IMG/VR virus record: IMGVR_UViG_3300042691_015370
Span: 1-64,000 of that record
Source: a virus
Strand: one strand, 5' to 3'
DNA length: 64,000 nt
Below, piece by piece: positions 1 to 64,000 of the stretch (positions are counted from its first letter, which is position 1; each line of letters begins with the position of its first letter). A program made the position numbers and the translations under genes. Under the pieces are notes generated by a model. It saw only the letters and a program-made list of their open reading frames with translations. It ran no database searches and had not been told where the DNA came from.

Positions 1-32
1 GTGCTGGGTTGGCTGGCACAGGAGGATGACTA

Positions 33-380
33 ATGGCTAAGCAGAGTTTGGTTGAGTCCTTTGAGGACTGCTACGGCGTGAAGCTTCCCACCTGTCGGGA
101 AGTGTGCCCTGAGTGTGACGGATACGGTGAGTATGTGCATCGTGACCTGAGCGTGGTCACTCAGTCTGATCGTGAGGATTGGGCCGATGATGACTTCATG
201 GAGGGCTACATGCGGGGTGACTACAACGTCCGCTGTGAGGAATGTCACGGGCGCAACGTGGTCGATGTTGTCGATGAGACACAGCTAGATGACGATACTC
301 GTGAGTCGTGGGAGAACTGGCAGAAGGATTACTACGAGACTGAGGCCATCTACCGCATGGAGAGGGCAATGGGCGCATGA
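33..380 (+). CDS. Hypothetical protein with DnaJ-type Zn-finger motifs
   Basis: CPECDGYG and CEECHGR; GGAGG RBS upstream. Confidence 0.75.
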   Translation: MAKQSLVESFEDCYGVKLPTCREVCPECDGYGEYVHRDLSVVTQSDREDWADDDFMEGYMRGDYNVRCEECHGRNVVDVVDETQLDDDTRESWENWQKDYYETEAIYRMERAMGA

Positions 381-559
381 GTAGACTTGCGGCAACGGAG
401 GGTCACATCGACGACGAGCAGTGCCCTGACTGCGGCTGGCCGTTCCGTGCTCGGCTTGGCGAAGTGTGCCGCAACCGTTGGCACTTCCGAAACGCTGCGC
501 GAGATCTACGACCGGGTGCGTCGATGACCCACTACAGTCAAGACTACGAAGGAGAATAA
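377..559 (+). CDS. Small Zn-finger-like protein (CPxC...Cxxx[W/F]H)
   Basis: CPDC...CRNRWH; ATGA overlap with the upstream gene. Confidence 0.65.
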   Translation: MSRLAATEGHIDDEQCPDCGWPFRARLGEVCRNRWHFRNAARDLRPGASMTHYSQDYEGE

Positions 560-560
560 C

Positions 561-944
561 ATGGGCGCAGACTTGCTTATCGCTATCTGTGATGCACCAG
601 CAGCAGATCCGAGAACATGGTCCTATTCAGTTGAGGACATTGCAAGAGCTAAGGCTAAGGTTGTTGCTGCTCTTGACCGACTTGACGCAGACGAGTATCA
701 GGAGCTTGCGGAATACTTTGGCATGTGGGACCATGACATCGAAGATGAAGCTTCCCGTGAATCAGAGATTCGTGAGCGGGTGCTGAGCGCTGCCGATAGC
801 GTGCTGAACAGTCCACGAGATGTGGTACTTGCCAACGTGCATGACCATTGGATCTTTATCGGTGGTGGCACATCGTGGGGAGATTCGCCAGAAGGATTGA
901 CCGAAGTAGCTGCACTCGCACTAGTGAACCCTTGGGGAGACTGA
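561..944 (+). CDS. Hypothetical phage protein
   Basis: AAGGAG RBS; fits gene tiling. Confidence 0.75.
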   Translation: MGADLLIAICDAPAADPRTWSYSVEDIARAKAKVVAALDRLDADEYQELAEYFGMWDHDIEDEASRESEIRERVLSAADSVLNSPRDVVLANVHDHWIFIGGGTSWGDSPEGLTEVAALALVNPWGD

Positions 945-945
945 G

Positions 946-1476
946 ATGAAGATGATGATGTTTGATCGTGTGACCGTCCTGAACGACGACCCGGCCAAGA
1001 ACATGCTGGGCACCGTCGTCGGTACCGCTAGCTACTTGGTCGATGACCGAGACTTCACCACCATGGACAGCCCCGGCACCATGCGTCAGTGCTTTGTGGT
1101 GGCGCTCGACCACAGAGATCAGGGTTGGCTCGGTGGCGATGATGCTGAGGATGGGCGTAGCTTCATCACTCACCTGATGGTGCATGAGGATGAGTTGGAG
1201 CCTGCACCTTGGTACGTCAATGTCTACGAGGAAGATCGTGGCTACGGTGGTGCTGAGGAAGGTGGCTGGTGGTACGACATCAGCGAGCCTGTCCACTCCG
1301 AGGTGTTTGACAACAAGCCAGATGCTGAGGATTACTGTGATCGTATCCGTGACGAGTACCCTGCCGAGGGTGATCGTCCGATCAGTAGCGTGCTCTACTC
1401 CGGTGGTGCGTACAGCATTCGGATTGAGAACCATCCTCCAGTGCGCCGCCCCGAGACTGTCCCGCATTACGAGTGA
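946..1476 (+). CDS. Hypothetical phage protein
   Basis: YVNVY...YGGAEEGGWWYD segment of a type common in phage early genes; tiling. Confidence 0.75.
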   Translation: MKMMMFDRVTVLNDDPAKNMLGTVVGTASYLVDDRDFTTMDSPGTMRQCFVVALDHRDQGWLGGDDAEDGRSFITHLMVHEDELEPAPWYVNVYEEDRGYGGAEEGGWWYDISEPVHSEVFDNKPDAEDYCDRIRDEYPAEGDRPISSVLYSGGAYSIRIENHPPVRRPETVPHYE

Positions 1477-3736
1477 GTATGATCTATACACTTAAGACAG
1501 ACAGCACCATCATCATCGAAGCCAAGCAGCTTGACTCAGACAACGCTGTCAACATCAGCGTTTGGCTTGACTACCATGGTGTGCCCAACACCGTGTACGT
1601 CAACAGTCCAGACCTAGGTGTGGGTGATGAGCGCTTGGTGCCGGGTATGTGGGTGGGTGTGCTGCCCTATGAGGGCTATGTCACGCTCACTCAGGAGGAT
1701 CTGGACACACACTTTGTCGCAGATGAACAGGAGGATGAGGATGACTGATCCGTATAGCATCTACTACAACACCTACTGGAATGCCCGCAGCGAGGGTTAT
1801 TCCGATAGTGCTGCACGGCGACTTGCCGATGCAGCGTACCGATTCGCAGGGAGGTTGCTGTAATGGCACGACAGATCACGTTTCCAGTTGAGTTCACCGT
1901 CACGCTGGATGACGACACGAGTGAGCGCAAAGTCAAGGACACATTCTTCCAGTTCGTGACTGAACTGATCGAAGTGGAGCCTGCGCCCGCACCCGGCACC
2001 ACACCCTATTGGGTGAGCCTTATCACACTGGACCACACCAAGATTGTGACCAAGGAGACTGAGTGACAGAGTACGCATTCCCTACCATCGAAGTTGAGAC
2101 TCCCCGATGCTTTCACTGTGGCAAGACTGGCACAGTGACGGTGGTGGCTGAGGCTTACGCTTCATGGAAGGCTAAGCGTGGTCCGATTCAGCAGTTCATG
2201 CCTGAGATGCATGAGGATCTGAGAGAGCAGTTGATTTCTGGCACGCACGCCAAGTGCTGGGACGAGATGTTTGGAGAGGGTGTTGACGTATGAGTTTCAT
2301 TGCAAACCCCAACCCGAACCCGTACAAGCGCATGAACTCATACGAACAAGAGCACCTTGACCCACATCATGGTTTTGCTGGTGTAGTTGTGAGATGTGAT
2401 GCACGGTGCCCACGAGAGCACTGGTGGTACATGCCAAAATGCACGTCAACAGATCCGAACAACCATCAGGGTGATACATGCCCTATCCACGAAAGGTAGG
2501 CACTATGTCCGCAGACAACTTCCTCGCACTTCGTTTGCACGAGCCGAGCGGCAAGTACGTCGTCACCCATGAATCAGCCAGTGCTGATGAGTTGAGTGAC
2601 TTGGACCGTGAGTATAACCGTATCACGGCGAACGGTGGCTCTTGGTACTTGTCAGGAGTGTTCGACACTTGGCTGGACGCATTCAGCTTCCTCAACAAGT
2701 GCTATGAGGATGAGCCGTACATTGAGTACGGCCCCTCCATCTGTGTAGAGCAGCCCAAGTGGGAGAACAGCAACATCCAGTTCCCACGCCTGATCGCAGA
2801 GATCGTAGCAACACAGGAGATCGACATGGAGGCACTGGCAGAGTCCATGGACCTGACTCTGGATGACGTGCATGAACTGTTTGAGCGTGCTCAGACAGAG
2901 TGGGAGCAGATCAAGGAGAAGGCATGATTGCCAAAGCATACTTCAGTCGTAGCGAGGTGTTCGCTGATGACATGCACCTCGACCCGGATGAGACACTCTC
3001 GGTGCCGGTTGATACGAGTCAGGGTAACTTCATCACCCTCACCTACGACAACGTGTATGACACGGTGACCGGAACAGTGGCCTACTACGACACCAACTAC
3101 AACTGCTGGGTCGATGGCTTGACTGGTGCTTCGTGGAGCGATGTCACCATCCACTTCAGTGAGGACGAGAATGCCGTTTCGTGAAGATTACAGCCCCGCA
3201 GGATGCGAGGAAGTGATCCGAGCAGTTATCTGCAACGAGCCAGATGACGCTAACTTTGGTGGCTGGGACATTCTTATCAGTGTCCCTAACGAACTTGGGT
3301 TTTCGATGTGGGTGTGTGTCGCAGAGACTGCATCCTTTCCTAAGATGCGGACTATCTGCTCAGCCCTAGAAAGTGTGCATCAAGCCCTGAAGGATACACG
3401 CTACAACCCGGTTATTCTGGGTAAGGAGGACGGTTGGTAATGAGCGTTCCAATGCCGAATGACAAGATCCTTGGTGGTACATGCATTGCGTCCACTTGTT
3501 ATCGTGAGGCTGATGCTGAGGTGCCGAACGACCACTACGTTGTGGTCGTGCTGATGCCAGAAGCCCCATTCTATAAGGTGTGTGTGGTAGAAGATCAGGA
3601 TGGTGTGCTCGTTCCAGAGTGGACAGAAACACACCGCAATATCGTTCCAGCCATTGTGAACGAGCCATCCACTTTCTCCGGTGGACATTTCAGGCCGGAA
3701 AAGAGCGGCTACGTTGACATGGGGGGCGACTACTGA
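1473..3736 (+). other. Run of small co-oriented hypothetical genes (1473-1748, 1863-2066, 2063-2293, 2290-2499, 2505-2927, 2924-3184, 3171-3440, 3440-3736)
   Basis: Overlapping stop/start codons and SD motifs; no family recognised. Confidence 0.7.
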
Positions 3737-4017
3737 TGAAGCTCGTTGCGTTGATCGTTGCGGGTGTGCTGACCGCTAGCTGTTCACAGATGCAGGCACC
3801 ACAACTTTCCGAAGATTCTCTTGCGTGCATGAGAATTGACGAGACTTATCCGTTTCACGAGTTGATCGCTGATGGATACGATGTCAGCTATGATAGCGAT
3901 GTGTGGTACCTGAATGGAGAGTCCATCGGTTACGCAGAGAACGAGGATGAAGCCTTTGTTGCCTGTGGACCCGTCGATCTGATCGACGTACTCTACAACT
4001 ACGGAGATAACAAGTGA
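3736..4017 (+). CDS. Putative lipoprotein
   Basis: N-terminal K, hydrophobic stretch and LTASC lipobox-like motif. Confidence 0.6.
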   Translation: MKLVALIVAGVLTASCSQMQAPQLSEDSLACMRIDETYPFHELIADGYDVSYDSDVWYLNGESIGYAENEDEAFVACGPVDLIDVLYNYGDNK

Positions 4018-4451
4018 TTGCGAGGAACCAAATGACCGCTACTGACTACTATGGACTGCGCCGACTGCATGAGGGCCGACGCTTCTACGCCACCCGCAAG
4101 GTTGGTAACAACACCTACTCTCACCTGACGCTGGACGCTGAGTTCCAGCCCATCGACATCACCCTGCATGGACACAACATTGTGCGCCTGTTCCCTAACG
4201 GTGCAGTGATGTTCAATGAGTGTGGGTGGGCAACAGTCACTACCCGTAACCGTATCAACCAGTTCCTGCCGGGGCGCTACCATCTCAATCAGCGTAACTA
4301 CGACCAAATCCTGCACCATCCTGACGGAACGGTCGTTCAGGTGCCCTCGTCTGGCTGGGTGCTGGTCGATTGGTACTCTACCGGGGAGCAGCCGACCCGT
4401 GAGGCTCTTGTCAATCTCGGCTACCTGAAGGAGAATGGTGCCCATGTCTGA
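4014..4451 (+). CDS. Conserved-type phage hypothetical protein
   Basis: LHGHNI...GWATVTTRNRINQF motif; GGAG RBS. Confidence 0.7.
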   Translation: MIARNQMTATDYYGLRRLHEGRRFYATRKVGNNTYSHLTLDAEFQPIDITLHGHNIVRLFPNGAVMFNECGWATVTTRNRINQFLPGRYHLNQRNYDQILHHPDGTVVQVPSSGWVLVDWYSTGEQPTREALVNLGYLKENGAHV

Positions 4452-4824
4452 CACCTTTTTCGCTCACCCCAAGTTCTATAAGGAAGTCTTTGCCGATGGT
4501 GCATGGATTGAGACTCGTGAGGCTGAGTATCCTGCAACACGGCACATGATTGTGAACTACGAGGATGTGGAGCTTCATCTCACCTACTGGCTCGACAGTG
4601 GATGGCACCTGCACAAGCGTAAGGTTAACGGTTCTGTGGTGTGGATCAGGACAGGCATGTGTCAGCGTCGAGATCAGGGAGAGATCACCCGCATGGCAAT
4701 GGAGGGACATGATGTGTGAGTCACATGAATGGGGGCCAGTTGAGCGTAGTCGCATGGCTGGCACGTTGCATCGCAAGTGCAATAACTGTCGGTTCATCAC
4801 GCTAGACTTGGATGATGAGGACGA

Positions 4825-5235
4825 ATGATTTACAACGAGAATGACGTTGACGTGTTGCGACAGGCACTGATTGGCCGTTCGATCACGTCAGTGCAGTTTG
4901 GTGGTGATCTACCCACCACTGACAAGTACGTGACTACCGAGGGCAAGGTCACTCTTGACGACGGCACCGAGCTACTGCTGGGCGGCAACGATGGTGGTTG
5001 CTCATGTGGTGCTGGTGACTACGACTTGGTGCGACTGAATGACATGCCGATTAACGGTATCATGAACGTTGAGGTTGTTGACGAGACAGACGGCAGCGAT
5101 CGTTACGAGCCTGATCGAACCTATCGCATTTTTGTGCTCGCACAAGATCAGCGGTTTGAGCTTGCAGCGTTTGAAGGTAATGATGGTAATGGATACTACG
5201 GAACCGGGTTTTGGTTCACCGTAGTGAAGCCCTGA
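4825..5235 (+). CDS. Conserved-type phage hypothetical protein
   Basis: GGCSC and C-terminal GNGYYGTGF motifs. Confidence 0.7.
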   Translation: MIYNENDVDVLRQALIGRSITSVQFGGDLPTTDKYVTTEGKVTLDDGTELLLGGNDGGCSCGAGDYDLVRLNDMPINGIMNVEVVDETDGSDRYEPDRTYRIFVLAQDQRFELAAFEGNDGNGYYGTGFWFTVVKP

Positions 5236-5246
5236 AGGAGATAAAT

Positions 5247-5534
5247 ATGCGTGACTACCTTGAGCTTGGCCCTAGCCCCGCTGGTGAGAACTGTGTGCAG
5301 GTTGGTGAACCCAACTATGCTCCCCGTGCTCGACTTGAGTGTGAGCGTTATATGACACTCTTGGAGCGGACCTTTGGTAAGCCTCCTAGGGGTGCTTGCT
5401 TTGGCGTCAAAAGCTTCCCACATGACTTCGGTAGCTACTACGAGGTTGTCATCCACTTCGATGACGATTACGACGAAGCTGCGGACTTTGCCTACGAGGT
5501 GGAGCGTAATCTGCCTGAGACTTGGGAGGGCTGA
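5247..5534 (+). CDS. Conserved-type phage hypothetical protein
   Basis: AAGGAG RBS; HDFGSYYEV motif. Confidence 0.75.
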   Translation: MRDYLELGPSPAGENCVQVGEPNYAPRARLECERYMTLLERTFGKPPRGACFGVKSFPHDFGSYYEVVIHFDDDYDEAADFAYEVERNLPETWEG

Positions 5535-5861
5535 TGATGACTGAAGTACCAGACTACACGACCGTGGATATGTGGTTGGTTTACACTGACCGCAACGGTG
5601 ACAAGAACTATCAGCATTGGCGTGATCTTGTTGAGTGTGGAACGCTCATTGATCCTGTCACTGGTGATGACATGGAATTGGTAGGATGGCTGTCATGAGC
5701 CTGCGTCAGTTCCATGAGTTTCCTGACGGTAGCTCTATCAACTTCATTGGCACCGACGAAGGTATCATCATTGATCTGTACGATTACCGTGGTGAACCTA
5801 TCGGCACTGTTGGTATGACGTATGATGAGTGGTTTGAGTGGGCGATGAACAGGAGTGTTCG

Positions 5862-8179
5862 ATGAATCTCACAGAGGAACTATTTGCTCTCTCCGAGAGT
5901 GAAGCCTTGGATCTGTTCTATGAACTGAAGTTTCACCACAACTGGGCTGCTACCGTGTTCGATGAGGCAGATATTGAGGATCTCTGGAACGAGTACCGTG
6001 CAGACAATCCACAGTGGCCTAGGTGGCCTGAGGTGCGGGAACAGGTGCTCAAGTCACGCTTTTGGGGCCGAGCCTTGCCAGAGGCACTAGCCGCACGGGG
6101 CAATGATCTTATCAACGAGTTTATGTGTAATGTCAGCGATGCAGGAGAGATTGATGACCGCTGGTAATCCACGCTACGTTCATGACTGTGACATGGGCTG
6201 TATCTTTGTTGGACAGGTTGACGGTGACGACGTGTGGTTCCATGACCGCTACCAGAACGGTGAGCTTATCTACACAGAGGTGATCCTGCGTCACTCGTCC
6301 TATGGACCTGACTACGGTTGCTGGAGCAGTAGCTTTGGTTATGACCATATTCCTGAGCACTATCAGAAGGCGCTCGCCTTGGTAGTGCAGCACAGAGCGG
6401 GAGTATGTTGATAATCTCGGATCTCATGCAGGCAGTGGACGAGTTCTCGCAGGAGCATCCATACACGTTCCTGTTCCTGTTCCTTGCGGCGATGGCTGCA
6501 CTGTCCCTGATTTTCCACTACATCGGTTACAAACTCCGACCCTACGTATTCAAGGAGCGAGATGACAACGACGACTGAGATTGCAGATCAGATCAAGGCA
6601 CTGTACCCAAACGTTAGCTGGGAAAAATTCGAAGATTGCGACCGAGCGCTCAACTGGGAACTGTGGCATGGTCCACTTCCCTATGATTACTGGACTGTTG
6701 CTGAACCACTTGACCACTACGTGTGGCTTGGTTTTGAGCAGGCCGAGCGGGATCTGCGGGAAATGCTGGACCCCGTTCCCCGCATCATGTATCTTGATCG
6801 GGATTGCGACTACGTGACCGAGACAAACCCGGAAGATGACGACGGCAACTACGACGAGGATTACAACTGGATCGGCAGTGAGTCGTGGGAGCGGATCGAC
6901 CCGTGGGAGAAGTTGATGTTCCGAGAGACATACAGGCAGGTAGCGGATTAATGGCTTGGATCATTCGATCACTCAAAGAGTTCGATGACGGTGGTGTGCC
7001 GTTGTTCTGGCGCAACCAAGATGGTTGGGTGCTGATTCAGGACGCTGACTCGTTCACCGATGACGAGATGGAGACTCTGAACCTGCCCTTCGATAGTGAG
7101 TGGCAGGTAGATCACCGCACGCACCTGATTACACACAACATGCGCTGTATTTATACACAGACTGTGCTCATGGTGGATGATATCGGTGACGTTAGACTTG
7201 AGCCTGACGGTGCCTGCGAAGCCATTGATGAAACGTTCCTGTGGTGCGAGAATTGCGGTGAGCGTTTGATGGGCATTGAGATTGGTGCCAACGAGTCATG
7301 GGCGGCGATGTGAGACAAGTAAATGTATGGGAAATTGGGCAGACAGTTTTTGTAATCTACGTAATTCTGCTCGTGTTTTGCCTCATTCTGTCAGGGTTGA
7401 TGGCTGCCGAATACCCTCATACTGCTAAGCGAGTTATCTTGGGTACGATTACCTTTGTGACACTGATCGTCTTGATTGGTGGGTTTTTGTACTACAAGAA
7501 CGTGGAAACCAAGTGTATGCACGATAAGGATTTCAGCGGTGCCTGTCTAGACAAGGATTTGACATGACTAAGAAGATCACCAAGAAGCGAGCAATTCGTG
7601 AACTTCTCGCTATCTGTGAGCAGTACCCTAACCTTCGGAATCCGATGGACGAAGATATTGACGACTGCGTATACTTCACCTTTGCGGTGCAGCCGGGTCA
7701 GAGTCAGCGGTGCCTGATCGGGGAGTGGCTCAGTCGTAAGGGCTACGATGCTCAAACGTTCTGCGACAACGCTGTGGACGTTCTCAACACACTGGAACGA
7801 GAGCATGGACTGATCGCCACGCATCAGGCTCGTAGGGTGGCTAACGACATTCAGGCTCAGGCAGACGGCAGCTATACCGATACGGGTCCCAAGAACTGGG
7901 GCGATGTTGCTGGCTGGATCAGGGTGGAGTATGCTGATGAGCTACGATGACTTTGGATATGAGCGAGCACCTTGGTACATCTACTACTCCGAACGTCACA
8001 ACGAAGCCTCAGTCATTCAGGCAGATAGATATGATCTGCTTGACTACGACAGTAACTGTTTTCTGAGCAAAGCTTTTGATTCAGAAGAAGAAGCGCAGCT
8101 TGCGCTAGACCACCTAACACTCATTGTAAACCCGGACAGGCTCTTGCAGCTTGCCCGTTGGATGAAAGGCAATACATGA
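5862..8179 (+). other. Run of small hypothetical genes (5862-6167, 6154-6411, 6562-6951, 6951-7313, ~7310-7567 membrane protein, 7564-7950, ~7937-8179)
   Basis: Tiled ORFs with SD motifs. Confidence 0.65.
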
Positions 8180-8835
8180 CCACTACTACCCCGGCATCCA
8201 AGCTGGATGTCTACGACCCCTACACCGACCCCGCCACTGGTGGTGACGTGACCGCTTGGTCAATCGTTGCTCGACGTGCCCGTGATGCTGGCAAGCTGTA
8301 CGCTCGTCCTCACAGCCCGTCCGATCGCAACGGTGTCTACACCCTGACTGGCGCACAGCGTATCGCTGAGTGGCAGGATATTCCCGACACTCCCCCTGTC
8401 GCTGTGGCACTCACCGAGACTCCTAGCCGTGACCTGTTCACTGCTGTGATGGAGTACCTTGATGACCCTGACCGCTCGGAGCGCAGTACCGTCTTCACCA
8501 AGCTTGCAAGCTACGGCTTCTTTGGCACGGACAGTGACGAGACTCGGCTTGAGGCTCTGAACAACGTGTTGCGGTACTACGACAGCACCTGCCCTGATGG
8601 TGCCCGACGTGCCCGTGAGTCGCTGTCCGACGTGCTGCCTCAGCCTGCTCGCAAGACCATTCGTGCAACCTTTGAGATTGAGGTTGAGGGTACTGCTGCG
8701 GCTGACCTGAGTGGCGACGATGATCATGGCGTGGTGTACGATATCGCTCACGCACTCAACGATCAGACTGTTAGCGTCAGCAATGACGGCCTGAAGATCG
8801 TCAACGCTCGGTACACCGACTACATCGTTCTCTGA
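8176..8835 (+). CDS. Hypothetical protein
   Basis: 219 aa, strong codon bias, GAAAGG RBS. Confidence 0.8.
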   Translation: MTTTTPASKLDVYDPYTDPATGGDVTAWSIVARRARDAGKLYARPHSPSDRNGVYTLTGAQRIAEWQDIPDTPPVAVALTETPSRDLFTAVMEYLDDPDRSERSTVFTKLASYGFFGTDSDETRLEALNNVLRYYDSTCPDGARRARESLSDVLPQPARKTIRATFEIEVEGTAAADLSGDDDHGVVYDIAHALNDQTVSVSNDGLKIVNARYTDYIVL

Positions 8836-8840
8836 GCTAC

Positions 8841-8872
8841 GTGTGCCGGGTGCTGAGTTGCACCCGGCACAC
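8841..8872 (+). terminator. Perfect 13-bp hairpin (terminator or processing stem)
   Basis: GTGTGCCGGGTGC-TGAGTT-GCACCCGGCACAC just after the stop codon. Confidence 0.6.
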
Positions 8873-8896
8873 AACACACAACGGAAGGAAACAAGT

Positions 8897-9535
8897 ATGG
8901 ACAAGATTGATCTTGAAGAGTTCTCCAAGACTCTCCCGTCTGACCACCCTGCACTGACCCCCAGCGGTAAGCTGAGCGCAGCGGCAGAGCAGGTGTACCT
9001 GCGAGAGCCGATGTTCTCACGTACTGTGACGTTGCCTCCCATCGCACTCAAGACCGACAACCCTGTGCGTAACACTGAGCTTTTCTACCGCATCGCTGAC
9101 ATGATCGAATACTTCCCTGAGATGTACGATCAGAGCGTGTGGGGAGAAGAGGCTCCCGGCACTCCATGCGGTACCGCTTTCTGTATCGCTGGACATGCTG
9201 CACACGAGACTGGCTTCATTGCCCCGACCCGTACCTACGGTAGTCGAGTCACTCAGGACTGGATTAATGTCGAGTTTGCTGTCGATGATGACACCGTGGT
9301 GACTGAGACAACTCCTACCATTGGTCGGCTTGAGCTTGGTTTGACCCCCGCTGAGGCCGAGTACCTGTTCCATGAGGACTGGTGCCCGGTTGATGGCATC
9401 ACTGTGCCAGAGGCTCTGCGCATGATCGGTAGGGGTGAGTACATCAGCGAGGTGTCTGAGTCATACCACTACCGTGAAGAGTTGGAGCGAGATGAGGAAA
9501 GCCGCACCATTCAGGTGAGTGGGCAGCGACCCTGA
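8897..9535 (+). CDS. Conserved-type phage hypothetical protein
   Basis: YDQxxW...CGTAFCIAGHA motif; AAGGA RBS. Confidence 0.75.
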   Translation: MDKIDLEEFSKTLPSDHPALTPSGKLSAAAEQVYLREPMFSRTVTLPPIALKTDNPVRNTELFYRIADMIEYFPEMYDQSVWGEEAPGTPCGTAFCIAGHAAHETGFIAPTRTYGSRVTQDWINVEFAVDDDTVVTETTPTIGRLELGLTPAEAEYLFHEDWCPVDGITVPEALRMIGRGEYISEVSESYHYREELERDEESRTIQVSGQRP

Positions 9536-9560
9536 GTATTCAGCAACCCTAAGGAGACAT

Positions 9561-9962
9561 ATGACTACCACAACGATGACCGAGCGAGAGCAGTTCCTCT
9601 CCGATGTACTGACCACCGCAGTTGAGGGTGGTATCAATTACTGGGCCGCAGTGTCGGACTACAAGTGGTACGAGGGCGACTTCCGTGCCATTCCGGCAAG
9701 CGTCAAGGTCCATGAGATTGACGATGATCCCGCCGACGTGAGCCAGCCATACTTTGAGGTGGGTGTGCCGATTACTACCAAGGAGATTGGCGCAGCTATC
9801 GCCCGCATCATGAATCCCAACGATGAGATCAAGCACCTGAATCCCTATGTGCGTAGTCTCGTCTTTCAGGCTTCGATGGAGAACGATGCTGGTGACATTG
9901 ATACTGACATCGCTGACACGATCATGCAGATCGCTGTGCTAGGCGGCGTGATTTACGGTTAG
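9561..9962 (+). CDS. Conserved-type phage hypothetical protein
   Basis: EGGINYW and D..AD.IMQ.AVLG...YG motifs; AAGGAG RBS. Confidence 0.75.
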   Translation: MTTTTMTEREQFLSDVLTTAVEGGINYWAAVSDYKWYEGDFRAIPASVKVHEIDDDPADVSQPYFEVGVPITTKEIGAAIARIMNPNDEIKHLNPYVRSLVFQASMENDAGDIDTDIADTIMQIAVLGGVIYG

Positions 9963-9998
9963 TTTATGCAGGGCGCTGAGTTGTGTTAAAGTCCCTGC

Positions 9999-10430
9999 AT
10001 GACCCATTTTCAAATCGTTCCCTCCAATCAAAAGCATGTCGTCCTGTGCGATGACGTGGACGGCTGCTGGATACCTCGCCAGAAACCAAACGCTCACGGA
10101 TACGTCAGAATCAAGCTAGATCGTCTTGGAGTTTTAGCTCACCGGGAATCCTACGAGGAACACATTGGACCAATTCCAGACGGGTTAGTAATTGATCACT
10201 TGTGTCGAAATCGTGCCTGCTGCAACCCAGCCCATCTTGAAGCCGTATTACCCAGAGAGAATATTCTACGTGGGGTTGGTACGGGGGCACACAATGCCGT
10301 GAAGACACATTGCGTTAATGGTCACGAGTTCAATGATAGCAATACTTATTGGCGACCATCTGGTGGCAGAGCCTGTCGTGCTTGTAGTGTTACTAACTCT
10401 AAGGCATGGCGAGATAAACATAAGGAGTAA
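9999..10430 (+). CDS. Free-standing HNH homing endonuclease
   Basis: CW...GY...AHR.SY...GPIPDGLVIDHLCRNRACCNPAHLE...EN, plus a C-terminal THC.NGHEF...CRAC Zn finger. Confidence 0.9.
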   Translation: MTHFQIVPSNQKHVVLCDDVDGCWIPRQKPNAHGYVRIKLDRLGVLAHRESYEEHIGPIPDGLVIDHLCRNRACCNPAHLEAVLPRENILRGVGTGAHNAVKTHCVNGHEFNDSNTYWRPSGGRACRACSVTNSKAWRDKHKE

Positions 10431-11342
10431 TTATGAACGTTTGTGGAGAGATTGAGTACGAGAGCCGTCAGGTGGGTGGCATGGTCCACTCAGACATCTG
10501 CATCACTCATGACAAGTGGAGCGATGACAACCAATTCGTGCCCGGTGAGTACGCGGTGACCCCGGAGTACCGCCAGTTCTTGCACGCCTGTCTGGACGAG
10601 TGGATCGACAAGAGCCGTGGCACTGGTATCTTCTGGGTCGGTGATCCCGACGTGAGGGTGGCTGACTATGAGTGATGGAACGTGGCCGATCATGAAGATC
10701 CGTAAGGCTAATGCTGATGGATACTACATAGTCCAATTGAATGGACTGCATGAGATGACAGTGAGTGAAGCTGTCTTGAAAAATGCTGGTGTTGAAGTTC
10801 CGCTGGATTACAGCGATCTACAACATGCTTTGAATGCGATTGGCTATGACGATGATCGTATTCACACCATTGCACGAGATGGTGCATACTGGCAGGACGC
10901 TGACCCGCTGGTGAAGGCGTGTCGGAAGGTTGTGAGAGGGATTTGGTGGAACCAAGATGGCTGAGCGACATTGGCACAATGTGATTCACGATCCCCCGCC
11001 AGAGAATGTGGTGGTGGAGGTTGAGAACAATGGTGGAGCAAGGTTGAAGAAGAGTGGTAACCTCTGGTGGTTCCCAGATGGTTCCATGTACGTGTACTAC
11101 ACGCCAGAGTGGTGGAGGCCGATTGATGACTGAAACAGTGAGTGTCCGGGGAATGTCCCGTGCCAAGCCGCAGCAGCGCCAACTGCTCCCGCCTGTCACA
11201 ACCGTTCAGGTCCGGGGCGATTCGCTGGTCGAGATCGTGGGCGACATCCTCGTCACGATTGACGCCGCCAACCCCCTCAACTGTGATACAATTGCGGCAA
11301 AGCTTCTTGAAGGGCTTGAGTCGTGTGGAGTTGAGGTGAAGT

Positions 11343-11585
11343 ATGAAGGCTAGGTTCGGCCTTATTCTGATTACGCTTCTGGCTCTGGCCGGATGCGGTC
11401 CAGCGTATGAGGAAAGAATTGAGCAGAAGTACAACATCAATATACTCAGAGTCGAAGAGCATGGTTACAGTGGCGGCACAGTCGTCTACCAGAAGAAGAA
11501 CGGCGAGATTTGCTCTGCTGCACAGCTAGCAAACGATGTGCTTGTTGAGTCTGGTTGTGGTGAAGTCATGAAGGAACCATCCTAA
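11343..11585 (+). CDS. Putative lipoprotein
   Basis: MKAR, hydrophobic stretch and LAGC lipobox. Confidence 0.7.
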   Translation: MKARFGLILITLLALAGCGPAYEERIEQKYNINILRVEEHGYSGGTVVYQKKNGEICSAAQLANDVLVESGCGEVMKEPS

Positions 11586-11592
11586 GTGTCAC

Positions 11593-11667
11593 GCCTCCGT
11601 AGCTCAGCGGATTGAGAGCAGGTGGCTTCTATCCACAAGGTCGCAGGTTCGAATCCTGCCGGGGGCA
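11593..11667 (+). tRNA. tRNA-Arg(TCT)
   Basis: GCCTCCG/CGGGGGC acceptor, GCTC/GAGC D-stem, loop CT-TCT-AT, GCAGG-TTCGAAT-CCTGC. Confidence 0.93.
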
Positions 11668-11694
11668 CTGTACTAAACATGAAGAAAGGGTAAT

Positions 11695-12015
11695 ATGAGT
11701 AAGTCAGGTATTGTGGCGAGCGTAATCGGTGGACTAGTTCTCATCGTGCTGCTGACCATCGGAGGATGGCAGCTAGGATGGTGGCTCAAGGACGAGACAG
11801 TCAACCGTAATGCTGAGATTCTACAGGATTCGTATGGTCGTCAGAATGCTCTTGTTGAGCAGATTCTTGACGACGTGCGAGAAGTTGAGGCAGGTAATCT
11901 CCCGCCCCAGCAGGTTATTGCAATTACAAGCCAGATTTGTGATTCGGCAGCTAAGCTGACCGGCACGATCGAACTACCCATGAGCGCACAGTCGTTCGTA
12001 GCGAGGGAATGCTGA
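11695..12015 (+). CDS. Single-pass membrane protein
   Basis: N-terminal TM helix; two C-terminal Cys. Confidence 0.75.
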   Translation: MSKSGIVASVIGGLVLIVLLTIGGWQLGWWLKDETVNRNAEILQDSYGRQNALVEQILDDVREVEAGNLPPQQVIAITSQICDSAAKLTGTIELPMSAQSFVAREC

Positions 12016-12016
12016 A

Positions 12017-12583
12017 ATGAAGAAGATTGTTATTGGACTCCTTGTTGCAGTGAGCCTTATTGCTGTTGGTTGTAACGAGCAAAAGGATAACGCAACGGAG
12101 CGTGATACCAAGACTGCAAGTGAGCAGTTGCGGCAGTTCCAAGAGGCACAGCCTGTCCCAATCTTTAACAGTTCACAGCTTCGGCAGAACTTGATTGAGA
12201 TTCAGACTGCACAGGCTAACGCCACTGCAACTACGACCTTCTTCTTTAATCAGGGCGTCACTGACCCTATCCATTCCTGCCCCAGCATTGGCTTCCCAAT
12301 CCCCGGCAGCTACCAATTGACCAACCCTGAGGGTGTGCAGCGTATTGGTGGCGGTAGTAGCTGGGAGCGCTTTGCCTTGCCGCAGCTTGAGGCTACTGGC
12401 GTTTACACCGGCGATACCACCGGCACCACCGTGATTTGTGTTGACGAGGACGGTAAGGGTTATGCCCACTGGTGGGAAGGCTTTGTATCCACCGTTGCTG
12501 GTCCTGCTGAGTGGAATACCGAAACCAAGCAGGTTGAGATGACTGGTGCTCCTAGCGCAGAGTTCAGCACTGGCGAGAAGTAA
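12017..12583 (+). CDS. Lipoprotein, partner of the upstream membrane protein
   Basis: MKK, hydrophobic stretch and AVGC lipobox; G.PIP...QLTNP motif. Confidence 0.8.
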   Translation: MKKIVIGLLVAVSLIAVGCNEQKDNATERDTKTASEQLRQFQEAQPVPIFNSSQLRQNLIEIQTAQANATATTTFFFNQGVTDPIHSCPSIGFPIPGSYQLTNPEGVQRIGGGSSWERFALPQLEATGVYTGDTTGTTVICVDEDGKGYAHWWEGFVSTVAGPAEWNTETKQVEMTGAPSAEFSTGEK

Positions 12584-12669
12584 TGTCATACTGGATGGAA
12601 GTCGCTTTATGGACTCTTGTCTTTCTGACATTCTTTACGTTCGGCTTTCTAGCTGGGCGTAGACGCTGA

Positions 12670-13033
12670 TTGAATCTCCACTGACCCGGTGGAGTGCGCC
12701 TTGACTGTTATTCTTGTGCGCGTTACTGATAAGTTAATTCCATCTCTGCCAAATACCGACCTAGAAGTCGGAGGGCGGTTATCCGCTAGTGGTGATGGTG
12801 ATACGAAACAGTAAGGTAGGGAAGTACAACCTGCTGGGTAAGTTCTCCCCATTGCATGAGGCGTGTCCCGCACCTTATGTATATGTGCCTAGCTCTTGGG
12901 AAGAGCGAATTGACAGGCAGGGGCGTAAGTACCTTTGGTCCCATAACGCACGGTACAGGTGACAAGCTCGTAAAGCTAACGAGAGCCAACGCATCCATGC
13001 ACTAGCTAGTCATATGGATGGTGGTTGGCACAT
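12670..13033 (+). ncRNA. Candidate large structured non-coding RNA
   Basis: No + strand ORF of 60 aa or more in an otherwise fully coding arm; about 10 helices foldable by hand; ends flush with tRNA-Tyr. Confidence 0.6.
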
Positions 13034-13115
13034 GGGGGTGTCGCATAGCGGCAATTGCAATTGGCTGTAAACCAATCGCCTTCGGGCTTCGTAGGTTCGA
13101 GTCCTACCACCCCCA
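13034..13115 (+). tRNA. tRNA-Tyr(GTA)
   Basis: GGGGGTG/CACCCCC, ATTGG-CTGTAAA-CCAAT, long V-arm GCC-TTCG-GGC, GTAGG-TTCGAGT-CCTAC. Confidence 0.95.
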
Positions 13116-13117
13116 CT

Positions 13118-13345
13118 ATGGAAACAATAGTAGAAGCAATTCCAGTAATATTCATCATTTGCGCTGTCATCTTTGGATTTCTAGTGGCAAGACATTTCAT
13201 TAAGGATGCCGGAACCCCTCTAGACACAGAGACTGCGGCCATGTCAGTGGCGGTGTTCTTTGTGAGTGGCTTTATGTGGTGGTTCTTTGTGCCGCTACTG
13301 GCACTAGGCTTTCTTGTGAAGTTGGTAGTGAACCGGGTTAGGTAA
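13118..13345 (+). CDS. Small membrane protein
   Basis: Two hydrophobic segments; ATG immediately after the tRNA. Confidence 0.6.
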   Translation: METIVEAIPVIFIICAVIFGFLVARHFIKDAGTPLDTETAAMSVAVFFVSGFMWWFFVPLLALGFLVKLVVNRVR

Positions 13346-13654
13346 TGAACATTAACCTACTGATCACGCTGATCAAATGGGATTGGAACTTGCGTAATAC
13401 TCGTGAGCAGAGCTTCAATGAATGGCTGAATAAGCTAGATACCTTGCTTCTTGGGGATTGAACATGAGTGAGCTAACTGCTCAAGAGGAATATGAAGGTC
13501 CATCAAAAAAGCAAGCAGTGCTAGCGCAGATCATTGCTAGGCGTTACCATGATAACGCTCGCCGGGGCAATGTTGAAGCGCAACGTCAGTCTGCTGCACA
13601 GTATAGATGGGCACGATGGTCATACCAAAATTGGATTCATACGGAGGATAACTG

Positions 13655-14020
13655 ATGGGTCGGAGTCCTAGCGCATATTTGTATTACGGTTTCACTGTTG
13701 GTAATCAGGATGATGGCGGCGAGCCTGATTGGGTAGACGATTTCACATGGGGCGAAAACAAGGGTATGCCCGATGGGTGTGATTACAGTTATGCTGGCGT
13801 CATTGATTACCCTCAGAGTTTCTTTTACATCAAGGAATTGTCGGTCAATTCTTACTGGGGTGACAAAGAGATCCCATCAGAGTTCGTTGAGCGTGGCTTC
13901 ACGGTCACGCCGGAACAGGAAGCACTGATTCAGCGTTGTCGTGAACTCTGCATTGAGCGATCCGATGATCCAGATGAGGTTGGACAGGTTGGCTGGCACA
14001 TAGCGGCCAATTACGGCTAA
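13655..14020 (+). CDS. Hypothetical protein
   Basis: GGAGG RBS; tiling. Confidence 0.7.
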   Translation: MGRSPSAYLYYGFTVGNQDDGGEPDWVDDFTWGENKGMPDGCDYSYAGVIDYPQSFFYIKELSVNSYWGDKEIPSEFVERGFTVTPEQEALIQRCRELCIERSDDPDEVGQVGWHIAANYG

Positions 14021-14027
14021 AGATTTG

Positions 14028-14111
14028 GCCGGTGTGGTGGAACGGTATACACAGGACACTCAAAATGTCCCGGCGCAAGCCATACGGGTTCGAATCCCGT
14101 CACCGGTACCA
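14028..14111 (+). tRNA. tRNA-Leu(CAA), CCA encoded
   Basis: GCCGGTG/CACCGGT-A-CCA, GGACA-CTCAAAA-TGTCC, V-arm GGC-GCAA-GCC, ACGGG-TTCGAAT-CCCGT. Confidence 0.95.
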
Positions 14112-14183
14112 TGACCCCCAGCCCCTCATACCTTTAGAGGGGTTCTCGGCATCAGCAACCAACAACCATTAGGCTGGGGGTCA
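14112..14183 (+). ncRNA. Small structured RNA between tRNAs
   Basis: Perfect 12-bp terminal stem TGACCCCCAGCC/GGCTGGGGGTCA; internal CCCCTC/GAGGGG alternative pairing. Confidence 0.45.
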
Positions 14184-14189
14184 GCACTA

Positions 14190-14271
14190 GGGCCGGTATC
14201 CGGGGCGAGCTTATACCTCGTGCATCATAATCCCGGTAATGTGCATGTGAGTTCAAGTCTCACCCGGCCCA
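14190..14271 (+). tRNA. Non-canonical tRNA-Ile(TAT)-like gene: no D-arm, long V-arm, predicted pseudoknot
   Basis: GGGCCGG/CCGGCCC-A acceptor, T8A9, GCGAG-CTTATAC-CTCGT anticodon arm, GTGAG-TTCAAGT-CTCAC T-arm. Confidence 0.8.
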
Positions 14272-14290
14272 CTGCAAGGAGGAAAGAACG

Positions 14291-16637
14291 ATGAAAAGTC
14301 CAGAAGAAGTTATTGCAGCAGTTGAGATCATGCACTGCGGTGATGGAGAGAACACCTACGACTACATGGAGCCGTTGGGTGTCGATGATGCCCGTAGAAT
14401 TATTCAAGCTCTCAAAGAGGTTGGATACAGGTTGGTAGCTCCAGAAGTGTGCGATCACTGTGGCGAACTTGAACCAACAGGCTTCAAGTGCTGCGATGAT
14501 TGTTCTAATAGACTTGCGGCAGAGTTTGCAGTAGAGGATGGGGTAACAGATGGGGATGTTTGATTACATCAGTTTTGAAGATCCGCTACCTGATTTCCCT
14601 GTGAAGGTGATCACATCTGGCGGGGCATGTCCACAGACCAAGAGCTTTGACTTTCCGGCCATGGACACATACATCGTGCGTGATCACAAACTCTATCGAC
14701 ACGTTAAGGTGTATGTTGGTACTGGTAAGTTTGAGCAGTGGCGTGCAGGCAAGTACGATCTTGGTACTCGTGAAGTTATGGAAATTGACTCAGAGTATGA
14801 TGTGCAGGTTCTGTATCACGGTGATCTCGACCTGTCATGCACTACTGAAGATGACCAGTACGTAAGACTTGTTGCCAGATTCACTGATGGTGTTTTGCAA
14901 TGGATCAAGAAAGAAGAGGATGTGACCTATGAGCGACGAGATTGATGTGAAGTCCTTTGCACAGCCCGTAAGGCTGGATGATGAACCTGAGTTCACCCCC
15001 GAGGAACTGGCACATCACGACTACAATAACCATGAGGGTAAGAAGCTGGTGCCCAAGTTCAAGCCTCAGTACATTTGGAGCTTCGATCACACGCTCGCAG
15101 CTTTCATCGACATGGGTTTGACCGAGATCATGCGATACCCTTACAACTACCCCGAGGATGAGATCAAGCGTGCCCGAGATGCTTTCCGGGCCTACGCTAC
15201 CAAGGATGAGGGTGAGTTTGATCCCGCCCGAGGCTTTGTGTTTGAGAACATCAACTCTCCCGAATACGCTGAGACGATGTGGGCATTCGATTGGTTGAAG
15301 GAACACTTCACCGGACTTTGGACATAGGAGACAGATATGAGACTGAAGGAATATGTGGACACGCTGAGCTTGATGCCGCTGAAGATGCCGGTCAAGTTCG
15401 CTAACGGAGATAACGTCGGTCCATTGACTACGTGGCGTGGTGACTACCGAAAGGTCACGATTCCGGTGTGCGATTACACCGTCATGTCGGTGGCAGAGCT
15501 TTTGGTTGATGCCGCTGAAGTCATGAACGGTCGAGAGATGATCGGATACAAGGGTGGAGAGTTCTACATGAACGAGAACACTCCAGTCTACGCAGATGAT
15601 TATGGTCAGTGTACATACGAGGTTCCGGCAGGGATCGTTGTTGCTGGAGACACTGTGATCATTGCAACATACAATGTTGCTGAATACGTGGAGTGGATGT
15701 AATGAGTTGGTGGGCACACCTTGAGTGCAAGTCATGCGGCGGAACAGATGGCGAGAACGGTTACAGAGAGTGGAATTACACCCATAACTGCAACGGCATG
15801 GCAAATACTGTGCTGGATGAGTCTGGGTTTGAGCGTCCACCTCGCAAGGGCATTTCTGACATGAAGGAGTCTTGGTGGGCTATCCTGAATGGCATGGAGG
15901 GTCCAGAGGGCGCAGCAATGCTGAACACGATCGTGCGAGGTATTGAAGCTGACCCTGTGCGGTTCGGTTCCATGAACCCTGACAATGGTTGGGGGGACAG
16001 AGATAGTTTTGTTAAGGTGCTGCGTGCAATGCGTGACGCTGTGCCTGAGACTCCTACAGTTTGGAGAACATCGGGATGAGTAAGGTAGATGAAGCCGTTG
16101 AGAATCTTATTGAGGTTCTCGTTGAGGAATATAAGACTCCCCCCAAGCGAATGGTGCGCATTGATGGATATGTGTACTGCGGTGTTGAGGGCTGTGTCCA
16201 TGAAGATACGATGGACCCGTTTGGATACGGTGGTAACACCAACTGCGTTAAGTCAGAGCATCGACCCATTTTCGCCTACACTCGTAAGTGGGATACGCCG
16301 GGGGAGAACCTGTGAATCTCGTGGAAGCATATACAGCGCTACTGTGGATTGTTATGGTTATTATCACCGTAGTTCTTAGCTATCTGATTGGTCGCTTGCA
16401 TGGATCAATAGCTGAAAGGAAAAAGCAGTGACTGAAACTACATGGGACACTGACGAAGTTGAGCGATGGATCGACAACGACGAAGGTATCTACAATACTT
16501 TCCACAGCCCAACCGGAAGATTCCATGGTTCTGCCGTGGAACTTCGCAACTTCTTCACTGAGTTTCCGATTGAGGGCGTAGACTTGGAAGAGGTTGACTG
16601 GGATCAGATTGTTGAAGATATGAGCGTGGAGGATTAG
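14291..16637 (+). other. Run of hypothetical genes (14291-14563, 14550-14945, 14929-15327, 15337-15702, 15702-16079, 16076-16315, 16428-16637)
   Basis: Tiled ORFs with recurring phage motifs such as MGMFDY, GYKGG.F and NYT.N...NGWG. Confidence 0.7.
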
Positions 16638-16798
16638 GTACTGTCTGATCATTGGTGTGAGAGGTGCGGCGAGAAGTTTCAGCCGCTTCAAGCTAACTAC
16701 CACAACGGATTTGATGCAGACACTCTCTGCTCAGACTGTTGTGACCTTGCTAATGAGGAACAGTTTTACCTCAACGAAGTTCAAAGGTGTGGTGGCGA

Positions 16799-17269
16799 AT
16801 GATTGAGGTTATTGAACAGAACTTGCTAGAGATTCAGCGAGGCATTATCTGCCATCAAGTTAACACAAACGGTGTCATGGGTGCTGGGATTGCGTTGCAA
16901 ATCGCTCAGATGTACCCTCAGGTGCTGGATGAGTACCAGACGATGTGTCTAGAGTTCTTTGATGACGAACTGCTTGGTAAGGCTCAGATCATACAAGTTG
17001 ACGATGAGCTTTATGTAGCCAACCTGTTTGCACAGAGACTAGGGCGCACCAAGTACGGGCGAGCGACACTGTATGATCCCACCACAATGGCGTGGGACGA
17101 GGTATATCAATCCGCCTACGATCTAGGGTTCTGTGGATTCAACACCGCAGTGATTGATGTGTACATGCCATACATGATGGGATGTGGGCTTGGTGGTGGT
17201 GAATGGGACATCTACTCAACCATTGTTGACGTTCACTGCCCCGGAGTCATTGCCTGCAAACTTGTTTAG
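16799..17269 (+). CDS. Macrodomain protein (Poa1p/DarG-like ADP-ribose processing)
   Basis: ICHQVNTNGVMGAGIALQI...YP, VANLFAQ, MP..MGCGLGGGEW. Confidence 0.9.
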   Translation: MIEVIEQNLLEIQRGIICHQVNTNGVMGAGIALQIAQMYPQVLDEYQTMCLEFFDDELLGKAQIIQVDDELYVANLFAQRLGRTKYGRATLYDPTTMAWDEVYQSAYDLGFCGFNTAVIDVYMPYMMGCGLGGGEWDIYSTIVDVHCPGVIACKLV

Positions 17270-17801
17270 TTCAGCGGCAAAACCGAAACTAAGAAAACGA
17301 CAATAGGAGCAGTTATGACAACAGTAGAGATTGCCCCACCAAGTGCCAGAGAGCTTCTGCTCTTGGCAGAGATTGACCGATTTCTCACCGTGATCGGAGC
17401 GAGCGAGCGTTCCCTTGTCTCATCTTCAGACGTTGTGGACTTCGCTCTCGACCTTCGCAGGATTATTGACAACAACTAGCCAACTTGTGCTAGAGTTCAG
17501 GAAACAGGGAGTTAAACATGGAAACGCAGGAAAAGAAGTTGTGGTGTACTGTATCTATTCTGCCCAGTGAGCAGTTGCCGATGGAGATTTTCGAGAGCAA
17601 GGCAGACGCATATACTTTCAAGTCAGAGCATCCTCTCGGCAAGTATATGTCCGTCATTAGATACAACCGTGTCGAAGGGGAGACGTACTCCAAGTACAGT
17701 GATGAAGATGACTAAAGGAGACTGAGAGTGCCATCTTCCCCCGCCCACTTCAGTACTCTATTCGCATAGCTGAAGCCAATGATACGTACCCTAAGTGGTC
17801 A

Positions 17802-18122
17802 TTGGGTGCCACTATTGTACGTGGTGGCAACGTGCTAGCTGTTGGGCAGTCACGATTGAACTGCAATCCCGGTTGGTGCGACTTTGATCAGCCCGGTATC
17901 CGTGAGCGTGTATCCCTGCACGCTGAAGAATCAGCCTTGCGACGATGTGGCAATGCACGCAGAGCTAGCGTGTACGTTGCACGCATTGGTCGTAACGGTA
18001 GAATTGGGTTGGCGAAGCCGTGCAAGCGTTGTCGTAAGCTACTGATTGAGGCTGGTGTTCGGCGGGTGATTTACACCGTTGATCCAACCACCTACTCTGT
18101 GTGGACGCCTTATGATGACTGA
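17802..18122 (+). CDS. Zn-dependent cytidine/dCMP deaminase-fold protein (5' end apparently frameshifted)
   Basis: HAE and PCxxC motifs; GA.IV.GG.VLAVG; AGVRRVIY. Confidence 0.85.
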   Translation: MGATIVRGGNVLAVGQSRLNCNPGWCDFDQPGIRERVSLHAEESALRRCGNARRASVYVARIGRNGRIGLAKPCKRCRKLLIEAGVRRVIYTVDPTTYSVWTPYDD

Positions 18123-18415
18123 CGATATTGATGATATCGTTGAGCGAGTAAGAATGTGTGTAGCTGAGGCTGGTTATGATCCCATTTGGATCACACCAAT
18201 GCCGCCAGAAGCTCAAGAGCAGGGCTTTTACTTCGCTAACGAATACATGATGATTCCACATGATGTATGCTGGAGAGCACGAGAAATTGCCCTAGTAGGT
18301 GAACCCAAGTGCTTTAGCTGTTCGACTAGACACCTGAAGATGATCAAGCATAAAGAATGCAGAGCAGTACGACGACTTGAGTTGAACTGCGGCGCATACG
18401 AAGACAAGGAGACAA

Positions 18416-20461
18416 ATGATCCCCACGAAGCCTGATGTGAAGGCAAACATTCACGGTCTGGAGACTCAGCAGTTCACCATCAAGGTGAACAACAAGAGTT
18501 TCCGGGTCCTGCTGGATGGCTTGTACACTGACAAGCCCCAGTCCATTATCCGAGAGCTTTGGACCAACGCTCTTGATTCCCATGTTGCTGCCGGTGTGGC
18601 CGATGAGCCGTTCCACTGCCAGCTTCCCACCTACATCGACCCTACCTTCACCGTTCGTGACTACGGCACGTCGATGGATCATCAGACTGTGATGAACGTC
18701 TACACGTCGTTGTTCGATTCGGACAAGGAAGATACCAACGAGCAGACCGGGTGTCTTGGACTTGGTTCCAAGTCTCCCTTCTCATACACTGACGCATTCG
18801 ACGTCTTTGCCTACTCTGGCACCGAGAAGCGGTTCTACCTCGCTGCGATGAATGATGATGGTATCCCTACCATTACTCACCTCAAGTCTGAGCCATGCGG
18901 TGATCCTCGTGGCATTGAGGTGCGGTTCCCGGTACAGACCCTCCATGTCACAGACTTCCAGCGTGCAGCCACCAAGGTTGCTATTGGCTTCGATGTCCGT
19001 CCCACCATTGTCGGTGGCGATGTTGAGCCTCCTGACGCAATCTTTGAGGCTGAGACGTTCCGTATCATGGCTCCGAACTCTTACATCGGTTCGGATCGTG
19101 GCTACGTTCGTCAGGGTCCGGTTGTCTACCCCATCCCCTACCAGTTCTTCCACAATCTGGATGAGGATGTCCGTTATCTGATTCAGGACGGTCACTCCTT
19201 CATTGTGGACGTGCCGATTGGTAGCGTTGAGTTCACCGCTAGCCGTGAGGCTTTGCAGTTGACCGATGCAACTACCAAGTACCTGACCACCGCTGTCAAT
19301 GAAGCCTTTCGTGATGTGCGAGAGACTGCCCTTGCTGACATCAAGGAGCAGGACTCGTACATGAACGCCTACAAGTCCTACAACGCTTGGGGCGAGTTCC
19401 TGCGACTTGGTGACATTGAGGCTCATGGCCGGATGATCTACGCCAATAAGACTGGTTTGATCCCGATCCTTAACAATGGCCCGATTCCCAAGATCATGCG
19501 TTCCGGTAGTCGTGGTCTGAGCGAGGTGTCGTGGTCGAGCAACGGTGAGATCTTCTTCAAGATTGATGACATTCCCAACATGCGGTTTGTGATCGACTCA
19601 CCGGCGATCAAGGCTCCCCGCAAGCGTAAGCGCTTCATGGAGTTCGCCAAGAAGAACAAGCTTGCCTACTGGCTGCACCATCCCACTGGCGAAGAGATCA
19701 TTCGTCTGATGCGACTCCTTGATCTGGACCGTGACCAGTTCATGAAGGTGTCTGATCTGGACGATGTTGATCCTCCTGAGCGTGACACTTACTCGTCCAG
19801 CACTGGCCGCAGCGTTGCGTCTGGTCTGTACAGCGTTGCTCTGCGACCCAGCAGTGTCGGTGATTTTCCGATCACTGACCGACCCTCTGAGATTCCTGAG
19901 GGTACGTCGTACTACTGGATGCCGATTGACAAGGCTATCGCCAGCGAGCAGATTTACCTTGAGGGTCTGAGCTACGTGCGCTTTGATGATCGTCAGAACT
20001 TGAAGATGTTCTTGCGACCACTGCACGCCTTCGGTGAGTACCGTCCAGTCTATCTGATGACGCCTCGTGCTCAGAAGAAGTACAGCCCAGACGACAATGA
20101 TCGTCTGGATGTTGCCTTCAAGGCAGTGATTCGGGATAACGCAGAGACTATCTGTGATATGCTGGAGATTCCTCGTTCGATGGACTTCGGTTACAACCGT
20201 TATGGTCGATCAATCATCGAGAAGATGGTTGCGAGCCATGATGGTTTCGATGAGGATTTGTGCAGTCTGGTTGTGCGATTCAAGCACACATTCAAGGACC
20301 TTGGGTTTGAGGATGCAGTTGCTCGTCGTGAGATTGTGGTCACGGATATCAAGGCTAAGTACCCTATGGTGTTCAATCCAGATGATCACGATGTGAAGCA
20401 GTACATCGAACTCATCGACTTTTTGGAAGAAGCAAACAACAACAAGGAGGATGGTAACTAA
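18416..20461 (+). CDS. rIIA: RIIA-like protein (GHKL ATPase N-terminus)
   Basis: LY.DK...IRELWTNALDSH, VRDYG, G.LGLGSKSPFSYTD; directly upstream of rIIB. Confidence 0.9.
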   Translation: MIPTKPDVKANIHGLETQQFTIKVNNKSFRVLLDGLYTDKPQSIIRELWTNALDSHVAAGVADEPFHCQLPTYIDPTFTVRDYGTSMDHQTVMNVYTSLFDSDKEDTNEQTGCLGLGSKSPFSYTDAFDVFAYSGTEKRFYLAAMNDDGIPTITHLKSEPCGDPRGIEVRFPVQTLHVTDFQRAATKVAIGFDVRPTIVGGDVEPPDAIFEAETFRIMAPNSYIGSDRGYVRQGPVVYPIPYQFFHNLDEDVRYLIQDGHSFIVDVPIGSVEFTASREALQLTDATTKYLTTAVNEAFRDVRETALADIKEQDSYMNAYKSYNAWGEFLRLGDIEAHGRMIYANKTGLIPILNNGPIPKIMRSGSRGLSEVSWSSNGEIFFKIDDIPNMRFVIDSPAIKAPRKRKRFMEFAKKNKLAYWLHHPTGEEIIRLMRLLDLDRDQFMKVSDLDDVDPPERDTYSSSTGRSVASGLYSVALRPSSVGDFPITDRPSEIPEGTSYYWMPIDKAIASEQIYLEGLSYVRFDDRQNLKMFLRPLHAFGEYRPVYLMTPRAQKKYSPDDNDRLDVAFKAVIRDNAETICDMLEIPRSMDFGYNRYGRSIIEKMVASHDGFDEDLCSLVVRFKHTFKDLGFEDAVARREIVVTDIKAKYPMVFNPDDHDVKQYIELIDFLEEANNNKEDGN

Positions 20462-20463
20462 CC

Positions 20464-21408
20464 ATGACTTCAAAGTACCCTAGCATCATGAGTCCTCGGA
20501 CTCTTTCTGTCATCATTGATGGTGACACCTACCATGTCAATCGTCCCGATGAGGACGGTGACACTACCCATTGGGACCGTGTAAAGGCGGCTCTCAATGA
20601 TCCAACCATCACCGACGAAGAGATGTTGCGACTCGTCTCCCCGGCACGAGCAGTGCAGAATGCTCTTGATAACATCACCGATGATGTCAAGGATGTGTAT
20701 GCTGCTGCTGGTCTGGTGCGTCTTGAGGGCGGTGTTCTCTACTTCGATGACGAAGAGGTGAACAACACTCTGTCTGAGCGTATCATTGACATTCTCAATG
20801 AGGGTCTGGATGTGTTGCCGTGGATCAAGTTTGCGGATAACGTGTTCAAGAACCCTGCGCCATTCTCACGAGATGAGCTTTACCTTTTCTTGGAGAATGC
20901 CAACCTTCCCATCACTGAGGATGGTTGCTTCTTGGCGTACAAGAATGTCCGCAATGATTACAAGGACATCAACAGCGGCACGTTCGACAACAGCATCGGT
21001 GCTATCTGCGAGATGCCCCGAGAGGAAGTTGACCCCGATAGGTACCGCACCTGCTCGGCTGGTCTGCACTTCTGCTCCAAGGACTACCTCCCGCACTTCA
21101 GTCACTACGCTGGTGGTCACACGATGGTCGTGAAGATCAATCCGACCGACGTGGTGTCTATCCCTGCTGACTACAACAACAGCAAGGGCCGCTGCTGGCG
21201 CTACGAGGTGGTCGGTGAGATCCCCACCACCCGTGCTCAGACTCACCGCTGGAAGCCTCTGGTGGACGCTGAGTGGACCGCTGAGGTCACTGACCCTCAG
21301 TGGGATGAGCCTGAGGGTGTGACGGTGGCTGAGATTGAGGATGTCGCCCCAACAGCCCCGGAGCAGAAGAAGGGTAACCGCTTCAAGAAGTGGCTGCGCC
21401 GCAACTGA
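20464..21408 (+). CDS. rIIB: RIIB-like protein
   Basis: LPITEDGCFLAYK.V..DYKD..SG.FDNSIG...EMPR..VD.DR..TCS.GLH, K.NP.DVVSIP.DYNNSKGR..RYEVVGE. Confidence 0.93.
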   Translation: MTSKYPSIMSPRTLSVIIDGDTYHVNRPDEDGDTTHWDRVKAALNDPTITDEEMLRLVSPARAVQNALDNITDDVKDVYAAAGLVRLEGGVLYFDDEEVNNTLSERIIDILNEGLDVLPWIKFADNVFKNPAPFSRDELYLFLENANLPITEDGCFLAYKNVRNDYKDINSGTFDNSIGAICEMPREEVDPDRYRTCSAGLHFCSKDYLPHFSHYAGGHTMVVKINPTDVVSIPADYNNSKGRCWRYEVVGEIPTTRAQTHRWKPLVDAEWTAEVTDPQWDEPEGVTVAEIEDVAPTAPEQKKGNRFKKWLRRN

Positions 21409-21427
21409 CGCTCTACTAGATCTCTAT

Positions 21428-21469
21428 CGGCATGAAGGGGGCGGGCCATGGTCCGTCCCCTTTGTGTTG
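21428..21469 (+). terminator. Long hairpin after rIIB
   Basis: CGGCATGAAGGGGGCGGGC-CATG-GTCCGTCCCCTTTGTGTTG with G-U pairs. Confidence 0.65.
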
Positions 21470-21484
21470 GTTGAGGAAGTTGGC

Positions 21485-21593
21485 TTGACTTTGAATCCAT
21501 CAGTTTGATAAGTTGATCGGGCTGAAGGCAAAGCAGGCCAAACGCAAACGAACAGAACACGGTTTGACAATTCGTGCAGGAATTTGATACTGT
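21485..21593 (+). promoter_or_regulatory. Two tandem sigma70/SigA-like promoters
   Basis: TTGACT-N18-TAAGTT (21485-21514) and TTGACA-N18-TACTGT (21564-21593); both spacers end in TTTGA, giving an extended -10 TG. Confidence 0.65.
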
Positions 21594-21665
21594 CTCTGTT
21601 CAAGTCAAATCCCGGCAACGGGACCAAACAGTAACAACAACAAACAAGAAGGAAAACACAACAAC

Positions 21666-22022
21666 ATGGCTACTACCAAGGCTACGGCCACCAAGGCTGA
21701 TACCCCGCAGTTTGAGATTCTCACCGAGGCTCCCCAGTTCCGTTCTGGCAAGGAGAAGTCGGCGCTACGTCTGGCGATGGAGAATCTTGAGGTGGGTCAG
21801 TCGATGACCACCGGCGTCATCGTGTCCGGTGAGACTCCTGCCACGCAGGAGGACAAGAATGCCATCGCTTCAGTGCGTCAGAAGGCGATTGAGATCAACA
21901 AGGCCCGCAACATGAAGGGTCTGTTCTCGGTCAAGGTTGACGTGCAGAACCGGGTCATCGTGAGCCGCAACGAGGGGCGTGCTGCCGACGCTCCCGGCAC
22001 GGCTGACGACAGCGATGTCTGA
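21666..22022 (+). CDS. Hypothetical protein, likely highly expressed
   Basis: Strong codon bias; A/C-rich leader; AAGGA RBS. Confidence 0.8.
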   Translation: MATTKATATKADTPQFEILTEAPQFRSGKEKSALRLAMENLEVGQSMTTGVIVSGETPATQEDKNAIASVRQKAIEINKARNMKGLFSVKVDVQNRVIVSRNEGRAADAPGTADDSDV

Positions 22023-22148
22023 CTACTACGTCAATCATCCTCTACACATCATCCTCTGCCTTCTCACGGGCGGGCTGTGGCTGATCGTGTACATCCCGCT
22101 TCTTCTGAAGCAGGGCGAGGTGCGTAAGCAGCGTCGGTGAACTAACTG

Positions 22149-22206
22149 ACGGAAGTGGTCCGGGTGTGCTATTATCTCAATAGTGCGCCCGGACCTCTCC
22201 GTTTCT
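22149..22206 (+). terminator. Intrinsic terminator-like hairpin
   Basis: GGTCCGGGTGTGCTATT-ATCTC-AATAGTGCGCCCGGACC with an outer ACGGA/TCCGT pair and a T-rich tail. Confidence 0.7.
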
Positions 22207-22721
22207 GAGGACAAATGAACCGCACCATCAGCGCAATTATCGACATCGGGCCGGTTGACGACCCGCTTTCCAGAGATCATGCCCTAATGTTTGTCCACGA
22301 CTACATTCAGCGCATGATCCCCTCAAACCATGAGTTTGAGTATGATTTCCTTGATCTCGGCATTCAGGATGGCATCAATGGTGAGACTCAAGTGATGTTT
22401 TCGGCAGACGTACAGATTTGGAGTAACGATGACAGAAGAGGGGAAAATTGAACTCAGTAATCCACTTGCGAGCTATTTCGTAGAGGGCGAAGACGAAGAT
22501 CCCAATACGTATACGGCTATTATTGATCTATACGGCGAAACGGGTGAACGAGTAAGGTTGCTCTATGGTTCCTCTATTGAGGTTGACTCCTTTGCAGAGA
22601 TGCTTGTACGTGCTGGTGCTGATCTTGAGTACGCTGAAGATTATGGCATCAAGGCACTGGCTGATAAGGTCGGTCACGCCGACGAGGATGCCGAGCTAAC
22701 TATTCCAGATGAGTTTCTTGA

Positions 22722-23117
22722 GTGATGATTGAGATCTTTTCTATCGCAGGCACGAATGTGTCCAAAATCAGAGGTGGCACTGTGTTGTTTGATTGCAGCG
22801 AGTTGCCCGAACTACCACCATTGTCTGCTCTGCGACAGGAACACGGCAATCATGAGCTACTCGTCAGGCATTACTCTAGGATGCCCGCTGGCAGAAACCT
22901 GATTTATCAGAGTGTTGGACGCATCGTAGATGAGAAGATACGTTTTGCTGCGTTTGTCAGCGAGCATGGACAGTATCGCAGTCCAGCGATTGCTACCGCA
23001 GTTGGACAAGAGTTGTGTGACCGTGGGTGCAGGATCTACCTGACTCACGTCAACGTGAATGTACCCTCAGAAGAGCTTGTCCCAATCAGAAGAACTTGGG
23101 GAGAATATGAGTCTTGA
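22722..23117 (+). CDS. Stand-alone RapZ C-terminal-domain-like protein
   Basis: FDC..LP......LR...G...V and F.S..G.YRS.AIA..V...L...G.....H align with the RapZ-C pattern FDVR.LPNP...LR..G...V and GCTGGxHRSV..AE.L...H. Confidence 0.55.
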   Translation: MMIEIFSIAGTNVSKIRGGTVLFDCSELPELPPLSALRQEHGNHELLVRHYSRMPAGRNLIYQSVGRIVDEKIRFAAFVSEHGQYRSPAIATAVGQELCDRGCRIYLTHVNVNVPSEELVPIRRTWGEYES

Positions 23118-23332
23118 GGATAATGTTATGAAGGCAGTTGATGCCGCTAGAGATTCAGCTATCTCAGCAATTGGTGCATCTGACAGGCTTTGGGAAGAGT
23201 TTCTGGACAGCACCAACACAGATCCAGACAATCCAGACGCTGAATCACTGTTTGGTTCATGGCTCGACTTCCAGAAAGATTTGGCCGCAGAGTATAGAGC
23301 AGAGCAGGTTGCATGGGAGGAAGAAAGAGGAT

Positions 23333-24283
23333 ATGACTACTAAATCACTGTTTGACCAGTATTCTCAGCATCTCAAGGATGCTGAGATCCCCGCACTTGG
23401 ATATCTGGCGTGGTATCATGTGCCAGATTCGTCTCAGATCGTCCACAAGGACTTCCTGAAGCTCGTAGAGACATCCGACGCACCTATCAAGACCCCTAAC
23501 GTTCCGAAGGCAGCAGACGTGTTCAGGCGTGCCTGTAACAACGCTAAGATGCTCAAGGTTCGTTCGGATCACAACACCTACTACAACTACACCATGCGTG
23601 ACGCTGGCTATGATGAGGGTTTTGTGTTCCGGCGCATGGTTGAAGAGGAACTCGACAACAAGAACCACAAGCTTGGTTTCCGTGTGCTCGGATTGGTAAC
23701 CTTTGCCAAGAAGGGTGTTTCAGCGGCATACAGTCGAGAGATTGATGCAGATGATCCCGCTGTTGCGTATTGGGATGCTATGAAGGGCAAGGTGGATGAG
23801 TTTCTCTCCACCAAGATGCTTCATCTGCCAGCTATCGCTGTTCGTGAAGCAACTCGCAAGGGTCTGGAGATTCATCTTCTCGGCACCCGTGTGCGGCCCT
23901 CTGGTGGCGTCTACTTTGTCGGCATGGACAAGGGCGACAAGCTTGAGGCTCTTGACTACGTGATCAACCATGTGCCAGAATCCTCTTTCCACATTCTGCC
24001 CCTCGTTGACGATGCTCGTCAGCGTGAGATGCTGAAGCAAGCGTTTGAGGATGAGTCCATCGAAGAGACGACTCGTATGGTTGGTGAGATCACCGATCTA
24101 CTCAAAAGCGACAGCAACATCCCCGCCCCGACATTCCTCGCCTATCAAGAGCGTTACAACTTCCAGAAGCGTAAGCTCAAGGAATACTCAAATCTACTGA
24201 GTGATGCGCTGGACCGTTCACAGAACGCTCTCGACATTTGTAACAAGCAGATTGTTGCACTACTCGACAAGGCATCAGATTGA
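23333..24283 (+). CDS. DUF6744/DUF3150-like protein
   Basis: LG.L.WY, P...DVFRRAC and R.SGGVYFV motifs; helical C-terminus; AGAGG RBS at 23326. Confidence 0.6.
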   Translation: MTTKSLFDQYSQHLKDAEIPALGYLAWYHVPDSSQIVHKDFLKLVETSDAPIKTPNVPKAADVFRRACNNAKMLKVRSDHNTYYNYTMRDAGYDEGFVFRRMVEEELDNKNHKLGFRVLGLVTFAKKGVSAAYSREIDADDPAVAYWDAMKGKVDEFLSTKMLHLPAIAVREATRKGLEIHLLGTRVRPSGGVYFVGMDKGDKLEALDYVINHVPESSFHILPLVDDARQREMLKQAFEDESIEETTRMVGEITDLLKSDSNIPAPTFLAYQERYNFQKRKLKEYSNLLSDALDRSQNALDICNKQIVALLDKASD

Positions 24284-25544
24284 GTCCTGAAGACGAAACG
24301 CTATTTATCTTGCTTATGGGTTTCGTGATGTGCGAAGATCCAATTATCAAGAGAGACGATTATCCAGTTCTACATGCACTAATGGATCGCATGGCAATTG
24401 CCTATGGCTACATTGACTGGATTGACGCATATCACGCATTGCGGTTTGGGAAGAATGTGTCTATCAGCTTAGAGATGATTGAGAGATGACAAGATACGTC
24501 AAGAATTACTACGACGAAGACGGTGAGTTTATACGCCGTATACTGTTTGACGACTCTGTTGTGCGAGCGAGTGGCAGATTGCCCGGATCGGGTTCCAATG
24601 CCCCCGAGTTTCCTGTTAATATTCGCAAAGCTCTCAGAATGAATAACGTCAAGTCAGTAGAGGTCCATCTTCAGGATGGAACAAGTTACGAAATTACGGT
24701 AATATCATGAAGTACCTGCCGATTGAGGATTGCTACGTCGGTTACGTGTACAGGGTATATGCTCGTAATTTCTCATATGCGATCTACACCGGAAATGGCT
24801 TTATCGGCGTAAGAGAGAAATTCGGCAGAGAGTTCCTTTTTACCGAATACCACGTTGACACTGATCCCAACTTCGGTACAGTAAGACCAGTTGGGGCGAT
24901 TCTTGGCGCTAAGGCCCCGTTTATTGAGGAAGAGTTGACGATGGACAACGAGCGCTTGCTGTCATACATGCAAATTGTAGAAAAGCAAGAATGCGAAAAA
25001 TAAATCCTCAAATTGCCCCCAAAATAATTTCACGATGACCGTTTTTCTATAGGAGCAAAAAATGTCCAAGACTGTGAAAGCAACGAAGTTTAACAGCAAG
25101 GGTCAAGACATTGGTAACATGCTGATCAACATCAATGAGATCGGTCCTGTCACCTACCTGACCATTGAACGAGCCTCTGGTGAGGGAAACTCAACCAAGC
25201 TTTGTGTCCGCACAGAGGATCTGCGCTCTGTATTTGCTGAAGTAGAGCAAACAGTTACAGAGCAACCAATGAGTGAAATAGAGCGTAAGCTTCTGGACAT
25301 TGAGAACAATATCCTTGAAGCACAGGCTCTTGACAATAGGTACCAGCAGGCAAGGTTCCTGATGGAGACGTTCCATAAGTACCGTAACATCAGGAATGAC
25401 TACAAGAATGGTCATTGTGTTCTGTCTGATGATGAGGTTGAACGACTCAAGCAGGCTGGCACAGGGATGTTAAAGATGCTTGACGTGATTGACGCCGATC
25501 AAATTGTCGAAGATGATTTGACGAGCATAAACCAGAGCGGCTAA
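24280..25544 (+). other. Hypothetical genes 24280-24489, 24486-24710, 24707-25003, 25062-25544
   Basis: Tiled ORFs. Confidence 0.65.
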
Positions 25545-25591
25545 ACTTTCTCGCAAGAAAGCAATACCCCTAACCCAAGGAAGAAACATAC

Positions 25592-26482
25592 ATGGCAGAT
25601 GCATCTGCACTTAGACCACAAGATTGGGATGACTATATCGGGCAGGAGACACTCAAGAAGCGTCTGAAGATTTCTATCAACGGTGCGCTCAGTCGTCAGA
25701 CGTACCTAGATCCAGTGCTACTTGTTGCACCACCCGGATACGGCAAGACATCCCTTGCCAAGCTCATTGCAGACGAACTCATGGAAGACTTCCATGCGTA
25801 TGTCATGCCACTCAAGCCCAAGGCTTTGCAGAAGGCAATTCTGGAGAACAAGGGAGTCATCTTCTTGGACGAGCTTCATCGTCTACCGAAGAAGGATCAG
25901 GAGATCCTCCTGTACCCGCTTGAGGACAAAGAGATCCACTTCGATGACGGCAAGGTCTTCAAGCTAGAAGAGCCACCCACATTCGTTGGTGCTACTACTG
26001 AGCTACGTGATCTCATTGAGCCGCTACGTGATCGTTTTACTCACAAGCCAAAGTTTGATCTGTACACAGATCAGGAGATGGCCCGTATCGTAAGGCAGAT
26101 GGCTCGTGGCGTTGGTATCAGGAACCTGTCCGACGAAGACGCTCTAGCTCTCGGCAAGGCATCGGCTGGCGTACCTCGTCAGGCTAGGACGCTGGTGCAG
26201 ATGGCTCGTGACCTAGGTACCACCAATCCCAACCGTGTACTCAGCGCTGCTGGTATCACACCGGATGGTTTGACTGAGGATCACGTAGACTACGTGCTAG
26301 CTCTGGACAAGCTCGGACACATCGCTGGTGTTGACGTTCTTGCTAACTACACTGGTCAGCCCAAGGATGTCATCGTGAAGCTGGAGAAGCTCTTGCTTCG
26401 CAAGGGCATGATCGACTACTCTCAGAAGGGTCGAGTTCTCACCACCAAGGGCTACAAGATTGCCAAGTCCATTGATCAGTAA
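25592..26482 (+). CDS. ruvB: RuvB-like Holliday-junction branch-migration ATPase
   Basis: LRP....YIGQ, PPGYGKT, FLDELHRL, GATT, PLRDRF, GVPR, and a C-terminal winged helix ending KGRVLT. Confidence 0.88.
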   Translation: MADASALRPQDWDDYIGQETLKKRLKISINGALSRQTYLDPVLLVAPPGYGKTSLAKLIADELMEDFHAYVMPLKPKALQKAILENKGVIFLDELHRLPKKDQEILLYPLEDKEIHFDDGKVFKLEEPPTFVGATTELRDLIEPLRDRFTHKPKFDLYTDQEMARIVRQMARGVGIRNLSDEDALALGKASAGVPRQARTLVQMARDLGTTNPNRVLSAAGITPDGLTEDHVDYVLALDKLGHIAGVDVLANYTGQPKDVIVKLEKLLLRKGMIDYSQKGRVLTTKGYKIAKSIDQ

Positions 26483-26763
26483 TGAAGAAGAGCTATGAAG
26501 TTATCGGAAAGAGGACAAGGCGTAGGTTAAAGGCGTTACAAAAGAGAGATGGTTTGCGTTGCTATATCTGTAACAAGATACTGCAAGACGTCAACACACT
26601 CTACACAAGACCTATACCAACACCCAAAGATTTCCCCACAATAGAACACATCATCCCTCGCTCTCGTGGCGGGCCGAGGTGTTCAATACATAACCAAAAG
26701 ATCGCCTGCTCATCATGTAATAACGAGAAGGCAGACTCTTTACCAGAAGAAAGAAGGAAGTAA
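26482..26763 (+). CDS. HNH endonuclease
   Basis: RDG..CYIC, TIEHIIPRSRGG, N...AC..CNNEK. Confidence 0.88.
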   Translation: MKKSYEVIGKRTRRRLKALQKRDGLRCYICNKILQDVNTLYTRPIPTPKDFPTIEHIIPRSRGGPRCSIHNQKIACSSCNNEKADSLPEERRK

Positions 26764-26765
26764 GT

Positions 26766-27560
26766 ATGGCACGACGTGCATATGTTGGCGACTTTACATT
26801 TCGCCTAGGCCCAATCACTACTCGTGGTAAGCTGATGTCTATCCGCAAGGATACCGAGACAAAGCTGCACCTCATGACTCCCGAGGGTCTGCCGGTGAAC
26901 ATCGTCTACCGGGACGCCAACGAGAAGATCTGGACCAAGCCCGAGCTTGGTCGAGGCAAGGAAGATGAAGACGGTAACCTTATCCCCGTAGATTTGACGG
27001 CGGTCGAGGAAGCCAAGAAGTCAGCGCTCGTGGCTAACGTCATTGATCTGAACGTTCATCCTCGTGAGGATGTTGATGACTTCTTGTTCCCCGACAAGTC
27101 CAACGCCTACGTGTTCCTGCCAGTTATCCGTAACTCGTCCAACAAGGTCATTGATGACCCGGTGAATGACAAGTGGTATGAGGTTCTCAACAACCTCGTG
27201 CGTGATCCTAAGCTTGCTTTTATCGGTCGCTGCAACCTGAGCGGTCACGAGGGCATGTTCCGACTGTCCATCTACCGTGGTCACGTTGTACTTCAGAAGC
27301 AGTTGTTTCCTGAGGAAGTGAACGAGTTCGAAGTCATCAGTCCCAAGATTTCTCGGGTCGAGAAGGCTAAGGTCGCTAAGCTGGCCGAGGCTCTCGTCAA
27401 GCCCTTCAATCCTGAGGACTACCCGAACGAGATCACCCAGCGTGTTGCCGAGGCAACGTCCGCTGACTTTGATCCCGCCAAGCTCAAGGCACGCATTGAC
27501 GCCGACCGTGAGGTTGATGTAACCTCCGCTCTCGACGCTGCGCTGGCCGAGTTTGTGTAA
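26766..27560 (+). CDS. ku: Ku-like DNA end-binding protein
   Basis: Colinear with bacterial Ku: RAYVG.FTF.L, ELGRG.E, Y.F.P, Y..L, AFIGR..L.G.E, VLQKQLFPEEV, FNPEDY.NE. Confidence 0.8.
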   Translation: MARRAYVGDFTFRLGPITTRGKLMSIRKDTETKLHLMTPEGLPVNIVYRDANEKIWTKPELGRGKEDEDGNLIPVDLTAVEEAKKSALVANVIDLNVHPREDVDDFLFPDKSNAYVFLPVIRNSSNKVIDDPVNDKWYEVLNNLVRDPKLAFIGRCNLSGHEGMFRLSIYRGHVVLQKQLFPEEVNEFEVISPKISRVEKAKVAKLAEALVKPFNPEDYPNEITQRVAEATSADFDPAKLKARIDADREVDVTSALDAALAEFV

Positions 27561-27566
27561 TTGATC

Positions 27567-27644
27567 TGTGGTGGAGGTGTACTATGGCCGTAAGGCATAG
27601 TGCGCCGTAATAGGTTGGGCGGCGTGTAGGGCACCTCCACCACA
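27567..27644 (+). other. Three-way-junction RNA structure downstream of ku
   Basis: 13-bp outer stem TGTGGTGGAGGTG/CACCTCCACCACA enclosing a GCC-GTAA-GGC hairpin and a CGCCG/CGGCG hairpin. Confidence 0.55.
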
Positions 27645-27655
27645 CTCACTTTATT

Positions 27656-27991
27656 ATGATTACACCAAGAGCGCACAACACTGCTGGCAGACAGTCAGGC
27701 AGCGATGGCGGGCTAGGTCACGTCTACACCGTCTATGACGGTGCCCAAGGCATTCATTCACACTGCCCTCCGTGGATGGACTACGCAGCATGTGGCGACA
27801 CTGACGTGGACATGACCAAAGATCCGCCGAACGCTCAACAGCGAGCCGTCTGCGAGTCCTGTCCTGTGCTAGAGTCCTGCCGAGCAGAACTCTTCAGAGA
27901 TCTACCCAAACACATTGTTGGAACGTGGGCTGGCATTGCTAGCAATGAGTGGGTAACAATACGCAAGCAATACATCAGCGATGTAGCCTGA
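27656..27991 (+). CDS. whiB: WhiB-family transcription factor
   Basis: W...AAC...C-x2-C-PV-x3-C and GTWAG turn; true start uncertain. Confidence 0.8.
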   Translation: MITPRAHNTAGRQSGSDGGLGHVYTVYDGAQGIHSHCPPWMDYAACGDTDVDMTKDPPNAQQRAVCESCPVLESCRAELFRDLPKHIVGTWAGIASNEWVTIRKQYISDVA

Positions 27992-28227
27992 GGGAGTGAT
28001 ATGGGTATCGGTGGACACATGCTTGGCGCAAAAAAGCTGAAGCAACTTTCAACCCGTAGCACCTTACCACTTAACCGTGCATGCCATCGCAACGGATATT
28101 GCGAAGGCGTGGTATGGACAGAAGAAAGTTGCATACATTATTCGATTGATTTCAAAACCGGAGAGCATGTCATCATTGAGAATCCAATGCACTGGTACAC
28201 ATGCCACCCCAAAAATAGGAGTGTTTA

Positions 28228-28803
28228 ATGACAAACCCATATGATTTGCCCGGTAAGTGGTACGTACTGAACACCAAGGCAAACCACGAGAACAAGGTGA
28301 AGCAAGCCATTGAGACTCGTGCAAAGTCCATGATGGTTGATGATCGTATCTATGATATCCACATCCCGGTACATGACGTAACTGAGATCAAGAAGGGCAA
28401 GAAGCAGACCGTTGAGAAGAAGACTTTTCCGGGTTACTTGCTTGTCCGATGCGACCTAAACGATGAGTGCTACGGCGTACTGCGACATACTCCCGGCGTC
28501 ACAGGCTTCCTAGGTGGTAGCGATGTGCGTTCGGATCGTGTTGAGGATAAGGCTACTCCACTTACTCGACGTGAGGTAGAGCGCTTCGTGGTCTTCGACA
28601 AGGATGATGTAGACATTGCTGCCCCAGCAGTGATCGACTTTGAGCTTGACGAACTAGTGACCATCAACGAGGGTCCGTTCTCAGGCTTCAATGGTCAGGT
28701 GATTGACATCAATGCTGATCAGTTGACGCTCAAGGTGCTGGTCAATATCTTCGGTCGTGAGACTCCTGTTGAGATTGGATTTGGCAAGGTCACAAAGACA
28801 TGA
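28228..28803 (+). CDS. nusG: Transcription elongation factor NusG
   Basis: WYV....HE.KVK, FPGYLLV, RHTPGVTGFLG, KOW motif GPFSGFNG, KVLVNIFGRETPVE. Confidence 0.95.
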   Translation: MTNPYDLPGKWYVLNTKANHENKVKQAIETRAKSMMVDDRIYDIHIPVHDVTEIKKGKKQTVEKKTFPGYLLVRCDLNDECYGVLRHTPGVTGFLGGSDVRSDRVEDKATPLTRREVERFVVFDKDDVDIAAPAVIDFELDELVTINEGPFSGFNGQVIDINADQLTLKVLVNIFGRETPVEIGFGKVTKT

Positions 28804-30192
28804 GCCACTACGAGATCCGTCAGTTCACCTTTGAACACAAGGGTGGCGTCTACGAAAACGTCAAGATAGGTGCTGGGCGACGTGTGACCAAGAGAATTGT
28901 CCCACCCGCTGGCGAAGCCTATGCATTCAAGGTGGACACTTGGGACACAATGGTTGAGATCACCGTGTCACCGACTGGCAGATCCGTGCAAGTGTTTGTG
29001 AATGGCAAGAAGGTAGCATGAAGCCAGTTACGACCAACCGCAGAGCAACCGGACTCATCGAAGCTATCTGTGAACATGGTGTTGGACACCCTGTGTACGG
29101 ATCAGTGGATTGGCTCATCAAGGTGTCGGGTGATGACACTTTTGGAATACATGCGTGTGATGGATGCTGCAAAGATAACGAGTGGCAAATTGATACACTA
29201 AAGGCAAGTGTCAGAAGAGCCAACGAAATTATCTACCAACAAAAAGAAACGTTGATGCGTGTGAAGACGATGAAGGAGTTCTTTGATGACAGACCCAATG
29301 GATGATCTAGTACGACTGCGAGACGCTATTGATCGTCTTGCTAAGGATCTACACCTGAAGCGTGAGTCTTGGGGTGTGGTTCCAGCAGAGAAAGACTCGC
29401 CCGATCATGTCGTGGTCACCTTTAGTATTGACCCTGACATCGTTTTGTCAGAGCGTGAGCGTGAGCAGAAGAAGTTCGACGCAGCGTTTGAGCAGATTGT
29501 CACAGGTCCAGTTGAGGACCCCACGATGAAAGCGCTCCGAGAAAAAGCTAACAAGATGTGGGAAGAAGATGAAGACAATTGGGATGACCTATGAGTGATG
29601 TGCAGGAAATGGTAGATACTTCGAACTCATTACTGGATCAATGGTTTCATATGCGTGCAACCATGCCAGTCGATGTGTTCAACCTCTACCTTGCTCTGTC
29701 GCTAAGTAAGATGAGCACCTTGGATGCCAAGGCAGCACTAGCAACTCTTGTCGTTCGGGCCACTGACATGCAGCCGATAGAGACGAATGATACGAGCACA
29801 ACAAACTGAAACAAAGTGCCCAGATTGTGAGGGTGGACGCAACAGCCCACGCTTACTTCAGGGCCGGAACGGACCGGACTATTGCCATAACCCGTTCCAC
29901 TATGGAGATGATGATGGTAGAAACTAAGCGTTGCGGTAAGTGCGATGAGATCAGACCCTTGGAGGATTTCCGCAAGGACTACAGAGCCAAGGACAGAGAT
30001 CCCGAAAAGCGTAGAAGTCAGTGCAGGGGATGCGAAGCCCGCTACCGTAAGCTGAAGCGTGATCAGGAGAATGCAAAGAAGGAGCTTGCCAAGAAGGAGT
30101 TCACCCCGCAAGCACCTATCCTTGGCATCAAGGTACCGATGAGTGAGCTTGAGTATCAGCGTCGTCTACGAGCAGCCGAGAACATGAGATGA
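28800..30192 (+). other. Hypothetical genes 28800-29021, 29018-29305, ~29298-29594, 29591-29809, 29787-29927 (CPDC...CHNPFH), ~29914-30192 (CxxC...CxxC Zn finger)
   Basis: Tiled ORFs; Cys motifs. Confidence 0.65.
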
Positions 30193-30977
30193 TTGACGTT
30201 CAGCGTCCAACAGAGATTCGTGAGAGTGAACTCCAAGCCTATCTACATAATGATACTTTTGCTCTCTCGCAGAAGATGGATGGGCACAGAATGATTGTCA
30301 AAACTGGCCCAATTAGGTGTTACACACGACAAGGTTTGGAGCGAGATGTTCCAGCCTCCGTCGCCTCCGCTCTGGCCGGAATCGACACCGAGTGGATCTT
30401 CGACGGCGAAATCCTTGACAACACTTACCACTGTTTCGATATACTCAAGACTTCCAAGGGCGACATCCGAAAGTGGGACTGGAGCCAGCGACAAGCGATT
30501 CTTCAAGCCGCCCTTTCGAAGCGTGAAGGTATCTATGTGGTACAGCAAGTGTACGGTACGCAAGACAAGACAGCATTCTTTGAGAAGTGCGTGAACGCAT
30601 CTGTCGAGGGGGTTGTGTTCGTCAAGATGGACTCACCTTACCGAGATGGCAAGGGACGTAACAGTCTGAAGTACAAGCTTGTCAAGGATGTTGATTGCGT
30701 AGTCACGGACAGGGGGATTGACGGCAAGGACAATCTGGAACTATCAGTGTTCAGGGATGGTCAACCCTTTGTTGTCGGCAAGGTATCTGCACTCACCGGA
30801 GATGGCCCCAAGGTCAATGTCGGTGATGTGGTAACAGTCAGTGCCCTGTACGCAACACCTACAGGGAAGCTATATCTTCCAGTGAAACCAAAGATCAGAA
30901 CCGACAAGTCTCCACACGAGTGTGACTATGCACAAATCGAAGTCATACAAACCAACAAGACAATCATCGAACCGTAA
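30189..30977 (+). CDS. Minimal ATP-dependent DNA ligase (NTase + OB)
   Basis: Motif I KMDG.R, III FDGE, IIIa FDIL, IV EGVV.VK, V KYK, then an OB fold ending P....IRTDK...EC. Confidence 0.88.
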   Translation: MIDVQRPTEIRESELQAYLHNDTFALSQKMDGHRMIVKTGPIRCYTRQGLERDVPASVASALAGIDTEWIFDGEILDNTYHCFDILKTSKGDIRKWDWSQRQAILQAALSKREGIYVVQQVYGTQDKTAFFEKCVNASVEGVVFVKMDSPYRDGKGRNSLKYKLVKDVDCVVTDRGIDGKDNLELSVFRDGQPFVVGKVSALTGDGPKVNVGDVVTVSALYATPTGKLYLPVKPKIRTDKSPHECDYAQIEVIQTNKTIIEP

Positions 30978-31289
30978 GTACGAACGTAAGTTACAAGAGA
31001 GGCGTAGAATGGATCAGGAATCATCGCAAGATGAGAAGCAGAAGCTTATCAAAGAGGTTGAGAAGCTGCGTCAGGAACTAGAGCACGAGATTGTTCTTGA
31101 AAGTTGGGACGACTGCAACGAGATCGTAGGCGCACTTGAAGCCTTCGGAATCCAGTCAGTGATCTGCAAGACCAAGGTGCCAAGCACACAGATTGACAAG
31201 GACTTTGATATCCTACCTGCTGTTGCTGTACCATCTACATTCTTTGACGATTACAAGAAACTACTCACCAAGCTTATCTAAGGAGACAA

Positions 31290-32495
31290 GTGACTACTCA
31301 AACCCTGCCGCAGAAGTTCCGTGCTGTTGAACAGGATGTCAATCAGGTTGTATTGGATCGTGTAGACGAGGTTCACTCAGCGATGCTGTCGCTGGTCGCT
31401 CGTCAGCATATGTTCCTGCTAGGTACTCCCGGCATTGCCAAGTCAATGCTTTTTGATCAGGTCGTGGCACGTATTGTTGGGGCCAATGCCTTCAAGTGGC
31501 AGCTAACCAAGTTCTCGGTTCCCGAGGAAGTCTTCGGTGGTCCTGACCTACTGACCCTGAAGGACAGTGGCGTCTACCGCAGAATCACCGAGGGCAAGCT
31601 ACCGACCGCACACATCGGCTGGATTGATGAGGTGTTCAAGGCTAACTCATCCATCCTCAATGCTTTCCTACTGCTCATCAATGAGCGTCAGTTCATCAAC
31701 CCCGGTGATGACCCCAACGTTCCACTGATGAGTCTCTTCACCGCTTCGAACGAGATGCCACAGAGCACCGAGCTAGAGGCACTGGTAGACCGACTGCTGA
31801 TCCGTCACATCGTGCATGAGCTAACCGACCCCGACTTGCTCGTACAGATGCTTGCCATGGAGCCACGGGAGCCTGAGGCATTCCTGACACTGGACGATCT
31901 GGAGCAGGCTCAGCAGGAGGCCCAGCAGGTTGTCATCGGTGACAATGTGTATGAGGCAATGCTAGAGCTTGCTACCAAGCTGCGTAAGGAAGGCATTACG
32001 GTCACCGACCGACGCCTCAAGCAGAGCATGTCTATCATCAAGGCTGAGGCATACCTTGCTGGTCGAGACGTTGCAGAGGTTGTGGATACCAAGCCTCTGG
32101 TCTATGTCATGTGGCGTGACCCCTCACACTTTGAGACGGTACGCAAGATGGTACTTGATCTTGCTGACCCCATTGAGCGTGAGGTCCTGAAGCTACGGTC
32201 TGAGCTTGAGAAGGCTTACGCCGAGTTCAAGGCCGTCATGGATGATGAGGACAACAAGCACACTCGTGCCAAGCAGGCTATGCTCACCTATGGGTACTTC
32301 AAGAAGGCTCGTGCCGAGTACTCAGCGCTTGCCGAGCAGCAGCGTGAGAGTGGCCGTCACTCCAAGGCTCTTGAGGATCTGCGGCGGCGACTCAAGGAGT
32401 TGGCACCCATCATCCTCTCAGATGGTGTTGGTGTTGACGACGACGACGCTGACGAGCTAGACAAGGCTATCGAAAACCGATCCGAAGGGTTCTGA
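31290..32495 (+). CDS. MoxR-family AAA+ ATPase, RavA-like
   Basis: GTPGIAKS, PEEVFG, DEVFKANSSILN..L..INER.F, ASNE.P, ALVDR. Confidence 0.92.
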   Translation: MTTQTLPQKFRAVEQDVNQVVLDRVDEVHSAMLSLVARQHMFLLGTPGIAKSMLFDQVVARIVGANAFKWQLTKFSVPEEVFGGPDLLTLKDSGVYRRITEGKLPTAHIGWIDEVFKANSSILNAFLLLINERQFINPGDDPNVPLMSLFTASNEMPQSTELEALVDRLLIRHIVHELTDPDLLVQMLAMEPREPEAFLTLDDLEQAQQEAQQVVIGDNVYEAMLELATKLRKEGITVTDRRLKQSMSIIKAEAYLAGRDVAEVVDTKPLVYVMWRDPSHFETVRKMVLDLADPIEREVLKLRSELEKAYAEFKAVMDDEDNKHTRAKQAMLTYGYFKKARAEYSALAEQQRESGRHSKALEDLRRRLKELAPIILSDGVGVDDDDADELDKAIENRSEGF

Positions 32496-34105
32496 TGGGA
32501 TTCCTTGAAAGCTTTTTGAACAACCGACAGGTACGCAAAGATCCAAGCACGAAGTACTGTGTAGACAGTAACAAGTGGGATCGTCAGACCAAAGAAGAGA
32601 TCGAAGAGCAAGTAAAGGACTATGTGCTCGCCACCAACCGTCTTACGGACAAGGTGGATACTGGCTACGAAGCCATGAGTGATACCCTGCTCACACTCTT
32701 TAAGGCAGCGCCAAAGCTACGTGACCCGAAGGAGATCAGACCATCATATCTGGTCAACCACCGAGTCATGCAGGAGATGTTCGAAGTCAAGGAGCTACAG
32801 GATGCCCGCCGCAATTCGGTGGGTGATCCTGTAGCTACTGGCCTAGCAGCAGCAACGCTAGAGCCTGAGCTAGAGATCATCTTCGACAAGCTAGAGAAGG
32901 CTCGTGAGGATGCTCAGCGTATCGAACAGATGCTAGAGCAGCTAGAAGCTCAGGCCGAAGACCTAGAGTCAGTCATGCAGTTGGCTAATGCTGATACTGA
33001 AGAGACTGAAGGGTCCACTGATTGGCAGGAGCAGGCGGCACAAATCGAAGAGGCTATGGAGGCGCTGAAGCAGCAAATTGAGGCAGCGCAGAGTGGTTTA
33101 GAGCAAGAGCTAGATGGTCAGAGTCACATGATCAAGGAGTCCTTGGAAGAGGCTCTGGGTGACATGAACAAGAGCAACAGTGCTCTACAGGATTTTGATT
33201 CATGGGGACTGACCCCCGGCTCGTTGAAGAAGATGAATGCCAAGTCACGTATGGAGTTGGCAAGCAAGCTTCGCACACCACAGTTCAAGCGTATGGCTGA
33301 AGTGATCGGCAGAATGCAGCGCATTGCGTTCACTGCACAGACACAGAAGGCTGACTACGCAATGGAAGAGGTGTACGAACTTGAGTCAGGCAACGATCTG
33401 GCACGTCTTGTTCCCACCGAGCTACTTGCACTCAACAATGATCTGCTGGTCTACGACTTCTTGCATCGCTTTGTTGAGCGGTCACTTACACAGTATGCGC
33501 TAGAGGGTGAAGAGACTGTCAATCGTGGCGGCATCATTGCTCTACTCGATAGCTCATCGTCTATGACTGGTGATCGTCTGTGCTGGTCCAAGGCTATTGC
33601 TCTGGCACTGCTGAAGATCGCCAAGATGCAGGGCCGTCCGTTCCATGCCATCGAATTCTCCAGCCCCGGACTGTTCGTATCATATGACTTTGATACAACC
33701 CAAGATGAGTTGATGCTCCGTGTTACCCATAAGAACACGGAGCGTTTTCATTACGGTGCAGATGCCATCATCGCATTTGCTGAAGGTGGACTGACCGGAG
33801 GCACATGCTTTATGACGCCGTTCGGTGAGGCACTCGACCTTATGGACGCAGAGTTCAGTGCGACCGGCGCTACAAAGGCTGATATCATCTTCCTGACCGA
33901 TGGGCAGGCCGGTGTGAGTCAGCAGTTTTTGGAGCGTTTTAAGCAAGAGCAGGAGCGCATGGGATTCAAGGTGTTCGGCATTGCGATCGGTGCAGATCCA
34001 GAGTCTGAGCCTATGAATACCTTGTGTGACAGCAACGTGATCACACTGAAGCGTCTCACGAACGAGCGAGACATGCGGCCGCTCTTTAGCTCCGTAGGGG
34101 GATAG
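32495..34105 (+). CDS. vWA-domain protein, ViaA-like
   Basis: G.DL.RL.P.EL, MIDAS DSSSSM, GGT, LTDG; central coiled coil; translationally coupled to the AAA gene. Confidence 0.9.
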   Translation: MGFLESFLNNRQVRKDPSTKYCVDSNKWDRQTKEEIEEQVKDYVLATNRLTDKVDTGYEAMSDTLLTLFKAAPKLRDPKEIRPSYLVNHRVMQEMFEVKELQDARRNSVGDPVATGLAAATLEPELEIIFDKLEKAREDAQRIEQMLEQLEAQAEDLESVMQLANADTEETEGSTDWQEQAAQIEEAMEALKQQIEAAQSGLEQELDGQSHMIKESLEEALGDMNKSNSALQDFDSWGLTPGSLKKMNAKSRMELASKLRTPQFKRMAEVIGRMQRIAFTAQTQKADYAMEEVYELESGNDLARLVPTELLALNNDLLVYDFLHRFVERSLTQYALEGEETVNRGGIIALLDSSSSMTGDRLCWSKAIALALLKIAKMQGRPFHAIEFSSPGLFVSYDFDTTQDELMLRVTHKNTERFHYGADAIIAFAEGGLTGGTCFMTPFGEALDLMDAEFSATGATKADIIFLTDGQAGVSQQFLERFKQEQERMGFKVFGIAIGADPESEPMNTLCDSNVITLKRLTNERDMRPLFSSVGG

Positions 34106-35308
34106 ATGAGTGCAGTTGATGATGATCCTTTTGATTCCATAGTTGATGGTCTAGACCTGAATGTTGATGATGAAGTTATCAACGTGCAGACACTCTCAAC
34201 CAAGGACCTCATAGATATGAGGGATGACATCACAGAAGAGATCACCAAAGCTAAGAGTCTGTATAAGAACCATACAGAATGGCAACGTGAACAACACAGC
34301 CTTCGGGCTGCGATCATCGTAGAGTTATCAAGAAGGGGTTTCTCTTGAGCAAGCAAGCAACTAGCAGCCAGCGTAATGCGGCCAAGCACCTGTCGAATGA
34401 CCACCTGTACTGCCGTACCATTGGTCACAGATGGAACCGACTCAGCCAGATTCAGTTCACACTACCCAAGACTAGATGGGGCAAGCCAATTGCCCTTGAG
34501 TGTGAGGGCTGTGGCATGTATAGAATTGATCTGATCGATGCTCGTGGTCAGGTATCTTACCGGATGTACCGTCAGCCTCACGGCTATCGTATTCCTGCTC
34601 AGGATACACCACGACGTGACCTGTTGCGCCTAGAGCTACTCGACAGAAGCTGAGGGTAGTACGGGTGAAGAAACAGAGCCTCAAAGGTATCCAGAAACAG
34701 TGCATCAACTGTGACAGGGTACTGTCTGGACGATGTTACATTTACAATCAGCATAGTCCAGACAAGCTGCGAGACTGCTGTCGCACCTGTGACTCCTACA
34801 GACCCAAGGGTTACCCCCCACTTTCTGCCGTACTCGCTTTTGAGTCTGAGATGCATGACATCATCGAAGAGGCTAAGCAGATCATTGAAGACCCCGAGAG
34901 GCAACGTATAGCTTTTGAGTCGTTCGTCTATGAAGAGATGCAGCGACGTGAATTACTCAACACTTGGAAGCCGCCAGTGTGGCTACATAAGACATCTATA
35001 AGGAAGATGAAATGATCATCAAGTACCGTGACCTGCATGGCAAATGGAATTGGCTCTCCAATGTGGGGGAGGCCACGGCGCTTGGGTATATGGATGAGCC
35101 ACCGGAAGGTGCTGTCCCTCTCGGAGTTGCAAGTGGTAAGCCGTATGTCATGAGTCTATGTGTCAAGAATGAAAGCCGCACAGTAGCTATCTATGCACAA
35201 GAGGCTTACCTGACAGATGACCAGACCGGCAACACTATCGAGATTCTGATCCCAAGGAACGGTAATGGGAAGACAAAGGCGCACACTACATCAGCATCGA
35301 AAAGCTAA
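34106..35308 (+). other. Hypothetical genes 34106-34348, 34345-34653, 34665-35015, 35012-35308
   Basis: Tiled ORFs; CR..GH.W...C..C motif in 34345-34653. Confidence 0.65.
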
Positions 35309-35455
35309 CCGCAAGGTTGACAAGTTGATTGACGGTATACTCAGCGAACTACAGTCACAAAGAGAACAGCAGCACGATACCGACCAGTTGGAGGATGAAA
35401 GCTACGGCAATAATAGCCATGCTACCCCACTGGACGGTTCGTGACTCTACGATCC

Positions 35456-35752
35456 TCATGACGGTACTGCCCCACTCCCGCCACCGTTGATAACCAAAGC
35501 GATCAAGGCAGTTACTACCGCTGCAAGCACAAGAGCAACCAAGCCATACAACAGCCGCTCAAGAGGCTTGATGCGAGTATCTAACTGCTCCTTATGTACC
35601 TCAAACAGAACTTTCAACACATACTCATCCAGTTTATTGTTGAGTTCTTCAAGGTCCTTTTCAAAGGCTTTAAGGTCACGCTCAATGCGGCTTAAAACTT
35701 CTTTGATCAGAGCGATTCTAGTTTCATCTGACTGCGTTTCATCTGCCATCAC
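35456..35752 (-). CDS. Coiled-coil plus C-terminal TM membrane protein
   Basis: Heptad-rich N-terminal region followed by a ~22-aa hydrophobic helix. Confidence 0.7.
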   Translation of the reverse strand: MMADETQSDETRIALIKEVLSRIERDLKAFEKDLEELNNKLDEYVLKVLFEVHKEQLDTRIKPLERLLYGLVALVLAAVVTALIALVINGGGSGAVPS

Positions 35753-36372
35753 GGAGCCTCACTGTGTAGTACGACAAAACTAGTGGTCTGCCATGTACGA
35801 CCTTCGCCCTCAGTTCCATCGTCACGGATAGGCACCTCGTGACCCGTAAGGTGCCAAGTTGACTGATTGATACCTGCTGCGGTCAGTTTCTTTATCTCAG
35901 CTTTGACCTGTGGCGGCACTTCATTCTTGAACTCATAGTTAATACAGCCGGGACCACGAGTACTGCTCACGTTTTCAATAATCTTGATGAACTTACCGGG
36001 TGGTTCATCTGACACCCATGAGAGATCACCCCTAATTGTCACCTGACCCTCTTCTGGCTTGACGCATTTGATACCAGTAGAGTTGGCGGTTTGATCCAAG
36101 TAAATAACAGGCAAGCCTATTTGAGAGTTGCGTCCACTATTTTGCACTGGCTCTATGATGACCTCTTCTGTGGTTACTATCTGAATAGGGTAATCTCCAA
36201 GCGGATTCCATTCACGAGCCTCACGCCATAAGACTCCACCAGATATGACTACTAGGATAATAGCTGCACATATCACTAGCGAACCAAATGCCTCAAAAAA
36301 TCTGAGCTTTTTGGTACTGGTTTTATTCAGTTCTTTCTGCACTTCTTCGTCCAAGTCCATAATTAAGCCCAC
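35749..36372 (-). CDS. Single-pass membrane protein
   Basis: N-terminal TM; GTGA overlap with the downstream gene. Confidence 0.7.
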   Translation of the reverse strand: MGLIMDLDEEVQKELNKTSTKKLRFFEAFGSLVICAAIILVVISGGVLWREAREWNPLGDYPIQIVTTEEVIIEPVQNSGRNSQIGLPVIYLDQTANSTGIKCVKPEEGQVTIRGDLSWVSDEPPGKFIKIIENVSSTRGPGCINYEFKNEVPPQVKAEIKKLTAAGINQSTWHLTGHEVPIRDDGTEGEGRTWQTTSFVVLHSEAP

Positions 36373-36418
36373 CTAGTTAGCTACAGTTATTAACGACCTA
36401 AGTTCACTGGAATCTAGC

Positions 36419-36922
36419 ATGTCCGCTAAGCCAACAATTCATGTTTACTTCAAAGAGAATGGACTGCTGCGTGCTGGCAAGTTCCTTTCCCTACGGAACA
36501 GGCGTTTGTATGTACAAAAGTTCAAGGCTTGGGACTGGGTGAATCAAAGTGTGATTCTTGACACACACCAGTTTGTTGGTGATGTAGTTGAGTTTGTACG
36601 AGAAGAGCATGAGACGTACACCAAGTGTGGGGTGAGTGACTGTACTCTATGCAAACCCATGTGGGTGAAAGAAGTGTACTGTCAAGATCATCAGCAAATG
36701 AATCTGGACATGGACTTGCTGATCCAATCCGCCATCTCATACAAATCAACGCTCCAGCAGTCTGCTTACAACATGCGTGTAAATATGCAACTAAACGCAA
36801 TAAGCCTCAACACCACATACATTCAGGCTGGCAGCAAAACCCTCAGCGTCAACCATATGTCGTATGAGGAAATCAAAAAGGCGCTCGGCGTGGACGACCA
36901 AGGAAATCCCGTCAGCCCTTGA
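36419..36922 (+). CDS. Hypothetical Cys-containing protein
   Basis: 167-aa ORF, C-x4-C and C-x2-H motifs. Confidence 0.65.
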   Translation: MSAKPTIHVYFKENGLLRAGKFLSLRNRRLYVQKFKAWDWVNQSVILDTHQFVGDVVEFVREEHETYTKCGVSDCTLCKPMWVKEVYCQDHQQMNLDMDLLIQSAISYKSTLQQSAYNMRVNMQLNAISLNTTYIQAGSKTLSVNHMSYEEIKKALGVDDQGNPVSP

Positions 36923-36948
36923 CAAACCAAAACCAATTTCACTAAATT
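36919..36948 (+). promoter_or_regulatory. SigA-like promoter, probably giving a leaderless or near-leaderless mRNA
   Basis: TTGACA-N18-TAAATT; ATG at 36955 begins 7 nt after the last base of the -10. Confidence 0.65.
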
Positions 36949-36954
36949 AGGAGA

Positions 36955-37374
36955 ATGATGAATACCACCGAAGTAAGCACCAAGCGTACCCGTAAGAACC
37001 CCGTGACCCTGAGCGGCATCAGCGCAATGGCTGAGTGGAAGATCGTGAAGGATTACTTGGACAGCCTCAACGGCACCCGCAAGCAGGGGTCGCTGAAGGA
37101 GTTCCGTAAGCCTCAGGAGCAGCTAGCTCGTGTTGAAGCGGAGCTTGAGACTGTGACCGACCCTGTGCGTCGTCTCGACCTAGTGCAGCGCCGCATGGAC
37201 ATCAAGCACTGGATCGATGGTGGAGCCTCTGAGGATCACCTACAGGAGCTTGAGGATCGGTTCGTGGACATCGCTAGCTCGTACAGCTACCGTAAGCGCA
37301 TCTCCTACGCTGCATGGCGTGAGATCGGTGTGCCCGCTCGTGTCCTCAAGGCAGCAGGTATCGGCATCAAGTGA
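36955..37374 (+). CDS. Conserved hypothetical protein resembling an Acidimicrobiia family
   Basis: V..YL..L, L.L.Q.R.D, LE..FV..A.SYS.RK.ISYAAWRE.GVPA.VLK.AGI. Confidence 0.7.
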   Translation: MMNTTEVSTKRTRKNPVTLSGISAMAEWKIVKDYLDSLNGTRKQGSLKEFRKPQEQLARVEAELETVTDPVRRLDLVQRRMDIKHWIDGGASEDHLQELEDRFVDIASSYSYRKRISYAAWREIGVPARVLKAAGIGIK

Positions 37375-37751
37375 AGATCACATCCCTAACCAAGCATGGC
37401 GTACTGTACGCATACAACAAGGGATGTAGGTGTGAAGAGTGTGAAGGGCTAGGTAGTGTCTATGACCTAGCTGCCAACTACAATCGGCACAGAGAGGCTG
37501 TCATTCCTGTTGGATGGGAGAAATCAGCTAGGTGCCGTGGCATGGACCCTGAAATCTTCATTGATCCATCCAATGAAGCACAGGCAAGACGAGTGTGTGC
37601 TGAGTGTGAGGTGAAAGAGACGTGTCTTTCGTTCTCCATCCAGACCAAGAACCTTGCTGGCGTCTACGGCGGCGTGAATGAAGTCAACCGTCTGCGTGCA
37701 TACAGAGTATGGCAGAGACGTAATAGCAAAGCTGTGAGAGAGACTGTGTGA
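37371..37751 (+). CDS. whiB: WhiB-family protein with an extra N-terminal HG..Y..GCRC..C motif
   Basis: W...A.C...DPE.F...A..VC..C.V...CL, GVYGG. Confidence 0.88.
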   Translation: MKITSLTKHGVLYAYNKGCRCEECEGLGSVYDLAANYNRHREAVIPVGWEKSARCRGMDPEIFIDPSNEAQARRVCAECEVKETCLSFSIQTKNLAGVYGGVNEVNRLRAYRVWQRRNSKAVRETV

Positions 37752-38028
37752 TGTTTCGCAAAAATCTACGAGCCAAAAACAAGATACTGGAAGAAACGGT
37801 TGCAGCTTATCGCAATGCGACTAAAGAATACCGTGAGAGTATCGCAACATACGCTGAGGCTTGTGAGATTTTTAAGGAAACAAACGAGATCCTCATCCAT
37901 CGTCTTGATGGACTACATCACACACTGTCAGGCATTTTACCAACCAACACGCATGGACGGTCTATAGAAGAGATTGCTGACATGGTTGCGATGTATGTGC
38001 TCACCCTAGAAGAAAGATTAAAGAATCC

Positions 38029-38301
38029 ATGATCACAAAGGTTTTTGTCGGAATTCTCCTAGCTCTTTTTATAGCTATTGGAGTAATGGTAGTAGCCGCT
38101 GACGCTTGGGACTGTGACAAGTACCCGGAGCGGTGTGGTTCAACCACCACAGCGTCCACTACCACAGTACCTGAGACGACGACCTCTACGGTACCAGAGA
38201 CAACCACAACTACCACTAGCTCAACCACTACCACGGTACCTGAGCTAGCCCCGCCCACCAGCATCGTGGCCCCACCCAAGGAACCACGACTGGCAGGCTA
38301 A
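38029..38301 (+). CDS. Secreted Thr-rich protein
   Basis: Signal peptide; three TVPE repeats. Confidence 0.7.
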   Translation: MITKVFVGILLALFIAIGVMVVAADAWDCDKYPERCGSTTTASTTTVPETTTSTVPETTTTTTSSTTTTVPELAPPTSIVAPPKEPRLAG

Positions 38302-38305
38302 GAGC

Positions 38306-38571
38306 GTTGGGTTGTGAAGGGATACACCATATACACACAATTGTGACGACTGCGTGCCTGTGGCCCCTCATAACCCAACCCAATTCGGATTGAGGCACCC
38401 ACTCTGACCCGTCCCCATAGCAGGGTGGGTGCCTCTCCGTCAGCGTAACGGACACACAAAGGGAGCCACCAAGTCAAATCCACTTTCTCATGATGGGTGG
38501 AGTTGTCTCCTGTGGTGAGCGTGTCTGTCCCCGGTGTCGAAGGTTTCGGTCGTTCTCCTTTGGCACCGGGG
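38306..38571 (+). ncRNA. Array of long tandem hairpins (candidate ncRNA or regulatory leader)
   Basis: Stems 38306-17/38368-79, 38392-406/38421-35 and ~38529-43/38557-71, plus smaller ones; no + strand ORF. Confidence 0.5.
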
Positions 38572-38591
38572 CGATCCCTCTTCATTTTATG

Positions 38592-38630
38592 TTGCGGTTT
38601 GACGACAGAACTGTTACAGTGTTTGTAACA
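38592..38630 (+). promoter_or_regulatory. Promoter overlapped by a palindromic operator
   Basis: TTGCGG-N17-TACAGT with extended TG; TGTTACA-N5-TGTAACA at 38612-38630. Confidence 0.5.
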
Positions 38631-38711
38631 AAAATCTCGGGACGCAACTCCGAGTAGGTCTGAGGTTGAGATACCCCAGACCTTTTCTTATTCCACGAAC
38701 AAAGGATATAA

Positions 38712-39287
38712 ATGTCTATACGCCGAAAACTTACCACAATTGTTGTATCATTATTCGGATTAACTGGGCTTTTAGTAGCCTGCACTCCCGCTGAGCAGTA
38801 CACGTTTTTTGTCACACTTGGTGACGATGTAGTGTCAGCGGAACCAACCACACTAGAAGAAGCTGGACGCCAACTTGCAGAAGCTCGTGCCTCTTGGACC
38901 CCCGAGACTGCCACTCCTGCACAGAACGCTGTCCTTACCGAACTTGCTCGACAGGCTCAAGAACGAGCCTTCTACGAGGGACTGATCCGTGCAGAGCGGG
39001 AACGACAGGCGCTTGATTGCTACGGAGCAATGCGTCAGATATGGCCCGCACACCTTCACTCATGGGCATCAGGAATCATTCGCCGTGAGTCTGGTGGACA
39101 AGCTACAGCACAGAACCCTAGCTCTTCAGCAGCCGGTTGCTGGCAGTTGTTGAAGATGCATGACCATCGCTACTACGCTGTTGGTTGCACCCCTGCACAG
39201 AAGTATCAGGCATGGTGCAACAACCTAGCTGCATACCATCTCTACAAGGCTGCGGGCACATCACCGTGGCGACTCACTAACTACTAA
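38712..39287 (+). CDS. Lipoprotein with C-terminal lytic transglycosylase (SLT/Rpf-like) domain
   Basis: LVAC lipobox; II.RESGG...A.NP.S.A.G.WQ, N..AA..LY...G.SPW. Confidence 0.85.
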   Translation: MSIRRKLTTIVVSLFGLTGLLVACTPAEQYTFFVTLGDDVVSAEPTTLEEAGRQLAEARASWTPETATPAQNAVLTELARQAQERAFYEGLIRAERERQALDCYGAMRQIWPAHLHSWASGIIRRESGGQATAQNPSSSAAGCWQLLKMHDHRYYAVGCTPAQKYQAWCNNLAAYHLYKAAGTSPWRLTNY

Positions 39288-39296
39288 TATCTAAGT

Positions 39297-39397
39297 CGCT
39301 CCCTTGAGATCCTTCGGGGTCTTGAGGGAGCGCAACTGGGCGGGGTCGCAACCGTCACAGAGAGAGTCCCCGGTCACAGAGAGAGGCCGGGGACTCT
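39297..39397 (+). terminator. Two strong hairpins after the transglycosylase
   Basis: 16-bp stem with C-TTCG-G loop (39297-39332); AGAGTCCCCGGTC/GGCCGGGGACTCT (39363-39397). Confidence 0.65.
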
Positions 39398-39431
39398 TGC
39401 ATTTTAAGGACAGTTTTGCTAAGGTGATCGA

Positions 39432-39728
39432 ATGATTCAGGTAGCTGAGCCGTTCCCGAACCCAAGATACGATGGTCATGGCATAGCCTACATCACTAGC
39501 AACAGAGTTCACGTATTTGGTGTAGTAAACGAACAGGTTTTGTGGGTTCTTCATAGCTTTCTTGTGAATAATGGAATCAACATCTCCTATTTTGAACCTA
39601 CTGGATCGGGTGCCTGCTTGATATGGGAAAGAAGAGTTGACGGCAAAAAGTATCGCATGCTCAATGGCGTAAATTACTGGGACTCGGGCATGACGCTTGA
39701 TGCTTGTGGAATACTGAGACTCAATTAA
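39432..39728 (+). CDS. Hypothetical protein, AEPFxNPR paralog 1
   Basis: N-terminus MIQVAEPFPNPR; AAGG RBS. Confidence 0.65.
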   Translation: MIQVAEPFPNPRYDGHGIAYITSNRVHVFGVVNEQVLWVLHSFLVNNGINISYFEPTGSGACLIWERRVDGKKYRMLNGVNYWDSGMTLDACGILRLN

Positions 39729-39743
39729 TGATCGGGGTAAGTT

Positions 39744-40429
39744 ATGGATGTGGGTGACGTGTGTTCATACTGTGAGCTTGAATGCGTAGACTCAGTTACG
39801 AGCGCTTACGGTATGGTTGTTGGTATTGATCCATGTTTGGGGAGACTCCCCGGCGTGAAGAATGCTTGTTGTGGGCACGGGTTTCCTCAGTATGGTTACA
39901 TTATGTTCGACAACAGCATGGTTATTCGTAACTTTCTGATGGTAGAAGCTTCGCTAGAAGATAGTTCTATCTGGAATTGGATGGACTTTCCACAACCATC
40001 ACTCAACATCAGGCACCGAGAAGAAAGATGGCGTTGGATGGGTGAGCCTTACATGAATCATTTTTTCAACAACTTGGTTGGACTGTTTGGTCATCCATAT
40101 GATCCAGAGCTATGGAATCCTGAAGTTGTGAAGGGTTTTGCGTAATGACAGAGTTTGAAATCATAGACACTGACGAGGTAGAGTTTAAGGACGAAGACCC
40201 TAAGCAGAAGCCAGTCAAAGCCCCGGTCGTGCGGGTAAACTCCCATAACATCAAACCACCTGCGAAGCGCAGTGTCTCCTACAACGAGGAATACACCAAG
40301 CCTCCGGGCCAGCCACGGATCTATGAGGTAGTCATCGAAACAGTTGACTACAACAAGGGTGGTACGAAGATCAACTACTCGCATACAATAAAGTACAAAG
40401 GTCACGAGGAATTCTTTGCAGATGAGTGA
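39744..40429 (+). other. Hypothetical genes 39744-40145 (DPCLG.LPGV.NACCGHG) and 40145-40429
   Basis: Tiled ORFs. Confidence 0.65.
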
Positions 40430-40590
40430 AACTAAGCCTTTTGAATACTACGCACGCTTCCTAGAAGGCATAGCCTTTCAGTTTCAGTACGTCCCTCAGG
40501 ATGACTGGACATATGATAGCGATGACATTAACGATCTCAAAAGTGCAGCATCTCTACTGAGAGAGTTTGCCGAGAAAGCATGGATGTACG

Positions 40591-40869
40591 ATGAACCCTG
40601 CAAGTAGAATTAGAGTAAACCATATTCCCCAGATTCCAATGCAGGGATTCAAAGTTGACTGCAAGGATATTGATACTGCCATTCTACTTGTAGACGTTCT
40701 CTGCAAATACGATCTTTTTCAGTACGAGAATAATATCAAACCAGACTATGCCAACATTTCCATTATTGAGTACCTAGACTCTGAGGGTGAATGGTGCAGT
40801 CTCGATGATTACGAGCTTGCAGATTATCTACAGGGCGAACTGACCGTAGAAGAAATTCTATCATGGTAG
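40591..40869 (+). CDS. P22 gp17-like anti-exclusion protein
   Basis: RV.HIPQIPM..F.V...YD.FQYENNIKPDY.N matches the gp17 family signature as I recall it. Confidence 0.75.
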   Translation: MNPASRIRVNHIPQIPMQGFKVDCKDIDTAILLVDVLCKYDLFQYENNIKPDYANISIIEYLDSEGEWCSLDDYELADYLQGELTVEEILSW

Positions 40870-41314
40870 CGGCATGAGTGTAGAAGATTACCTCAACAGA
40901 ACTACATATATAGAAGTTTCTAGATCACTCCTACTGTCTCTTGTAGACACAGAAGACTGCTGGTTCGATCACCATGGTGGTTGTCAGGCTCATATGTACT
41001 TGGACTTACGGCCCGGCGAACTATGCCCACAACAGGAGCTTAAGAACATTCTAGAAGCAGAAGACGCTAGATACTATCAGGAACATAAGGACGATCCAGA
41101 AGAATGGGGTGATCCGGTTGCCGCTCAATGATGAAGATTGGAAATGGATCTGGGAACTCAATGACTATGCCGAGCTAGAGCAAGGACTGGACCCTATTGG
41201 TTCCAGCGACATCCTGCGTGACCTCACGCAATGGGCAATGACACTCAAGGAACACCCACCAGTCGAGATGGCATTCAATATTTTTTGGTCTACACACAAA
41301 GCGGACTATGGGCT

Positions 41315-41662
41315 ATGAACATTGAATTAGCTGAACCATTCTACAATCCTCGCCTCAGTCCACCATATACCTGTTTGGTCGGTGACTACATAATACTCTC
41401 AGGCAAGATCACCTCAGATGTAATACATAATTTGTATGAATTTCTGGCAAGCTCGCCCTTTATGCTCAGGGTAACCAAAACATTTTCGATAGCTGACCCA
41501 GCTAAAATAGAGTGGGAAAGCGAATTAGGTTACAAGTACAGTATAGAGATTGGCAATGCTGGCAAGCCTCTTGCGATACATAAGAAGGGTGACCTTACTA
41601 TAGGTGACACCGTAGCAAATCTATACTACTATCTAAGTGGGTTACGTGAACCAAGAAACTAA
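41315..41662 (+). CDS. Hypothetical protein, AEPFxNPR paralog 2
   Basis: MNIELAEPFYNPR; ATGA overlap. Confidence 0.65.
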   Translation: MNIELAEPFYNPRLSPPYTCLVGDYIILSGKITSDVIHNLYEFLASSPFMLRVTKTFSIADPAKIEWESELGYKYSIEIGNAGKPLAIHKKGDLTIGDTVANLYYYLSGLREPRN

Positions 41663-41794
41663 AATGTGGTACGATCTAGCCGGATGGGTTGGAGTACTCG
41701 ACTCATGGCAGCATCGTTATGAGCATTTTCCCATTCCACAAAGGTTGCGGCGATACATCTGCGATCTGTGTGACGATAGAGTCAGAGGTGACAA

Positions 41795-42340
41795 GTGAGC
41801 GAACGAACTCCAGAACTAGACGAGTTTCTGTCCCGATACGAGGCGGATCACAACGAGTGGTGGCGGATAGAGTGTGGTCACCACATGAACCTGTTTGACA
41901 TGGCAGTCGAACGTATGAAGGCAGCAGAGGACGCCACCGCCCGCTTCGGTATCCCGCTCTACGCCATGCTCGACTTGTGGATGGCACTCGGCGGCGATCC
42001 CACCGAGTTTGACCGGTGGTCGGAAGAACCTGAGATGTATCCCGTCGAGATGTGGTCGTTCCTGCTGGCCGCAGTGCGAGGCGACGATCTGACAGTGAAC
42101 CACAACCCGCCACCGGGACGCCTGCTGGACGTGGTGAACGCTAGGGCGGGGTCGGTGGACCCCGAGGGGGAGTGGCCTCCCGGTCACAGCTTCATTCCCG
42201 GTGCTGCACCCGCTGGCCTGCCCGCTCGGCCGTCGGTGTGCCCGACGTGCGGGAGCGACGACCCCCGCCATCGAAACATCATCAGGAACGAAGGCCGGTC
42301 GAGGCTTCGGTGGCACTCGATGACCTGCCCGAGCGACTAG
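41795..42340 (+). CDS. Hypothetical protein with GC-rich 3' part, possibly truncated by an amber codon
   Basis: GAGG RBS; ends CPTC...CPSD* followed in frame by H. Confidence 0.6.
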   Translation: MSERTPELDEFLSRYEADHNEWWRIECGHHMNLFDMAVERMKAAEDATARFGIPLYAMLDLWMALGGDPTEFDRWSEEPEMYPVEMWSFLLAAVRGDDLTVNHNPPPGRLLDVVNARAGSVDPEGEWPPGHSFIPGAAPAGLPARPSVCPTCGSDDPRHRNIIRNEGRSRLRWHSMTCPSD

Positions 42341-42677
42341 CACTCCCCCGACAGCATGGAGGCGTGATGAATCTCATTACTGAACTCAATGAGCTATTAG
42401 AAGACTGGTCACACCTATCAGATGACCGTGGTTACGCTTGCCGCTATATCGAAGCTGCAATCAATGAACTAACCGCTTCGTACCAAAAGATACGGGAATT
42501 GGACGAGCGTTTGGATGCCACACCCTCACAAAATACAATCAACTATTACGTTAACGCTTTAAGCCGTGCTTACGATGAGCGTGACGCCCTCAAACAAGCA
42601 ATCTTTGAGCACAAGTTCAAGGTAGAGAACTACATAACCTCTAAAAATGAGATCGTATCTCTTATTGATGAGGACCT

Positions 42678-43370
42678 ATGGGCGAATATAGAGAAGTAGA
42701 AAAGTGCATCTCTCGTAAACCCGGTGAACCTTACGTTCAGTGTGATTGCTATGCCCATGATTTTGTAGCCGAGCTACTGAATGTAGACTCAACAAGAGCC
42801 AATGGATACAAGTCTACCAAGAGCAGGGGTCTTAGTGTTGTTGACGCTAACGGCAAGGCTATCACTGATCCTAGGAAGCGACAGGCAGCTATAGAGCAAG
42901 CCTTTGCCCATCCACCTAGGCCACGCAAACCCAAGGAACCTATTGCTGGGCAACCAACCATTGATCTCACAGAGGCTCGGCTACGCCCTGAACTGCCACA
43001 ACCCGAGGACAGCGACTGGGACCTTTTACCTGTCGCTCGTAAACCAAACCTTGATCTAGAGGTAGCTGAATACTACGAGCGTGCTGGCTACGGCGTAGAA
43101 AAGATTTACGAACTCGGTAAGGCTGAGCCAGTAGATGTAATATACGAATTGCCACCTTATCTTGTGGCTGCCGGTGGAGAGTTCAGTATTCATGGACAAG
43201 CAAATGAAGCAACCCAGTTATTGTATAAGCGCAATGGACGTGCTGTCAGAAGACTACTCCCGACCGATCCAGATCGCTTTGAGCAAGTGGCTAGAGATAT
43301 GATAAAGGAAATGGATCTAGCCGAGCAATTGGTTGAAACAATGATCCCACTGCAAAACGAATGGAGATAA
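42678..43370 (+). CDS. Hypothetical protein
   Basis: 230-aa ORF; GAGG RBS. Confidence 0.7.
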   Translation: MGEYREVEKCISRKPGEPYVQCDCYAHDFVAELLNVDSTRANGYKSTKSRGLSVVDANGKAITDPRKRQAAIEQAFAHPPRPRKPKEPIAGQPTIDLTEARLRPELPQPEDSDWDLLPVARKPNLDLEVAEYYERAGYGVEKIYELGKAEPVDVIYELPPYLVAAGGEFSIHGQANEATQLLYKRNGRAVRRLLPTDPDRFEQVARDMIKEMDLAEQLVETMIPLQNEWR

Positions 43371-43920
43371 GGTCGCTATGATTGTTTGTGTTCGCCACAA
43401 GATTCTCGGTATGCTACCGTGGCACACCCGCTGGCACGTTCATCTTGAAAAGGAAACGATGGCAGTTGGCACTGATGACTACAAAATTATCTTTGAGCTT
43501 CAGGAGTGGGCCAAAGATAAGCTGTTCTGGGAAGTGGAGATCTTCGAATGAGAGTTGATGTAATTTCAGTTGCCACGCCGCAAGGTTTGTTCCGGGCGAT
43601 CTGCCCTACGTTCTCTGGTCAGAACTGTATGGATATGGTCAACGCTCTGGTTGAGTGCATCGGTAGAGTAAACCTGCAAGACACGGAGTGGCGTGGAGCT
43701 ATCTACGTAATGCCAGACTACCTGCGACCGAGAAAGCGATACGAGTATCCTCTCAGTGGAGTGTTCCTTTACCCATGGGTAACACGGAACCAGAAGTCAG
43801 CACTCAATCCTCATGCTATGCTAGAAAAGCATGATCAAGAGTCAGTCTGGAACGATCCCAGAAAGCGCTACACAATCCCAAGTCATCGTACATTTATCAT
43901 GCGGCCAAGAGGATGGATTC

Positions 43921-44244
43921 ATGGTTCAGATAGCTCAACCATTTGAGAAGCCACGAAGAGGTTGGGTTGCTCTCAATAACTGCTGGGAACTGCGTGACAT
44001 GGATGGACCAATGTCACGTAAGGATGTGGAAGAGTTGCGCCGACTTCTACATAACCTTGGTTTTTTGGTTGAGTGGACCGACGATCATCGTGGCCTTACT
44101 CTTCACTGGGTTACTAAAGATAAGCATCTCTTAAATCTCGGACAAAGATCAAGCTTTTATCGGGGAGAAACCCTCCGACTGTCCGATAATGGTACTGTTG
44201 AGATAGTAGTGGCACGTATTGATCTGCCACAAAGACAGTTTTAG
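43921..44244 (+). CDS. Hypothetical protein, AEPFxNPR paralog 3
   Basis: MVQIAQPFEKPR; last gene of the + arm, with its stop overlapping the stop of the - arm. Confidence 0.6.
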   Translation: MVQIAQPFEKPRRGWVALNNCWELRDMDGPMSRKDVEELRRLLHNLGFLVEWTDDHRGLTLHWVTKDKHLLNLGQRSSFYRGETLRLSDNGTVEIVVARIDLPQRQF

Positions 44245-44567
44245 CCATACTTCCTCTGAAGTCGCTCAAGCTCCTTGAGTTCAGCCTCACGCTTGGCTTC
44301 ACGACGTTGCTTAGCTTCGGCACGCTTCTTGGCTCTAGCCTTCTTGGCCTTTTCTTTCTCGGCCTCTGTCATAGGGCGGTCACCAAAGATTGGGTAGATG
44401 TAGGTGTGGTCCTGAATCCAATCCTGTTCAATACGCAGATTCAACCAGCCTCCCTCAATCAACTCGTCACTGAGGTTCTCAATGTTGGCAAGCGTTTCTT
44501 CAATCGTCTCACCGATAAGTTCGGCAAGATCTTCATGCGCTTTGTCTGCAATGTATTCGTTAGGCAC
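44241..44567 (-). CDS. Hypothetical protein with basic helical C-terminus
   Basis: Coupled to recA. Confidence 0.7.
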   Translation of the reverse strand: MPNEYIADKAHEDLAELIGETIEETLANIENLSDELIEGGWLNLRIEQDWIQDHTYIYPIFGDRPMTEAEKEKAKKARAKKRAEAKQRREAKREAELKELERLQRKYG

Positions 44568-45522
44568 GGATAGCCTCCATCAGAGAGTTGAACAGGGTAT
44601 CATCAGCACGGAGACAGTCAAGTGCAGCAGGCTTACCCTGCACCTTTTCACCAGTCGTCTTGAACGTGTACCATGCACCACCACGTTCCACTAGACCAGC
44701 ATCAACAGCAAGGTCCAGTAGTGTTGACTCATTGCTGACACCCGTTTCGTACAGGATGTCGAACGTTGCTGTTTTATATGGTGCGCCAGAGCGATGCTTG
44801 ACTGACTTGACCTTAACGGTCTGGCCGATAATGTCCTCACCCTGCTTCACAGCGCCGATGCGAGCAACCTCTAGACGAGTGGAGCACCAGAACTTCAGGG
44901 CGTTACCGCCAGTTGACTCGCTCTGTGGACCGTAGCCCATAGAGCCGATCTTCTCTCGGATCTGGTTCACCCAAATGATAATAACGTCAGACTGCTGACG
45001 ACGGATCATCTCGGTTCCAAGCTTTCTGGTGGCCTGTGACAGCAGACGTGCCACGAGTCCGACGTGAGAGTCACCGAAGTCTCCTTCGATCTCTGCTCTT
45101 GGCGTGAGGCCAGCCACAGAGTCAACCACAATGGCGACAAGATCGTCAGCGACACTGACCTCTTCCATGAGTTCAAAGGTTCGTTCCGCTGTGTCGGGCT
45201 GGGCAAACCACAGTTCATTTAGATTCACGCCAGAGGTTTCGGCAACATGAGGGTCAAGGGCACCCTCAAGGTCAATCAGTAGACATTTACCACGCTTCTG
45301 CGCTTCACCTAGGAACTGCATGGAGATAGATGTCTTGCCGCCACCGGGTCTACCATACAACTCAACCCACTGACCTACCGCAAAGCCACCACTGAGAATA
45401 TCATCAAGTGCTAGTACCCCTGATGGAATCCTCTCAACATCCATCACCTGATCTTCAAGGGTCATCAGTGCGCCTGCATGCACCTTGTTGATCTTCTTCT
45501 GGATTTCATTCATTGTTGGCAT
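44560..45522 (-). CDS. recA: RecA recombinase
   Basis: SG..ALD..L.GG, E.YG.PGGGKTS, IDLE.ALD, QPD.AE, VDSVA.L.PRAEIEG, NQIREKIG, GGNALKF, GAWY. Confidence 0.97.
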   Translation of the reverse strand: MPTMNEIQKKINKVHAGALMTLEDQVMDVERIPSGVLALDDILSGGFAVGQWVELYGRPGGGKTSISMQFLGEAQKRGKCLLIDLEGALDPHVAETSGVNLNELWFAQPDTAERTFELMEEVSVADDLVAIVVDSVAGLTPRAEIEGDFGDSHVGLVARLLSQATRKLGTEMIRRQQSDVIIIWVNQIREKIGSMGYGPQSESTGGNALKFWCSTRLEVARIGAVKQGEDIIGQTVKVKSVKHRSGAPYKTATFDILYETGVSNESTLLDLAVDAGLVERGGAWYTFKTTGEKVQGKPAALDCLRADDTLFNSLMEAIRA

Positions 45523-45980
45523 TGCGTGATCTTTCTTCTAGAGTGAGGAATGGAAGGTCTGGTCGCATTCTCTTGGTGGCATCTTCAATCATACCACCAG
45601 TATAGTTTGTGGCAACATACTTGAACTCAGCGTGACAACCTTCAGAGCCAGAGTCAATGCTGTACTCTATGATGGTGTCGTGGTGGGTTTCTCGGGGGTC
45701 CGCTCCCCGGCCACAAGAGCCACAGGTAGAGCGGGTGGGGTCGATGAACAAAACTGCTTCATGCATGCCCCAATTATACCACATCGTCTGGATGATCTTC
45801 GATCAGAAAGTGGTGTGGCGGGATCAAACCGTGGTTTCTGAGCGCTTCCCACGAGCATTCGCTTCGCTGTTGCCAGACTGCACAGGGCCAAGAGTGGAAA
45901 GGAGTGCTGCGCCAAAGATGGTACAACACGTTGTTGTGGAGATAGTCTCTAAGTTCTTCAACGGGGACTTCTTCCATGCA

Positions 45981-48900
45981 CTATTTACGACCAGCAAACT
46001 CCTTAAATAGATTTCTGACATCTTCAACCAACTCATCCGATGGATCTACAGCAATACCATCTGGCAACTGTAGTTTTGTGGACTTACTGACATACAATAG
46101 TACCCCAGTATTCCCATAATGGCTGAGTAGAACGCCCTTGAGTTTAGAGATTGCGCCGTCATCTTGAGCGAAACCCTGCGGCAGATAGAAACTGATGTAA
46201 TGTTCTAACATATCTTCTTCAGCGTTCTCGTTGATTTGTGCGAAGTGCGTGACAATATAGTTACGTTCACCATCATAACTCGTACCTACCTTGAGTGTGA
46301 CGATACCAAGCTCACCTTCCACCAAGTGAGATTTCTTGTATGCTTGCGGGAAACAGACGGTATCCAAATATCCTGTCTGATCACTCACTGTCAGGTTCGC
46401 CATCTTGGCACCCTGTTTAGTGTAACGTGTTTTTAGATCAGTGATATGTACCAGCACCTTACCCTGTTCACCGATGGGCATTTCCTCAAGGTCGTTCACC
46501 GTTACTCCGGTAGCCTGAGCGGTGTACTCATCTAGAGGGTGGCCGGTCACATAGATTCCGATAGCTTGCCGCTCGTTCTCCAACAAGATACGTGGCGGAA
46601 ACTCTTGCTTGGGGATCTTCACGTCCCACATTTCGTTACTGTCAAAGAGGGACTCCTGTCCCTTCTTGACCTTTTTTGCTACCTTGCGGTTCTGGTTGAT
46701 CACATCACCAGCTACAGAGTGTACGCCTAGACGTGTACCAAACTTCTCAAACGCACCAGCCAACGCCAGTGTCTCAACCTGAGGAACCTTGGGACGGATT
46801 CTCTGAATGAAGTCGATGAGGCTGGAGTAGGGACCATTCTCTTTACGTTCATTGACAATCTTCTCGGCAAACTCAACACCAATACTCTTGACCGCCGCAA
46901 GACCTGTACGAATCCCCTCGTCAGTAGCGGTGAAATAGGCGTTTGATGAGTTGATGTCAGGTGACAACACCTGAATTCCCATGGTCCGGGCCTCGTTCAT
47001 GAACACCGCAGCCTTCTCAATCTTGTCCACCACGGACGAGCAAAGAGCAGCCATGTATTCCTTCGGGTAGTTAGCCTTCAGGAACGCTGTTTGATACGAG
47101 ATGTATGCATATCCGTATGCATGTGACTTATTGAAGGAGTACGCCGCAAAGGCTTCAATCATATCGAAGAGTTGCTTGGCAAGTTCGGCCGTGTATCCGT
47201 TGTCGATACAGCCCTGTGTGAACTTGTCTCGCTCGGTCGCCATCTTGTCACGGAGTTTCTTGCCGATGATCTTACGGATACCATCAGCTTCTACCAGTGT
47301 GTAACCAGCAAAGCGGCGTGCGATCTCCATTACCTGCTCTTGGTAGATCATCAGCCCATAAGTAGAACTGAGTATCTCTTTGGCGTCATCATGGAAGAAG
47401 GTGACTGGCTCCCGACCGTTCTTCCTATCTGCATAATCCAAGTGCATGTCCGAGGCCATTGGACCGGGACGATACAGCGCAACTACAGCAGCGATGTCGT
47501 CTATTGAATTGGGTTGCAGTCTCTGCAACAGGCTACGCATAGGTGGAGACTCAAGCTGGAACACTCCAATCGTCTTGCCTTCTCTCAACAGGTTGAAGGT
47601 ATCGAAATCATCAAAGGCCGTGTTCTGGATGCCGGGGTCTTCCCCAAGGATTTCGATGGTGTCACTGATAACGTCTAGGTTGCGTAGACCTAGATAGTCC
47701 ATCTTCAGTAGACCAAGATCCTCAATAGTGTTCTTTTCGTACTGGGTGACGATAGGACCATCAGGTTTGCGCTGGATGGGAATGTAGTCAGTGAGATCAG
47801 TCGGTGTAATCACCACAGCAGCAGCATGTACGCTGTCCTGACGCACCAGATCTTCCAGACCTTTTGCCACGTCCACAATCTGCTTGACCTCAGGGTCAGC
47901 AGCATACATTTGACGTAGCTCTTCTGCGTTCTGGTAACCTGTCTCATAGCGTGGGTTGAGTTCGAAGCACGCATTCAGTGGGGTTGACTCACCCATCACA
48001 AGACCGGGCATGGCTTTAGCTACCTTGTCGCCCGCAGAGGGTGGTAGTCCTAGCACTCTACTCGCATCTCTCACCGCAGCACGGGCACGGATACGTGAGA
48101 ACGTGATGATCTGAGCTACACGATTGGTGCCATACTTATCAATCGTGTACTTGATGAGCATGTCTCGGTATCGTGTATCGAAATCAAGATCGATATCTGG
48201 CAGAGCAATACGTGATGGATTCAGGAACCGCTCAAAGAGCAGCCCGTGACGCATTGGATCAACCCGAGTGATGTCCATGCAGTAGGCGACCAGTGATCCA
48301 GCAGCAGAACCACGAGCAGGACCACGACGAATGTTGTTTCGGTCAGCGAACTTGACGAGATCCCACACGATCAGGAAGTAGGAGGCCAGACCGAGCGTGT
48401 CGATGACCGATAGCTCATAGGCGAGTCGATTTGCGCTTTCCTCTGAGACGCTCCCATATCGCTTCTGGAGGCCCCTTTGGGAAAGATGGGTCAGGTATGC
48501 GATGGGTGTCTCAAAGCCCTCTGGAGGGGCATAGAAGGGCAAATGGAGGGTATCGAAGTCGATGTTGACGTTCGCCCGCTCACCGATGAGCAGCGTATTG
48601 TCACAAGCCTCAGGAATCTCACTGAACAGATACCTCATTTCCTCTGCTGTCTTGAGGTAATGCTGATCAGACTGGAACTTGAACCGCTTCTCGTCACTGA
48701 TCTTGCTATGTGTTTGTACACATAAAAGAGCATCGTGCGCTACGTGGTCGTCGTGATGCACATAGTGGCAATCATTCGCAACGATGGTGGGTGCGTCAAG
48801 TGCCCGTGAAATCTCAATAAGCTGAGGGTTCGTCTTAGCCTGCTCAGGGATACCATGATCCTGAAGCTCAATGAAGAAGTTGTCCTTGCCCACAATCTCC

Positions 48901-49412
48901 TGAAGTCGAGCAGCAGACTTCAACGCATACTCGTAGTTGTCGTGCAGCAAATACTGCAACACAGGGCCACCCAGACAGCCAGAAGTGACAATCAAACCCT
49001 CAGAGTGACGAGCTAGATTGTCCCAATCGGCACGAGGCTTGTAGTAGAAGCCCTCTAGATACGATTCAGACGACAACTTCAACAGGTTGCGGTAGCCTGC
49101 ATCGTTTTCAGCCAGCACCGTCAAATGGTAGTAACGCTTGTCCGACCCGTCGATCTCTGCGGTGTCAGCACGAGCACCCTTTTCATTGATGTCGTCACAG
49201 AAGTAAGACTCAATACCCAGCACAGGGTTGATGTCATACTTCTTACAGGTGCGATAGAAATCAATCAAACCATACAGGTTACCATGATCAGTGATCGCAA
49301 GTGCTGGTTGACCGTCAGCCACCGCTGCCTTGACGAGTGGCTCAATCTTTGCAGCGCCATCCAACAGGCTGTAGCTCGTGTGGTTGTGGAGATGAACGAT
49401 ACTATCAGTCAT
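45981..49412 (-). CDS. dnaE: DNA polymerase III alpha subunit
   Basis: PHP HLHNHT.YSLLDG and TDHGN, RGSAAGS, FERFLNP.R..LPDIDLD, HAA.VVI, KMDYLGL, FNKSH, OB fold; clamp-binding QESLF. Confidence 0.98.
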   Translation of the reverse strand: MTDSIVHLHNHTSYSLLDGAAKIEPLVKAAVADGQPALAITDHGNLYGLIDFYRTCKKYDINPVLGIESYFCDDINEKGARADTAEIDGSDKRYYHLTVLAENDAGYRNLLKLSSESYLEGFYYKPRADWDNLARHSEGLIVTSGCLGGPVLQYLLHDNYEYALKSAARLQEIVGKDNFFIELQDHGIPEQAKTNPQLIEISRALDAPTIVANDCHYVHHDDHVAHDALLCVQTHSKISDEKRFKFQSDQHYLKTAEEMRYLFSEIPEACDNTLLIGERANVNIDFDTLHLPFYAPPEGFETPIAYLTHLSQRGLQKRYGSVSEESANRLAYELSVIDTLGLASYFLIVWDLVKFADRNNIRRGPARGSAAGSLVAYCMDITRVDPMRHGLLFERFLNPSRIALPDIDLDFDTRYRDMLIKYTIDKYGTNRVAQIITFSRIRARAAVRDASRVLGLPPSAGDKVAKAMPGLVMGESTPLNACFELNPRYETGYQNAEELRQMYAADPEVKQIVDVAKGLEDLVRQDSVHAAAVVITPTDLTDYIPIQRKPDGPIVTQYEKNTIEDLGLLKMDYLGLRNLDVISDTIEILGEDPGIQNTAFDDFDTFNLLREGKTIGVFQLESPPMRSLLQRLQPNSIDDIAAVVALYRPGPMASDMHLDYADRKNGREPVTFFHDDAKEILSSTYGLMIYQEQVMEIARRFAGYTLVEADGIRKIIGKKLRDKMATERDKFTQGCIDNGYTAELAKQLFDMIEAFAAYSFNKSHAYGYAYISYQTAFLKANYPKEYMAALCSSVVDKIEKAAVFMNEARTMGIQVLSPDINSSNAYFTATDEGIRTGLAAVKSIGVEFAEKIVNERKENGPYSSLIDFIQRIRPKVPQVETLALAGAFEKFGTRLGVHSVAGDVINQNRKVAKKVKKGQESLFDSNEMWDVKIPKQEFPPRILLENERQAIGIYVTGHPLDEYTAQATGVTVNDLEEMPIGEQGKVLVHITDLKTRYTKQGAKMANLTVSDQTGYLDTVCFPQAYKKSHLVEGELGIVTLKVGTSYDGERNYIVTHFAQINENAEEDMLEHYISFYLPQGFAQDDGAISKLKGVLLSHYGNTGVLLYVSKSTKLQLPDGIAVDPSDELVEDVRNLFKEFAGRK

Positions 49413-50534
49413 TTACAAAACCTACCCTTTGCGTCACGTTTAGGAACTTCCCCATTACCTCTACAGTAATAGCAGTCAGTTATACCCCAGCCTGAATCCT
49501 GTAGTCCTGAACCACGACACGATGAACAGGTTTCATAGCTCATGAACCAACCCCATGAGATGCGAGTGTAGTAGCAATACTAGTCTGTAGGTGGTCCATG
49601 ATGTCGGTCCACGCCTCATAGATAGCTGCATCAGCTACCTTGCGGTTGGTTTCTGGGTCGCCGGAGTACAGCGTAGCGGCTTGGTTCGCCCAATACTGTT
49701 GATTCTTCATGATAAAATCAACAACGTCCTCAACCAACTCCTTGACGAGCGGGCCATTTGTAGCAGTATGCAATTCAGTCATCTAGCTTCATCCAATCAA
49801 AGTTTTCCCAGACCCTCTGAACATAATACTCGCTGAGATGCGAGAACTCTTCGGGCAAAGTTACACAGCATTGGCAATCATCAAGGCAATCTACAAGCTG
49901 TTCCCATGTCATGCCAAGCTTGTCCAACTCAGCTTGCCGAAGCCGACGCATCTCATCACGATCCAACTTCACTACCCTAATTTGTTCACTCACTGGTCGG
50001 CATCCAAGTCAACTCGTCGGTATCTTACGCCCTGAAATGAGGCCAGTGCAGATTCTCTCCACCCCTCAAGCTCGCTGGCGCATTCCTCTAGAGTCTCGAT
50101 AACGTTAGACCATCCATATTCATCAGAGTCTTTCAACTCAGCAATGGCTCTTTCGATTTTTTGTTCAAGATTCTTCATTTGTTCTCACTGAGTCTATGGC
50201 GGAATTTGTCAAAGAGAAAATATTAACTACAGTATTAGTACCAACCTCATTCTCTAAACGCATCGCTAACCTCTCAATGGCTGCGGCCAAACATTCCACA
50301 GCGTGCTCCACATCTTGGTCATTCTTCATCGGTACTCCATTGTTCTCATAAGAAGATCACGCTCCTGATTACGCTGGCAAATCTCTCTGTACTCATGATG
50401 CTCCCCGCCGAAGCCGCACGTACAAGGAGTATCATTAGTAATGTGCTCAGACAGAACCTCCATCACCCTGCTCAGCGTGGTGCTGATGTCGTTCACTCTC
50501 TCAACAAGTTCGTAGTAATCATCGTAATCAACCA

Positions 50535-51063
50535 TCACGGACCATCCAATACAATGTCGTTAGAGATAGAGCCGGGTGGAATATGGAACTCGTAACGAAG
50601 AGTCTCGCTCCATTTATCACACTGGATGGGAGTCTTGTAGTACCACAGGTACCAACCCGGTTCGATATCGTCCACAGTGCAGACCATCTCCATGTATGTA
50701 GGGATTCTCTGGCCTATCCTCTACGATGAATACCTTGTCTGCATCAACTTGTTCCAGACGCTTCACTCCACGGTCGCTAGTGTAGAAGCTGAACACAGCC
50801 TTGTCCTCTAGGTATCCACCGAACAAACTCCACCGTGCTTCAGTGCTGGAACCGTCTGTCATCATAATGATATCGGTCTTGCGTTCAACGTGACGAGCCT
50901 CGTCAGCAGAGCCTGCAACCAACATGCACATAATAGCAAAAGCGAAGGTGTACGCAATAGCAAAGAACAATGCAAAGAAAATACCCTCCCAGTAACCAGT
51001 ACGCACACGGACATAAATGATGATACCAAAGAAGAGTAGTACACCCAAGATAGCAGGAATCAT
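50535..51063 (-). pseudogene. Two-TM membrane protein frameshifted by a 4-bp duplication
   Basis: TACA-TACA at 50693-50700; removing one copy fuses the frames to ...YEFHIPPGSISNDIVLDGP*, whose stop overlaps the next start (GTGA). Confidence 0.75.
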
Positions 51064-51067
51064 GATC

Positions 51068-51253
51068 TCACCACTGAACCGAGATCTCTGGTTCGGCCTT
51101 GTTAAAGAAGATGCTATCCGCAATGCTTTCGCAGTCACCACGGTTAACATAACCCTCGCCACTGGTGGCTACAACCCGTCCATTGGACGAAACCAAACGC
51201 CACCGGAACTCGCCAGCATCATCTTCGTAAAACTCTAGCTTAAATCTATCCAT
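51068..51253 (-). CDS. DUF1508/YegP-like protein
   Basis: FYEDDAGEFRWRLVSSNGRVVATSGEGY. Confidence 0.85.
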   Translation of the reverse strand: MDRFKLEFYEDDAGEFRWRLVSSNGRVVATSGEGYVNRGDCESIADSIFFNKAEPEISVQW

Positions 51254-51719
51254 TTTATTTCTCCATAATCCATTCTCTAGTTCCGTGACGACACCGCCAC
51301 GGGAGATCCACATATCAATCATTGGGCTGAAGAATCTGATGAATCTTGGTCCAAGAACCGGGAGAGTAGTGAGCAACAGTCTCACTCTTGCGTTCGATAC
51401 GAACACTGCCATCACAGTTATCGACAACCATCGAACAGTTGTCGTGGGTATCGACAGTGTGATTATCATTCAGATAAACGAGGATTGTGTTCTTCATACC
51501 TTCTCCGGGTGACTTAGATGAAACTTCAGTTCTTCCTCTGCCCAGTTGAGCAGTTCAATCAACGAGTTATCAGTCTTGTCATTCACCAAAGCCCAACCAT
51601 AGTCTGTGATCTTCTCAACCTCAGCGCACCACTCGTCATGGTATCTAAACACGTTGACTCGATGTTCTGCTGCGCTAGACGAAAGCTCGCCCTGCAAGTA
51701 GTTACTCACAAAATGCCAC

Positions 51720-52777
51720 TTAACCATCAATCGCCTCTCTGATACGTGGACCAACACCATAGAAGTTCACGTCAAATGTAATACTATACCTGTAAATACC
51801 AATTACACTGTGGTCCGCAACCCCCAAACCATCTGACCACACAAGCGTTCTCACACTCTCAACATAAGGAGACAGCGCACGCCTAGCTCTGAGTATTACA
51901 TCATCAAAGTGACGTAGCCAACCGGTAACTATATTGGTTTGACTATAGTCATGGCGCTTCCAATTATCTACACCCATTTCTGCCATCAGGGTAATGCTGT
52001 GATTAGGAAAAATTCTCGCAACCCTATCCCCTTCTGGAAACACATTCATTGACTCGTAAGAACAGGTGGAAGGTAAATCGATCCACCCAACACTGTTCTT
52101 GGATCGATTAGCATAGAATTCAAAAAACGTCTGTTCTGGATCATCAATAATCTTGACGTAATAAAGACTACCGTAATCACAATTCGTCACATTGACTCTT
52201 TGACGAGCAAGTGACAGGAACTCATTGGCCCATTCCCGGTCACGAACGGACACGTCATTCATCGCAGTACCTCAGCCTCTTCAAACAAAGGCCCACACAC
52301 ATACGGTCTGAATCTCAGCATAAGAGCAATCTCTGTTGTATAGGTCATAAGATGCTGTTCGGCTTTCACTGAACAGCCATCCCAAATAGCTAACCGAAAC
52401 CTAGGTGACAATCGCATTAACCTACGCTTATGATCATGGATAACTGTGAGCACCTCATCACACAACAGACAAGCCACGGTGTGTTCAAGATTCCCAGCGG
52501 AATCTATCGACGCTAACGCTTCATCAGTAAGCTTGACTGAGAAGGTACCTGTAGAGCTATAAAGCTCAAAGGTTCGACGCTTAGGGAAATATGTCTCTAC
52601 GCTACCATCATGCTGCCATCGCCAGCCTGAGATGTAACCAACAACAAAATGCTCCGGTGGAGCAGGAACAAGCAATCTTTCATCCTGCCCCAGCACACTG
52701 TCAGCATATCGCCGCAAAGTCTCTTCCACTCCAGTGGCGATACTTGAAATGGTGCCCTTGTAGTCTTGTTGCAGCAC
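51720..52777 (-). other. Hypothetical genes 52259-52777 and 51720-52262
   Basis: Tiled ORFs downstream of a promoter. Confidence 0.65.
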
Positions 52778-52814
52778 GAAATTCCAACCTCAGTGACCTG
52801 ATTTACAGACCGCC

Positions 52815-52843
52815 AGAGTATCTCCAAGGAGATTTTTTGTCAA
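52815..52843 (-). promoter_or_regulatory. SigA-like promoter
   Basis: TTGACA-N17-TACTCT on the minus strand. Confidence 0.65.
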
Positions 52844-52844
52844 A

Positions 52845-53885
52845 TCAGACTTCGCTGACCAACAGGGAGTACGGTGAGTTCATAAGTTCACGGAACTTAA
52901 TCAGGGCATCGCCAGACAGAGGAACGCCACCATTGAGACTGGTATCAAAGTAGGCAGCACCAACAACATTGTTGGTACGGAGATGATCAAACCACTCCTG
53001 CATCTCTGCCGCACCAGTCAGAGTGTGATCCTTGTTGCCCCATTCAGCGACACCAATCTTCAGACCCTTGGCTTTGTAGTATGCCAGAGCGTTCTTCCAC
53101 ATTGTAGAAAGAACGGTGGTGTTAGCGGCCTCAACATAGTGATCAATACCAGCGAAGTCCCAGATACCATCAACCCACCAGTCAGCGGGGTTACGTCCAG
53201 AACGAGTGTCGAATGTCCATGCCATCAAAATGGGAGCAAAGGCAATGTTAGTGACATTAGCTGAGTCAAGAAGTTGACGAATGCGCTTCTGCATGTTGCG
53301 CCAGTGAATCTCACTACCCTGACCCTCATCGGGGTAGGCGGTACCGTTACCACCCTCAGGCTCGTGGTGAACGCTGAACCACACAGGTAGACCAAGCAGG
53401 CCAAGGGACTTAATAAGGTTGATGATTGGGGTATCCAGTGCGCCATTGGCGGTGTTTTGCCACGTAGCGCTCAGCTTAATGGAAACCCATGGAAGTCGCC
53501 CAGCGGTGTGATCGGCCTTGCATGTGGAGATAATGCTGGAAGCCTGATCTAGACGCCAGAAGGTGCGTCGTACACCAACGGCCACACCAGCGGCAGTCTC
53601 ATGGGGAGAGGGAACACCATTGGAATTGTAGCTACAGCCCCAGCGGATCATTCCCGGTCGAGTGTCACCGGGGAACGCTGGTTCCCACTCCTGAACAGGT
53701 GGAGTGGTGGTCCCGCCACCAGCCTTGAGCGCAGCAATATCAGCCTTCATGGCATTCAGGGTGTTGTCCACCTCATTCATCCACCGACCCACATCAGTGC
53801 TGAGGGTCGAGGCGGTTGATGCAACCTGAGCGATCTGTGCCTTCAGATCCGCTACGATTGGTTCCATGTCTGGATCTATTCCCAT
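52845..53885 (-). CDS. Clan-A glycoside hydrolase (GH26-like) with N-terminal coiled coil
   Basis: HHEPE acid/base, DFAGIDHY, VAEWG nucleophile; start MGIDPD after AAGG RBS. Confidence 0.75.
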   Translation of the reverse strand: MGIDPDMEPIVADLKAQIAQVASTASTLSTDVGRWMNEVDNTLNAMKADIAALKAGGGTTTPPVQEWEPAFPGDTRPGMIRWGCSYNSNGVPSPHETAAGVAVGVRRTFWRLDQASSIISTCKADHTAGRLPWVSIKLSATWQNTANGALDTPIINLIKSLGLLGLPVWFSVHHEPEGGNGTAYPDEGQGSEIHWRNMQKRIRQLLDSANVTNIAFAPILMAWTFDTRSGRNPADWWVDGIWDFAGIDHYVEAANTTVLSTMWKNALAYYKAKGLKIGVAEWGNKDHTLTGAAEMQEWFDHLRTNNVVGAAYFDTSLNGGVPLSGDALIKFRELMNSPYSLLVSEV

Positions 53886-53889
53886 AATC

Positions 53890-54375
53890 TTACCTTTCGA
53901 TATCCGCCAGCAAAGCTCTCTGATACAGCCTTGCGACAACAGCTTTGAAGTTCGCCAGTCCAAGATAAGGAATGACGAGTTGTGTGTACTCAGCATCGGC
54001 CTTAGACTCCACGCCAAGACCTGAGAGGAACGTGGCAATACTCTCCACTTCCTCTCTTCTACTATCGTCATCTGCCCCCAGTAGTCGTAGTCGAGAAACT
54101 TCGTCAGAAATCTCTGACTTATCAATTACCTTGGGTTCAGCAGCGAAAATACTATGATCCCCATCTATTGCAGTAATGGATCTGGAGTTAGCATAGACGA
54201 CCTTTCTGCTGCCTTTAAGGGTGAACTGATGCCATCCACTTCTTGGATAGCTCTTGCGTCTCAGCTTGCCCACACCAGTTGTGAAGTTAGGTTGAAGAAA
54301 TGACCCTTTACCGGGGACAGCTTCACACCAACTGATGCGATAAAGCTTTCCATTCTCAAGTTCAGTTGCTTTCAC
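53890..54375 (-). CDS. Hypothetical protein
   Basis: GAGG RBS; tiling. Confidence 0.65.
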   Translation of the reverse strand: MKATELENGKLYRISWCEAVPGKGSFLQPNFTTGVGKLRRKSYPRSGWHQFTLKGSRKVVYANSRSITAIDGDHSIFAAEPKVIDKSEISDEVSRLRLLGADDDSRREEVESIATFLSGLGVESKADAEYTQLVIPYLGLANFKAVVARLYQRALLADIER

Positions 54376-54382
54376 AGATACC

Positions 54383-54772
54383 TCACAGGAAAGACTTAGG
54401 CTCGCTCAAGGTGCCACGCAGCCAGTTGTAGATAATGTTGACAGTAACAAAGTTGTCGAACCGCCAGAAGTTAAACTCGTACAGCTTGCGGCACCAAGCG
54501 CTGATGTCGGACGAGTTCATCATGTCAACGTGCTCGGTAAAAAGCTTAAGTCTACGAGGCTCAATGTTGATATTGTTTTCGAACACATTATCGTTATTGA
54601 TCAGATATGCGGTGTGCATCATCATCATCTCTAGTACTTCAGTAGAGTGAGACAAGGGTTCGAACTGAGCTAGGAACTTGATGGCGAAGTGGATTCTTTC
54701 GATATCCTCGTCGTCCAAGCTAACCCTATTGGGTGGTAGTAGTTCTGCGTATTGGTGTGTCTTAGTTTGCAT
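54383..54772 (-). CDS. Possible degenerate Fic/Doc-fold protein
   Basis: FNFWRFDNFVT..IYNWL in register with HPFxDGNGRT..I.NWL. Confidence 0.4.
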   Translation of the reverse strand: MQTKTHQYAELLPPNRVSLDDEDIERIHFAIKFLAQFEPLSHSTEVLEMMMMHTAYLINNDNVFENNINIEPRRLKLFTEHVDMMNSSDISAWCRKLYEFNFWRFDNFVTVNIIYNWLRGTLSEPKSFL

Positions 54773-55187
54773 GTCGGAACCTATCATCGTTGCCGATACC
54801 TCTAATATCGAAACTAACAATTGCCAGACCGTGCCAAGCAGCATGGCCCATGTGATGTCTACCGGATTCGGGATCTAGATCCTCGCCTCGCCAGTAAGCA
54901 TTCATGTGTCGCAACATGGCGTTGTAGCTAAGGGAGTAATTGTAACCTTTGAGATAATTCCAAGGCTCATACTTCTCGGCCCCCATGCCAGCAATGTTAC
55001 CTAGCTCTTCAAGAGCCACAGGATCAATAAAGCCTAACTGGGATGGCTTAGACGCCTTCATTCCACCAGTATTCGGATCAGTCACAATGATCTCTTCCTT
55101 CAGAAAATCGATGTGCCCTGCTTCATTGAACTTGCGGGGACCAAGAGTGTTGTTTGCCCACTCTGGTTTGTATTCACCGAATGTCAT
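54762..55187 (-). CDS. dATP/dGTP diphosphohydrolase (DUF5664)
   Basis: GAEKY..WNY.KG, NAM.RH..AY..GED.DPESG.HH.GHAAW. Confidence 0.9.
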   Translation of the reverse strand: MTFGEYKPEWANNTLGPRKFNEAGHIDFLKEEIIVTDPNTGGMKASKPSQLGFIDPVALEELGNIAGMGAEKYEPWNYLKGYNYSLSYNAMLRHMNAYWRGEDLDPESGRHHMGHAAWHGLAIVSFDIRGIGNDDRFRHAN

Positions 55188-55641
55188 CGGTTAACCTCTC
55201 TAACTTGTGAATTGTGGTGTACCGATCGTTGTTGAAGGTACGTAACCAAACGATCTGCAAACACAATGGTTGATATAGCTTTTTGTTACCGTGAATAATG
55301 TCGAGATGACATGGATAGTTACAGAGCGTGATCAGGTTATGTTGCTGGTTGAGCCATGGTTCATTCTTGGCTTCGGAGCGGTAGTAGATGTGATGCACAG
55401 CAAGGTTGTTGCTCGCCTTACCGCAATACCTGCACCTGTAGTTGTCCAGCGCAAGAATCTTGTCTCGCACAGCCGAAAGATCGTTATGCGGATTTGATTG
55501 CTTGGGCTTTTTTTGTTTGGGTTTGGCCGTGTTTATTGAGGCCAGAAAATGTGCATTTGAGCAGAATGCTGACAGACCACGAATCTCCATCGACTCACGA
55601 TCAAAGTAGTCACCGCAGTATGCACACTTTCTTTTACTCAT
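55174..55641 (-). CDS. HNH endonuclease with N-terminal Zn finger
   Basis: CAYCG...FCS; D.YRCRYCG, VHHI.YRS, NLITLC..PCH...H. Confidence 0.85.
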   Translation of the reverse strand: MSKRKCAYCGDYFDRESMEIRGLSAFCSNAHFLASINTAKPKQKKPKQSNPHNDLSAVRDKILALDNYRCRYCGKASNNLAVHHIYYRSEAKNEPWLNQQHNLITLCNYPCHLDIIHGNKKLYQPLCLQIVWLRTFNNDRYTTIHKLERLTDDIR

Positions 55642-55930
55642 CTAACAAACCCAAGTCATAGTGAAAAGCCTTGATGTTGCGTTTGCGATGCATAATAATA
55701 GAGCTACGCTCCTTCTCACTCATCGCACGATGACCACCATCATCGTAATAGATCGCATCATCTAGACAATCACGCCACACCGGACACTGATCACAGAATC
55801 TCTGTGCCTGATCCTCATACTCTGGATCTAGAAACACATGCTCTGGGGTATCAATACACGCAGCGAACTCTCTCCAAGGATCTGTGAACGTTGCTGCAAA
55901 TTGTTCCCAGAAATCTAAATCACATCTCAT
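55634..55930 (-). CDS. whiB: WhiB-like protein (divergent turn motif)
   Basis: W...AAC, A..FC..CPV..DCL..AI, SEKER; GVWGG replaced by GGHRA. Confidence 0.75.
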   Translation of the reverse strand: MRCDLDFWEQFAATFTDPWREFAACIDTPEHVFLDPEYEDQAQRFCDQCPVWRDCLDDAIYYDDGGHRAMSEKERSSIIMHRKRNIKAFHYDLGLLDE

Positions 55931-56880
55931 CGTCGTCAGCAGACTCAAGTTCCGTTAGACGACGGGGCGAGGCAACCTCACGCTTCATCTCAGCGTTCTT
56001 GCGCTCACCATTCTGCTCTGCCCGACGCTCGGCATAGCCACGATCCACAATCTCACGCAAGAGATCCTGAATCATCATCACCATGTCGGACTTTTCCTGA
56101 TCCTGAGCAAAGGGGATCATCACAACACGCAACTCACCCATTGCGTTGGACTGATCTCTGCTCTCCATGATTGTGATCTCCAGCGTCTCATCACTGAACA
56201 CCACGGATGTGATAATTGTATCTGACATGAACATATTCGTCATACTCATAGTGCTACTCCAACCTCTGGCTCATCCTTGAAGAACGAGTCCTGAACAACA
56301 TCCGGCTCTTTGTAATCAGTTGTCTCAATTGAAACCATTTCGATGTCACCCTCGTTGACACCAACTACCTTGATGCTCAACTGGTCGTACATCCACGCAG
56401 CCTTCTCGGGGTCGAGGGGGACAACCTTCTCCACCCGCAGAGCGTTGCTGCGCTTCAGGTCGCCGGTCTTCTTGACGTGCGAGAACTTGGGTGTCTCAAC
56501 ACGAGCGGTCACCATGAAGGTCACTAGATCATCGTTCGACATAGCAGCACCATTGGTGCGATCCAAGAAGAATGCTCCAGCGAATCGAGCCTCATAGAGA
56601 TCGACAAGCTCACCGTCGAAATACTCTGCTCCGTCTTTCAGTACCTTGCTCATTGAACTTCAACCCTTTCATCAATAAGTGCTGCACACCAAAATGCACG
56701 ACCCTCAGGACCAATCACTCTGTGCGCTGTTGCTAGTGGATCACCATTTGGGTCCTTAAGGACAATGTTGTGATCAATTGCTTCAATAGTAAAACCGCAA
56801 CCAACAGTCTCAAACTTACTGAGGTTCTTCAGTAACCTTGAAATAGCCTTAGCTTCATCAGTCTTAATGTATGCTGTCAT
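55920..56880 (-). other. Hypothetical genes 56650-56880, 56246-56653, 55920-56249
   Basis: Tiled ORFs. Confidence 0.7.
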
Positions 56881-58757
56881 AGGTTGACTCTTTCATCTCC
56901 GGTGAGGTATGCTCTAATAGCATCCTTGTAGTTCATGCCAGCAATCCAATACTGACGTTCACGCAAGGCTCTTTCATAGAACACTGGGTCACCCTTCGGG
57001 ACGATAGCCAGAGTCAGTGGTGCTGACTGAAGTACGCACATCGTGTTCACACCACCATCTCTTGACTTCGCCATCTTTAGGATCAATTCCTTCTTCTGAT
57101 CACCCTTTGTAATGATTCCCTCCTGTTCAGACTTACGCTGATCTGGATTCCATAGCACCAAGGAAACATCTGAGGTTTCCTCTACCGTGCCAGCACCACG
57201 ACCTTGATCCAGACGGACCTCAGACCCCATGTCGTTGCTACGGTTCGCCTGATGTGGTGCAAGGACAACGAGTTGGTGACGCTTAGCAATAGCCTTCAGT
57301 CCCATGATGGCTGAGGTGGTACGTGCGTACTCTTCCCCGCCGAACGATCTTGCGTAGTAACCCAAGTAATCGATCAGTACAAGATCAGGCTGATAGCCCG
57401 TTTCATATGCGTACTGCTCAATACACATCTCCAAAGCTTCTTCAGAGATGCGGTTCTCGTCAACGATGTAGAGGTTGTCTTTCCAATAGTTGACGGTATC
57501 TAGCGTAGTGACGCCGGGGTTGTAGAATGAATGGATGCGATGTGCTCGCTCAAACCATTCGTTACGCATCTGTTCCAACGACAGAAACAAGATCTTGATG
57601 TCAGGCTTTCGCATCCTCATACGATGCAAGATGTTCAAGCTGAACAGCGTCTTGCCCACGTTGGTGCGAGCCAACAGCGTGACGACCTGACCCGGCAACA
57701 AACCGTGTTGCATCTCGTTATCAATAGCGTCTATATTGAAACGCAAACCCTCAAGTGTTGGGTTACCCTCAAACTCCAGCCAGCGATCGAAAGCCTGAGC
57801 GGGAGAGATCAACAACCCACCCTGAGCCTTCGACATCAGAAAGTCGAAGTCTTCTCTCGTGTAGTTGTTGTCTACGAAAAGCTTACTTACATCGATCTTC
57901 TTTTGACCCGGCTTAGGATCAGGTAGCTGAACAACACGAGAACGAGGGCCGAGTGTGGTCGCAAGCTTTTCGGCAGCAGCTTTGCCGGTCGTGTCAGGGT
58001 CCAGCATTATGTAGATTCTCTTGGCATCTACAAGAAGCTCGGTCCACTCTGGCTTCCACATCTTTTCGCCCGGAATACCACAGGCGTTGTAACCAAGCAT
58101 CTGCAACACGGCGGCATCAAACTCACCGGCTGCAACAACCACAGAATCTTCCCCACGCACAGCATCTTCACCATAGATACGTGCGCTACTCCCCGGCAGC
58201 GACAGGTACTTACCGTCCATGTCCTTGCCACGGATCGCTACAGGCCGACCAAATGAGAAGTATGGGATGACGATCTTGTGTCGCAGGAAGTCGTCACCAA
58301 CATAGTTGACCAGCCCTTGAGCCTGAATATCCTCAAGAGCAAAGCCTGAAGCCAGCAGGTGTGTCAGGAGGCCAGTACTGTCAGCCCAGCCAAGCTTCAT
58401 TTCCTTGATCTTCTCGTGGGTGAGTCCACGTTTCTCGGTAAGATAGTTGTATGCCTCAACGTTTTCGAACAACTGCTCGGCATAAAACTCAACCGCAACC
58501 CGCATCATTGTCACATCATTAGGTGACTTGATTGGATCATCACCGAAGTGCTTGCGGATAGCGTTCAGGCCACCCTTTGCCCCACATAGGTGACAGTAGT
58601 GCGCTCCATACATCTCAGACTCAGGATCAGCCTGAATGTAGAGTCGTCCCCGCTTTGATTCATCTTCGTTACAGTACCAACAATGTGTGTAAATGTTTCC
58701 GTCAGGTGCAGCCTTGATATGTAGGTCTTTGGACTCTAGATACTCAACAAGCTCCAT
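56877..58757 (-). CDS. Primase-helicase (Zn ribbon + TOPRIM + SF4 helicase)
   Basis: CWYC/CHLC, YL..RG, GEFDA, DPD, ARTNVGKT, SLEQ, IDYL, QANR, KSRDG. Confidence 0.92.
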   Translation of the reverse strand: MELVEYLESKDLHIKAAPDGNIYTHCWYCNEDESKRGRLYIQADPESEMYGAHYCHLCGAKGGLNAIRKHFGDDPIKSPNDVTMMRVAVEFYAEQLFENVEAYNYLTEKRGLTHEKIKEMKLGWADSTGLLTHLLASGFALEDIQAQGLVNYVGDDFLRHKIVIPYFSFGRPVAIRGKDMDGKYLSLPGSSARIYGEDAVRGEDSVVVAAGEFDAAVLQMLGYNACGIPGEKMWKPEWTELLVDAKRIYIMLDPDTTGKAAAEKLATTLGPRSRVVQLPDPKPGQKKIDVSKLFVDNNYTREDFDFLMSKAQGGLLISPAQAFDRWLEFEGNPTLEGLRFNIDAIDNEMQHGLLPGQVVTLLARTNVGKTLFSLNILHRMRMRKPDIKILFLSLEQMRNEWFERAHRIHSFYNPGVTTLDTVNYWKDNLYIVDENRISEEALEMCIEQYAYETGYQPDLVLIDYLGYYARSFGGEEYARTTSAIMGLKAIAKRHQLVVLAPHQANRSNDMGSEVRLDQGRGAGTVEETSDVSLVLWNPDQRKSEQEGIITKGDQKKELILKMAKSRDGGVNTMCVLQSAPLTLAIVPKGDPVFYERALRERQYWIAGMNYKDAIRAYLTGDERVNL

Positions 58758-58791
58758 GTATACCTATTTCTTCACTTGTAAACCAATAAAG

Positions 58792-58864
58792 CTCTGGGGG
58801 GAGGACTTGAACCTCCAACCTGCGCATTAACAGTGCGATGCTCTGCCGATTGAGCTACCCCAGA
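58792..58864 (-). tRNA. tRNA-Asn(GTT)
   Basis: TCTGGGG/CCCCAGA-G, GCTC/GAGC, CGCA-CTGTTAA-TGCG, GGAGG-TTCAAGT-CCTCC. Confidence 0.95.
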
Positions 58865-58865
58865 A

Positions 58866-59125
58866 TCGTGCAGCAGTTGGGATTTGCACCCAACAGAGTC
58901 CAGTACCACCCCCTATTTACGAGGGAGGCTGCCAACTCTCCAAGCTAGGAGCCGCTTGTGCGCCCGCTATCCAAACCTTTAGCGGTCGCATGAGGTAGTT
59001 CTCATCCTCAACGTATGTATACATGCAGATCAGAGCGAGTCATGAAATGCTACGTCTTTAAGAGGATCGCTTGGACCTCATCCCCTTCACCCACCACTGA
59101 GAAGTACGTGGTGGTCAGGGAGAAC
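58866..59125 (-). ncRNA. Candidate structured RNA ending in a T-arm-like hairpin
   Basis: GTTGGG-TGCAAAT-CCCAAC at the 3' end, several upstream hairpins, no sense ORF of 60 aa or more; abuts tRNA-Asn. Confidence 0.5.
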
Positions 59126-59359
59126 TCAACCCTTGACGGGCTTCAGGCGAGTCAGGCGGTACTGAGCAGACCGACCATTGCGGCGCATCTGAATCTGGTA
59201 GCCCTCGGCACGAAGCTCACGAAGACGACGCAGACCCTCCTTACCACCAACGTTCTCGCTGGAAATCATTGAGCCATCAACCCAATCATTGCCTGAACGC
59301 TTAGCCTGAGCGAGAAAGTCATATACCCGCTGCTTGCGTGAAATAGTATCAGTGTTCAC
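59126..59359 (-). CDS. Small winged-HTH protein
   Basis: GLRRLRELRAEGY.I...YRL. Confidence 0.6.
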   Translation of the reverse strand: MNTDTISRKQRVYDFLAQAKRSGNDWVDGSMISSENVGGKEGLRRLRELRAEGYQIQMRRNGRSAQYRLTRLKPVKG

Positions 59360-59377
59360 CTATATCTCCTTTGCCCC

Positions 59378-59890
59378 TCAGAAGGGGTCCTCTTCACCAG
59401 CAATGATCTGCTGACGACTTGTCGTAGGCGCTGCGGTTGCATCAGCAGTGGGACGTGCTCGACGTACCTCACCAACAGACTCACCCTTAGTGCCATCCTT
59501 CTTGTTGTAGTTCTTCACCGTCACCCGGCACTTCTGACCAACCAGATGCTCGGAGTCGAACTCGTAGTCATCGGGGAAAGTCTCAACACCCATGATGGCC
59601 TGTGCCCAAAGACGCAGGCGGCAATTGCCCTCATACCACAGGGCCTGAGCGTTACCCCAAATCTTACGGTTCTTGTAGTCACCATCAAGAACCTTGAACT
59701 GGAAGTTGAACTCGTGGGTAGCTTCGATGTTGTACTTGCTACGAAAGCTCTCATCGATAGCACGAAGCGTGACCTTCTCTACCTCAACGTTGAGGACAGT
59801 TGGATCACCGAAGTCATCAACCTCTGGAATGGGGTCAAATGCCTTCTCTGCGGGCTTGAAGTCCCGTGCTGATGCTGGAATACCTGCCAT
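59378..59890 (-). CDS. Phage SSB-like protein (DUF669-like)
   Basis: F.F.VLDG.Y.NRKIW, LVG.KC.V.V, acidic C-terminus EEDPF. Confidence 0.7.
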   Translation of the reverse strand: MAGIPASARDFKPAEKAFDPIPEVDDFGDPTVLNVEVEKVTLRAIDESFRSKYNIEATHEFNFQFKVLDGDYKNRKIWGNAQALWYEGNCRLRLWAQAIMGVETFPDDYEFDSEHLVGQKCRVTVKNYNKKDGTKGESVGEVRRARPTADATAAPTTSRQQIIAGEEDPF

Positions 59891-59911
59891 TTTGTTTACC
59901 TATACCTTCTA

Positions 59912-60901
59912 CTATTGTGTTTTCTTGAAGCAGTGTGAGCACAACGTCTTTTGAACTTTGATCTTCGAAAGATCTGCCCACGTTTTTTCATCGAACTCTT
60001 CACCGCAGCCTTCGCATACGTAGTTGTTCGACTGAGGGTCCTGCGTACCCTCGTTCTCAACGACTGGCTGTGGAATCTCCACAACTTGTGTCTCAGATTC
60101 TGTTAATTTTACCGCACTCACATGGCTGCAAATGTTAAGGACGATCCCCTCGTCCACAGGGAAGCTCAGCGGCAAGGAGCCGGTCTTGTCATTCGGCCAC
60201 GGCAGCATGGAAGTCGGGGCGAAGTGCAGCACCCGCTGAACCTCTGGCACGGCCTCTGTCGTTATCGTGATTTGATCGGTGTTTCCGTCAAGGATCTCGA
60301 CCGCAAGATCATCAATCAACTCATCGGGTAGCTGACGATAGGCGGCAAGGTATGCAGAAATGTCCACATAGCCGTGAATGCCGGTCACAAATGATCCACC
60401 GAGTGCTGGCTGAAGTACAGAGAAATTATCACCGTAGGCCACATCCTTGGTGCGGGCCAATACAACTAGGTTGACATCTAGTTGTTTGAAGCCTGTGAAG
60501 ATGGAGTGGAATCGATCAGCGATCCAACCCCAGTCACTTGCCTTGGTTTCTTGTCTGCCTTCGTTCTTGACGTGCTCTAAGATGAGCAAACGCTGTAGTT
60601 CATCAACCGTATCGATGACTAGCGTTTCAACCTTGCGCCCGAACAGTTCCTCTCGCTCAGCGGCTGGTCGATCCAGTGCCTTCTTAAGAAGAAACAAATC
60701 CTTCAGGGTGCTGACGTTGACGAAGGGGACGCTACCGATTTGACCAAGTGTTGTCAAATCGCCGCCAGAGCAGGCGAACAGCGGATCGGGAAACCGGGTG
60801 CCCAGATGCGTCTTGCCGCTCCCAGCGTGGCCCACAACGAGCATTCTGAGACGGTTCGGGAACTCGTCGGCACCCGAAATGTGTAGGTCAAATTGTTCCA
60901 T
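59912..60901 (-). CDS. Sak4-like/AAA_24 ATPase with C-terminal Zn finger
   Basis: GHAGSGKT, TLVIDT, DWG, CEGCG...CSHC; lies between SSB and the exonuclease. Confidence 0.8.
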   Translation of the reverse strand: MEQFDLHISGADEFPNRLRMLVVGHAGSGKTHLGTRFPDPLFACSGGDLTTLGQIGSVPFVNVSTLKDLFLLKKALDRPAAEREELFGRKVETLVIDTVDELQRLLILEHVKNEGRQETKASDWGWIADRFHSIFTGFKQLDVNLVVLARTKDVAYGDNFSVLQPALGGSFVTGIHGYVDISAYLAAYRQLPDELIDDLAVEILDGNTDQITITTEAVPEVQRVLHFAPTSMLPWPNDKTGSLPLSFPVDEGIVLNICSHVSAVKLTESETQVVEIPQPVVENEGTQDPQSNNYVCEGCGEEFDEKTWADLSKIKVQKTLCSHCFKKTQ

Positions 60902-61086
60902 CGTTACCTCTTACAATATTGATATGAATACTATTACCGACCAAGATGACTGAACGATCACCGAACATGCTCGTCAACTTGTCGGCAATGCCCTTTAGTT
61001 GTTCGTATGGTGCCTGTGGATCATCAATATGCACAATCAACTTGTCATCAGGTCCAACAACACCAATACTATTGAGTATTACCTCT

Positions 61087-62934
61087 TCATCCATCATGTA
61101 CCTTTGCTTCTGGTGGTGAATAAATAGGACATATGTCGCTATAGGAACAGATGCCACAGGTGTCTCCAGAGATATCTGGAACATAGACGTCAAGCTCAAC
61201 TGCTTTAGCAATCTGATCTAGACAGAACAACATGCGGTCATAATCTTGTTGTGACCTTGCACCTACAGGATATTCCTTGGCGTTTCTGAGGTCATACCAT
61301 ACTCCGACTATCTCATGGTCCTTGTACTGCTCGTACAACTCTTCACCATTGGCAAAGCCTTTGTACTTTTCCTTCTCTGGCTCATAACCGCACCAAAACT
61401 GCTTCTGCTGAACAGCGTATGTGTAGGCGCTGTTGCCAGTGAAATATACCGTACCATTGCGCCTAGCTAGCCAAGTGCCATTACTAGTAGTCGGGCACCA
61501 TACTTTGCCAGTATATGTGACTATAGATTGCTTCTTTTTTGAAGGTATAAAGTTAGAGCGTCCCTCTTTAAGAACGAGAGTCCATATATCAGAATCTGCA
61601 TAAACACCTTTCCCGCCAAGCTTACGATGAGATAAACTAGTTCTGATGCCAGCTAGTTGACACGCAATGGCGAAGGCATCCAACCGAGAACGCAGAGACT
61701 GTGTAATGGTCCTTACTCCCGTAGGTCCTTTGTGACCATCGGCACGGATAGATACATCAATAAACAACCGAAGCTGATCCTCGGTTAAAGAGGTAATAAA
61801 ATCAGAGGACAAAACCTTGTCTTGCAAATCTTCAAAGGCCACATAAAGCTCAAGTGAGGCTGTTCTATTCAAGTAGAACCTGTTGGCGTCATCAGCGGGA
61901 ACAACTCGCCACGCCGGAAATGGCAGAGACTGCCTTCCATTCCTCATGCATTCTGATGGTGGTCCCCATAAGCTTTCAAGAGTTTTGTATATATCCTCAT
62001 AATCCGAGCCACTCTTTTGCGCTAAGGACAATGACCCGCCAGCCCTAACGTGACCCTCAGTCCAAAACCAACCAACCAAAGCAACAAAGTCATCATCATA
62101 TTTAGCAGTATCTGGCAGATTTGAAACCCTACGTCCACACGGAATCGAATCACGGCTAGTTAGGGCATCTGAGGTTACTACTCGCTTTTCTTTCCTCCAG
62201 CTACCACGAGATGAGATGGTATGATTAACGTACCATCTGTGATTCTTGGTCGTTAAAGAAGAGTGCGACAAACCCTCAATTGATACAAGCTCTTGATCAA
62301 TAGCATCAAAGACATTCACACTAAGGGCAGGTTGCCACTCCGCTAGGTCAGTTTCTGCATTGTAGGTAAGAACATCCTCGCCCTCAACAACATCTTGGTA
62401 CGTTTTCCAGCCTCTACGGGTCAAAATTTGGGTTTCGCTATCAGCGCAGAACTGGATGTCGAAGCCTAAGTTCGTTTTGTTGGGCCGCTGACCAGTCTTG
62501 AGGTCCACTACCTTCAGTTGCTTGGAACCTTTGACTGTTTCAAGGATGTCTACAATCCCAGAAAGTTGATGGTCACCAATGTCAACACAGAACCTGTGCT
62601 CTGTGGCGATCACCTCACGCTCAACCCACTTGCAGTTCTCGTGATACTCACGAATGAACTTCAGCCCACGTTCCCGATAGTCCTCATGTGAGGTTCTTGG
62701 AAAATAGAACTTCGGCTCAATGTCGAACTCTTCTGGGTTGTCCCAAGCATACAGGAAAGAATGCTCTGCATCCTCAAGCTTCTTTGTGTTGTTGTAGATC
62801 TCCAGAGCCATATGCACAGCAGTACCAAAAGAGGCAGCAGCATTCTGAATCTGTGGCCGTTGCTCTACATAATTGAATCGCCACTGCAAGCTGCAATTCA
62901 TGAAGGAACGGATCATAGATGGGCTAAACTTCAT
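61087..62934 (-). CDS. Cas4/RecB-like PD-(D/E)xK exonuclease precursor with intein
   Basis: SPS......C, GTAVH.ALE, E, G.VD, VDLKTG, Q-F/S-A-Y split by the intein, C-x2-C-x5-C. Confidence 0.9.
   Translation of the reverse strand: MKFSPSMIRSFMNCSLQWRFNYVEQRPQIQNAAASFGTAVHMALEIYNNTKKLEDAEHSFLYAWDNPEEFDIEPKFYFPRTSHEDYRERGLKFIREYHENCKWVEREVIATEHRFCVDIGDHQLSGIVDILETVKGSKQLKVVDLKTGQRPNKTNLGFDIQFCADSETQILTRRGWKTYQDVVEGEDVLTYNAETDLAEWQPALSVNVFDAIDQELVSIEGLSHSSLTTKNHRWYVNHTISSRGSWRKEKRVVTSDALTSRDSIPCGRRVSNLPDTAKYDDDFVALVGWFWTEGHVRAGGSLSLAQKSGSDYEDIYKTLESLWGPPSECMRNGRQSLPFPAWRVVPADDANRFYLNRTASLELYVAFEDLQDKVLSSDFITSLTEDQLRLFIDVSIRADGHKGPTGVRTITQSLRSRLDAFAIACQLAGIRTSLSHRKLGGKGVYADSDIWTLVLKEGRSNFIPSKKKQSIVTYTGKVWCPTTSNGTWLARRNGTVYFTGNSAYTYAVQQKQFWCGYEPEKEKYKGFANGEELYEQYKDHEIVGVWYDLRNAKEYPVGARSQQDYDRMLFCLDQIAKAVELDVYVPDISGDTCGICSYSDICPIYSPPEAKVHDG
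61432..62448 (-). mobile_element. Intein (339 aa) with LAGLIDADG-type homing endonuclease
   Basis: N-term CADSETQILT..GWK, block B T.NHRW, LVGWFWTEG and FIDVSIRADG, C-term VWC....GT.LARRNG...TGN followed by Ser+1. Confidence 0.93.
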
Positions 62935-63164
62935 TCACACCCCGCTAAGAAAAGAATCTCTACATCATTCAATTCAAGTTCCTTTGCAATCTTCACGAAC
63001 GTATCGACTGGTGGTTTTGAGCCACCGCTTTCAATCTTAGAGATGTAAGATGGAGACAGGCCACAGGCAGTAGACAGGGAACGAGCAGAGATGCCCTTCT
63101 CCGTTCTCATCAACTTAAGGACCGCACTAAAGGGCAGACCTGTTGCCTTAGCAAAGTCAATCAT
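62931..63164 (-). CDS. XRE-family HTH regulator
   Basis: LK.MR..KGIS.R.LS...GLS.SYISKIE.G...P......IA..L. Confidence 0.9.
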   Translation of the reverse strand: MIDFAKATGLPFSAVLKLMRTEKGISARSLSTACGLSPSYISKIESGGSKPPVDTFVKIAKELELNDVEILFLAGCE

Positions 63165-63583
63165 TTCACCAGAACCTTGGCACAGCCCAGACACTCCCAG
63201 CCTTGTGAGTCTTCTTTATAGACACCACCATAAACCGATAGGTGCGGACACTCTTCCACGAAATTGAACTTATCTGGTAACTTGTTCAAACCCTTCATGG
63301 GAGCCATGAAATACTCTCCCACATTGATCATAAGATCAGCACGAATCCAACCAATCAGTACGCCATTGTCAATACCGAGGACCATTATATCGGCATATGG
63401 AGCGCCAGTATGTAGCATCGAACCGTGAATTTCACCATAAGCTGGAGCCACTTTGTGACCCGTATTATCGGTCAGGATCACACCCTCGTTGCAAAAATCA
63501 TCAACCTGCAAATTGACGCAATACTTGTTCACGAACGAGTCGATAACTTTTCTTTGGTTCGGATCGGTGTTGATGTTACGCAC
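63161..63583 (-). CDS. Hypothetical protein
   Basis: Tiled ORF. Confidence 0.65.
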   Translation of the reverse strand: MRNINTDPNQRKVIDSFVNKYCVNLQVDDFCNEGVILTDNTGHKVAPAYGEIHGSMLHTGAPYADIMVLGIDNGVLIGWIRADLMINVGEYFMAPMKGLNKLPDKFNFVEECPHLSVYGGVYKEDSQGWECLGCAKVLVK

Positions 63584-63908
63584 TCGGCAATTTTACCAGA
63601 TCCGCTCCAGTGACAGGAGTTAAGGCTTCGATGTGGCGTCCGAGAAATCTCCCGGCAGCGCCGACTGGCTCAAATCTTCTCACAAAAGGAGGAAAGAAAA
63701 AGTCAAACAAGTGGAAGGTGAGCAGTAGCCACATGAAGATTACCGGCCAGCGACGCACTGGATGCTGTAGGGCATACCTAAAGGCTGAAGACATCGTGTA
63801 GTAGTCACACTTGCCACGATGCTCTTGTATAACCAGCATTGAGTCCATAACAAGCACATAGATAGTTAACCCGGCCCAAGCATAACCGGCAGGACGTAGC
63901 TGAGCCAT
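63576..63908 (-). CDS. Membrane protein of a type common in actinophages
   Basis: AW.GL..YV...D, TMS.AF, HP..RW, HL. Confidence 0.65.
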   Translation of the reverse strand: MAQLRPAGYAWAGLTIYVLVMDSMLVIQEHRGKCDYYTMSSAFRYALQHPVRRWPVIFMWLLLTFHLFDFFFPPFVRRFEPVGAAGRFLGRHIEALTPVTGADLVKLPSA

Positions 63909-64000
63909 CAGATCATACCAACCTTCCAGCCCCCCAAACTTCCTGCACGGAACTGATAATCATAGATGCGTGGGTATGACCAATCAGGACCATGCGGTTC

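Follow-up and report, generated by a model that had tools for sequence, protein, structure and literature searches.

Positions 12675–12843 of the window (the whole 64,000-nt stretch of DNA that was analysed) are, on comparative sequence evidence, one copy of an undescribed conserved RNA motif of uncultured phages, with a predicted pseudoknot at its centre. We propose the name phage tRNA-Lys/Tyr leader motif for this new family. Homolog comparison establishes the motif as such, along with its predicted helices and pseudoknot, its strand, its place beside a tRNA gene and its optional inserts. The window copy lies in the 12670–13033 gap, whose longest ORF in any frame of the ORF list is no more than 57 aa and whose 3′ end directly adjoins a tRNA-Tyr(GTA) gene at 13034–13116; a long ORF-free gap abutting this tRNA had been recognized in an earlier, sequence-only reading of the region. 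The features are, from 5′ to 3′:

12583–12669, + strand: 28-aa hydrophobic ORF from the ORF list, given for context only; it ends 6 nt 5′ of the motif.
12676–12694, + strand: P1 hairpin, 8 bp in the window, present in 19/19 homologs.
12684–12687, + strand: pseudoknot 5′ strand ACCC, within the P1 loop, pairing with GGGU at 12836–12839.
12695–12724, + strand: linker and optional P1a hairpin (GCGC...GCGC), from homolog comparison.
12725–12733, + strand: ACUGAUAAG, comprising the P2 5′ strand (ACUG) and a conserved internal-loop strand, from homolog comparison.
12734–12803, + strand: variable distal P2 arm, a three-way junction in the window, holding the CCATC/GATGG and CCGAC/GTCGG helices.
12804–12815, + strand: CGAAACAGUAAG, comprising the 3′ internal-loop strand (GAAA), the P2 3′ strand CAGU (12809–12812) and the junction AAG.
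12816–12834, + strand: P3 hairpin, GUAGG/CCUGC with a 9-nt loop; its five outer pairs covary.
12835–12839, + strand: pseudoknot 3′ strand UGGGU; UGG is invariant, and changes at the two following bases match those in the P1 loop.
12840–13028, + strand: lineage-specific insert between core and tRNA, unsupported, with no conservation and a fold not above shuffles.
13029–13033, + strand: CACAU, a short conserved pre-tRNA leader that keeps beside the tRNA, inserts always lying 5′ of it.
13034–13116, + strand: tRNA-Tyr, anticodon GTA, with a long variable arm (ARAGORN; Rfam tRNA 58.4 bits).

The minimal form of the motif is ~85 nt, and the 169-nt window copy is enlarged by the P1a hairpin and a 70-nt P2 arm. 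L047:777–865 (minus strand, 89 nt) exemplifies the minimal form and L072:10814–10946 (minus strand) the tRNA-Lys clade. Three serial hairpins are joined by a loop-to-tail knot, a topology that is not a cloverleaf. We define the family by P1 with a G-N-CCC loop, by ACUGAUAA ... AAACAGU closing P2, by P3, and by UGGG-N back-pairing to the P1 loop, all on the strand of the downstream gene. The conserved core of P1 pairs CCACU (12678–12682) with GGUGG (12688–12692), and in the predicted pseudoknot the P1 loop (ACCC) forms 4 bp with UGGGU, immediately 3′ of P3. About 25 bases are invariant, concentrated in the junctions and P2. ACUGAUAA is the same in 19/19 sequences, AAACAGU does not change either, all four ACUG/CAGU pairs are retained (100%) without any variation, and the P2 internal loop AUAA/GAAA is conserved. 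The segment from AUAA to AAACAGU ranges from 9 to 91 nt across homologs. In 17/19 this distal arm forms a hairpin or a junction whose sequence is unrelated among copies; the two shortest arms, of 9 and 11 nt, have no predicted fold. The window's version is near-identical in L053 only. In place of P1a, L012 and L054 have a hairpin of different sequence and the tRNA-Lys clade has a long three-tier hairpin with a conserved UUUAC bulge; L047, L013 and L073b have no counterpart.

Several of these helices had already been drawn in the sequence-only reading. Its CTCCACTG/CGGTGGAG and GGTAGG/CCTGCT are P1 and P3, both backed by homolog comparison. Its TTACTG/CAGTAA is P2, of which the ACTG/CAGT part is conserved and the remainder is not, while CCATC/GATGG and CCGAC/GTCGG, in the variable distal arm, recur only in the near-identical relative L053. 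The pseudoknot, the defining feature of the motif, was absent from that reading.

Pattern scans, neighbour-gene walks and a covariance model yielded 19 distinct homologous sequences from metagenomic phages. Several of them turned up in searches that left unspecified the very element where they differ; L173 was recovered by a pattern without P1, and L002, L057/L058, L061 and L088 were recovered only by the covariance model. The window copy has every element and scores 105.4 bits (E about 2e-26) against covariance model R1, a score that is not independent because the window copy is one of the eight sequences from which R1 was built. Loose-pattern matches were accepted only when covariance model, P1 and pseudoknot all agreed. 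Matches to a loose ACTGATAAG...AAACAGTAAG pattern in viral contigs (L016–L046 and most of L089–L194) were rejected as mostly chance, lying within AT-rich coding regions. A gut-phage group (L107/L131/L136/L146) has a P2-P3-UGGGA core, scoring 18–20 bits, without P1; it is possibly a distant or permuted relative. When the window stretch and two minimal copies were compared by blastn with 50,697 phage records, only the tRNA part or chance 20–25-mers matched.

Covariation is found in all five P3 pairs (5/5), two pairs of P1 and two of the pseudoknot. Both sides have changed in 9/18 pairs, and the covariation score is 0.387 versus 0.110, with 0/500 shuffles as high and slid controls at ≤0.084. Paired cells amount to 96.5%, versus 81.5% ± 1.4 in shuffles, pair counts that are inflated by the relatedness of the sequences and by the fitting of the alignment to the model. 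RNAalifold recovered P1, P2 and P3 unaided. P1 pair 7–18 switches between A-U and U-A (10:9), P1 pair 5–20 turns from C-G to G-C in L173, and up to 5 pair types occur per position of P3. For the pseudoknot, pair 12–269 is AU in 11 sequences, GU in three, GC in two and UA in one, and pair 13–268 is CG in 18 and UA in one; the compensatory changes are C-G to U-A in L088, A-U to U-A in L173 and A-U to G-C in L058/L076.

One U·G pair in P1 is invariant (19/19), and G·U pairs are also found in P3. Since the invariant U·G would read C/A on the − strand, the RNA is assigned to the + strand, where it had been placed before. Folding of the whole 12670–13033 stretch, a check that had been proposed, came out the same way: the + strand is more stably folded than shuffles (z −2.09; 3/100 shuffles as good) and the − strand is not (z −0.44).

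These data bear on whether there is an RNA function at all. The stretch might instead consist of decayed tRNAs, be a DNA-level site (promoter, recombination or homing target), or owe its conservation to recent horizontal transfer with a tRNA cassette. P2 and most of P1 are indeed invariant, and L048 and L053 carry an HNH endonuclease gene after the tRNA (the ORF at this place in L047 has the same N-terminus), so the leader-tRNA cassette may be mobile. Such readings are nevertheless highly improbable in view of the compensatory changes in P1, P3 and the pseudoknot, the G·U pairs that work on one strand only, and the very different base compositions and gene contexts that the homologs span. A decayed tRNA or tRNA array was rejected, as ARAGORN finds none within 12670–13033 and the Rfam tRNA model has no match there even at E≤10. 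A coding role for the internal 41–57 aa ORFs was likewise rejected: they are not conserved in homologs, and indels are not multiples of three.

No known family accounts for the motif. Rfam 15 was searched, with families that include GOLLD, ROOL, tmRNA, RNase P RNA, group I/II introns, riboswitches and T-box. Only tRNAs pass the gathering score in the 64-kb window, no family overlaps 12670–13033 at E≤10 in a search of 12400–13300, and none overlaps the motif at E≤5 in five minimal copies. The anticipated absence from Rfam was thus confirmed at both the gathering score and E≤10.

By the same comparison, 12840–13028 is an optional expansion, outside the conserved device. It folds no better than shuffles (z −1.11; 29/200 as good) and has no similarity to the inserts of L012, L053, L057, L061 and L073b. 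Such inserts are missing in 12/19 copies and are 75–235 nt elsewhere; the only homology among them is between L061 and L073b, of the Lys clade (94% over 78 nt). L057 and L058 have one common leader and differ by a 75-nt insert at exactly the point between core and tRNA. The pre-tRNA leader reads CACAU in the window and L012, CACAUAC in L057, CACAC in L058, L076 and L072, and ACAC in L054. The search for homologs and covariation that had been called for succeeded for the core (19 sequences) and failed for 12844–13033, for which there are no homologs besides 100% identical copies. This stretch contains the remaining helices of the sequence-only reading (CCCC/GGGG, TGCATGAGG/CCTTATGTA, TGCCT/AGGCA, GCTCTT/AAGAGC, GTACC/GGTAC, CTCGT/ACGAG, GCCAAC/GTTGGC and CATCCAT/ATGGATG), which with a z of −1.11 and no non-identical homolog are not upheld, and neither is the TGGGA/TCCCA loop-loop contact proposed for the same stretch.

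The idea of a new large ncRNA class holds in part: the RNA is structured, non-coding, on the + strand, linked to a tRNA and missing from Rfam, but it is not of the ~360-nt ornate GOLLD/ROOL kind. That the whole of 12670–13033 is one large ornate ncRNA of a new GOLLD/ROOL-like class is already largely refuted, and we give it almost no credence. The whole stretch does fold somewhat better than shuffles (z −2.09) and has a tRNA neighbour, as GOLLD and ROOL often do. Its 3′ 190 nt, however, are unconserved, missing in 12/19 members, an indel between near-identical phages and no better folded than shuffles, and minimal members are only about 85 nt. GOLLD and ROOL resemble the motif in being phage/prophage-associated, often near tRNAs and of function not known (PMC12286853); they are 580–800 nt, conserved over their full length and in Rfam, whereas the motif has a ~85-nt core, unconserved expansions and no Rfam match.

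The location of the motif is constrained. It lies directly 5′ of tRNA-Tyr(GUA), tRNA-Lys(UUU) or an odd tRNA-Lys(CUU) in 15/19 copies; three of the other four precede an ORF and one is followed by only a tRNA-like stretch. The 3′ end of the core is 1–5 nt from tRNA +1 in L047, L013, L048, L050, L054, L002, L058, L072 and L076; the remaining tRNA-linked copies carry an insert that separates GGGUA from CACAY and the tRNA. The core of L073a stops about 20 nt short of a ribosome-binding site, and those of L083 and L173 are 5′ of ORFs. A homolog of the 28-aa ORF is at 5310–5396 in L012, downstream of the tRNA there, so the leader and tRNA form a unit that moves independently of this ORF. The element is embedded in long runs of co-directional genes with many hairpins and tRNAs, and outside L053 it begins 6–20 nt after a co-directional ORF. 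In L053 a promoter-like site, TTGACT-18-TGnTATAAT, ends 10 nt before P1, a position that would make P1 the 5′-terminal hairpin. The promoter scan found no promoter-like site in the window and a convincing sigma-70-type site in L053 only. A −10-like AAGTAAT was seen upstream of several copies, at varying distances.

As the best explanation we tentatively favour a + strand pseudoknotted 5′ leader that acts in cis for processing or stability of the downstream unit. Transcription on the + strand would make it the 5′ leader of the next unit, usually tRNA-Lys or tRNA-Tyr and sometimes a small ORF. Folding would be co-transcriptional, P1 first, then P2 and P3, and lastly UGGGU to the P1 loop, giving a compact knot. 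This knot would be a cis processing/stability module that separates the downstream RNA from the upstream message. The precursor would gain a nuclease-resistant structured 5′ end, much as viral xrRNA loop-to-3′-tail pseudoknots stop 5′–3′ exonucleases, and an RNase P cut at tRNA +1 would free the mature tRNA. Co-transcription, nuclease resistance, release by RNase P and a link to defence are what we infer from this arrangement.

The xrRNAs of dianthoviruses and flaviviruses (bioRxiv 10.1101/262683; PMC5760640) likewise contain a ring, closed where a hairpin loop pairs with single-stranded RNA on its 3′ side, and likewise lie 5′ of the preserved RNA; the motif has the pseudoknot that an xrRNA-like class calls for, at 4 bp with compensatory changes at two positions. 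In an xrRNA the ring surrounds the 5′ end and halts a 5′–3′ exonuclease. The xrRNAs belong to eukaryotic RNA viruses and show no sequence or detailed structural similarity to the motif. Loop-to-3′-tail pseudoknot xrRNAs also block bacterial RNase J1 in vitro (bioRxiv 10.1101/262683); that RNase J is present in the host is an assumption of the stabilizer reading. A tRNA released by RNase P anyway has no obvious need of protection, and a clear promoter stands right upstream in L053 only, two observations against a stabilizer. A simple protective hairpin needs no invariant AUAA, GAAA, AAG or P2, so catalysis or specific protein or ligand binding is indicated.

The motif may be a new class of self-cleaving ribozyme, which would cut a polycistronic transcript at the motif or close to it, freeing a tRNA precursor or small mRNA from the upstream message. 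We consider this rather unlikely, though a live alternative because pistols populate the same phage lineage. Same-strand pistols above the Rfam gathering score lie 0.4–8 kb away at five independent loci (L072, L088, L073, L173 and L050), L063, a related phage lacking the motif, carries one in the corresponding position behind the 188-aa gene homolog, and there are zero pistols in about 93 kb of unrelated phage loci. The window's own genome, however, is without a pistol, so the association is at the lineage level only. The anatomy is that of a small ribozyme: ~85 nt, a pseudoknot, invariant junctions and P2, free peripheral stems and optional insertions. Against this, no Rfam ribozyme model matches the minimal copies even at E≤5–10, tRNA 5′ ends are already made by RNase P, and the sequence names no cleavage site.

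Comparison with individual ribozymes gave likenesses short of membership. Pistol (RF02679) also has a 5′ hairpin loop that pseudoknots with a downstream strand, an A-rich linker, two more helices and a similar size, and both RNAs occur between genes of one phage lineage, on the same strand. In pistol, the 3′ pseudoknot strand lies between the P2 5′ strand and P3, a G-U in the P2/P3 internal loop is the cleavage site, and P2 closes the fold; in the motif this strand comes after P3, P2 is a local hairpin, and the conserved bases differ. The motif gave no match at the pistol threshold (≥34.5 bits), and true pistols in neighbouring DNA scored 38–61 bits. The CUGAUAA, helix and GAAA of the motif recall the CUGANGA, stem II and GAAA of the hammerhead. 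The hammerhead core is C3 U4 G5 A6 N7 G8 A9 ... G12 A13 A14 around a three-way junction. There is an invariant A at position 8, however, where the hammerhead requires an essential G (G8), CUG is paired with CAG in P2, and neither a stem I/III arrangement nor an Rfam hammerhead match was found. A precedent is offered by the HDV-like theta ribozymes (PMC10879173), small pseudoknotted RNAs that sit beside tRNA genes of uncultured tailed phages, are presumably co-transcribed with them, and have a proposed role in tRNA precursor processing, namely trimming of the 3′ trailer; such a role in processing is proposed for the motif too. Theta ribozymes are 3′ of the tRNA and have a nested double-pseudoknot HDV fold, made up of P1, P1.1, P2, P3 and P4 and cleaving at its own 5′ end, whereas the motif is 5′ of the tRNA, with a predicted P1-loop-to-3′-tail knot enclosing P2 and P3. 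No Rfam HDV-family model matches it, and its P1 strands, only 3–4 nt apart, leave no room for a helix around P3/L3 of the kind found in HDV.

Alternatively, the leader itself may be the product, a stable trans-acting ncRNA or RNP part (protein sponge or anti-defence decoy) for which the tRNA is the RNase P signal that makes the 3′ end. Stable RNAs of the T4 tRNA cluster and MALAT1-mascRNA offer parallels. A compact knot with invariant unpaired bases suits specific protein binding, and nine copies have a core that ends 1–5 nt from the RNase P site. Copy number is also in keeping: the genome record of the window, 89% complete, has a single copy, and five other records scanned whole have no more than two each. 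We nonetheless regard this as distinctly unlikely. Three copies precede an ORF with no terminator after them, so that their 3′ end would be undefined; the 75–235-nt inserts would join the product yet are unconserved; and no partner protein co-occurs, the one tested, NusG, having been rejected.

The combination of a conserved pseudoknot core and a variable periphery resembles riboswitch aptamers, and the long co-directional arrays rich in hairpins and tRNAs would suit an element controlling read-through into the tRNA and downstream genes, either a regulatory aptamer (riboswitch) or a put-like antiterminator that modifies RNA polymerase. This is very unlikely. There is no expression platform, the tRNA follows 1–5 nt after the knot without a terminator/anti-terminator alternative, and there is no Rfam riboswitch match. 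The sole candidate factor, a phage NusG encoded in the window (28228–28803; Pfam NusG, 6.6e-25), was rejected as a LoaP-like recruiter, as it is missing from the motif-bearing genomes G001 (95% complete) and G008 (92% complete).

The cis-acting leader that we favour would have as its pay-off reliable, high expression of tRNA-Lys and tRNA-Tyr, tRNAs known from phages against tRNA-cleaving host defences. Phage-encoded tRNA-Lys and tRNA-Tyr neutralize PARIS, PrrC and retron-Eco7 PtuAB (PMC11464382, PMC11555353); PARIS is neutralized by phage tRNA-Lys (PMC11464382) and retron-Eco7 PtuAB by highly expressed phage tRNA-Tyr, whose expression level mattered (PMC11555353). The joining of a conserved knotted RNA to exactly these tRNAs suggests a dedicated, undescribed device for their expression or processing. 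Should the motif be a ribozyme, its class would be the first located 5′ of phage tRNA genes, and a tRNA-Lys or tRNA-Tyr precursor or small mRNA would be cut from a long early transcript, alongside the pistols of the lineage. Whatever its role, the motif is a compact new RNA fold of ~85 nt with clear covariation, a defined predicted pseudoknot and insertion-tolerant sites. It is readily assayable in vitro for self-cleavage, nuclease resistance and RNase P processing, and as a candidate new class of ribozyme or stabilizer it is a potential part for RNA engineering.

The window is part of an IMG/VR virus record of 144,887 bp, a phage with genes for NusG, RuvB, Pol III alpha subunit, primase-helicase and ligase; the stretch at 12670–13033 (+) recurs with 100% identity in three other assemblies. 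The sequence-only reading had seen here an ORF-free gap abutting a tRNA-Tyr, and both points held: all frames were checked and the longest ORF has 57 aa, and tRNA-Tyr(GTA), found by ARAGORN and Rfam at 13034–13116, begins right at the gap's end. Nor was the novelty it proposed touched by Rfam 15, which gave no family match, either at gathering score across the whole window or at E≤10 over 12400–13300. Folding energy gave z = −2.09 for the whole stretch on the + strand (3/100 shuffles as good) and −0.44 on the − strand (29/100); on the + strand the 5′ part, 12675–12843, scored −1.76 (9/200) and the 3′ part, 12844–13033, −1.11 (29/200). Better folding than shuffles was thus found for the whole and failed for the 3′ part; the signal sits mostly in the 5′ part, and taken alone the folding-energy case is weak.

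Upstream lies a gene (12017–12583) for a 188-aa protein that carries a signal of lipoprotein type, MKKIVIGLLVAVSLIAVGC, and has no Pfam domain; >260 homologs occur in phage-like contigs. A 28-aa hydrophobic ORF (12583–12669) overlaps this gene; the homolog of this ORF in phage locus L012 is placed differently relative to the tRNA. Walking outward from the 188-aa gene yielded the first relative, L012 (gene homolog 83% identical), where an identical 18-nt hairpin is likewise followed by ~365 nt, otherwise diverged, and then tRNA-Tyr. Shared islands in the diverged stretch were ACTGATAAGT, AAACAGTAAG and CACAT. Pattern scans from these islands over viral, metagenome and genome contigs found copies at loci L013/L049, L047, L048, L050/L052, L053 and L054. 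A covariance model (R1) built on 8 sequences then reached, without the DNA pattern, the diverged copies L002, L057/L058, L061 and L088, the last a second copy in the phage of L013, and sorted true copies (L072, two in L073, L076, L079, L083 and L173) from other pattern-scan matches. Our alignment (A5) holds 19 distinct full copies; L079, partial and N-masked, is left out. A single copy lies in the record that the window comes from (89% complete). Whole-record scans of five others gave two hits in one (G006), and the record of L073 has two by locus search. No copy was found at blastn sensitivity in a 50,697-record collection of cultured phages. A link between the motif and phage NusG was tested and failed.

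Four elements from IMG/VR sample 3300045988, L107:6426–6518(−), L131:2033–2125(−), L136:8865–8957(−) and L146:1144–1231(−), score 18–20 bits against R1. They read ACUGAUAA-hairpin-AAACAGUAAG-hairpin-UGGGA, lack the P1 hairpin, and have a tRNA-like 3′ end (GGGTTCGAATCCC...ACCA) ~250 nt downstream that ARAGORN does not call; possibly they are distant or permuted relatives inside a larger RNA.

The smallest copy, L047, has 89 nt. P1 is in all copies a 5–6-bp hairpin, CC(A/U)CU(G)...(C)GG(U/A)GG, with a G-N-CCC loop. The linker after it takes several forms: no structure in some copies, a hairpin with no fixed sequence in others (the window, L012 and L054), and in the tRNA-Lys clade a long hairpin of three tiers whose UUUAC bulge is conserved. 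P2 is an invariant ACUG/CAGU helix closing a distal arm and a conserved AUAA/GAAA internal loop, presumably akin to the UAA/GAN motif. The distal segment, from AUAA to AAACAGU, spans 9–91 nt; in 17/19 copies it folds, as a helix or a junction whose sequence is unrelated from copy to copy, and the two shortest have no fold. A junction AAG leads to P3, a hairpin of freely varying sequence closed by an invariant G.U pair, and then comes UGGG-N, pseudoknot partner of the P1 loop. Where a tRNA is linked, it follows after 1–5 nt, or after a variable insert and CACAY. The window copy is laid out as follows:

12676–12694 (+), P1, extended to 8 bp
12695–12724 (+), optional hairpin
12725–12733 (+), ACUGAUAAG
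12734–12803 (+), P2 arm, 70 nt, three-way
12804–12815 (+), CGAAACAGUAAG
12816–12834 (+), P3
12835–12839 (+), UGGGU

The CCATC/GATGG and CCGAC/GTCGG helices of the sequence-only reading fall within this P2 arm, which has a near base-for-base match only in L053; that locus and one of the 100% identical window copies come from a single sample.

Pairing was counted on A5 for P1 (5 bp), the pseudoknot (4 bp), P2 (4 bp) and P3 (5 bp); A5 consists of related sequences and was itself fitted to the model. Standard pairs filled 96.5% of cells vs 81.5% ± 1.4 in shuffles, and the covariation score was 0.387 vs 0.110 ± 0.018, with 0/500 shuffles as high. Sliding partners by 1–3 columns gave scores ≤0.084 and ≤53% of cells paired. 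In P3 each of the five pairs has changes on both strands, and a single position can show as many as five pair types. Pair 7–18 of P1 is A-U in 10 copies and U-A in 9, and pair 5–20 becomes G-C in L173. Pseudoknot pair A12–U269 changes to G-C (L058, L076), G.U (L057, L083, L088) and U-A (L173), and is broken in two sequences, L073a and L061 (extra loop base); in L088 C13–G268 is replaced by U-A, with CUUGUCCGG as P1 loop and UGGAU as 3′ strand. RNAalifold recovered P1, P2 and P3. Covariation thus came out for P1, P3 and the pseudoknot; P2 shows no variation in A5, so its support is that of conservation and position. Read from the opposite strand, the invariant U.G in P1 and the several U.G pairs of P3 would turn into C/A mismatches, which places the RNA on the + strand, as had been proposed. 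That the stretch has no RNA function is highly improbable.

The 3′ half fared differently. Positions 12840–13028 fall where the family takes insertions, between GGGUA and CACAU. Inserts measure 190 nt in the window, ~235 in L012, 160 in L053, 75 in L057, 90 in L061 and 125 in L073b, are missing from 12/19 copies, and share no sequence similarity apart from L061 with L073b; L057 and L058 have one and the same leader, which carries the 75-nt insert in L057 and lacks it in L058. Being non-conserved, often absent and an indel between L057 and L058, the 3′ half is an optional expansion. The claim of one large RNA of GOLLD/ROOL kind across 12670–13033 found neither comparative nor thermodynamic support there, and we give it very little credence.

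The inserts of L061 (2245–2322) and L073 ((−) 3639–3715), both of the tRNA-Lys clade, have in common a 78-nt module at 94% identity, with TTGACT-N18-TACGGG and a hairpin, then CUAAGG; L057 carries a shorter relative. A mobile sub-module or an internal promoter is a possible reading. The hexamer (G/A)UAAG(U/G) occurs 4–5 times in long copies (window 12729, 12811, 12839 and 12926; 4–5 sites in L012), two being conserved P2 junctions and the rest in inserts. Its recurrence suggests that inserts may have arisen by partial duplication of core segments.

What the copies have in common is a pseudoknotted RNA fold, conserved and on the + strand, that adjoins phage tRNA-Lys and tRNA-Tyr genes on their 5′ side and in a few cases an ORF. 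Next downstream in the 19 copies are:

tRNA-Tyr(GUA), 7/19: window, L012, L013, L047, L053, L054 and L048 (the last Tyr-like by eye, without an ARAGORN call)
tRNA-Lys(UUU), 7/19: L002, L057, L058, L061, L072, L073b, L076
tRNA-Lys(CUU) with long variable arm, 1/19: L050
ORF with ribosome-binding site, 3/19: L073a, L083, L173
only a tRNA-like stretch ~230 nt downstream, 1/19: L088

The partial copy L079 also precedes tRNA-Lys(UUU). Every copy lies on the strand of its flanking genes, usually beginning 6–20 nt after the end of a co-directional ORF; a clear promoter was seen only at L053 (TTGACT-18-TGnTATAAT, ending 10 nt before P1). A riboswitch or antiterminator is an improbable reading of such an element.

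Class-II tRNA-Lys is unusual. The tRNA-Lys with anticodon CTT and a long class-II-type variable arm (ARAGORN and Rfam) occurs at L050:8776–8862 (= L052:11571–11657), directly 3′ of the motif, and at L054:3550–3633, 77 nt after tRNA-Tyr; it could be an anticodon-changed tRNA-Tyr derivative or a nuclease-evading tRNA-Lys. The string GTTAGGGTTTAA occurs in three loci that have otherwise diverged (L012:5185–5200, L054 ~3480–3495 and L088 (−), ~200 nt 3′ of the motif), each time shortly after tRNA-Tyr or the motif; at L012 it is followed by two T-arm-like GGTTCGA(T/C)TCC segments, with no ARAGORN tRNA call. In L048 and L053 the tRNA is followed by an HNH endonuclease gene, and the L047 ORF at this place has the same N-terminus. 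A Nextera adapter string, CTGTCTCTTATACACATCT, sits inside this HNH-like ORF, ~90 nt in, so the L047 contig is chimeric past that point; motif and tRNA precede the adapter.

Rfam scans found pistol ribozymes (RF02679) above gathering score, on the same strand and near the motif, at five independent loci, and one in a related phage:

L072:11377–11437 (−), 46.6 bits, ~430 nt upstream of the motif
L088:2726–2789 (−), 53.7 bits, plus two sub-threshold copies, ~1.1 kb upstream
L073:6387–6445 (−), 38 bits, ~1.9 kb upstream
L173:3586–3662 (+), 43.7 bits, ~2.4 kb downstream
L050:349–419 (+), 61 bits, ~8.2 kb upstream
L063:2580–2629 (+), 50.1 bits, phage without the motif, in the corresponding place, downstream of its homolog of the 188-aa gene

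Pistols (38–61 bits) are frequent in the lineage, always intergenic and on the gene strand; none was found in ~93 kb of unrelated phage loci or in the window's own 145-kb genome. Judging from the five motif loci and L063, transcripts of this lineage are punctuated by self-cleaving RNAs, and the motif lies at sites of the same sort. Given this company and the motif's many invariant unpaired bases, a new class of self-cleaving ribozyme is a serious alternative, though not the favoured one. Checked against the pistol, hammerhead and HDV-like RNAs, the motif belongs to none of them. Just 3′ of the L072 pistol (oriented 3229–3350), and in the same place in L073, is a conserved ~120-nt stretch that may be another structured RNA; the ~430 nt from pistol to motif in L072 hold no ORF ≥40 aa.

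The motif is absent from Rfam 15, and a literature search found no description of it; its fold, 5′ position and Lys/Tyr association appear new. Stable RNAs of the T4 tRNA cluster are a precedent for this kind of element, as are theta ribozymes. Our tentative preference is for a cis-acting leader that would set off and protect or process the downstream RNA, with RNase P removing it from the tRNA; that the leader so released acts in trans is unlikely. The loop-to-3′-tail knot recalls that of xrRNAs, which halt bacterial RNase J1 too (10.1101/262683). Phage tRNA-Lys (PMC11464382) and highly expressed tRNA-Tyr (PMC11555353) defeat tRNA-cleaving defences, and the motif's choice of Lys and Tyr tRNAs would fit such an anti-defence role of phage tRNAs.
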